Shown here: positions 1 to 64,000 of the stretch, one piece after another | Layout: every line of letters begins with the position of its first letter | Position numbering within the stretch: position 1 is the first letter of the stretch | Assembly (NCBI GenBank): GCA_004022145.1 | Contig: RCNU01000003.1 | Length of the DNA stretch: 64,000 bases | Origin: Paecilomyces variotii | Taxonomy: Eukaryota | Direction: 5' to 3' (one strand) | Translations under genes and position numbers: made by a program | Notes under the pieces: generated by a model | What the model saw: only the letters and a program-made list of their open reading frames with translations | What the model was told of the DNA's origin: nothing | Databases searched by the model: none

Positions 1-10590: not shown

Positions 10591-12924
10591 ATGACTGAAA
10601 AAGCAGCCGCAGACATTATCGACGCCTCGCACAATGAAGATGTGCTTCCGGCAACCAAGGTTGATCCGCCATCTCGGCGCGACTCAATCGCTGTTAACAT
10701 CGTTGAGAACCCCTTGAAGGTGAGCTTTGCAGAGCCAATCCCTCACGCACGGCAAGTATCTGTTGACGTCGAACCTTTTCACCGTAGCGAGTCTCCACGG
10801 AACAGGCTGTAGCAGATGCTCGGGCCTACGCTCAGTCACATGGCATGCCTGAGCACGCCGACCTTTTTGGTCGGGCTGCTCTCGTCGCGCGAGACCCGGA
10901 AAGATTCGAGATGGTCGCCGAGCTTGATGAACGAGAGCGCAGTGCGCTCGCCTACGAGAGGGACCACAAATGGCACGGTCCGTTCATGCTGTGGTACTCA
11001 ATTGGTCTGTGTGCTATTGGGGCTGCCACGCAAGGATGGGACCAGACTGGTTCGAACGGAGCCAACTTGTCGTTCCCCGAAGAATTTGGTATAAACGGTA
11101 AAGGAAGAGATGAATGGATTGTGGGGCTCATCAATGCCATTATCTTCTTAACTGCCGGTCTCATGTAAGTGTGCTGCTATGCTCGGTTGACATCTGTAAC
11201 TGACTTCGGCAACAGTGGCGCTTTCATCGTCGATCCGCTCAATCACTACTTAGGCCGAAGAGGTGAGATCTTTCTCACGGCTTGCTGTCTTACTGCAACC
11301 CCAATTGGTTCCGGTTTCGCAAAATCATGGCAAGGGCTGTTCGCGGCGCGCTTCATTATGGGTATCGGTATCGGTGCCAAAAATGCCACAGTCCCCATAT
11401 ACTCGTCTGAAATGGCCCCGGCTAGAATTCGAGGTGCTCTCGTCATGTTCTGGCAGCTTTGGGTGGTAGTTGGTAAGCCTCCTCTTATCACTTGTCCTGG
11501 GCCGTTAATAATCGTCGCGGACAGGTATCTTCTTGGGCTTCTGTGCCAATGTCATTGTCAAAGATACTGGTCGCATTTCTTGGCGTCTCCAACTGGGTTC
11601 AGCATTTATCCCATCCTTCATTCTGGGCGTTGGTATCTTCTTCTGTCCCGAATCCCCTCGTTGGCTCATGAAGCATGGAAAGCATGCCCAAGGGTTCCAA
11701 TCTATGTTACGCTTGCGGGCTCATCCCATAATCGCCGCAAGAGACTTTTACTACTCGTTCGTTATCTACGAGGAAGAAGTTAGGGAAGCTCGTGGTGCGG
11801 GCTACTTCTCCCGTCTGTGGGATTGTTTCACTGTACCTCGGATCAGGAGAGCAAACTATGGTGCCTCTACAGTTATGATTGCCCAGCAGATGTGTGGTAT
11901 CAACAGTAGGTTACCTCTGAGTTCTTGTCACTTGTCACTTCTAACATACTGCAGTCATCTCTTTTTATAGCTCAACTATCTTCGAAAACGTTGGTTACAC
12001 AGCGACCCAGGCTCTGTACGCTTCTCTCGGCTACGGTGCTATTCAGGTCGTATCCACTATCCCTACTGTGTTCCTCATCGATACTAAGGGCCGAAGAACC
12101 TTAACTTTGAGTGTGAGTCCCTCTGGAATGTGTGTGAATGGATATAACTGATAGTCTCTTTTATCAAGACTTTTCCACTTATGTGCATCTTCTTATTGGC
12201 TGGAGGTCTATCTCTTCTGAACACAACTGGTAGCCGTGGCTCACAAATTGGACCAGTTGTCCTGTAAGTTATCTTAGCATATCTGGAATTCTGAACTGAG
12301 CTAACTACGTTTGTGCACTAGATTCGTCTATCTCTTCACAATTTGTTATTCGTTGGGCGAGGGACCAGTTGCCTTCCAGTACTCTGCCGAGGTGTTCCCT
12401 ACTATCCAGAGAGAACAGGGAATGGCCTGGGCGGTTTGCATCAACAACACTTTCGGTGGGTATTTATAAATCTTATATCCACCAGCATTCACTGACAAAT
12501 TGTGGTGCAGCCGGTATTCTTAGTTTAACCTTCCCTCGAATGAAAACGGTTATGACTCCAACCGGTGCCTGTAAGTGGATACGCCAGACTCTCTCGCGAG
12601 GTGCTTTACTGACCTTCACTCTAGTCGGCTTCTATGCTGGTCTCAACCTTATTGCTTGGTTCATGATCTTCTGCTTTGTTAGAGAAACCAAGCAATTAAC
12701 CCTGGAAGAGTTAGACCGTAAGTGGACTTCCTTTCAATTCAATTCGCCTTTCATTAACCATTACCGCAGAGGTATTCTCTGTTCCGACAAAGGATTTTAT
12801 CCGTTACGAATTGACCGTGTGGCTTCCTTGGTTTATAAGACGGCATATCTTCCGACAGTATATCCCCAAGCCACCACCAATCATCGCAAAGGCTGAGAGG
12901 TTCGACGCTATCAGCGCGGCGTAA
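10591..12924 (+). CDS. MFS sugar-porter family transporter (multi-exon; polyol/myo-inositol-like)
   Basis: [55 protein letters not shown] and [12 protein letters not shown] motifs. Multiple GT..AG introns. Confidence 0.9.
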
Positions 12925-14708
12925 GGTTTGTTGACGAGGATTGGTTTGGATACACAGTATAGTTTCGATGTCTCTTTGTCCCGATATATATGTTATGCTA
13001 TATGTGCTCGGCGTCGGACCCCTCTAGTCCTCTATGTTGACGCGTACCAAGTCGAGCTGCAATATGTCGGCGCTCACGGCTTCTGTGGAAGCGAGGTGCA
13101 AACCGCTGCTACTACCCTATACAAACTGGGTAGCAGCTGCAACGAGAAGCCACCTACATCGATCAAGATAGGATCATAGCAGACACGCTGGAACCATGGA
13201 ACGCTCAAGACAGTATTCCAGCGCAGCTCCAGGCAGCAGGGATGTCAGGACAGAGTCGTGGGTATAAATAGCTGATAGATTTCGGTACCCTCTAGTTCTC
13301 TAAGCAATCAAGATTTTATTCCCGCATCAAATGCTTATCCAGTGTCTTTGCTTCCGTGGTCCTAGATCCCAACACAAAACCTAAATAAGGGGTATGGGTA
13401 ATCAAGATCAACAGTATATTATTTAAAGCACATGTTTAGCTTCTGCTTTTGCTTCCGAGATCCTAGAACTCGACAGAATACAATATGGTTACTTGGACTT
13501 GACCTGTAGGTTTCACAGTGCTGAGGAAGCTTGATAACATAACCTATCTGAGAGGGGAGTTTGTGCACACGTCCTGGTATCGGTAGATAAGTAGGATTAG
13601 GTTCTAGAGAAAAGAACTATAAGTATTATTATATAACATCCTTCCGTATAGTTAGCTTTAAAATTTCTGGTTAAGAAATTTTGTGCTCCCGCTGGGGCAC
13701 GACAAGATTTCTCTCAGAATGAGAAACATTCAGCACGGCATGGTCACCATTATGAGGAATGATTTGTGAACCCTCAAGTTCTTGGTAGACAACATTATAC
13801 TGATCCTAAGGTCGTTATTACGCAATTATGGTTACTATTAGACTCTCTACACCACTCCCGGACTATAAAAGGACCACCTCCCAGTGGAGGCATAGACGAG
13901 AAGCTAATTGATTGTATAACGCAAAGGAGAAATATCCTCTTGGTCGCTCGGATTTGACAGTTACTGTATTTAAGGGCGTACATGACTGATCGTAAAAGAT
14001 GAGCCCCAGCGGTTGTGCATAGAAATTGAACCTTGAAATCGGTATCTATCATGCCTAATGTCAAAACCATCATTTACCTTAAGCATCCATCGCTGCTAAA
14101 TGCCAGGTTCTAGGTAGGAAATGCGATATTGTCAATTATGAGTCCATTTACCGCGTGACCAATTTCTTTTCTCCCTTTTCCGATGTCGGCTGATCAGCAT
14201 TGCTACAAATGCAAGATTTTTCCTACGTCCGTATTGCCCGAGAGATCTGCAGCTGTGGATTCTGCACGGGAATAGCTACATATTGTAGATCACGACCATA
14301 AGGAGTAATTCGTGCGAGCTCTATAGATGTGCGAATAATTGACAGTTCGGCGCCTGGACTTTGCCTATGGGGTCCACAGGTCTAGCTTTAAGGTTTGCCC
14401 ACTGGTAACGGTCTATAGGTAAAACGTACGAGCCACATCGATCAATAAAGCATTGAGTTCTCGCTGATTTAATGTGCTAAGCGTTTGGAGGAGACGTTAT
14501 GAACATCTTTATTCGTTGGAATAATGGAGCACCATGTATTAAGCGTATGATAGCTGCCACATGGGGTCAGGGGGCTTGACTCGCTAGGGTTTTAAAACAT
14601 GCAATATATCCATGGCTGTATAAAAGTTACTAGGTCTGCTAATATATGAATGGTATCTCCCGTACATACTGATTGAAAGTCAGCCGACACAACTGTTCTC
14701 TATATACA

Positions 14709-15785
14709 ATGGCTCCTTCTCCCTTTCCTTCCACCCAGACGGCAATCATCGCTGCTGATAGTGCTGGCAGCCTTAAAATCGCCGATGATGTGCCTGTTAT
14801 TGATCTTGAGCCCGATGCAGTGCTGATTCATACTGCCGCATTGGCTCTCAACCCAGTGGACACGAAAATGCTTCATGGTTTTGCCTACCCTGGAGCTATT
14901 CTTGGGTTTGACTTTGCCGGCACTGTGGCCGCTGTTGGCTCTGCGGTGACAAGGCCACTTCAACCTGGTGACCGCGTCTGTGGTAGTGCAGACAGTATGA
15001 ATAGACAGCGACCCAGTGGGGGAGCATTTGCCAAGTATACTTCCTGTCCTGCATCGCTGGTGGTCAAGATCCCGGCCGATATGCCTTTCACTGATGCAGC
15101 AGGGTTGGGAACATCACTGGCCTCTGCAGGCTTGGCACTCTTCCATTCTCTTAAACTGCCGGCTTCACTTGAATACCCTGCCGACAGGCCCATCTATGTG
15201 CTGATCAACGGTGGCAGCACGGCAACGGGAACGATGGCCATCCAGCTCCTCCGAGGGTGTAATCTCCGCCCAATCGTCACCTGCTCCCCTGACCACGTCG
15301 AGTTGGTGACATCTTACGGCGCCGAAAAGGCATTCAACTATCATTCACCGACCTGCGCTCAGGATATTCGAGCCTATACGCGAAACGCCCTGGCTTTCGC
15401 GGTCGACTGCATCACACAACCGTCCACGATGAAGCTTTGCTACGATGCCATTGGGCGTGCCGGCGGCAGATATGTGGCTCTAGATCCTTTCCTGGAGTCG
15501 CAAAATACGCGGAAAGTTGTCAAACCCAACTGGATCCTCGCCACGAGCGTGACGGGCCGGGGCTGCTCGTGGCCAGCTCCCTACGGACGGGATGGAGACC
15601 GCGAGATTCGGGCTTGGGCCGAGGGCTTCTTTTCCACAGTACAGCCGCTCATAGAAGCAGGTCGGATCCGATCCCATCCGGTCAAGATCTGTCCAGGCGG
15701 GCTTCCCGGCATCCTCGAGGGCATCGAGTCTATTCGACGGAAAGAGGTGCGGGGTTTTAAACTGGTGTATCCAATGGAGTGGTGA
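14709..15785 (+). CDS. Trans-acting enoyl reductase (LovC-like, MDR superfamily)
   Basis: ALNPVDTKM, GFDFAGTV, GDRVCG, INGGSTATGTMAIQLL, TCSP, YGAEKAFNY and the C-terminal VRGFKLVY. It sits directly upstream of a PKS-NRPS that lacks an active ER. Confidence 0.92.
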   Translation: MAPSPFPSTQTAIIAADSAGSLKIADDVPVIDLEPDAVLIHTAALALNPVDTKMLHGFAYPGAILGFDFAGTVAAVGSAVTRPLQPGDRVCGSADSMNRQRPSGGAFAKYTSCPASLVVKIPADMPFTDAAGLGTSLASAGLALFHSLKLPASLEYPADRPIYVLINGGSTATGTMAIQLLRGCNLRPIVTCSPDHVELVTSYGAEKAFNYHSPTCAQDIRAYTRNALAFAVDCITQPSTMKLCYDAIGRAGGRYVALDPFLESQNTRKVVKPNWILATSVTGRGCSWPAPYGRDGDREIRAWAEGFFSTVQPLIEAGRIRSHPVKICPGGLPGILEGIESIRRKEVRGFKLVYPMEW

Positions 15786-17297
15786 AGGAGTTCTAGATAT
15801 CTTTTGTGCATAAGAACAATGTCTTCCCTTCCTCCGTCTCGCTTACGTGTCCCGTTAAGGATTGACATTACAACCGGCGGTAATACATATATCTAGCTTG
15901 GCAAGTTTTCATGGTGCAATAATGTTTCTATGATAGACAGTGCAACGGCAGCTTCAGCTTCAGGATCGACAACACTAGGCATAACTCGGTGGCAGTTCCG
16001 AGGATAAGCATTCTGAAGCTTTTTAGTTTCCCCCATTCTAACTGGGGTATCGTCATCATGCTCGCTTAATGTGTACCTGCATGATATCCTAGTGGGGAAG
16101 AAGCCCGGCCGCTAGGCAAGGGCTCGAATGTAGAATTCTGATTATCTGATAATCTAATCTGATCATCATGCAACACGGCCGTTACGCACTTAGGCGCACC
16201 ATGTATCCACGTCTATCATGTCGGCTGATACACATTTCCAAAGATCGATTCTCCCGCCTCTCTCCCTTTTTTTTTTCTTTTTTCTTCCATTAAGCAATGA
16301 CCTCTACATTGCGTGGTCCAGGACAGGGACAGGGGCTTTTGCATTGATTTTGCGCTTAAAGTAGTATATATAGCTCTCTAGGGTAAAATGGCTACCTGTA
16401 AGGTTGAATGAATCCAAGGAAATCGGTTGGTAAATTAGGATTCACCTTGTCGATCCTACTAAATATTGGGATCCCTGAAATGTAATCTAAACCGAAGGGC
16501 GCGCAAGATGTGGACACATGTTCATAGAGTGTTTATTGACACATCAAGATAACCCCACCTTACTACCATCCCGGCTGCCTTTATTTCCTGCCTGATGTTT
16601 TTGTTTCGTACCTCGCACTATTCTCATCTTATACCACTTCCTTTCCTGTCTGTAGTCATTTGCCAAGATAGATAGTGGGAAATGGTTAGCCAAACCTTAA
16701 CAAAGAAGCGGAGAATGGGTCCATAATAATCTTATAACGAACCGTCTTTTTTGTCATTAGCATACTCACAACTGCAGATCACATACAAAGAACATAACAA
16801 AGAACATGCGTTGCATGTGCGTATTCTAAAATAATGCCACCACAGCGCTTAATGCAAGTAACACACCAATTACTATTTTTTTTTCTCATGTTCCTTTTAG
16901 CAGTAAGTCTGTAGTAAGTTTTGGAATAGATGTTCCAGTAATTGGGGACTCATGCAGGTCCATAGGTAGTCTTCTTTATAGAATGAGCGCTGGTTAGCAA
17001 AATCACCGAGCTTCTATTCAAGAGTTAAACGGCCATGCCTTGCTTTCCTAGGAGAGTTAGATTCGCTAGTACATAGTCGAAAGACAAAGGAAGGCATTGG
17101 CCCGAAATACACTCGGGAAGGGTCTTACTCTGATGAGCACAAAAGCTAGAAAGTGACCCATATGTACGAATACTTTATCTTCCCTAATATTCGTTTTATC
17201 CCGCATTGGTTCTGTTTGAGGATTTATCTCGTCCATATGTCCCAAAGAACACCGCTGCTTGCTGAGACTTGTATTATATGGTTGCTTTTGTCATAGA

Positions 17298-20200
17298 ATG
17301 ACTCCTCCGCGTGAGCCTATTGCCATCATCGGGAGCGGCTGCCGACTTCCAGGAGATGCAAGCTCTCCATCAAAGCTATGGGAGCTTCTCCGAGACCCCC
17401 GAGACGTGTCGCGAAAAATCGACCGGTTCAACGCCCAAGGCTTCTACCATCATGATGGCCATTATCACGGTGCTAGCAACGTGACTGATGCTTATCTATT
17501 ATCAGAGGATCCTCGGGCATTCGATGCTCAGTTCTTTGGGATACAAGCTGGTGAAGCTGACGCGATCGATCCTCAGCAACGATTGCTACTTGAGACGGTA
17601 TACGAGTCTTTAGAGTCAGCCGGACTACCATTGGAGGAGATGCGAGGTTCCACTACAGCCGTGTATGTCGGCGTTATGTGCGATGACTATGGTGGAATCG
17701 TGTACCACGATTGAGAAGCAATCCCTACCTACGCGGCAACTGGCATTGCCCGTAGTATATTATCGAATCGTGTGTCCTACGTGTTCGACTGGCATGGTCC
17801 ATCCATGACAATTGATACAGCTTGCTCCTCCAGTCTAGTGGCAGTCCATCAAGCAGTTCAAGTCTTGCGAGAGGGAACTTCAAAAGTGGCCGTGGCCGCT
17901 GGCGCGAATCTGATATTCAGCCCAAGTAAATTATCTCCCCCGTGATGGTTATCTCTTCGCGCTGACACAGAAATAAGACATGTTCATTGCCGAGACAAAC
18001 CTCAATATGCTTTCCGCGACCGGAAAGTCGCAAATGTGGGATGCCAATGCCAACGGTTACGCCCGTGGTGAGGGAACCGCCGCCGTGGTTATGAAGCTCC
18101 TTAGTACTGCTGTCGCGGATGGCGATTGCATCGAATGTATCATCCGCGAGACGGGGGTGAATCAAGATGGTCATACCACAGGAATTACCATGCCGAGTCA
18201 AGAGGCTCAGACGAAACTAATACAAGAAACATATACACGTGCCTGCCTTGACTTGCGCAATCCTGCTGACCGTTGTCAGTATTTCGAGGCTCATGGCACT
18301 GGCACAAAGGCAGGCGATGGTGTTGAATCCAAGGCCATCTACAATGCTTTTTTCCAGACGGGACATAGCAATATCTCAGACGAGAGACTTTTTGTCGGGT
18401 CTATCAAGACCATCGTTGGCCACACGGAAGGGACAGCCGGTCTAGCTGGCGTCTTGAAAGCGTCCCTCGCTGTTCAACATGGTGTCATTCCGCCTAACCT
18501 TCATTTCAAAGAGCTCAACCCGGAGATTGCGCCGTATTACGAGAAGCTGCGGATTCCGACTGAACCGCAAGAATGGCCACCACTACCAACACATGCGGTG
18601 CGTCGGGTCAGTGTCAATAGCTTTGGTTTCGGCGGGACCAACGCTCACGCTATCATCGAATGCTATGATCCAGAGTATCATGGCTGTAATACAGTATTGC
18701 CACAGCTTCAACCTGGAGGCTCTTCTGTCAATACATTGCCGTTGACTTTGTCTGCCACTTCGGAAAAGTCATTATCAAACCTGATCTCTCGGTATCTGGA
18801 GCATATCAAGAATAACCCTGACGAAGATTTGCGTCGTCTCTCTTGGACACTGCATTATCGACGTTCACTTTTTCCTTTCCGGGCCTCGTTCGCGGCTCCA
18901 TCAACAGATTCACTTATCCCTAAGCTACAGTCCGCTCTAGATGATAAGGGGGACTTTTTGACACGAAGAACACCGGAAAGGAAGTCCCTTCTAGGCGTGT
19001 TCACCGGCCAAGGAGCTCAGTGGGCAACTATGGGACGTGATCTCATCACGACATCTCCATTCGCTGAACAAGTCGTTGAGAGGCTGGAACAGGCCCTGCT
19101 GGGACTTCCAGCAGCAGATAGGCCCCGGTGGTCTCTTAGAGAACAGATGCTAGCGTCTACGGCCGAGTCGCGAGTTTCTGAAGGAGAGCTATCGCAGCCG
19201 CTCTGCACAGCTATACAGGTAATTATTGTCGACATGTTGAAGCAAGCTGATATTACCTTTGACGCTGTTGTCGGTCATTCCAGCGGCGAGATAGGCGCTG
19301 CGTACGCTGCAGGATTTATCAATGCTACCGACGCTATTCGTATAGCGTACTACCGTGGCCGATATGCACATCTAGCCCATGGACCGCAGGGTCAGCGAGG
19401 GGGGATGCTAGCGGCCGGAACAACTCTGGAGGATATTCAGGAGCTATGCGGAGTCCCTGCGTTTGAAGGTCGCGTCGTTATGGCCGCCTGCAACTCAGCC
19501 TCCAGTGTAACACTATCTGGAGATATGGATGCAATCGATGAGGTGAAAGAAGTGTTAGAAGATGAACATAAATTCAACCGGAAGCTTAAGGTGGACACAG
19601 CCTATCATTCCCATCACATGGTCCCTTGCTCTGTGCCGTACCAACAGTCGTTAGATGCATGTCGAATCGATATACAAGACCCAAACGGCCGCTGCCGATG
19701 GTATTCCTCGGTGCACAATGGCAAGAGGATGGATGTATGCGATGAGCTGAAGCATCAGTATTGGGTTAAGAACATGGTCAATCCAGTCTTATTTTCCCAG
19801 GCATTGGAGGCCGCCTTGACGCATGGTCCTACACCGACAATGGTCATTGAGGTTGGGCCTCACCCAGCGCTGAAAGGTCCAGCAACGTCAGTGATTGAAG
19901 AAATCCTTGGATTGAACCTCCCATATGTAGGAACTCTTGTCAGAGGCCAGGACGGCATCGATGCCCTAGCTTCAACCGTGGGATCTGTCTGCCGTTACTT
20001 TGGTCGATCTGCTGTCGACTTACGATCCTATGACCGGCTATTCGGCCACGGGGAGGATCCCTTGTTCCTCCGAGGCTTGCCATCCTATCCATGGGATCAT
20101 GACCGTTCATTTTGGTTCGAGTCCCGAGAGTCCAGATCGCATCGTCTGCGCAATAACCCTGCTCACCCTTTGCTTGGGGTGCGGTTATCCACCAGTAACG

Positions 20201-23200
20201 ACCGTGAATACCGTTGGCGCAACTACCTGAAGCCAGATGAGATTTCTTGGCTACATGGCCACAAGATCCAGGGTCAAACACTGTTCCCCGCCGCTGGTTT
20301 TCTGGTCATGGCGGTTGAAGCTGCTCGCTTCGTTGCCGGACATAGATCACAGCCTCTTAACATTGTCGAAATATCCAATTTCAACATCCATCGTGCGTTG
20401 GGATTCTACGACGATGAAAAAGGGGTCGAGATTCTTGCCACACTGTCCAATGTCACCATTAATTCTGCTGATGATGATGCGACCGCTGTTAGTGCAGACT
20501 TCACTTGTGACACCTGTCCCCAGAAAGACAATGGATCTTTCATCTCAGTTGCAAATGGCAGGATTAAATTGTTGCTAGGAGAGTCTTCGTCATCGACATT
20601 GATTGATCGCCCCGATATGGATTCGAGTATGATTGACGTCGACGTAAATATGTTCTATTCCTCTCTTCAGTCACTTGGATACAACTACGCGGGACTGTTT
20701 CGGAGTATCACTTCTTTACGGAGGACCACTGATGCAGCAATGGGAGAGATCCTCACGGCGGAAACCGTGAATGGAACAGAATATGCTTCTGAAGACTTTC
20801 TTCTGCATCCTGCTGCTCTCGATGTTGCCTTTCAAGCCATCTTTGCCGCTGTCAGTTATCCTGGAGACGGCGCTCTTTGGACGCTGCATATCCCCACCAC
20901 CATCCGGCGTGTAACGATCAATCCCGCTGGGTGCCTGCGAAATGGTGGTCTGAATGTTCCACTAGCCTTTTCAGCAAACTCCCAGATATCCCCCGGTGGA
21001 CAAATCTCCGGCGATGTGGATATCTTCCCGCACAATGGCCAGAACGCCTTCTGTCAGGTAGAAGGCCTGGAGGTCACGCCTCTCTCTCCTTCCACAGAGA
21101 AAGACGATCGCCAAATGTTTGCAGAGAGCCTGCAGTATATTGCTTCGCCAGACGCCGATATCGTGTTCAGACCGATCCTTTCCACAAGTGAGGACCAGAT
21201 AGAAGCGATACAGGTTGAACGATTAGCACTATACTACCTGCGCAAATTTCTCGGATCAACTGTAAACAAGCCTGGGTTCCGGATCTGGGCCCAGCGCGCA
21301 GTTGACATAATAGCGTCAGGAGAACATCCGACCTGCAGGCAGCAATGGCTTTTGGATACATGGGACGATGTAGAATCAGCATTAGGAGCCATCCGCCCAA
21401 GCTCCATCTATCAAAGTGATGTTAGGAGGATCAAGGCACTCGGCGAGACCTTTGAGCCAACAGGGGATGCTGAAATCTCCACTGAAATAAACAGGCTACG
21501 CGATTTCTATGAAGCTTCCTTCGGTGTATCACAATCGCGGCAATATTTGGCTTCCCTTACTTTCCAGATAACTCGACGTTACCCTCAAACGTCCATTCTG
21601 GAGCTGCAAACGGTAAATGGTAGCGCCACGAGGACAATCATCAACCATATTGGCAACTCTTTCTCGGCATATACCTGCACCGACTCATTTGATACGAGCT
21701 TCGACGCTCTACATGAAGAGTTTGGGTCTCTAGACCGTACCTTATTCTCGACTAAGAAGATTAACATTGATGAGGACCTTCAAGCACAAGGTTTCTCTGG
21801 TGGCTCATACGACCTCATAATTGCACCTAATGGTATACATGGCGTTCAGGAGTATTCCCAGGCTTTGAGAAATCTTCGCGCTCTTCTGAGACCAGGCGGC
21901 TACTTGCTGGTGCTGCAAGTAACCAACCCAGATACGTTGAGGGTTGGTCTCACCGTCGGTGCCTTGGATAGGTTGCCGGAGAGCTTTCACAGTCATGGGA
22001 CACCTTTCCTTGATTTGAGTGAATGGGACACACTCCTTCGAACCACTGGATTCTCCGGTGTTGACACTGCAACACCAGATGGCCCCGTTCCCTTTTCAGT
22101 CTTTGTTACCCAGGCAGTCGACACCCAGATCAATACCATGCGTCAGCCAATGGGCAATAGCAGTATTGTGATCGACCATCTTCTGATAATTGGAGGCCAC
22201 CGGTTCCCCGTATCGCGCACCGTACGAGAACTCCAAGAATTGCTGGGGCCATTCTGTAAAAGCATTACTACCATCAAGTCCATGGATGAGCTTGATGCTG
22301 CCACCCTCGTGTCGAGGCCACTTGTCCTCAGCGTGACGGAGCTGGATTCCCCGTTCTTTCTCTCTTTGACGCGACGTAAGTTCCAGGCATTGCAAAAGCT
22401 CTTCGATCGTTGCAAAACTGTGCTGTGGGCCGTTGAAGGTGCCAATGGGGAGCTTCCCCATGGTAACATGATGAAAGGCCTCGTGCGTTGCCTTCTCCCA
22501 GAGATGCCACATATCTTCGCACAGATCTTTAATTTCCAGCCATCCACCGCTGTCAAGGATCGGTCGCGAATACTAGCTCAAGCTATTTTACACCTACATA
22601 TTGCTAGTACCTGGAGAGACGGCTACGGCCCTCTTTGGAGCACCGAGCGCGAACTTACAATCGATGATGGCAAAGTTTATATCACAAGATATATACCGAA
22701 CGAGTTCCTAAATCGTGGATACAACGCGATTAGGCGACGCGTTACTGCCGAGGCCTCACTTGAGGATCGGACTATTGCAGTCATCACAGACAAGGAATCA
22801 TATGCCCTGCAACAATACCGCGTTCCGCCTGTCCCGAGATATATGCTTCTTCAGGGGGGACTCTGCACTGTCAAGATTCATTACTCTACTCTATGCTCGC
22901 TGAAGGTCGGAAATTTAGGCTACTTTTACTTGTGCTCTGGTATCGACCGAGAGTCTAATTCGTCTATCCTCATCCTCTCGGAGCAACACCAGTCTGTTCT
23001 GACAGTACCACGGACTCGCGTAGTTGCTTGCAATCTCCCGAGGAACCATGAACGCAATATGCTTATTTCTGTTGCCGGTGTACTTCTCGCTAATTCTATC
23101 ACAGAGAAGAATGGCGCTAACAGTACCATCATCGTATATGAACCACCTCCACTAATAGCCTATTTTGTTGCTCGAAAGGCTACCCAGAAAGGCATACATC

Positions 23201-26200
23201 CAGTTTTTACGACAACAAGACGGGATGATGCCGTTCATAATAACTGGACATATATCCATCCCCACACACCAGACCGCCACTTGAGAAAACTTGCTTCTAG
23301 CAAGGTATCTGCATTCATTTCCTGTTCCGAAGATGCTGTGAAATCTCGCATTACCGACCATTTGCCCATTGGAGTCCATGGACTCTCAATCACTGACTTC
23401 CTCAAGTCCTGTTCTTACGTCTATCCAGGACTCATGGAAAAAAGTATCCATGAAGCCCTTCTTGACGCTTACAATGAAGCATCTTCGGTTAATATCTCGG
23501 ACGTGTCTCTTGACACCCTCGAAGACATTGCGCTGCACGATGTGGCTAAGCAACCTGTAACAGCGGGTCGCAATCTTCAAGCGGTTAACTGGACAAGCGC
23601 GGCACCTGTTCTGGCACGAGTAACTTCGGCGATGGAAGAAGTCACCTTCAGCGACTGCAAAACATATTTCTTGATCGGGATGACAGGAAACCTGGGATTG
23701 TCGACATGCCTTTATATGATCTCGCGCGGTGCCAAGTACTTTGCTCTAGCAAGTCGGAACCCCAAGGTTGATCAGCAATGGTTGGATCATGTTAGCTTGA
23801 CTTATGGGGTGATAGTAAATGTTTTCTCATTGTAATATTCCCTTTTAACAGTTGTGTCCAGTGGGCTAATTCGTGCAGGGATATCACGAGTCGGGAATCA
23901 TTGATAGAAGTGTACCAAACAATCTCTCGCACTATGCCTCCCATAGGAGGGGTGACGAACGCTGCCTTGATCATGCGCGATGGTGCCTTCATGGACATGG
24001 ACTCTGACGACATGAACCAGGCGTTGCAGCCCAAGGTAGACGGAAGCATTTACCTTGACGAGCTATTCTCGGATCATACCGATCTTGAATTCTTTGTTCT
24101 CTTTTCCTCTCTTGTCTATATCACTGGTAACGCGGGCCAGGTTGCTTACGCAGCTGGAAATGCCTTTATGGTAAGCCTGATACACGGTAGGCGTCAGCGC
24201 GGCTTGGTTGGTAGCGTCATGAACCTGTCGGGAATCAAGGGTGTGGGATATATCACCCGGACTGACCATGGAATCTTGAATCGCCTCGATATTTTGGGAT
24301 ACGGAGTCATGTCTGAACGGGACTTCTTATACTTCTTTGCCGAGGCTATCCTAGCTGGACCGCCAAATTCCGGTCGCAACCCGGAGATTTCAGCTGGTCT
24401 ACGATTCTGCGACCCTCACAAGGACGCTGCCCCTCCAGCTTGGATCGAGGATCCAAAGTTCAGTCACTACCGAGTTCATCATAACCAGAATGATGGTCAA
24501 GAAGGCGGACATCAAGTTACGTCTGTTAAGAATCGACTTTTAGGCGCCCAATCTGAGAAGGAGGTCTTTGATATCATCCTTGGTTAGTGATTAACAGGCC
24601 AGATGACCATGTGCCACGACTGACCATTTTCACTACAGATGCTTTATTGGCAATGCTACACAGGAAACTGAGATTACAACCAGAGAACGCTGTGCCTGCA
24701 GATGTGGCCATCGTTGAACTCGGTGTGGATTCTTTGGTGGCGGTTGAGATGCGTTCATGGTTCACCAACGAGTTCAACCTGGATATTCCCATCATCAAGA
24801 TACTTGGAGGCGCTACGGTCTCAGCTCTCATCTCTGACGCTATTCCAGAGCTCTCCCATGAGACTATCCCAAATCTCGCCAAGGATGCGCCTGCTAAGCC
24901 AGCCGATGCTATACCGCCATCCATGTACAAGAGCTCAGACTCAGGGTCAGGCTCTTTCGGAGAATCAGAGTCGCACTTGGACTCTAATTCTACCCCTGAT
25001 GAGTCAACTGATACAACGGCGAGTATACCTGACGTGGAAGAGAAGACTTCGCCCCTGGTCTTTCAGAGAAAGGAGAAGATGTCTTACGGATCATCACGCT
25101 TCTGGTTCTTGCGGCAATACCTGGATGACAAAACCTGCTTCAATATTGTTTTTCGGGCCCGGATTACCGGCAAGATCAATATTAAGAAATTCGAGGAGGT
25201 CGTCCGCCAGATAGGCAGCCGCCATGAGGCCTTCCGGACAGCCTTTTACGCTGATAAGGAGCGTCAGGATGAGCCAACCCAGGGAGTTATGGTAGAGTCG
25301 CGGTTGCAGCTTGAAGTGAACAAGATTACTCACGAAGACGAGGCTCTTATTGTTACTAATGACTTGCTCGATTACAGCTTTGACATTGAAGGTGGTGAGA
25401 CGATACGAATGCTGATGTTGTCCTTGTCACCAGAAGACCACATTTTAGTTTTTGGGATGCATCATATTGCTATTGATGGATTCAGCTTCAACGTTCTCCT
25501 CACTGAGATTGATATGCTCTACCGGGACCAGCCTTTGCCCATTATTCGTCGACAGTTCACTGATTTTGCTGTACAGCAGCGGCGTGAGGTTGAGAATGGC
25601 CAGACGGATAAGGAACGAGCCTTCTGGCGGAATATGTATCCTGACATCCCTGAACCTCTTCCTCTTTTCCCACTCGCCAACGTTAGCTGCCGAAAGCCAG
25701 TGATGAGATATGAACATGAAGAAGCGTCAATAATCTTAGACCGTGCTACTGCGGAGAGCATCCGGACAAGGTGTCGTGAAAACAGATCCACTATCTTCCA
25801 CTTTTTCCTGGCTACTTTACAGGTCCTGCTCTTCCGGTACCTGGACGTAGAAGATTTGTGCATCGGAATTGCAGACGCCAATCGGCACGATGTCAACACA
25901 CTGACAACGGTCGGATTCTTGCTGAACTTGCTTCCATTACGCTTCAATGCTCCAAATGGAGCTTTTGACAGCGTGCTTGCTGCGGCCAGGAATCTGGTCT
26001 ACTCCTGTTTGGAGCATTCAAGGTTCCCCTTTGATGTTCTAATCGAGGATCTCAATATACCGCGCTCGTCTACCTACAGTCCCCTATTCCAGGTTCTCTT
26101 GGACTACCGACAGTTCGCCGTCAAAAGTCCGCCGATGCTGAATTGTCGGGCCGAGGGTGAACGTATCATGGGCCGCACGGCATACGACTTACTGCTGGAT

Positions 26201-29200
26201 ATCACAGACTTCTCTGGCTCAGATATCTCTATCAAGCTCCAGACACAGAAATCATTGTATTCACGTCAGCACACAGAAACCCTTCTTCGGAGCTATGTGC
26301 ACCTGATCCACTTCTTTGCGAATGACTTCAAGGCAGAGACTAGCAACGCTCCTCTGTTTTCAGAGAATGAAAAATGGAAGTCTATCCGCCATGGACGAGG
26401 TAAGTTAACCCTCTGGTATTTAAAAATAAATTTACGAAATATGCTGATATCTGTCAAATTTCAGGGCCAACGTTTACTTCAGAATGGCCAGAAACTTTGT
26501 CTCACCGAATCGACGATATATCCACTCAATACCCCGAGGACGTCGCCCTTCGGGATGGCTTGGGTGTCGTCATGACATACCGCGATATGTCATTGAAAAT
26601 GGACGCGATCATTGATCAGCTGCAGCAGGCCAGGATAGAGCCAGGGAGCAGGATCGCAGTATTCCAGGAGCCATCCGCTCTGTGGATATGCTCTCTGCTG
26701 GCTATCTGGAAGGTTGGGGGTATATACCTGCCCTTGGACAGTCGCAATAGCCTATCCCGACTGGCATCCATTGTGACCAACTGCAAGCCAGATGCCGTGC
26801 TCTGCACTACGGATACACTCGCTCATGCTCCTTCTCTCGGGTTTAACGGATCTATGATCGACGTCCGAACAGCTGCGCGGGCCCCATTGTTAGCTCGTCA
26901 TACGAATAAAGCTGCTGGATCTTTCACGGCCGTCATCCTTTTCACCAGCGGATCTACCGGGACACCAAAAGGAATTGAAATCAGCCACTCCAGCCTGAGA
27001 AATCTGTTCGAAGGTTATCAGAAGACCGGCGATCTCAGCAGACATACTGTCTTGCAGCAGAGCGCTTACAGTTTTGACCTGTCACTAGATCAGATCTTGA
27101 CAGGCCTCACGGGTGGCGGTTCTATCTATGTTGCTTCTGCTGAGCAGCGTTTGGATCCCCGCGAGTTGGCGCGAATCATTGCCCAGGAGCATATCACCAG
27201 TACCACGGCTACTCCCTCTGAATACTCCAGCTGGATCACGTACGGTAAACCTATGTTGCTGTCAGCCAGAAAGTGGACTCGGGCGATAATTGCCGGTGAA
27301 CGCTGGACAAGTGCTTTACGAAAAGCCTTTCAGGATTTACATCTACCTGGTCTCCGTCTGCTGAGCTGTTACGGACCTGCGGAAACAACCATCTACTGCA
27401 CAAAGATGGACTTGCCATCAGACGATACGGGCATTATCCCCGTTGGTTGTCCAATCCCCAACAGTTCTATTTACGTGGTAGATAACCAGTTGAACGTACT
27501 CCCTCCGGGAGTTGTGGGAGAGATCGTGGTTGGAGGCGCCGGGGTTGCAGTGGGATATTTCGACAATGCGGAGCTGACCAACGATAAGTTCTTCACTGAC
27601 CCTCATGCGTCATCAGAATTCGTTGCAGCAGGCTGGACCAAAATATATAGGACTGGCGACATCGGTTATTTGCAGGAGGACGGCTCCCTGGTCTTTGTCT
27701 GTCGGGTCGACGGCGACACACAGGTCAAACTGCGCGGTATACGAATCGAGCTGGAGGATATTGAGAACACAATCATCAAGGCATCGGATGGTGCAATTTC
27801 TCAAGCTGTAGTATCTGTTCGCGGTGAAGGCAACGAGTCTCGGATTCTGCTTGCATTCGTCGAATTCGCTCCAGGACAGTCACTCAGTCAGGAGGAACTC
27901 TCTCATCTGCTTGGCCGTCTTTCTCTTCCACAGTACATGATCCCAACGATGCTGATTCCACTTGATGATGGAATCCCTCTAACTCCCCACAAGAAGGTTC
28001 ATCGACGGGCAATCGACAACATGCCTCTGCCTCAGACACATCACATTGACGGTGAACAGAACTGTCTGAACGCCACGGAGGTCGCTCTCAGAGAAATATG
28101 GGTAGAAATGCTTCCAAAGGAAATCACTGCCGCAGTACCTATCGACAAAAAGACCGACTTTTTCTACGTAGGAGGAAATTCTCTTCTGTCCGTTCGGCTA
28201 CAGGCCCGCATCCGAGATATTTTTGGTGTTTTCCTGCCCTTGGTAGATCTGATCGAATCAAGTACGCTGGAAGACATCGCTATCCATATTAACAATCGGT
28301 TAAATGAACATGCAATCGATTGGGACGCAGAGATTGCCGCGGACGAGGATATCCTATCGATCATTCCGGGAGAAGCGACGCAGAACAGTGGTCAGCCACA
28401 AACTGTTCTCCTGACAGGTGCTTCTGGCTTTGTTGGAAGCTCTATCCTGCAGAAATTGATTTCGGATGATCGAGTATCGCGCATCCATTGTGTTGCCGTA
28501 CGGGAGGGCGCTGCACGGGAGAAAATGCGCTCAATGACATCGGAAACCACCAAGGTCATTATCCACGAGGGAAATTTGGCATCTCCTGCTCTCGGCCTAC
28601 CTGAAAATACTTTTGCGTTACTGTCCAAAGAAACGGACGTCATCATTCACTCGGGCGCGAACCGTTCTTTCTGGGGCCGTTATGACTCCCTCCGCGCCGT
28701 AAACGTGCTTTCAACCAAGGAACTCGTTCGATTGGCCGCTTATGCTCGCCGTGATCATGGAAAGGCCATTCCTATTCACTTCTTGTCAACAAGCAGTAGC
28801 TGCTATCGTGACGCGAACTCCAGGCCCCCTACGGACGGCTCCATGGGTTATGTGGCATCGAAATGGGTTAGTGAGAGATACTTGGAGAATGCAGCCGCCC
28901 GGCACTTGGGATTACCAGTGTACATTCATCGAATGGCTCCTCCGGCATCGAGTGAGGGCCTAGAGGGACACAGAAACGACGATGATAAAAACACCGAGAA
29001 GGAACGCATTTTCCAGGAATTCATCTCGATCATCTCCCGGATAAAGCTCATTCCATCATCAGACACGTGGGGCGGCCAGTGGGATCTGATTCCCGTACGA
29101 CAACTCGCAGAAGATATCGTGGAAGGAGCAGTGGTATCGCAGATATATAGCACTGCCAATTCTGCCGCTAGTCAGCAGAATCCACTTGTTCGCTACCAAA

Positions 29201-29412
29201 TGCACTTTAGCACTGTGCGGATGACAATGGATGAGGTGGTCCAGGCATTGGAGGAGGCGATACCAATTAGACAAAAGGGGTACCAGGAAATACCGGCCCA
29301 TATCTGGGTTGGGAAAGCGAAATCGGCAGGGTTTTCTTATCATTTTGCGTCGATGGATATGTTTCTCCTAAAGGACCAGAACGGAGATGTTGTCGGTGAA
29401 TTGCGTCGTTGA
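17298..29412 (+). CDS. Iterative hybrid PKS-NRPS (KS-AT-DH-degenerate MT-ER0-KR-ACP-C-A-T-R), 5 exons, interrupted by an in-frame TGA at 17712-17714 (possible pseudogene or sequence error)
   Basis: [147 protein letters not shown]. Frame-consistent introns at 17926-17977, 23832-23878, 24583-24638 and 26400-26464 give about 3,965 codons. Confidence 0.95.
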
Positions 29413-29962
29413 TGGACCATCCCCGCTAGCACAGAACCCTACTTCGTTACGTCGGCATATAAATATATGTGTGTATAAAGTCACTATTATTACATGATAG
29501 TACATTCACTTCAAAGCCACAGAACATAGAAACACTGTGAATATCTGACTTTGCCATGGCAATATACTAGCTAAACTATATAATAATTACCGTGTGGTAA
29601 CCACTCCAATACAAGGTCCTGCCCCTCACGTCAGAAAAAGCCAAATATACGAATAGAATGACCACAATGCCACTTGCGAATCACCGATATCCCTATCCCG
29701 TTGATGATGGGCTCCAACATAAGCACTAATGCAACGCGCTGCGTTGCTGTCTTTGGGTTAGCGCCGTCTCAGTGGCTGAGTCTGACATGATCAACAAAAT
29801 TACTGCCTGCATCGAGACATCGCAATCGTCGTTCACAAGCGCCCCCTTATCTCTTCAATAATGAAGGAGTGTTCCCTAGAAACCCCGTTTGATACTTAGA
29901 TGAGCTCCTCGTGGCCTGTATCACGGGTGTGTACAACTAGGTAGGCAGGCAGGCTATCCACG

Positions 29963-31883
29963 ATGGTGTACTGCGGTAAGCCATCTAAAGGATGTGGAGA
30001 ATGCCGCGCGAGAAAGATAGGAGTGAGTATGCGCCAAGTGACAGTCAACCCTAATGGGTTGAGCCGTAGCCCGTATTTCTCGCAATGCTTACTGACTTGG
30101 GCTTCCAGTGCGACCAGACCAGACCGGCATGTTTGCAGTGCACTAGGGCTAATCGTGCCTGTCCTGGGTATCGAGATGAGCCTTCGCTCCTGTTTCGTGA
30201 TGAGACCCAGGATGTGGTGCGAAAGGCGAAAGAAACAAAATTATCGAAAGCGGCGTCGCATCTATCAAAGAAAAAACGCACTTCATGCTCTTTCGAGAAT
30301 GACGCAAACTCGGATAAGCGGGTTATACTTCGACCTGCCACTGCTGTCGAGTCGCAGCGGTACAACTACGATTGTGACCCGTTAAGGCTCCGATGGATCT
30401 CGGCGCCTATCACGGAACAGGCCACAAATTTCTTCTTCGCTAATTTTGCGTGGCTTGCGGCGTCCCTGATGCAGAAGGGTGTGCTTTTCGCCCCTAATCT
30501 AGACGATTCTTTAGGGGGAAAGGCTTTAATGGCTGGTGTTGCATCAATCGGCTCCGCGACACTATCGAATATTCATAACGCCCCTGAATTCCATGTATCA
30601 GCAAGAGAGAACTATATAGCTGCTTTGCGTCTGATCAAAGGAGCACTTGCGGACACTGGCCAAGCGAAAACAGATTTGACGTTCACCGCTTCGATTCTTC
30701 TAGGCATATTTGAGGTGAGATATATCCCTCGCATCTACTTCCCAGAATCTTACATTGAAGATAGCTTGTCACTTGCACGAATCCTGCCACGGCAGATAAT
30801 TGGACTGGCCACGTCAGAGGCGCTATGGCACTCTTCCAGTTACGAGGCGCCAGCCGGCTTGAGGATGAATCAGGAATGCGCATGTTCCATCAGCTAAGAA
30901 ACCAAATTGTGCGTCATCATAGGGATAGGGTTAATAATCACTCTTACTAACATTTCCCGCAGCTCATCTCCTGTCTTCAAAGGAAAACGCGTGTGCCCGC
31001 CTTAGTGCTAGAGTTGTCGAGGAAAGCTGCTTTCTTAAAAGCGCCTGGGACTACTTATTTTGATCGCCTCGCAGAAACGGTCGCCAAATTATGTAATTTA
31101 CGCGCTGATATCGCGTCCAAGTCAATAACCAATAATTCGGAGATCTTCTCAGCGGCCTGCTCTATCGAATGCGAGCTGTTAGCTTGGGTTAACAGCCTTC
31201 CTCCCAATTGGGCTTATAGTACGAACCAGGCCGCCGAAGGAAACGATAAACTGAGAACTGGGTGGAATGGGCTATACCCATATAATGGCCGATATCATGT
31301 CTACGAGGATTTGTGGATATGTAGCGCCTGGAACCAGTGCCGTGCTGCTCGAATTTTTGTCAACGAGATTATTCTGACACGTCTGTGGCTGATGCACAGT
31401 GAATCTGCCACGGTTTCCGTTTCAAGCGAATTCAGAGTTCAGTGTGGTAATATTCGGAGTACCTTGAGGCAACTGGCAGCGGATGTTTGCTACAGCGTTC
31501 CCTATTGTTGTGCGAGCGTCAATGGGGTCGATTTCGTTGATATCGGAGATGTTTCTGTCTCAAAGTCTACTGTTGGAGGATTCACAGTACTCTGGGCTCT
31601 GTTCTTGGCTGGCTCGGTCGAGGGCTGTGATAGTGTGCTTGGTGAGTGGTGTATTGAGTGCCTTCGCTGGATCGGGCATACACTCGGGATTGGACTGGCA
31701 CTGGCTATGATTGACATCCTTCGCATGAACACCGGGATTCTTCAATGGATGGATAGCATGGATCGAGAAACCCACTCAACCGGAACCGAAACGGCGAACG
31801 GAAACGATATACACGACCTCTCCACGAAAACCAATGACCCCTGGTGGGATCGGGAAATGGCTCATCAAGATACACAGTCATGA
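29963..31883 (+). CDS. Zn(II)2Cys6 transcription factor (4 exons; introns 30023-30108, 30715-30764, 30909-30962), probable cluster regulator
   Basis: Spliced CGECRARKIGCDQTRPACLQCTRANRACPGY binuclear cluster followed by a fungal TF middle region. It lies immediately downstream of the PKS-NRPS. Confidence 0.9.
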
Positions 31884-32634
31884 ATTAGTCGCTAAACCCT
31901 ATATTGCACACAAATCGAGCCCAGATATTACCGGGAAGAGTCTTTTGAGGATTATCATGATTAGCCAGCCTTTGCACAATGGGTGACGACTTGCGCTATT
32001 GTTGAGAGGCTATTGCTTCTAATGCAATGCCACTTTGAGTGAGACTTACAGAGCTATTCCTCTGAACCTCGTCTTCCCTTCAAATAAGACGGCGTTGATC
32101 ACACCTAGGCGCACTGGAGCCGAATTATAGTCAGACTGTAGAACACTGCATTAGATATCATGGCTGCGCCTGAACACGAGAAAAACCCGAGCCCGTTGAT
32201 TGGTGGATTGGAGATACCGAGGCACACTTCGCTGGGCTGTGCAAGTATGAGCTGCAGCATCCGGCGGTGCCCCTACTTTATTTCACAAACAACTCGACAG
32301 CAGTTTAGAAGATGAGGCTCAATTGGAGTTCAGAAGTTTCACACGTCGTATATTAGCGTCTACGGACCGCTGTGTTTGTGCCATGAATGGACCTTGGTTC
32401 AACCAAATGCGGCTGCGGGGGAGGATTGTAAGGCATCCTTGAAAACTAGGAGCCTAACAAAGAATGAAGTATATGTGTCGAGGAAGCCTTTCATCCATGA
32501 TGGGATATTTAAATGAACTTGAAAGAATCGATAATTACTGCTTGCGATGGACTCATTGAGTGGTAACTTCAGCTTGACTTCATCTTGACTTTCAAAACAC
32601 AGCGGCACATTCCCTCCGTTGCCTCCTTCCTGTT

Positions 32635-33802
32635 ATGTCACAAGGATATTCATCCATCGGTACGTCTCTATTCACTGTGTCCTTAACATGTATGTTGCTA
32701 TTTAATTTCAATCATACTGATGACACTGGCTTTCTCTGAGAGATACAGATTCTGTCAAGCACTTTTATCGGCGCTATTTCATCCAGGATACTCAGATCCT
32801 ATCTGAGAATGGGACACCGACATTCTACATCACAGCGCTCGAGACACGGTCAAGTTGGCTCCTCAGAGAACCCTCTCGTAGCACGAGACCTTGCGAACCG
32901 GTCTTCCAGTACCAGCCACCATGGTAGCGATCTCTGGACGCCTCCCCCATACTCTGAAGTACTTCCAGCGGGGACGAAATTCCCAGCAATGAACCACCTT
33001 TCCGCCAATAATGGGATTAGCGCTGATTCTCCATATGCATTTCTCAAAGAGTTCGACACCATTTTTGTTGTGGACGACAGTTCAAGTATGACAGGATGGC
33101 GCTGGCAAGAGGCAGAACAAGCGATCTCAGCGATTGCGCCGGTCTGCACACAGTTTGATCCCGATGGGATCGATATCTACTTCCTTAACCATCGGAATGC
33201 GAGAGATAGGTCCCATGGAGGGGCCTACCTGAATGTCAAAACCGCAGAGGGTGTCAGGAATATCTTCCATTCCGTGGCACCATATGGACCCACGCCATAT
33301 GGGAAACGCCTTCTTCAGATCCTACAGCCCTATCTGGGGAGGGTGGAGAAGATGGCAGCCGCTACAGATGATGTCGGGGCGTTGCGCGATCCTGCGCTCG
33401 CCGTACGGCCTTTGAACATCATTGCCATCACTGATGGCGAGTTCACAGATGATGCGGAAAGTGTCATTGTGGACGCTGCTAAGCGACTAGATAAGTGCAG
33501 GGCTGTGCCTTGGCAGGTGGGCATTCAGTTTTTTCAAATTGGGAATGATGAGGCGGCCCGCAGATATCTCGAAGAACTCGATGATGAACTAGAGCATAAA
33601 GTTCAAAACGAAAATATACGTGATATCGTTGATACCGTTCCCTGGAGGGGAGACAGAGGCCAATCGTTGAGTGGAGAAGGGATCCTGAAGGTAAAGGATT
33701 TTAATATATCCTACATACTGCGAGGGTTTGCTAAATGTCCCTGTACAGGTCGTCATCGGAGCGGTTCATAAGAAGTACGATAAACGGAAAGCCACCCATT
33801 GA
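32635..33802 (+). CDS. von Willebrand factor A domain protein (fungal); 5' exon structure uncertain
   Basis: DTIFVVDDSSSM (MIDAS DxSxS), DGIDIYFLN, PLNIIAITDG, GIQFFQIG. Last intron 33691-33748, then VVIGAVHKKYD...stop. The main ORF starts at 32809; a short upstream exon from ATG 32635 is inferred. Confidence 0.8.
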
Positions 33803-36144
33803 ACTCGTCCACTCGAGGACTTATAACGTTCATGATTTGCGTGAGATTCTGGGCCTTCGACAAGCAATTTCTATCTTCTCACGGTTACGAACGGGACGTT
33901 GTGAAGTTAGAATCGCTGCGAGGATACTGCGAACTTCAGACCATCGAGGTCTGGTCTAACACTTTGAACGGTGGTCTTGCTAGAACTGCTCAATGCCTCC
34001 GCTAGTGCAATAGTCATTTAGAGAGAGAGAGAGAAAAAAAAATGCAAGGCTGACGAGAACTGTGTTCGCATCGAAGTGATAGCCAGGACAAGGGACGGCT
34101 TGCAGCTTGTATCAAATCCGTCCAATAGCAACGTTGTCCATATAGTCTTACCATTCTCTTGGTTGCGGTTTAATCGTAGGAAGCCACGGAATATCCTCGA
34201 AGTTGTAGCTATTAGACTCTGGGATGAAACACGGCAGTCACATACACCGCCAGATACTATGTAACAGCTGTACTCGCGAGTTTGATGGTTTGATATTGTT
34301 GGAATTTGTAGCCATCGGATTTGCCGCCGATCAGGCTCAGCGAGGCGAGGGGCCTGCACAACTGTGCTGAAACAACTTTAGCGACTCCCTTGCGCCGCTC
34401 CTTGCGGTCTAGGCCACTTCGCGAGAGAAAAGTGTTCGCGAAGAAAGGAGAAAGTTAATCTGAAGAGCCTCAGGTGAACGAACCATGGCGAATTGACCTG
34501 ATTAGTTGATGGGGATCTCCGACAAAGGAATGCAAGTTAGTTTCGTGAACCGATGTGCAGCTAGCTGAAACTCCAAAGAACAGCAATACAACTTACAGAC
34601 CCCCGAGAAAATCCTCGTCGATAGCCTGCTGCTAGCGCTCCAGCTGTTCCTGCAGTGGCCTCGTCGCCACGTTGAGATCTCTTGAGGCACACGCTGATTC
34701 GATTACCCCTGGCTTTCGGTTTGGCCCGGAGCGTCACCGGAGGCTGATCAGTGTTCGGGCTATTCTTGGGCTGTCGTTCTGGTTGGGGGAATTCATCTTG
34801 TTTCAACAGTGGGGATCGACCTGATCGCAGCGCGTGGAAGTGCAGCGTGAGACTCGGCGGCAACCCGTTTGCGGCGTTCCAGGGACGAACAGGCATCGAA
34901 ATGACACACCAGACTCTTTGCGACACAATGAACATTGTTGTTCGCGGCCACTCCGGTAAATATTATTATTGTCTTGAAGTCCAGAATGCATCAAATCGGA
35001 TGGGGGCGCAGCATCGCATGGCTGGACGAACACCACCAGACATCATGGCTGATGCGCCATCGCTCGCTCCACCCCAAAGATGTCAGCGACTGAGATGGCC
35101 GCTAATCTGGACGAGCAGAGGAAACTAGACTGCACTACGGAGACTATGCTCACGCTCTACCGCTTTCGTCCGCACAAGATGGGTTCCTCTTGCGCCGTCT
35201 CCAGTAGTAACAGTTAACCTCGACCCGCAATCGATGGAGAGATCTCCATCTCATATTATTCCATGCGACTTTTCCGGTCCCGCTTTCGCGATCGCGATAT
35301 TGATTTCGGATATGGTGGCCGCTTGCTTGGAAAGTTCAATAATGGATCAGGGCTCAGGGCTGTCTGTTCCCCGCAGATCCGGTCCTGGCAGTAGTGACGT
35401 GAGATCGTCGCCCATGGTTGAAATTTGTTTCCTATAATAATCTTTTGAAGGGACCTGGACGGCGTCGTCGAGTTGCTTCAACAACACTGTCGGGGCCATC
35501 CGGGGTCTGCGACTGTCTTCGACGAACCATCGGGGAGAACACTGCACCGTTCGATTCAGCAGGCGTCCATGCCCATAACATTGAACCCACTGGTCCTCAA
35601 TCACGGCGCTTAGAATCCATTGAGCGACGCTATCATTGGCTATCGATCTCCTCGAGACCTTGTACACCTCAGCGATCCCTAATAAAACCTGAAGCAGCGC
35701 GGTTACTGCCTCATCCCATCCAACGGACGGCCTTTGGCTCATACATTCGACGACAAGGCAGACCCGTGGCTGCAGTATTAGTCTAAGCATAGACGGCTCC
35801 AGGTCAGTGGCCGGCCGGGACAATGTGTTGTTGGATCACTGCCCATTCGGAACATCGCACTGGGCGTCTATGACGATCGGGATCCTAGACAATAATAGAC
35901 GCAATTGTTTACGCCTCCAAAGGCCAGTCCGGACCCAAGGTTGACATCTTACTGTGCTCATAAGAATACGCGGAAAACCTTCGTTGCCTCGTGCTGGACC
36001 GTGGTTCGTTCCATTCGCTCCCAAGACATACAAGCGACCAAATATTCTTAGTTCATTTGACTCTCAATCTGGCATATTACCGGCATTTTCCATATTTTCT
36101 ATTTATCCTTCTTAATTGTTCTATTGTGAACCTCATCTTCCAAC

Positions 36145-38171
36145 ATGACATCAACGACTTTGATGACCTTTCTCCTGTGAGTATACGTCTGCAGACAACT
36201 TAATGCTTGAACTTTGTCTAACTGTGATAGTCGCACTTCTCCCGATATCAGATCCGTCCAGCTTTTAGGATCGTGGGATAATTTCTCTAAGCCTTATGCC
36301 ATGGAACATGATAAACGAATCGGCGCCGGACACTGGAGAGGCTGCCACACATTTACCAATATTATCTGCGATGGTTCAAGGAGCAGTCCGTCTGCGGGAC
36401 GATCTGGTGGCCTGAAAATGGGAGGAACATACTGGTATTATGTAGGTTCTCCTGCGTCACGAATGGGTTGGAGATGTACTTACTATCATAGTATGTGTTG
36501 GACAACGACGAGGAGTTCTATAATGAGGCAGAGCCAGTGACAACTTCGTGTCCTTTCCTTCCCGGACAGCCAGTGAATGTCCTCAACGTCCCCGTCATCC
36601 TTCCCGACACGCAGACGAGACATAAGCGAGACAGCAGTGTCAGTCCCTGGCTGTCAGATCAACGAACAATGAACCCCGAAGACAAGTACATGAACCCCAG
36701 GACTCCTCCCAAGCCCGAGCTCCCTCGGCTGAGAACCTCCCCTCCGCTACCCCAAGGGGACTTGTCAATATGGTCTTCACTCCTCACATTACCACTACAT
36801 GCCGTTGTCCACAGGAGCGCTTCCCAGCCGGCAAGCGTCTCTTCGACCCCCGACCTCTGCGCTTCGAAGGAACCGGCCAGGAAAGAAGCCCGGTCTGTGT
36901 CCCCTTCAAAATCTAGAGGACTTAAAGATGCATTTCGAAACTGGACGCCGCAGCGATCCGCGTCTCCTCATGCTGAAGAGAGCAGGGGTCGCCCAGCGGC
37001 CAGGTGGGAGAATAACCGACATTGTGCTGACGAGCAGTGGCTTCTGGTTCCGGAAACTGGTTACTGTTCCTCTGATTCTAACTCAAGGCAGGCCTCGCCT
37101 GCGAACAAAGGAGTTGATTCCCCGGGAACACTTCACTTCCGGCGCCATCACTTTGACACGAACGACGGTCAAGCTTCACTGTCTATCCAGGATCGTCGGT
37201 CTGCAAAATTCATTTCCAGAGATTCATCACCGTTTGGGAACCACTTGACAGTTAATACGCCCAGAAAATACGCCCCCCATTGCGACTATGTAGAGCTTGA
37301 AGATACCTCCTACCGCTGTCATTCTCCATTCCCAGCTTCAATTGGCAGAACACCTCGAGCAACGGACGAAACTCCTACCCCACGAGCATATAATAATGCC
37401 GACGAGAAAAGATTGCCTACTCTGCCAAATTCCCCCTCGTCGGTTATGGACGAGGCCTTGCATGCCCTCGATTCAGAAAATGCAACGCTGGACATGGATG
37501 TTTTGCAGAGCCATTTCTCCGACTGGACCTCAGCGGACGAGTCTTGTGCTGAGGATCTCCCCGTGAGCCGATTCTCGGCATGGAGCACGGATGACGAAAC
37601 CGAGATGGTTTCCCCCGCATCAATGACGTCCTCATCGACCTTCAACAATGATAAGCGTAATTCACCGACTTTAAGTGGCGTCTCGAGCGGGCTGGGGGTG
37701 TCTAACAGCCGGAGCCACGCTTTGTTTCACGGGCCGGTGACCCCTACTTTAGATGCAATCCCCGAGTGTTCCACAACCACCACGATCGTGGATAGCTCTC
37801 CAGCTTTACCATTCTCGTCAGGACTGCCGCCTCTTCTCATCACTCCAGATGATCTGAGGATATCCGGGTTGTGTATTTCTACCCCGAAAGAGCCCGATTG
37901 CACACTTAAGCGACACGCCGGGATCTTTGACAGCTTCGGGCCGAGGGATGACATCCCTCAAGCACCAGACAGCGCCTCATCAGCGGGCACTATATTCCCA
38001 GAACAAAGAAACGACACCGAGAACTGCGGCATGAAAACTGATAAGGACGATGACAGGTTAGGGCGATTCAACGACTCTGCTCTATCTCGCTCCTCCGTCA
38101 TGCAGGAATTAATGGATGAACTGAGTTACTTAGGGGACGTGATCCAGGTGGAGGCAGATAATGTTTGCTAG
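36145..38171 (+). CDS. Protein with an N-terminal AMPK-beta/CBM48-like glycogen-recognition-type domain and a long Ser/Pro-rich disordered region (3 exons)
   Basis: SVQLLGSWDNFS..Y.M...GHWRG and GLKMGGTYWYYYVLD across the splice. C-terminal MQELMDELSYLG. Confidence 0.7.
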
Positions 38172-38611
38172 GCGTTGTGATAACTGGATGGCATTTGCGC
38201 CGCGGAGCTAGCGTGTGTTTTTGTTTTCATGTTTCAATGTACCGAAAAGGCCGGGAGTTACAGTTATGCCCATGTACAGTAATAAGAATAGAATAGATAG
38301 CATCTCGTTGCTCGACATCATGGATCCATCTAATGAACAATATAAGTTTGCTCAAATATAGGTAGTTACTACTACATGATGATCGTTGCTAGGTACTGGC
38401 GTAGTCAACTTTCGGCAAGCCGTAAGTTAATTACACCCTTCGCATACCTACGAAAACCCCATGCCAAGCAAAAAAACAACCATACCCACATCTCCCGCAA
38501 CCCACCCGCAGGACTACTGTAGTATTCCCATCCCAGCAGTGGAAGAAAAGACAGTAACAATGAGAACGAAATAATAAAATCCTCACTGACAGGCTGTCCT
38601 CCGCCACAAAC

Positions 38612-41600
38612 ATGGACGAAGGCCATCATCTTATGCGCAGCCAGCCGCGGCTGACCGCCGTCGCGGAGAAGACGCTGCCGGCAAAATGCAAACCGGACTC
38701 CCTCGTGTACTGTCCGACGATGGACCTTGTCGCGCTAGCTTCGCAGGACGAGCAATTGCATGTGTTTCGTCTAAATGGGCAGAAGGTATTTGGCGGTTCG
38801 TTTCGAGGTGGGGACGCGTACTTTGATTATGACGATGATGAAGACGAGGAGGATGGGAAGGGAGAGGTCAGGAGGCTTAAGTGGAAGGATGATGGTAGGT
38901 TTTTTTGTTTTGTTTTTCTCTTGGTGATTTTCTTTTGGTTCTGATTATTGTTTGTCTTCTCCTCAATGTCCTGTTGGATCTTCTTTACATTGTTATGTTG
39001 CTCTCGTCGACTTATATCGTCTTTCTTATTGGGTGGTCCGCTTCCTTCAGGATTCACCGTCCTATGGTCCTTGTCTTCCTCATGGTCTAACGGTATACCC
39101 AGGGCATCTCCTTGCTGTTGCATGTGGAGATAATACAATTCGCGTTATGAGCTCCTACAGTGGCAAGATCATCCATCATTATCCAGCCCGACAGCAGGAA
39201 GATGACCGTTCTGAGGGGCCTACAGAACAGGCCCCTAAGATCACTTGCTTGGGGTGGGGAGTCAACTTCACAGATTACAACGCTATGCGGCACCATCTCA
39301 AAGACAACACTACTCCGTTTTCTCTGGAAAGTGTTCTGTCTCAGGAAGCGCCCCCGTCCAAGGCGAATCTGCTGAAGGCTGACTTGCCAAGTGAGTTGGC
39401 AATGCTAGACGTAGAAAGCTCCTTACCAAAGCTGAGTACATTGCCAGGTACAGGAAGTGAGTGAGTATTTTCCTGTCTTTCTCTATTGCTATCGTGTTAG
39501 ATTTGTTTGCGCTGATTTGGTCCGCAGTGATGATGTTTTCAGTTCCCGGGCGTCTGTGGACGCCATTTTCCACTCTAATAAAACCTCTAGCGACACCGTT
39601 GATGTGCTAGTGGTCGGGTTCGATGATGGCACCATCCATCTCCGGATATTTGACTGCTTTGAGATTGGATCATTTGATCTTGGGAGCCCCGATCCTGTTT
39701 TGAAGTCTTGCAGGCCCTTATTGCATGCCGCACACCCGATGAGCTCCACGCATGCGCTGCTGATATCAACGCGCGGTTCAGAATCCGAGAAGACGACTCC
39801 TTTACGCCTCTTAACCTTAGATCTGCGATTTATCACGAAATCAGGCCGGTATCTATCTCTGCTCGCGTCGAAGACGACTCAGCTGCAGAATCTGTTGAGG
39901 TATATCGGCCAGGTTCAGCGACAGATCCAGCTGGAATGGAAGAATGCTTTGGAGCTTCCCGCTAGATTCATGCGGAGCATTAACGATGATCTCCAGGCGA
40001 AATGCCATTGTGACTTTGTGACTGGACTTTATCATCTTGTGGTTACTGGGGATTGCTTCGAGCCCTTGAAGGAGTTCCTCGTGGACATTGTATCGGAAAG
40101 GGTACACCAATATGCTACAACCCTCAAAGTATAAATACAGTTGAGATTATGCTGACACATATCCAGGGCCATAAACGGTGGGAGAAGGCTGTTCAGAATG
40201 GTTACGAAAACGTCCGCAGACTCACTCACGAATGTCTGCTTCCAGCATTGGAAAGAAGCCTAGTCCTGCTCAGCAGACTGACCGGGCTGTCAAAGTTTCA
40301 GAAACTGAGCGGTGTCCTTGGGCTTGAAACTAAGGATCTAAACGCGATTGTGGAAACCGTTGACTGTCTCTACCTTCTCTCGCATAAGATATTACTCTAC
40401 ACCAATGAGGAACTGGAGCAATTCCTTGCCTTCTCGAAGTGGCTACGGCACGAGATTGACATCCAAAGTGCGGAGCCGATGTCTCAGACTCTCGAAGAGC
40501 TATTAGAAAAGTCCGATATGATCGATCATCAACGTACATTAAAGTACATACGAGGAGCTATGACGAAAAGTGCCCTGCAGGACTTCATTCAACCTGCTCC
40601 TGGATTAGGCATCAGACCTGCACCTTCTACCGCTGGCAGATGGGCACCTTCTGACCAGAGTGGTTCTTTTTATGAGGAATATAAGAAGCTTCTAGCTCAA
40701 CAAAGCAAGCAGCATCGGGAGAGTCAGAGCGATGGCCGGTTGGAGCTTCCAAAGCTACATGATCTCACTAGCCGCCTGGGGCTGCAATGCGATAAGGTCT
40801 TTGCACAAATCGCGTTGACTCAAAGACGAGGCATCCTCCACCGCTCACCTCTGGCTCTTCATTCTGACTGCGATGAGACCGTCATCGATATAACTATGCG
40901 CCAAGATGTAATGAGTCCCTTATTCAACCTCCTCTTGACGCGTTACTGATTGTGCTTGCAGGATGCCGTTGCGGAACATTCGTGCTCCGTTTACATCGCA
41001 GCAAAGTCTTTGACGTCGAAACATACCTGTTCGTGACCCAGGAACCCCCCTTCCATTTAATACCCTACTGATTGATAACTCCAGTCTATATATATCGGAC
41101 CGTCGTAGAGACGGTTAATGGCGTCAGCTCAACGAAGGGTACGTCCATCGCCGGTGTGTCTCTACAGGAAGGAGACATACGCCAAGTGCAGTTCGTGCAG
41201 GATGATACTATTATGGTCCTCTGGTCGGATACATGTGAGTCACCTGTTCATCGTGCGCTTCCCCAATGAGAGTGCTGACTTGTCCGAAGCGGGATCTTGT
41301 TACCTCCTCGAGTTCCCCTTCATGCCCTCCCCAAGCCAGGCACCAGCCGATGGATCAAATGAGGATATACCCTTCTCCCTGAGCTACGTGGATATTGATC
41401 CCAAATCGGTCACACCTGGCTTCGAAGTACCTTTGGCTGCAATGGTTAATCTATCGGTAGAATCCAAACATGCAGTCCGCATCCGACATGCATTTGCCAC
41501 CGCCGGTGCCAAGTCAAGACCTATCAGAGTCGACGTCAACGGACGCAAGGGCCGCCGCGTTGTCTGTGTGTTGTATGGCGAGGGTCTTCGCTATGAAGTT

Positions 41601-41672
41601 CTTGACTTGGACAATGAAGTCCCGGAGGATGAGGATGAAGGCGAGGTAGACGCTGGGACGATGTCTGATTAG
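38612..41672 (+). CDS. apc4: Anaphase-promoting complex subunit 4 (Cut20/Apc4), multi-exon
   Basis: YCPTMDLVALAS..QLHVFRLNGQ (APC4 WD40 N-terminus), HLRIFDCFEIGSF, LYHLVVTG, GHKRWEKAV, FSKWLRHEID and C-terminal VNGRKGRRVVCVL. Confidence 0.9.
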
Positions 41673-41907
41673 AACGGAGCATAACAAGCAAGCTTCAGTA
41701 GAGCTGTAACTAAAAGGAGCTCTTCTTTTCGAGACATGTGGCTGAAGGTACTCTGTGTCCTTCGCTTTGGAAGCCAAAATAACAAAATCCCAGTACTGTT
41801 TTATTGCCAGAATATAAATCTAGCTAACTATAACCACGGAATACTGAGTAGGATCATGATAATATATATCTCGTGAAGAGAGATCTCCAGCTACTCCCGA
41901 TGCGGTG

Positions 41908-41930
41908 ATATATATATATATATATATATA
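41908..41930. repeat. (AT)n microsatellite
   Basis: About 11 AT units, intergenic. Confidence 0.9.
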
Positions 41931-42853
41931 ACAAACATGTACTACTAGTACTCTCTGAACATCATGGCCAGCGTATATCAGAGTACGGATAGAGGAATCA
42001 TACTGGTCTGAGAAGAGCTTCTAACGCGTTTGAAGAGGCTTCCATGGCCATTTTCAATGTGTCTTTCTTTGTGTGTTGCGCTGGGTCAGCCCCGCCGGTC
42101 GCCCCGGTCGCACAGGGCAGGTGGGCGGATCACCTCCAAGCAGCAAAACCAAAACAAAGACAGGAGGGGAGGGGAAGAGCCATAACAGAAGGCGACCACC
42201 GGCCTCCAAGACCAAGGGAGCTGGTGAAGAGGGCAGCGAGAGGAGAGATGGTAGAGGGAAAGGGAGACATTTGAGGCCAGATAGATAGATACTTAAGATA
42301 GAGAGTGTTTGTGTCCTGTTTTGTTCTGGCAAGGCCATGTCAGGTGGCATCACGTGACGCGATCGGAGCCGCAGCCATTCATCGCCCGCGAGCAGACACA
42401 ACCAGTAATGTCCGGCCGTCAGTCGCTCTGCCCCCCCAGATCTCTAAACTCCCTCCATTCATTCTCGTCTGCCAGTCAGGGCCAGTCTCTTGTCTGTAAT
42501 AATATCTTCCTCCTTCTTCCCTTTCGACGCTCCATCTTGCTGGGCTGCCTTCTCCCTCCTCTGCCTTTTCTGTGTGTCAAGGGGAGACTTTCTCTTTGCC
42601 CCCCCGGGAAAAGGTCGCTGGTGTGCAAGACCTCGTCATATTCCACAAAACCACCATCCTTTCCACATTATAACTCTTTTCTCCGTCGACACTGAAATTC
42701 ATCGCCCCTCTGGATCCTGCAACCACACTCCTTTAACGCGGACAAGCTTCATATCCGGTGCTCTGGGACTTTGCTCCGCCCCTCTGCGGTTTTCCACTTT
42801 GTTTTTTTGTCCTGGCTGCAGTGTAGACCCGGGTTTGTTTTTGCACAGGCACC

Positions 42854-45800
42854 ATGGACGTCAGAGTTGTCTTGGAAGGAACCCTGTCGCCAGGTATGTC
42901 ACCAGCATGGCCGTATCGACGCTACTTCTATATTTTAGCAATATGAGGACCAAGTACAGTTAACCTCTTTTTTTTGTTTACAGATGCGACAACGCGTCAG
43001 AATGCTGAGCAGCAGCTGCTTCACGCGGCGGAGGTAGACTTTGTATGTGGCTGTTCTTCCTCATTTCTCTTTTCTACCGGGGTTCCTGAACCCCAAAATA
43101 TGACTCCATGGCATGCTAATCGAAGCTGTTCTTCTGGTCTAGGCCACCTACCTCACCACCCTCGCCCAAGAGCTCGCAAATGAGACTGCCCCGCCCCACG
43201 TCCGAACGGCTGCTGGTATTGCACTCAAGAACTCCTTCACCTTCCGAGACATTGCTAGGCTGCGCCAGGTGCAAGCACGATGGATTCAGCAGGTCAACCC
43301 AGATGTCAAGGCCCAGGTCAAGAAGCTGGCGATCGATACCTTGGCTTCCAACGACGCCCGCGCTGGTCAGTCGGCTGCCCAATTCATCGTCTCCATTGCT
43401 GCCATCGAGCTCCCTCGCAACGAATGGCCTGAATTGATGAACGTACTGGTCCAGAATGTCGGCACTGGGTCGGATCACCAGAAGCAGGCATCGCTGACCG
43501 CGATTGGCTTCATCTGTGAATCGGATGATCCCGAACTGCGGGAGAGCTTGACAGCGCACTCCAACGCCATCTTGACCGCTGTTGTCCAGGGTGCCAGGCG
43601 TGAGGAGCCGAACATGGAGGTTCGAAACGCGGCCCTTACAGCTCTGGGTGATGCGATCGACTTCGTGCGCTCCAACATGGAGAATGAGGGTGAGCGGAAT
43701 TACATCATGCAGGTTGTCTGCGAGGCTACGCAGGCCGAGGATACCCGCGTCCAGGCCGGTGCCTTTGGGTGCCTGAACCGTATCATGGGATCTTACTATG
43801 ACAAGATGCGCTTCTATATGGAGAAGGCGCTGTTCGGTCTGACTATTATGGGCATGAAAAATGAGGAAGAAGATGTCGCCAAGCTCGCGATCGAATTCTG
43901 GTGCACTGTGTGCGAAGAAGAGATCGCCATTGAGGATGATAATGCTGCTGTAAGTGTCTTCGCGGTCTACTTTGTCAATCTATGCACCGTATCTGACCCG
44001 CATAACAGGCGCAATCTGAGGGATCGACGGAAGTCCGTCCCTTTTTCAACTTTGCACGCATTGCCTGCCGTGAGGTAGTCCCTGTCCTGCTCCAGCTCAT
44101 GTGCAAGCAGGATGAGGATGCCAGCGAGGACGAGTACAATGTTTCCCGTGCCGCCTACCAGGCACTGCAGTTGTACTCCCAGTGTGTAGCTGGCGATATT
44201 GTCCAGCCTGTCTTGGCATTCGTCGAGGAAAATATCCGTAGCGAGGATTGGCACCGACGTGATGCTGCCGTGGCCGCCTTTGGTGCCATCATGGATGGCC
44301 CGGATCTGTCGGTCCTCGAGCCCCTTGTCAAACAAGCACTGCCGGTTCTTATCGGCATGATGGAAGACCCTTCTGTCCTAGTGAGGGACTCTGCTGCTTA
44401 TGCTCTCGGCCGTATCTGCGACTACTGTGCTGAGGCTATCGACCCTGACGTGCACCTACAACCCCTTATTTCTTGCTTGTTCAACGGCCTCGCCAGCACC
44501 CCCAAGATCGCCGGCTCTTGCTGCTGGGCTTTGATGAACCTTGCCGATCGATTCTCCGGCGAGGGAGGTGCTGCCACCAACCCTCTCTCCAAACATTTCG
44601 AGGCCAGCGTCAAGTCTCTGCTCGCTGTTACTGAGAGGTAAGCCCGAGTCTCCTTCCATTGCGTTCGCTTGTTGCTAACCTTTTCTTCAGGGGAGACGCG
44701 GACAACCAGCTGCGGACCGCCGCATACGAGGTTCTCAATTCTTTCGTGACCAACGCCGCCAACGACAGTCTTCCGATGGTGGCCACACTGTCGGATGTTG
44801 TCCTCCAGCGTCTTGAGCAAACTGTACCTATGCAGCAGCAGGTCGTCAGTGTCGAAGACCGTATTACGCTGGAGGAGATGCAGACTAGTCTGGCCAGTGT
44901 GCTATTGGTATGCACCTTTCTTTTTGTGCATATGACTATCCGACCTTTTGCTGACTCTCATCAGGCTATTGTGCAGCGATTGGAGACGGAGATTAAGCCT
45001 CAGGCCGACCGCATCATGCATGTGTTGCTTCAGGTCTTGTCAACCGTGCCTCCCAAGTCGAGTGTTCCAGACACAGTCTTTGCCACCATCGGTGCGGTTG
45101 CGACGGCCCTGGAGGAGGACTTTGTCAAGTATATGGAACCGTTCAGCCCGTTCCTGTACAATGCTTTGGGTAACCAGGAGGAGCCCGGTCTGTGCGCCAT
45201 GGCCATTGGTCTCGTCAGTGACATTACGAGATCGCTCAATGAAAAGGCCCAGCCCTACTGCGACACCTTCATGAACTACCTGCTCAACAACCTGAGGGTA
45301 TTGTCTCCTATGACTCATACGTGAAGGAGCTATTGCAGCTGACAGTTCATATAGAGCACCACTCTCAGCAACCAGCTAAAGCCGTCAATTCTGGAAACAT
45401 TTGGCGACATTGCCCAGGCTATCGGAACCCACTTCGACACATACTTGCCAGTCGTCGCTCAGGTACTCCAGCAGGCATCGAATGTCACTGCTAGCCACGA
45501 TGTTTCGTTCGACATGCTTGACTACATTGTTTCCCTTCGCGAGGGTATCATGGATGCCTGGGGCGGTATCCTCCTGGCTTACAAGGGCACACCACAGGGT
45601 TAGTACTGCTCTCTCTCGTGAGATAACCTTGCTGACAAAAGTAGTCAACCAACTGCAACCTTACATCGAATCGATCTTCCAGCTCCTTCACCTGATCTCT
45701 CAGGACCCAAGCAGAAGCGAAGGTCTTATGAGAGCATCGATGGGAGTGCTTGGGTAAGTTGCATGGGTCCTTTCTTGCTTTTTTTGCTTGCAACTGACGC

Positions 45801-45994
45801 CCCCCAGTGATCTGGCCGATGCCTTCCCTAACGGCGAGTTTGCTGCTTACTTCCGCAACGACTGGGTCACCTCCCTGGTCAGAGAGACAAGAACCAGCCG
45901 GGAGTATGGCCCGCGTACAATTGACACTGCTCGCTGGGCTCGCGAGCAGGTCAAGCGTCAAGTCAACCTGGCTACTGCAGCTGCCATGTCGTAA
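42854..45994 (+). CDS. kap95: Importin subunit beta-1 (karyopherin beta, Kap95 orthologue), multi-exon
   Basis: RQNAEQQL, AAIELPRNEWPEL, SNAILTAVVQG, NEGERNYIMQVVCEATQ, AIEFWCTVCEEE, WHRRDAAVAAFGAIMDGP and HEAT repeats. Confidence 0.95.
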
Positions 45995-47282
45995 GGTTAT
46001 TCCACTAATAGCAACCAGTGACGGGCACCTCTTACTGAGACCGTTCGCTGGTTCTCCCCTTTAACAAACCGCATCGGGTCAATGTGGTAAGGGAAGTGAC
46101 GCCGCGAATGGGACATTCCGAGTCCTTGTGCCGTGACATATGGGCTTGAGAAATTCGCGCTCTGTTCGGCCCAAGTCCTAAGTCCGTCCCGCTCGAGCGA
46201 TCGTGATATGGTGCCTCGTTGATCTGACCTGTGAAGGGCTGATCTCTTCGATCTAACCCCAATGCATCATTGAATCATCCTGCCCTATCTGTCTTCCACC
46301 CCGGCAATTATCCTGCACGATGCCCTCCCCTCCCCCTTCATTGTCAGCCACACCCCTTGTATTTATTAACATATTCTGAGGTGGATGTGGTTGCTTACTC
46401 CCCGACCCCCCTTTTATCACATCACCACTATGTTGTTCTATCCCCTTGATTTAAATTAGACCAAGACCCCGGTTTTAACACCATAGCCCCCGAAAGTCAT
46501 GTATGCCCAAGAAGTCATGTAACCCTTCAAAGGGAAAGAATTATTGCGACGAAACGAATCTGGTTAATTTTAAGGTTGTCATTATTCCTTAGCACTGTTC
46601 ATGGATGGAAGGAATCGGAGTGTGTATTAGAAAGATGTATGTAAGTGTTGAGCTGGGAATCACATACCACACGTTACACTGCCGTTGTAGAGATGTGTTG
46701 TAGAGATCCGTTGTGGAATGAGGGCCACTTCCATAAAGTTTTGATCTTATCACACTTCGGTTACAGCACTGCAATGTATGTACTACCTCTAGGAACTAGT
46801 CTGACGTTCCAAAAGTAGAATGACCACTTGATCTTTATAGATCTGCCCATGATACGTGCCACTGTGTTTTAACCACACTATTACTCATAATCAACTTACA
46901 GATATGTTGTTACCATAAAAACATGTACAATAATAACCAGAGCAATATAAAAAAGCATTTCAAGAGATCATATTTTTCTCTGTGATGTGGCGTTGAGCCC
47001 TAAACCACACTTTCCTCCTTGCCATTCTAATTCCCCCCTCAGTTGCTATATAAAAAGAGCGAGTGTGTGTGTATAGGTCATACCAAAATATATATAGAAA
47101 TATGTACGAATAAGAGCATGTGCATGTGTGAATGAAAGCAAAGCAAAGCAAACAAGTCAGACAATATAGACAGGAGAAAAAGAAAAATAAAGGCATGTAC
47201 TATTTTGGTGTTGGATCCAGAGGGCTTGGTTAAGATCTGAATCGTCGTCGGCATTTCCTTTTTCCCAAGAAGGATGAAGGAT

Positions 47283-48462
47283 CTAGTCATCCAGAGTACA
47301 GCCATGAGCAGCCAGGACCCATCCAGTGAGACGGTTCGCAATGTCAGAAGAGTAGCAGTGGGTAGCGATGCCGTCCTGGAGGTTTCCCGATGAGGCGATG
47401 GAGCCGGAGTTGTAGATACGAGCGGCCTTGTAGAAAGCAGAGGCGTCGGATGCGCCGCTCTCGTTGATGCAGTTGGCGAGACCATCTCCGCTGGCGGTTC
47501 CAGCAGCTGTTGAGGGAGGGAGATGAGTGTTAGATTTTTCTCTTGTTTGATGGGTATATTGCGATTCAATGGGGAAGGAAAGGGGAGAAGTAGGGACAGT
47601 GTAGGTTAACTTACTTCCATCACGAACCATCTGAGTGATCACATCCGGAGGACAGGGTGTCTGAACCGTGTATGGGGAAATATCAGAATTGCAAGTAGCG
47701 TCGCCGTCATGATCCTGCATAAGACCCGGGTTGCGAACTCCATAGTTCGTAGTCGATACGCGGACACATCCACCGGATTCCTGCATGATAGTAGCCAGGA
47801 TGAAACGGTGGTCGACATAGGTCTCCTGAGCGACTTGCTCGATGGCGTCCCAGATCTTGCCGATTTCGTCCTCGCTGTCATTGGAAACGCTGTTTCCGTT
47901 GTGGTCTGTGATTCCCTCGCAGGAGGTGCGCATGGCGACTTTGTTGTTGTTGAACCTGAGTTTTTTGGTTGTTAGCATGCTGGGTTGATTGGAGGGAGTG
48001 ATTTGTTTAGACTTACATGTCCACGAAGGAAACCCTATATATGCATTAGTATGTGTATATTTCTCCTATAGAATGAAGCAAATAGTCTAGACATACCACT
48101 TATCAGTCGTGGGCCATCCATCGTTGGCAGAGCCATCTCCCCAGTACATAGTATACGAGTCAGTTCCAGCGCCAATTCCATCATTGTCATTGATACTTGT
48201 AACAGCAACGCTGGATGTTACAGTTTCTCCTGCCTGAAGAATGCGGGCACCGGCTGGCTCGGTCCTGTTCGGTTGGTAGTTCGGGCCATAGCTGATGTAC
48301 GTCTTGAGGGCTCTGGATACCGCAGCGACGTCTTCACTAGGGAAGGGAGGAGCGGCAGCGAGGCCTGAAATGGAGGCAGCTGCAAGAATCTAATCATTGT
48401 CAGGTGAGAAGATTGGTGTAGAAGAAGTAGAAGCAAGCTCAACTCACGGTGCTGAAGAACAT
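47283..48462 (-). CDS. Secreted lysozyme-like / SLT (lytic-transglycosylase-like) domain protein, multi-exon
   Basis: Spliced signal peptide [48 protein letters not shown] has a candidate catalytic Glu in the ES motif. NPGLMQ and AARIYNSG are also present. Confidence 0.75.
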
Positions 48463-50812
48463 CTTGGTGGATGGATAGGGAGGGAGGATTGTGAGATATT
48501 GGAAATGTTGGGCCCTGGATCTGATTGAATGTAAAAACTTTCTGGTTGTCTCTATTATAATATTCGATATTAACGAGGAAGTATCCCGATTTTATAGTTT
48601 TTTTCTTTATCGTAAAGACAATATGAATGAAAGTAGAACGCCAACTCCGAGATATCCAGCTCTTAGAGAAGAATAAGCAAGTCAAAGCTGAAAAGAAAAC
48701 CACCTACTCCAGACTCCATCCGTGCGCTCCATTGCTGCATGAAGATAGAGAAATGGCTAACGTGAGAAGTTCCATCCATACCCTGGAGGGTAGCATCCAA
48801 GATCAAGAGTTGGTAATCGAGCATCGGTCCATAGGTCGGTTCTGGTACGCGTTCACGAATGACCTTTCCTTCCTCTGTGCGCTAGTTTGCACCCGTCCAT
48901 TGCTGCCCGTAGCTTAATGTATTAATCGTTTTGCTCGATGAGTGCCGAATCAAGAGATAACCCAGTAGGGAGCCATATTTCTGGGCACGTTGCGTGCAAC
49001 CTTTTCTATAGCTAGTTAGTATAGCGTGTGTGCTCATAATATTTGTACCATTATCTGTCAGCACGCACATGTAGAGCTCGATGTGTGTACCAAATCTTCA
49101 GTTAGCGTACTGAACCCTTCGACGTGTTGAACTGGATGGAACTGTAATTACCCTATCACCTGGCCTAGCGAGTCTTCTGGGATCAGAAGCGCTAAAGAGT
49201 CTGCAGGTCAAAACTGAGATAGAGGCTTCTGGTTATCTCTAATCGAGTAAACCCCGAATCCTAACGGAGAAGTAACTTGGCTATATTAGGCAGGTATCAT
49301 GACGCGCGATATGTGCAAAGTGCTTCGCGACTATGTCACCCAATACTTACTTAGCAACACCACTGTCCTGGCTCCAGCCCCTGAATCCGCAGCAGCGGAG
49401 AGAAAAGAAGCTCTTGATGCGATGGAACGAGAAAATCCAGGAACGGTGGCTTCGGGCAGCCTGGAACCTGACGTTGCAGCCATGGTTGAGGACTAAAGGA
49501 GTGGGAAGTTGTTCCTGGATTTCTCCATGGTTAGTGACGTTACTTCGCGATCCTTTAGTGGTTCCTGTGGCGTTGGGATCACAATCTCTGTTCTTGTCAT
49601 GGGTTGTCCGTTGAACTTCCAACGCAGTAGCGATTGTTGCAAGGAATATTCTGTGAGAAAGATGTTGTAAGCAACGTACATGATCTGTAATCTGTAATCA
49701 GCTAGCATGAACTACTGTACAGGACAGGAAAGAAGTCTCAAAACCTGGACATCCACCGGCAAACATCTTGAATACGACCGGGTATTACTTATCTGCAAGC
49801 TTATTTCGACTCTAATCATTGGATAACCAAGAAAAAAAAGCTTAAAGGACAGGGATAGGGATATCAATAAGCTTAGCCAGCGAGGAACTAACTGTTCCAC
49901 GAACGCGTCAGACTTTAGGCAAAGAGCCATGTAGTTTTTTCGGGCTGAATCTCGCGAATCCATTCCAAATGTTCCTGCGCGAACAGATTTTTGTTTTGTT
50001 CTCGGGTCTTCCCGCGTCCCGCCGCTCTACTCAGAACTCAGCGCTAACATTGCTGACAAGATATTGTAGAGTTGCAGATGATCTTTGGTGCTGATGGTTC
50101 TCCCCGTATCTTGACCACTCTAGATCTCGCGTGGTATATCCACTCTATGGTGGTCGATCGATTCTGACGATATTTACGCTTTGGGCGCCATTACTTAAAG
50201 CCATTGCGACCTGAACAGTGCGGACACTAAGTACTTACTGTACCTAGTAGACCAGTTTCCTCTTGTGCAAATTCGTAGAGTCTCCAATCCTCAATCAGGA
50301 CAACAATTTCCGCCAGACCCGACCCTCCTGCATCCAGCTGCAGGGTCTTGATAGGTAGGTAGTAGAATTATAGGTGGACATGCAAAAATTCAGCAGTTGC
50401 AGTGTCTTTCAGACTAAAATCAGCTGAGATAAGCTGCATACTTGTACATCGTGTCAGTGGTTTCTGCTATGTAGGCAGATTATCATGTACGGTCTCTTCT
50501 GTTTGGTTGCTCTTGCAGCTACAGCCTCGGCGGCAGCGATTATAACTCCTCGGCACCGATATCTGCCTATAAGAGAATCCTGGACTTGCCTTCTCATCCT
50601 GAACTTCCGTTACGTTCTGAGTGTGTTATTTAGAGAACATGTACTGATAATATGGAGGAAATGCACTTCATGTTGGGTATAATTATCATATGTGATGGGG
50701 ATACTTCTTGATTACGATGAAATGAGTCTGGTCAATGGAATTTTCAACTTCCACTATCCAAAATCTTGAAAGATGCACATAACAACAGAGAATATCCAAG
50801 GGGGCGGTGCTT

Positions 50813-53317
50813 CTAATCAACGATCCCCGGAGGCAGGAGCGAGACATAATCCAACGGAGCTGGCTCAACGCCATCAGGTGTACCGATAATCTTCAGCGTA
50901 TCCCCTTTGTTGACCTTCACCCCACGGAAAGTGATGCGGGTAGCCGAATGACCGTCGAGGTAGATGGATGGAGTATGAGAAAGGATATCCTCGTTATTAC
51001 CCACCCATTTCCCAATCAAGCGATTGTTGAGGTAGACTTGCCAATGGGACTTGCCTCCGTAGAGATCATAGTAATTCACCGCCAAGTCATACGTACCAGA
51101 AGGATACTGTAGCTTGGTAGTGGCTGTGCCAGTAGTTGAATTGGAGGATGTGACTATGGCAGTCCAGTTTGAGGCTGCCTCGAACGGGCTGACGGCGTAA
51201 GTCTTGTATCCATTCAATGTCATGCTCTCGGCCTCCACGCGCCAAGGATGGTTACCAACGCGATTAGCCTCATCTGGGATCCCTGTCATGTTCCAGTAGA
51301 AATCATTGATGGCATCTCTCCAGACCATCGAATGGCCGGATTGGTAGGTAAGCTTTGTGAGGACGTCGTTGTATCGCTCCTCGTCGATTTTGCCCTTCAG
51401 TGACTCCCAGGTTTGGAGGAACGTCTGTGCGGTTTCAGCACCGGCATAGTGAGCGTCGTAAAAATGCTGTATGACTGTTTCCCCAGAGTGGAGGCGATGC
51501 GTCCAGTTCACATGGTGAAACCACAGGAGCAGGTTATCGGGAGTAGTGTCAATATTTTCATACATTGCTGCAATCTCAGGAGGATATTGTCCGGAATACC
51601 CTGTGCCATTGCTTACTGTGCGATCCATTCCGACGGACAAGTGGTCAGCGCGTGTCCACTGTCCCCAGCCATTGTTATCCTGGGTAGCGGGATTCGGTCC
51701 GAAATGCGTATACAATATATCGGTCAGGGTCTGGATGCCGAGGTTTCCACTGTAGTTCTCATAGGCGGGCCATGAGTCCATTGACATCTTGCTGATACCA
51801 GCGATAACGCTGGGGTCAAAACCGAAAGTGAGACGAATCCAATCTTGGAGGATATTTTCAACGTTGGCGGTGGGATTCCATGCTAGTCGACCATAGGCAT
51901 ACAAGTTGGACATAGCCAAGTGACTGCCTAGCCATGTTGTATTCGTACCGACATTGACTACAGCTGCCCATCCTCCCAGAGGTCGGTCAAAGCGCTTGCC
52001 AGATATAATATCGCGCACCACGGACTCCTTCCCATCGACTCGGAGGTCGAAATCAAGGACAGTCTTCCATAGAGGCGGCAAATAAAGTAAGTGACTTTGC
52101 TGTCCAAGGTACTCTTGTGTGACCTCCAGTTCTATGGCCGTGTTTGTGTTCGGCAAGTGCGCAAACAGCGGCGAGGTGGGCTCACGGACTTGGAAATCAA
52201 TGGGCCCATACTTTATCTGGACGACGACATTACTGTCGAATTGTCCATCCAGAGGGGCAAAGAATTGAACCGCAGCTTTGGCGCGGTCCGCCTTCCAATC
52301 AGACTCGTTGAGTTGGTTGTAGACAAACGCGCGGAACATAACTATGCCGCCGTAGTTCTTCACAGCCTTTGCAAACAGGTTGGCTCCCTGGGCAAGTGTC
52401 CGGTTGTATGTTAACGGTCCAGGCTCACCCTCAGAATCTGCCTTGACGAGATAGCCGGCCATATCAGGAATTCGCTGGTAAATTTCGTCTGTCACATTCT
52501 GCCACCACGCAATAACAGAGCTGTCAAGGGGATCGAAGGTAGGCAAACCACCAAGAGTTTGAGGAGATGCAAAGTTCAGTGAGATTCCTAGTCGGACACC
52601 GTAGGGTCGGAAGGCGTCCGCAATCCTTCCCAGACCTTCGATATTTTCAGGGGTGAGGGTTGTCGCGTTGGCGTTGACATTGTTGACAACAACAGCATTG
52701 AGGCCGATGGAAGCCAACAGACGTGCATACTGAGAGGCGCGAGTCAAATCTTCAACGATGGTGCCATTGGCGAAAAATATAGACTGGCCACCGTAACCAC
52801 GCTCAATGCTTCCATCCATATTGTCCCATTGATTCACCCATCGTACGGGAGCGCTGGGGTTGGTCGCATAGGAAACTTGCGAGAAGTTCCCCTGGGCAAG
52901 CATAGACAGATATTCGAATGCTCCATAGAGAGCACCACGATCGTTCTGACCCAGGATCTGTACACCTCCCCCTTTTGTGCTGAGCCAAAAGCCGTCCTCA
53001 ACAAGCTCAGGGATTCCATCGATACCGCCGCAAATATCCGAATATTGGGCAATTGTACCAACGACCACGGCGGATGGTTGGCAGCTGCCATGCTGGATCT
53101 CAACATGCTCTCCTAGGATATTCTTGAAGCCATTCCGCAGTTCCTGTCCTGCCACATACACTGGACTGCTAGCAGTGTCGTTTAGAATGACGATGGAAGA
53201 CGGACGAGTATTGTTCGAGTGGTTGCCAGAAGGCAAGGGCGCGTAACGCAACCAACCTGCCAGGCCATTGTCTGCAACGGCGAAGCCGAGAGATGCAAGC
53301 AACAAAAGACCGCGCAT
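50813..53317 (-). CDS. aguA: Alpha-glucuronidase, glycoside hydrolase family 67 (intronless, secreted)
   Basis: Signal peptide, GWLRYAP, RWVNQWDNMDGSIERGYGG, NNVNA, VKADSEGEPGP, QIKYGPIDFQVREP, ELEVTQEYLGQQ, LLWFHHV. 834 aa. Confidence 0.95.
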   Translation of the reverse strand: MRGLLLLASLGFAVADNGLAGWLRYAPLPSGNHSNNTRPSSIVILNDTASSPVYVAGQELRNGFKNILGEHVEIQHGSCQPSAVVVGTIAQYSDICGGIDGIPELVEDGFWLSTKGGGVQILGQNDRGALYGAFEYLSMLAQGNFSQVSYATNPSAPVRWVNQWDNMDGSIERGYGGQSIFFANGTIVEDLTRASQYARLLASIGLNAVVVNNVNANATTLTPENIEGLGRIADAFRPYGVRLGISLNFASPQTLGGLPTFDPLDSSVIAWWQNVTDEIYQRIPDMAGYLVKADSEGEPGPLTYNRTLAQGANLFAKAVKNYGGIVMFRAFVYNQLNESDWKADRAKAAVQFFAPLDGQFDSNVVVQIKYGPIDFQVREPTSPLFAHLPNTNTAIELEVTQEYLGQQSHLLYLPPLWKTVLDFDLRVDGKESVVRDIISGKRFDRPLGGWAAVVNVGTNTTWLGSHLAMSNLYAYGRLAWNPTANVENILQDWIRLTFGFDPSVIAGISKMSMDSWPAYENYSGNLGIQTLTDILYTHFGPNPATQDNNGWGQWTRADHLSVGMDRTVSNGTGYSGQYPPEIAAMYENIDTTPDNLLLWFHHVNWTHRLHSGETVIQHFYDAHYAGAETAQTFLQTWESLKGKIDEERYNDVLTKLTYQSGHSMVWRDAINDFYWNMTGIPDEANRVGNHPWRVEAESMTLNGYKTYAVSPFEAASNWTAIVTSSNSTTGTATTKLQYPSGTYDLAVNYYDLYGGKSHWQVYLNNRLIGKWVGNNEDILSHTPSIYLDGHSATRITFRGVKVNKGDTLKIIGTPDGVEPAPLDYVSLLPPGIVD

Positions 53318-53371
53318 TCGGCCTTACTTCCTGCCCTGGACACTCTGTGGCATCCTAGTCGCCCAAATTGC

Positions 53372-53791
53372 CTAGCCTTTATACATCGCATGGCTGGACA
53401 TATGATTTCTTTGTCATTCCGTAGCTGTCAGCAATTTAGGCTAAACAATCGAGCTCCGGGAGAAACGATGTTTTCATTAAGTGTATTCGGAATTCCTCCA
53501 GGCGCGGGGATTGGTGCGCAATAATAGCGTCCGGGGTGATCATGTATTCTCTCTCCCCGCAAAGTGGATAACGGGGAAGAAGGAAATCGGCCTGGGCCGC
53601 CGGCTGGGAGATCTGGGGAACAATTGGCTGCTAGATCTACCGCAATATTGATCAGTATCGAGATCTCCCTCAGCAAAACGGGATAATATCATACGCGGCC
53701 TTTGATTTTCCCGTAATTGACAAATACTCCGGCATCCGATGGTAGAGAAGCGCCGAAATTGCCCGAAGTTGTCCTATTTTTGTAAGGCTAA
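53372..53791. promoter_or_regulatory. aguA promoter with XlnR-type GGCTAR sites and CreA-type SYGGRG sites
   Basis: GGCTAA at 53439-53444 and 53786-53791. GGCTAG (minus strand) at 53372-53377. CCGGGG at about 53531 and CTGGGG at about 53613. Minus-strand TATAAA at about 53378-53383. Confidence 0.55.
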
Positions 53792-54114
53792 AAATAGTGT
53801 AGCCATGACGATCATATCTGACCCGTATAGATTTATATTTTGATGTCTGCAAGGAGCTGCTTGATTGAGGCACTTTGAAGGTGTAGGAGATCTCCTACAG
53901 GAGTCCTTAGCGGTAGGGAATTCCCGGAGAAACTAACTAAGAGGTACTTATGTCAGCGATGTGGCTTTTAGACATCCATGGAGCCAGCAACCGTGAGCAT
54001 GAAATGACTTATTCACTGTCGGGACCTCACGCCTTATGTGTGATAATAAAATCAGCTCATTTCTCCACCTTGCAATCTCTGTTATGCCACACCCAGGGCT
54101 TCTAGACCACCAAA

Positions 54115-55190
54115 ATGGCTCATAATATCACCAAGAAGTTTTCAAACCTGAGTTTATCTCTTCGAGGTAGTCATCGACGAATCGCAAATGATGACTACGA
54201 AGACGTCCGCAGAAAAGTCCTGGGAGGCCTCGGTGACCTATATGCCATGGTTTTGACAAGTGGCGATGAATATGTCACTACGTCGGGTTCTAGTGATTTT
54301 CACGTTCAATATGAAGACCTGATCCTTGAAGATGTCGATGGTCAGTTGACAGCTGATAGACGACGCTTTTTCCTCCCGTGTTCCTACCGGTTTTTGGAAG
54401 AACACCCAGTTATAACAACAGGTACCGGTGCTATGGAGGAAACAAGAGTACACGAGAAGGTCTTGGTATCCTCAGATGAACTCAAAAACCATCCTATCAA
54501 GAATGCCAGATTCCTCTGCACGTGGCTGGGTTTGAACTTCTCCGAGTCCTGGCGAGCGAACGGTAAAAAGCTCACCAGCCTGATGGAGTTAACAAAGTGG
54601 TGGCCAACGTGAGATTCTCCAACTATAGGAATCATATGCGATATGATAGTCACTAATGAAGGTTTCTTGCTATATAGTGACTTCGCGGGCTTAGTTGACG
54701 AAGAATTCAAAGACGCAGTTCTTCAAGACAGGACACCTATGGAGGCGTGGCATATTCTCGGGGATTATCCGCATCTGATGCTTACAGTAGCGCATAAATC
54801 TGATGGCCGTCGTGAATACTTGCTACGAGGGGAGTTGCTTACAATCGCTGCGGTAATGATAAGCCGGCTCAGATCCCAGCGCTTTGCACAGCATACTGTC
54901 ATTCCAGTAAGTAACTCACATCCCAATTCTCCTGTTCCTAAATGTTCCTTCTTTATCATATTTGTTCTCAAGAGCTTACAGATCTCTGAACTTTCCAGGT
55001 AATGCTCTTTTCCTTTATGGGAGAAAAGAAGGGCAGAATTATACAAGCCCATACAAACAGCCGAGCGCTCGTCATACGGAAGAGTAAGCTCTACGACTTT
55101 TCAACAGTAGATAATTTCAGGAAGTTCACCACACTCTTCTTGCGTTACATGACATGTGATGCAATTGGTAATACGCGGGAAATATGCTAG
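54115..55190 (+). pseudogene. Hypothetical fungal protein with an in-frame TGA at 54610-54612
   Basis: ORFs 54115-54612 and 54643-55002 are in the same frame and separated only by the TGA. A GTAAGT..CAG intron (about 54907-54998) joins HTVIP to VMLFSFMG..GRIIQAH. Confidence 0.55.
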
Positions 55191-55499
55191 ACTGTCCATA
55201 TCGTAGCAATACAACTGCCGCACATTTGATAGCAATAAAGAGAGATATCATAAGAAAAAACCTGTTTCGACTCTAGACCCTTGAAGTAATCATGGTCCCT
55301 TTGGGAGAAATCCGTAAAGCCCAATGGCGGCTTCCACAACACTACCGAAACGTTAAGCGCTGACTTGACCTCCTTCCATAGCTTCCAGGTCCCGAGATAA
55401 TTGATTGATATACTGGCCTGCGCCGCTAAGATAAAGTATGCCCAATAGCTTAATGGATCTTTAGAAGGTGAGAAGAAGGAGAGTCTATACTTTGGCCTG

Positions 55500-57580
55500 G
55501 TGCGAGATAGAAGATAGAACGTACGGGTAACGGGAATATTTCATATGTGCCAGGGTCCATACGTAACAAGCTTTTGTAAAACTAAGCAATTTCCAAGTAG
55601 TTAGTTAGTTCGTGACCGCTTAATAACCACTTTCGGATACATACGGACTGCTTGGTCGATAGCCTTCTGGGATACCCTTCCGCCATAGTTCCCCGCAGCT
55701 ACCGAGATACCATCATGAGTCTCAACATGGGTCCGTAAGTTATTGGTTGCCGAATAGCGTTTCTAAGCAGTTAAAGACTGGTTAGAAAGCACTTCCTAAG
55801 TGGTTATAGAACCTCTTACCGTGGACTTGCTACAGTGTGGGACTCTGCAAAAGACTTCTCCATATGGAGAATGGTGCAATTATTCTCATCCTAAGTGGTT
55901 AGTAACCAGTTAATATATACCAAGGTGAGGTAACACTAAGACTTACCTTACCGTGTGGAAGGATTTTAATATGGGATGCGACCGCAGAATGCCGTCATTT
56001 TTGCTTTCCAGCTATCGAACGTAGTCCAAGTTAAAGACTGCGAACGTCAAGAAAGCCTCTGAGCCATCTTGAAAAACCGGAACGCGCCTATAGATTTACC
56101 GTTAGAAGAGCTGGTTCGACGATTATATGTGAGAAGAGAAGAGAGACCGACATCTTACCTGCTCCTTATGCCGAGCTGCTATGCTGGCCTACTCTCTTAA
56201 GGTTGACAAGGAACGCTCGACAAGTGCCCCCCGTGGCACTATACGTCTTGGATAAAGCCATCCCCCTCCATATTAGCAGGTAATCGAACTTGAGTCTCTA
56301 GAGAATATGCATGAGCACACTGCGGATGCAGTTTAAGGTGGTGCCCAGGACGAGAACTGCATCCAGATAAAACTGGAGCAAACCCTTGATGTCCTCGTCA
56401 CTATCTTCATCATCTTTGTCCTTGTGAATTCATTTTCCGGGCAAAATCTTGATTCCGGAGTGTTTCGGACTAGTTACCAGGCTTCCTTGGCTTCAGGTTC
56501 CCTAATCTGTGCTTGCATATCTTCACGCGAGTATTTCGATATATAATCTGCAATCTTGTCAATATAAATGACCAAAATTTGCTTCGCGGCACCTCACAGT
56601 CGCACCAAGATATGGCTGTCCACCCCCACTACCGCCCTTCCCCCCCTCAGAACGGCGTTCAGGACGAACAGCCCCCCAAAACAGGCACCGTCATCTTCAC
56701 AGTGGTATCTGACCACTTGAACTTGGAGTCTGACTCATAAAAGATATAAAATGGTAGAAAAGGTAAAAGTCACTAAAGAACCAGCCGCCATTTAATAAAA
56801 AGCCTTCGCGACCATCGTTAGCCACTGCGCGAACAGCCACAATTCGACTTTTGATGGTTATAGCTGCTGGTTTTTGGAGGAGATGCGTTGTTATCCACGC
56901 CACTATCTCCCCTACCTCTTGCATTATGAGCGCATTCCCCTCAGACGTACGTGTCCATCTTTTCACCTCGATAATCGCGCTAAGGAGTGTCTTTGCCCTG
57001 GTGCGAAGCTGCCCGTCAGTTATGGCGGTATAATCCTCTCTCTTATATTTTGCCGTGAAGTGCGCTGGCCGTATAGTCCATTGGGCGTCGAAATCAGGCG
57101 CCAGATGGGATAGCGATTGCAAGAGGAGCATGAGAGCTACGTTAACTATGGGTTATCGATAAGCTGTCTTAGGAATACCGTCCATAGCTTGCTCCTGAAG
57201 ATTTCCCACAGCCCTTAAAGGACCCAGGCCAGTCAACATCTGATTCCGTCAGTGAGCCAATTGCAAGGTTTCTGCTGACGATGCGTAGATAATTCCTGAA
57301 TTCGAAGGACTGCCTCATGACACAGTCCGCCTCATGCTGAGTATATCCAATCCCCTAATTGTGCCGATCCTGGAGCAGAACTGCTGGTTCTGTCGTCTGT
57401 CCTTAAATAAATATAAGAAATCTCTCATGGCAGATATTAAAATCTGGTATAAAATGTTTTCGGGGCATAGTTCATAACGAAAAGTATTGAGACCTGCCCT
57501 CTGCATGAGCTCGTGAAATTCCTCTATATAATTAGGTATAAAGAAGCTGTTGGGTCCTAAAAGGCACGAAAGCAACGGTA
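55500..57580 (-). pseudogene. Degenerate gene with a DG...EVK (PD-(D/E)XK-like) motif
   Basis: Fragments PIVNVALMLLLQ..., TAITDGQLR...IIEVKR...MQEVGEIVAWI (56697-57131), then VFQDGSEAFLTFAVFNLDYVR* (about 56010-56090) and LVTYGPWHI* (about 55540-55575). There are several stops and the boundaries are approximate. Confidence 0.5.
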
Positions 57581-59991
57581 TCACTTGAGCCTCCTAGCTA
57601 GAAGCTAGGTTGCTTGCTTGCTTGCTTTAGATCTGGGAGGTTGATCTCATATTTATCTCCTATGGCATACAAAGGATCTAGACCCTGCTAATCTAGTAGG
57701 TTCTATCCTATAACTAGGTTACCAAAGAACCTGCTGTAAACGGATATGACAGATGACTTGCACAGTTCTTTGTGCGTCGACAGAAGCCATCCATTTGTAA
57801 ATCTTTGTTTTGTGTGGAAGCAACATGGCGAGAATCAGCTGGATGTTGGATATATACCTGATAGACGAGGGCAGTAACAGACGTGGAAGTTAATAGGTGA
57901 GGGTGACGAAACCGGCCTTGTACCCTCAAGGCTGGGAATTTTAACATTCAATTGTTCTCCTCACTCGGTGGGCGTCCCCGGACTTAGATGTTTCACAAAT
58001 CTATGTGAATCAATATAATAGCTAGTCTCGGAAACTCCCTACCCACTAAACTCCTGATGGATTATTCACGCTTTTGTCTTGGCGAGCTCTAGCCAGAGAG
58101 ATGAATATACTGAGTTGGCTAGAAAATTACAAGCCTCACAGATTTCTCCTGCGTAAAGCTGAAACTCTGTGTATATATCAATACAAGAAGACATCATTGA
58201 TTGTGACAGAAAAGACACAGATGTCTCATTAACCATCTTTTCCCGTAAGTTCTAGAGTCCCAATCACTTTAGGAACGACATCCCCTTGTTTAGTTTCCCG
58301 AGTGGATTGGATTAAGAGTCGTTTCTGGCTTAGTGAATAGCTGGAACTTTAGATATGAAAAGCGGTCTCGTCGACTGTGATGGGTGGTAGTATAGCAATT
58401 GGGAACTACCCTCGAATAACCAATGAAGGGAACTGTATTTATGGTTTCCTTGATTCCTTGATATAGCGTAGATTCTACTGAAACGCTAGGATCCAACTTC
58501 TTCGTTAGGTCCGGAGTTAAACATGGAATCGACTGCTTCTCCTTGGATATTAGATTCAAGCAAGCAGCCCGCTATTCGCTGTTGATCAGTATAATTGTTC
58601 ACTTCTGCGCGAGCTTTCTAAGATCGGACAGAATACAGCAATTCCCGGGATCTGCTCGGGTTGTCTACGAAAGACGGATTACCAGACAGCGGATTGATTT
58701 TTCAGTTAGAAGCCCACTGTATGTCTGATAGCATTCGATTGCTAATCATTTTTATTTTGGTTACAAGGGTTCAACGTGTAGTTGAAGCCAGTGCCAATAA
58801 ACACCAAGCAAAGAGGATAAGATTAATACAATACTATGGTACTTCACGTGGCGCAGCACCAAGGTGTTCTATGGAACAACAGCGTGGCTTAGTAGTGACC
58901 ACAGAATCCACGACAATCCTCTTCTTAACGTTAATCGAATCCTCTTGAATTATTATTGCCACTCAACAGTTGCTGCGCCACGGTTGCTATTATTGCGCCT
59001 CGACGGGAAAAGCATCGCCATTACCATGAAGTTAATGGGATGCGGATAGATCGGGAAAAGTAAGTACCGGAAACCGACCTCGGGAAAATTTGCGCTCACG
59101 TCCATTCAGAGTCTAGAAAAATCTATGATACACAGACGAGGACTCTAGACCGGCGTTGCTATTATTGGTTCTGCCATTCCATTATTAGCCAATCTAACTG
59201 GATGAATAACCTGTTTCCCCCGGCTTTTTCTGGAATAAGGCTGCCTGGCGTTGGCTGTGCACCAAGATGGAGAATAGACTAATGGTAGAATGTCGCCTCT
59301 GGAGAAACCGGACAAAACACAAACGGGGGTTCAGGACGCGCTTACTGGGCGCACTGCGTTTAATGTGGATGTCGATCTCATACGGAATATACCGAGGCTC
59401 AACAACTGTCAACGTCAGAGTAATAATAATAACTACTGTAGTTAGTAGTAAAATCGCTTGGCGTAGACTGCGCCTCGCAGGCCACGAAATACGGCAGGGC
59501 TCGGATGTGAAGCGCTAAGCATTATGGTATTACTGCATGAATCATGATGAACGATCGTTAAGGATGAAGGATCGTCGATTAGCCAAATCTTTGGGGGCTC
59601 GGTGGAGGCCTCGATGGCGGCCTCTGATTGCCAAAGTGTCAATTGGGGCTGCAAGGGACTGGATCAGTGTCGCACCGGGGCCAACGCAATGCCAAAATGG
59701 GCGTAGAAGTCAGCTTTAGATACGGACTTTCAGCTTAGCCCCTATTATTATTGATCCCCAACAGTTGGTAATGGAACCTGTCTATAAAAGGACCACTTTT
59801 TTTTTGGTAAACCATCGCTCAGCCAGGCAATATATAACAAGCGGGCAAGTGCTCTCGGGGGCAGTCAGACTATTCACATCCACAACATACAAACGCCCAG
59901 CAGTCTCAGGCCAACTTTGGAAAAACACCTTTAACTACCTCTTGTCACTCTACAACAAAGTCTTCCGACTCTACAACCCAACACAACAACA

Positions 59992-60621
59992 ATGCAGCTC
60001 AAGCTGGTGACCGCATCCACCCTCCTTTTGGCCTCTTTGGCTCTGGCCGCACCTCAAGGGAACATTGTCCCAGATGTCGCCTCGATAGTCTCTGAAGCTA
60101 CTGGCGCCGGCCAGACAGTCGCTGCTGATGCACAAGGAGCCGCCTCGGATGTCGTTTCTCACGCTACCTCCCTTGCAACTGCAGCTGCCACCTTTGGCCA
60201 GAACGTCGCTTCTTCCGCTGAGGCCGGGGCTACCTCGATCGCCAGTGCAGCTCAGAGCAGTGGCGAGAGTATTGCCTCTGCTGCCGAATCTAGGGCCACA
60301 TCCATCGCCAGTGCAGCCCGGAGTGCTGGCACAGGCGAGGCTTCCTCTGCCCAGTCAGCCGCTTCGTCTATTGCCTCGAGTGCTGAGAGTGTTGGCTCTG
60401 CATATGCCAGCGGACGTACCACCTCGACAACATCGGACAGTGCTGCTACGACTACTGCTACGGGCTCGAATACCGCAGCAGCATCGAACAGTGCATCCTC
60501 CTCCAGCTCCAGCGGATCATCCTCTACCTCGTCCCACAACGGTGTTGCACGCCCTACCGCTGCTTTGGGTCTCAGTGCAGCTGGCGTCGCTGGTGTCCTG
60601 GGACTCGTCGCTGCTCTGTAA
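59992..60621 (+). CDS. GPI-anchored Ser/Ala/Thr-rich cell-surface protein with 11-residue repeats
   Basis: Signal peptide MQLKLVTASTLLLASLALA-AP. Repeats ATSIASAAQSS/GESIASAAESR/ATSIASAARSA. Ser/Thr linker, probable omega site near SHNG, hydrophobic C-terminus. Confidence 0.85.
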   Translation: MQLKLVTASTLLLASLALAAPQGNIVPDVASIVSEATGAGQTVAADAQGAASDVVSHATSLATAAATFGQNVASSAEAGATSIASAAQSSGESIASAAESRATSIASAARSAGTGEASSAQSAASSIASSAESVGSAYASGRTTSTTSDSAATTTATGSNTAAASNSASSSSSSGSSSTSSHNGVARPTAALGLSAAGVAGVLGLVAAL

Positions 60622-61774
60622 GGGACAGCAGTCGATATTCAAATATTGTTGACAAGTGTCAAGAACACACTCGCCTATACCTTGCACTTGCGCCTTCACT
60701 CTTTCTCCTGTATATATAGTGGGACTTGGGATAGTTATTTGATTGATACTGGCGTTCATAAAGGCAACACGGCTTACGATACATAAAAAACATTAAGTGA
60801 CTACTTTCAATATCAGCTTTTACATCATTCTTTCTGTTCTTCTTTAAGGATAAGCCCATCTCAAATTGAAACTGTTCTATTGGATCATCACCATGCGATA
60901 ATTCAGAGGCTCCAAACCACTTTCTGTAGTCTTCGGTGAAGAACCTAGTAATCATCATTTTATCTTTCTTATTCTTCATAAGCTTAACGCTGGTTATAGC
61001 CTGGTCTACTCGTGGCAAATGAATCGAAATAAAAATTAGCCTAGATGCTAGCAATTTATAAGTCATGTGAAGCTGTCACAGGGCCTATCATGCATATTGT
61101 GCAACGTTACTCGTAGACCGCCAGTTAAGCGACTGGAAGAAATTGCTTTGAAAACCTCATGATAATACCCGTGGTAGTTGGTCTGGTCCTGGAGTAGAGG
61201 ATCCGGTGTAACTTCCTCGAGTCTATGGTTCTTCCGTATCGATTAATTTTATTTAGATTGTATCTAGATTGTTCTTTAAAAATTTGACTAAATGCAATGC
61301 TTGGACTCCACTGAACCATAGGGCAGATGAGATGGCGGCGTTGGTACACGTGGCTGGGCTGTTAATAGAATTTAATAATTAGTTTGTCGCGATGGCTGGG
61401 CTTAGCGAAGATCAGCCTAGTGGTTGCCGAAGCAGTAAGTAACAATAGGAACTTTAACTGTTGACATTCCCCAGCCTTTCGCTGTTATCGAGTTGGATCG
61501 ATTTATCCAGCCAAGAACTCGATCACAGACTTATTAGCCGAGTGGGATTTTGTTCTTAATATCAGAGAGGACAAGCAGGAATTTTCTTTACGAGCTTTCT
61601 TATCAAATCTGTTCGGTTCAGCACCTTGTCGCAGACTGGTGAGACGCAGTTTGTTGATACGCCGGTACGCGTAAGCGCTGGTCTACTTTGCAAAAAGAAA
61701 CGGAGGTATATGAGGATCATCGACCCTCTGTTTTCCATTCCCACGCTCTTCCAGTCACGCAACAAGATACAACG

Positions 61775-62809
61775 ATGGCTCCCACGATCGCGTTGAAGGC
61801 AGCATTCCTCGACAGACGAGCGCTGCAGACAGCGAAGTTGGCCGTCGCGGCAGCAGGACCGGCCATCGCAAAGCGCTCCCATGAAAATCTGGTTCTGCGC
61901 CGTGGCCTAACCGTGGATCATACCCAGGCGATCACTCTTGGGATTATTGCAGTCTATGTGGTCGTGATCGCACTACTCTGGAACTTGCCATATATTCGCT
62001 GGTCGCTATGGCCTTTTAAGGTAAGTGCGGAAGAGCATACGATATCAGTTCTTGTGGCTAAGGAATCTGTTAATATAGATGCTCGTCATTGCGTTCCATG
62101 AATTCGGACATGCCATCACAGCCTGCTGCACGGGCGGCAAAGTCGAATCGGTCTCTCTAGATCCTCACGAGGGAGGAGTAACGCACATGCGAGGCGGAAT
62201 CAGCGCCATTACTCTCCCAGCTGGCTATCTTGGGTCCTCGTTGATCGGTGCTTTGCTGATATTCTGCGGCTTCGACATCGTCGCCAGCAAAATCGCCAGC
62301 TTTGCCCTGGGTGTCTGTTTTCTCCTGACCCTCTGGTGGGCTCGAAGGGACTGGCTGACCATTATCACCATTACCCTGGCCATCGGATTGCTAGTGGCTT
62401 TTTGGTTCATCGATCATGCTGAGCCCCTCAGATTCGTAGTGGTGAGTCTTGCTTGCAGTCATTGGCCACTGTACACAGACTAACAGAAATACTCTGCAGC
62501 TCTTCATAGGCGTTATGTCAGCGCTTTACAGTGTCTGGGATATTGTAAGTCGCACTATAGCTGTCCCTTTCCATATAAGTACTAACGACGTGTTGCTAGT
62601 GTGATGATCTCATCTTACGGTCTGTTCCTAGCTCTGACGCCAGTGTTTTCGCAAAGAGATACGGTGGCTCTTCTCAATGCTGGGGCATTATCTGGTCATT
62701 CATAGCTCTCGCATTTATGGCTATTGCCATCGTTGCTGGGATCGCTGCATTCCCTGAATCCTTCAGCCAGCAAGAGTCCGACTCCGAACACTTTATCCCG
62801 ACCCGTTGA
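61775..62809 (+). CDS. Peptidase M50B-like membrane metalloprotease (multi-exon)
   Basis: MLVIAFHEFGHA (HExxH), SLDPHEGGVTHMRGG, TLPAGYLGSS, downstream DDL..R..SSDAS and several transmembrane segments. Confidence 0.85.
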
Positions 62810-63818
62810 CGCTTGCAAGGTTATCCCTGACGAATTTCTTTTATTCTGGAGCATGATCATGATACCCGAACTTGTTCTACCGTTCTTCTTTCTCATGGGC
62901 TTCTTGGCGTACTCTTTTTATCATTTCCGACAATGGACTTCCTGCTTGTAGTTAAATAGGATGACGCAGTAGTCATGCTGGAGTATCAGTTGATCCACTT
63001 TGGCTTTTGGAATCTTACCTGTTCATTTCTCTACCAGCCATTATACTTACCAATCCACATCGATAGCATGTGCTCGAACATGATATCTCCCCACGGGTCG
63101 TCGTTCTTACTAGAGACTAGTTCATTTGTATTGCGCACTTAGGAGTGGGCTACTCTCCGCAAGGACCCTACCCTAATTAAGGTATACGGGAACGATGTCG
63201 CAAATGCTAGTAGTAATAGTGGGTCTGTTTAGCCCTAGAATGCTGCTTGAAGCTTTGTGATAGATACATCGGGAAGATACCGAAAACTCATAGAAAGAGC
63301 AGCTACCCACCGATAAAATGCGATCGATTCCGACCAGTACGTATTTTAGGCTATCGGACACTTAACCATCTCAGGATCTCGGGCGCGAATTAGCCTTGCT
63401 AGCGTCCAGGAACAAGGTTAAGCAAGCGCATCTTTCCGCCCGTTTTTTGACTCCGCTATTTGGAGAATATCAATGGCAGCTCCCACGTGGTGTATGTGCG
63501 CTCTGGCTGTGGTAGTTGACATTCTTAGTGATATGCAGTTCTTGAAGAGAACTACAATGTGGCGCATAGTAGCTGGCTCCATGGAAGACTCTGCTAGGTG
63601 ATGATTCTTATAAGTAATTGATGTTCAACATGCGTACCACCGCAAGATTTGCTTGTTCTCAGGGTAGCGGCTTTGCGCCATTCAGGTTCGCCTCACTTAT
63701 TTCCTTTCTGTATTGTCTCTGGAGGGTCCTATAGGACAGAATATTCAGTAATATTTATTTATATTTGGAAAACCCTTGCCGTTTGCACATAGACTCGATT
63801 GAACGACAGTCTTACATC

Positions 63819-64000: not shown

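Follow-up and report, generated by a model that had tools for sequence, protein, structure and literature searches.

A segregating nonsense allele, probably of single and recent origin, in the ketosynthase domain of a PKS-NRPS gene of Paecilomyces variotii

The PKS-NRPS gene in the analysed stretch of Paecilomyces variotii DNA (64,000 nucleotides of contig RCNU01000003.1, hereafter the window, to which all coordinates refer) is interrupted by one in-frame TGA at codon 139, and the alleles compared indicate that this stop is a derived, minority nonsense allele segregating in the species. We consider it very probable that one base of a serine codon was changed in a single lineage of P. variotii, on one occasion and at a fairly recent date.

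The premature stop (17712..17714, + strand) is in frame with the ATG at 17298, and most other isolates encode serine at this codon. The gene spans 17298..29412 on the + strand and was delineated from Pfam matches, from motifs and by fitting a gene model to P0280, an intact allele from the databases, which gave five exons (17298-17925, 17978-23831, 23879-24582, 24639-26399 and 26465-29412) separated by introns at 17926-17977, 23832-23878, 24583-24638 and 26400-26464. The spliced model comprises 3,964 codons, equal in length to P0280, with one internal stop and no frameshifts. The preliminary description of this DNA had reported a single TGA in the KS domain, lying before the catalytic cysteine, with no other stop or frameshift in the gene, and all of this was borne out; the peptide it had quoted as reading straight through in one frame also agrees with the translation. 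The Pfam ketoacyl-synt profile matched in register on both sides of the stop (profile positions 2-131 and 143-207), and the KS aligned to those of LovB and PsoA without a gap at the site. The catalytic Cys176 (DTAC motif) is encoded at 17823..17825 (+), 3' of the stop. The truncated product (17298..17714, +) therefore comprises 138 aa of the KS N-terminus and lacks the catalytic Cys/His/His residues; it is present in NCBI, nr and Logan as P0243 (3 contigs). The first in-frame methionine 3' of the stop is codon 170, and re-initiation there would cost most of the N-terminal KS. Intron 1 uses the less common acceptor AAG, at a junction that agrees with the homologues. Many NCBI models split the gene at 20494-20616 into a protein of 1,053 aa and another of about 2,850 aa; as the frame of the window is open across this interval, the split is probably a gene-caller artefact, and automatic gene models at the locus are misleading in this respect.

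Apart from the stop, a single reading frame encodes the domain order KS-AT-DH-degenerate MT-KR-ACP-C-A-T-R. Catalytic motifs are kept in KS, AT, DH, KR, ACP, C, A and R, the last retaining its nucleotide-binding and Tyr-x3-Lys motifs, and the MT has lost its glycine-rich SAM motif. The order is that of the fungal iterative PKS-NRPSs that work with a trans-acting ER and have a LovB/PsoA-like KS, with the difference that the SAM motif of the MT is degenerate here. From these motifs and from what such synthetases generally do, the intact enzyme would be expected to build a polyketide chain that is partly reduced and unmethylated, to join one amino acid to it and to release the conjugate reductively.

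Upstream of the gene, an intact zinc-type dehydrogenase (14709..15785, +; Pfam ADH_N and ADH_zinc_N) may be the trans-acting enoyl reductase partner, judging from its position and from known fungal PKS-NRPS clusters. Its Lys109 marks the stop haplotype and was confined to window-type sequence, the residue being Glu in nine other alleles. Downstream lies a probable Zn2Cys6 transcription factor (29963..31883, +), apparently intact, whose Cys motif was recognised by eye across the first intron and whose two exon ORFs gave no Pfam match. Further candidate members of the cluster, located 11-16 kb upstream of the PKS-NRPS, are a FAD/BBE oxidase (AA7; 4674..6515, -) as a possible tailoring gene, a short-chain reductase (3249-4380, +) and a methyltransferase-like gene (1719-3035, +) with a Pfam match below cut-off. 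The earlier claim that the partners are intact holds for the putative trans-ER and the FAD oxidase, both of which match intact alleles, and for the transcription factor by eye only. At the edge of the window, a short open frame (2-262, -) that runs off its end has a hydrophobic leader and a repeated motif ending WCTPYCIP, and it resembles a repeat-containing secreted peptide precursor. The flanking genes outside the cluster include a vWA-domain protein (32.8-33.8 kb) and a GH67 alpha-glucuronidase (50816-53317, -); by eye only, an APC4-like gene (38.6-41.7 kb) and an importin-beta-like gene (43.1-45.8 kb) were also recognised.

Database cluster members of several window proteins carry the source name Paecilomyces variotii. 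In the cluster of the exon-1 ORF, all four members of which were read, Ser139 was found on 21 contigs (P0123 on 16, P0244 on 4 and P0245 on 1) and the stop form P0243 on 3, these being counts of contigs and not of independent isolates, drawn from Logan and NCBI sets that may overlap. The cluster of the long protein added seven NCBI models with Ser139 on 18 contigs (among the 15 members listed of 35), and a further model, P0275 (3 contigs), begins 3' of the stop and shares the haplotype residues of the window. The comparison with other isolates that had been proposed earlier thus returned serine in most and the stop in a minority. As the P. lecythidis orthologue that was checked (P0297) also has serine at the site, the change can be polarised and the stop taken as derived. 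A stop was found in the aligned KS segment at none of 80 related loci, 6 of which have an insertion near the site, and exact-pattern and protein scans of metagenome contigs returned no conspecific locus, the best match being 71% identical. Across 285 homologues the residue at position 139 is variable (Leu 67, Val 36, Ile 35, Pro 30, Trp 26, Ser 22, and others). Two further variants were encountered among the alleles. The commonest Logan allele with Ser139, P0123, has proline at residue 59 (about 17472), a state that occurs in 1 of the 285 homologues, namely P0123 itself, and that may be damaging; and one Logan contig of 2,406 bases (P0419, P0421) carries a one-base frameshift in the KR exon at ~24297, possibly a second independent null or else an assembly error.

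Assembled contigs, as distinct from raw reads, of four of the 24 listed sequencing runs (X3, X4, X5 and X15) were compared with the window over 14000-32500. The TGA was carried by X3 and X4, which are the two of these four runs that are readable at the site. X3 (depth 36), which may be related to the source of the window, covered the interval in one contig with 4 differences in 18,501 bases, none of them at the stop, and X5 differed from the window at 42 positions over the same interval. X4 (depth 16), which belongs to another study, showed no differences over 14000-20353 and 117 over 20335-32500; it is a different genome with the same stop, and X3 and X4 cannot both be the source of the window. 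X4 carries the stop haplotype joined to a divergent NRPS haplotype: except for 22269, its listed differences start at 26796, with 36 of them falling within 26796-28117, and, of the 16 amino-acid changes listed for it, 10 are shared with one or more of the three NCBI alleles compared. This pattern suggests a crossover inside the PKS-NRPS in the X4 lineage, in a natural or a laboratory cross. At 22269, the window has a synonymous base unlike all four runs, either a private variant or an error of the window. The allele is thus common to several isolates and occurs also on a recombinant haplotype, and the preliminary wording, by which the cluster would be silenced "in this strain", was too narrow.

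The source of the mutation was considered from the same comparisons. The serine allele was read at the protein level; its codon would be TCA, the only serine codon one base away from TGA, so that the change would be a C-to-G transversion (TCA to TGA). Generation of the stop by RIP was rejected, as reaching TGA from a serine codon needs a transversion and RIP in P. variotii produces C-to-T and G-to-A changes (PMC6300479); the region has a GC content of 45-52%. The small divergence of the window from X3, set against that from X5, marks the stop lineage as shallow, and the very recent nonsense mutation proposed earlier fits both this and the serine as source residue. The remainder of the gene and its partners would still be intact because, as we propose, there has been too little time for further decay. 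In the carriers, translation would end after 138 residues, before any catalytic residue, leaving a dead fragment, and nonsense-mediated decay would probably degrade the mRNA, in which about 11.5 kb follow the stop. The carriers would accordingly produce neither the megasynthase nor its metabolite, a loss that is probably neutral or nearly so.

Null alleles of this kind have been reported in other fungi. In Aspergillus fumigatus, nonsense or frameshift variants were described in 23 of 33 clusters, every strain having one or more (PMC5711037), and those clusters share with the present one a derived null of the backbone gene segregating in a subset of strains, ancestral functional alleles and recombination within the locus; the species is another one, and the cluster studied here is an orphan for which neither a product nor a transcript was found. 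In Ascochyta, nonsense alleles of the PKS gene pksAC abolish the production of ascochitine (PMC6763771). Here, too, a single nonsense change stands in a PKS gene that is otherwise complete, whereas there the change is consistent within each taxon and the loss of the product was shown, and in P. variotii a minority of the alleles of a single species carries it. The stop allele is another instance of this known pattern in fungal clusters and represents ordinary variation. The allele itself was not found in the published work consulted, supplementary variant tables and strain papers being further places that could list it.

The loss might also have been favoured by selection, if lacking the metabolite were beneficial in some niche so that nulls recur and persist, a reading that is compatible with the nonsense mechanism and that we regard as unlikely. 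The sharing of the stop by several isolates, including the recombinant background of X4, would agree with it, as would the KR-exon frameshift and the Pro59 of the commonest Logan serine allele described above. However, the frequency of the stop allele is low, a single short contig, perhaps misassembled, is the source of the second null, and most such cluster losses are treated as presumably neutral in the A. fumigatus study (PMC5711037).

Conditional rescue of the gene, in which UGA139 would be turned into tryptophan by stage-specific A-to-I editing or by readthrough, for example in the sexual stage, and a working PKS-NRPS would result, appears very unlikely. The site itself might permit it: tryptophan occurs there in 26 of the 285 homologues and at 11 of the 80 loci, and since many residues are tolerated, a readthrough product with another residue could be a working enzyme. 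P. variotii is crossable (PMC6300479), fungal editing favours hairpin loops (PMC11156358), and, in four of the six window sizes folded, the prediction places the A of the UGA in a hairpin loop, with an unpaired probability of 0.92; the same was true, however, of 108-182 of 500 control adenosines (22-36%). The case resembles the stop-correction editing of Fusarium graminearum in that the gene is intact but for an in-frame stop, at a site where tryptophan is tolerated (PMC11156358). It differs in that the codon is UGA, with G at -1, and not UAG; that the stop is polymorphic and not fixed; that the ancestral residue is serine, where editing would yield tryptophan; and that the fungus is a Eurotiomycete. 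Fungal editing strongly favours U at -1 and corrects stops by changing UAG to UGG, a context absent here, and in the cleistothecia of A. nidulans, a member of the same class, no genome-wide editing was found, according to the same review (PMC11156358). A minority allele, with no counterpart at the 80 related loci, is moreover not the conserved stop that such a mechanism would lead one to expect. The contigs of the RNA run X15 cross coding, intronic and intergenic DNA, passing through introns 1 and 4 without gaps and showing no splice joints, and so give evidence of neither expression nor editing. As for readthrough, TGA-GAA is not known to be a leaky context. If rescue did occur, a Eurotiomycete would be correcting a stop in a biosynthetic gene, and at a codon other than UAG.

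The stop could lie in an unrecognised intron only with negligible probability. As many as 126 frame-keeping GT/GC..AG pairs (40-400 nt) span it, and the preliminary statement that the GTATGT at 17663 has no frame-keeping acceptor proved wrong, the nearest being the TAG ending at 17755, which would give an intron of 93 nt. Its conclusion that this donor does not mark an intron nevertheless stands, as there is no branch-site match and 31 conserved KS residues would be deleted; the other listed pairs with a GT donor also had no branch-site match and each removes at least 18 codons of the KS core, and the models of the serine allele and the solved structures of LovB and PsoA are colinear across the site. 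Hardly any weight can be given either to the sequencing or assembly error that the preliminary description had entertained: the base at 22269 attests that private errors or variants exist in the window, but the same TGA stands in contigs assembled independently for two runs, each from its own study, that differ from each other elsewhere.

A recent nonsense mutation in a serine codon is thus the reading we retain, and it bears on a cluster to which no product could be assigned by relationship. The nearest relatives of the PKS-NRPS, in P. lecythidis (80%) and in Pleurostoma, Aspergillus niger/tubingensis, Penicillium and Beauveria/Cordyceps (50-53%), carry no product names, and the accessible portions of published work on P. 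variotii PKS-NRPS clusters and on variotin biosynthesis name no product for this cluster. The orphan enzyme thus has relatives at 50-53% across Aspergillus, Penicillium and Beauveria/Cordyceps. Variotin has a methyl branch. It was set aside as the product, as the in-line MT is apparently dead; the separate methyltransferase-like gene 14 kb upstream would, however, speak the other way. Isolates with the stop and isolates with serine constitute a natural knockout pair for this orphan PKS-NRPS, and a comparison of their metabolites could name its product.
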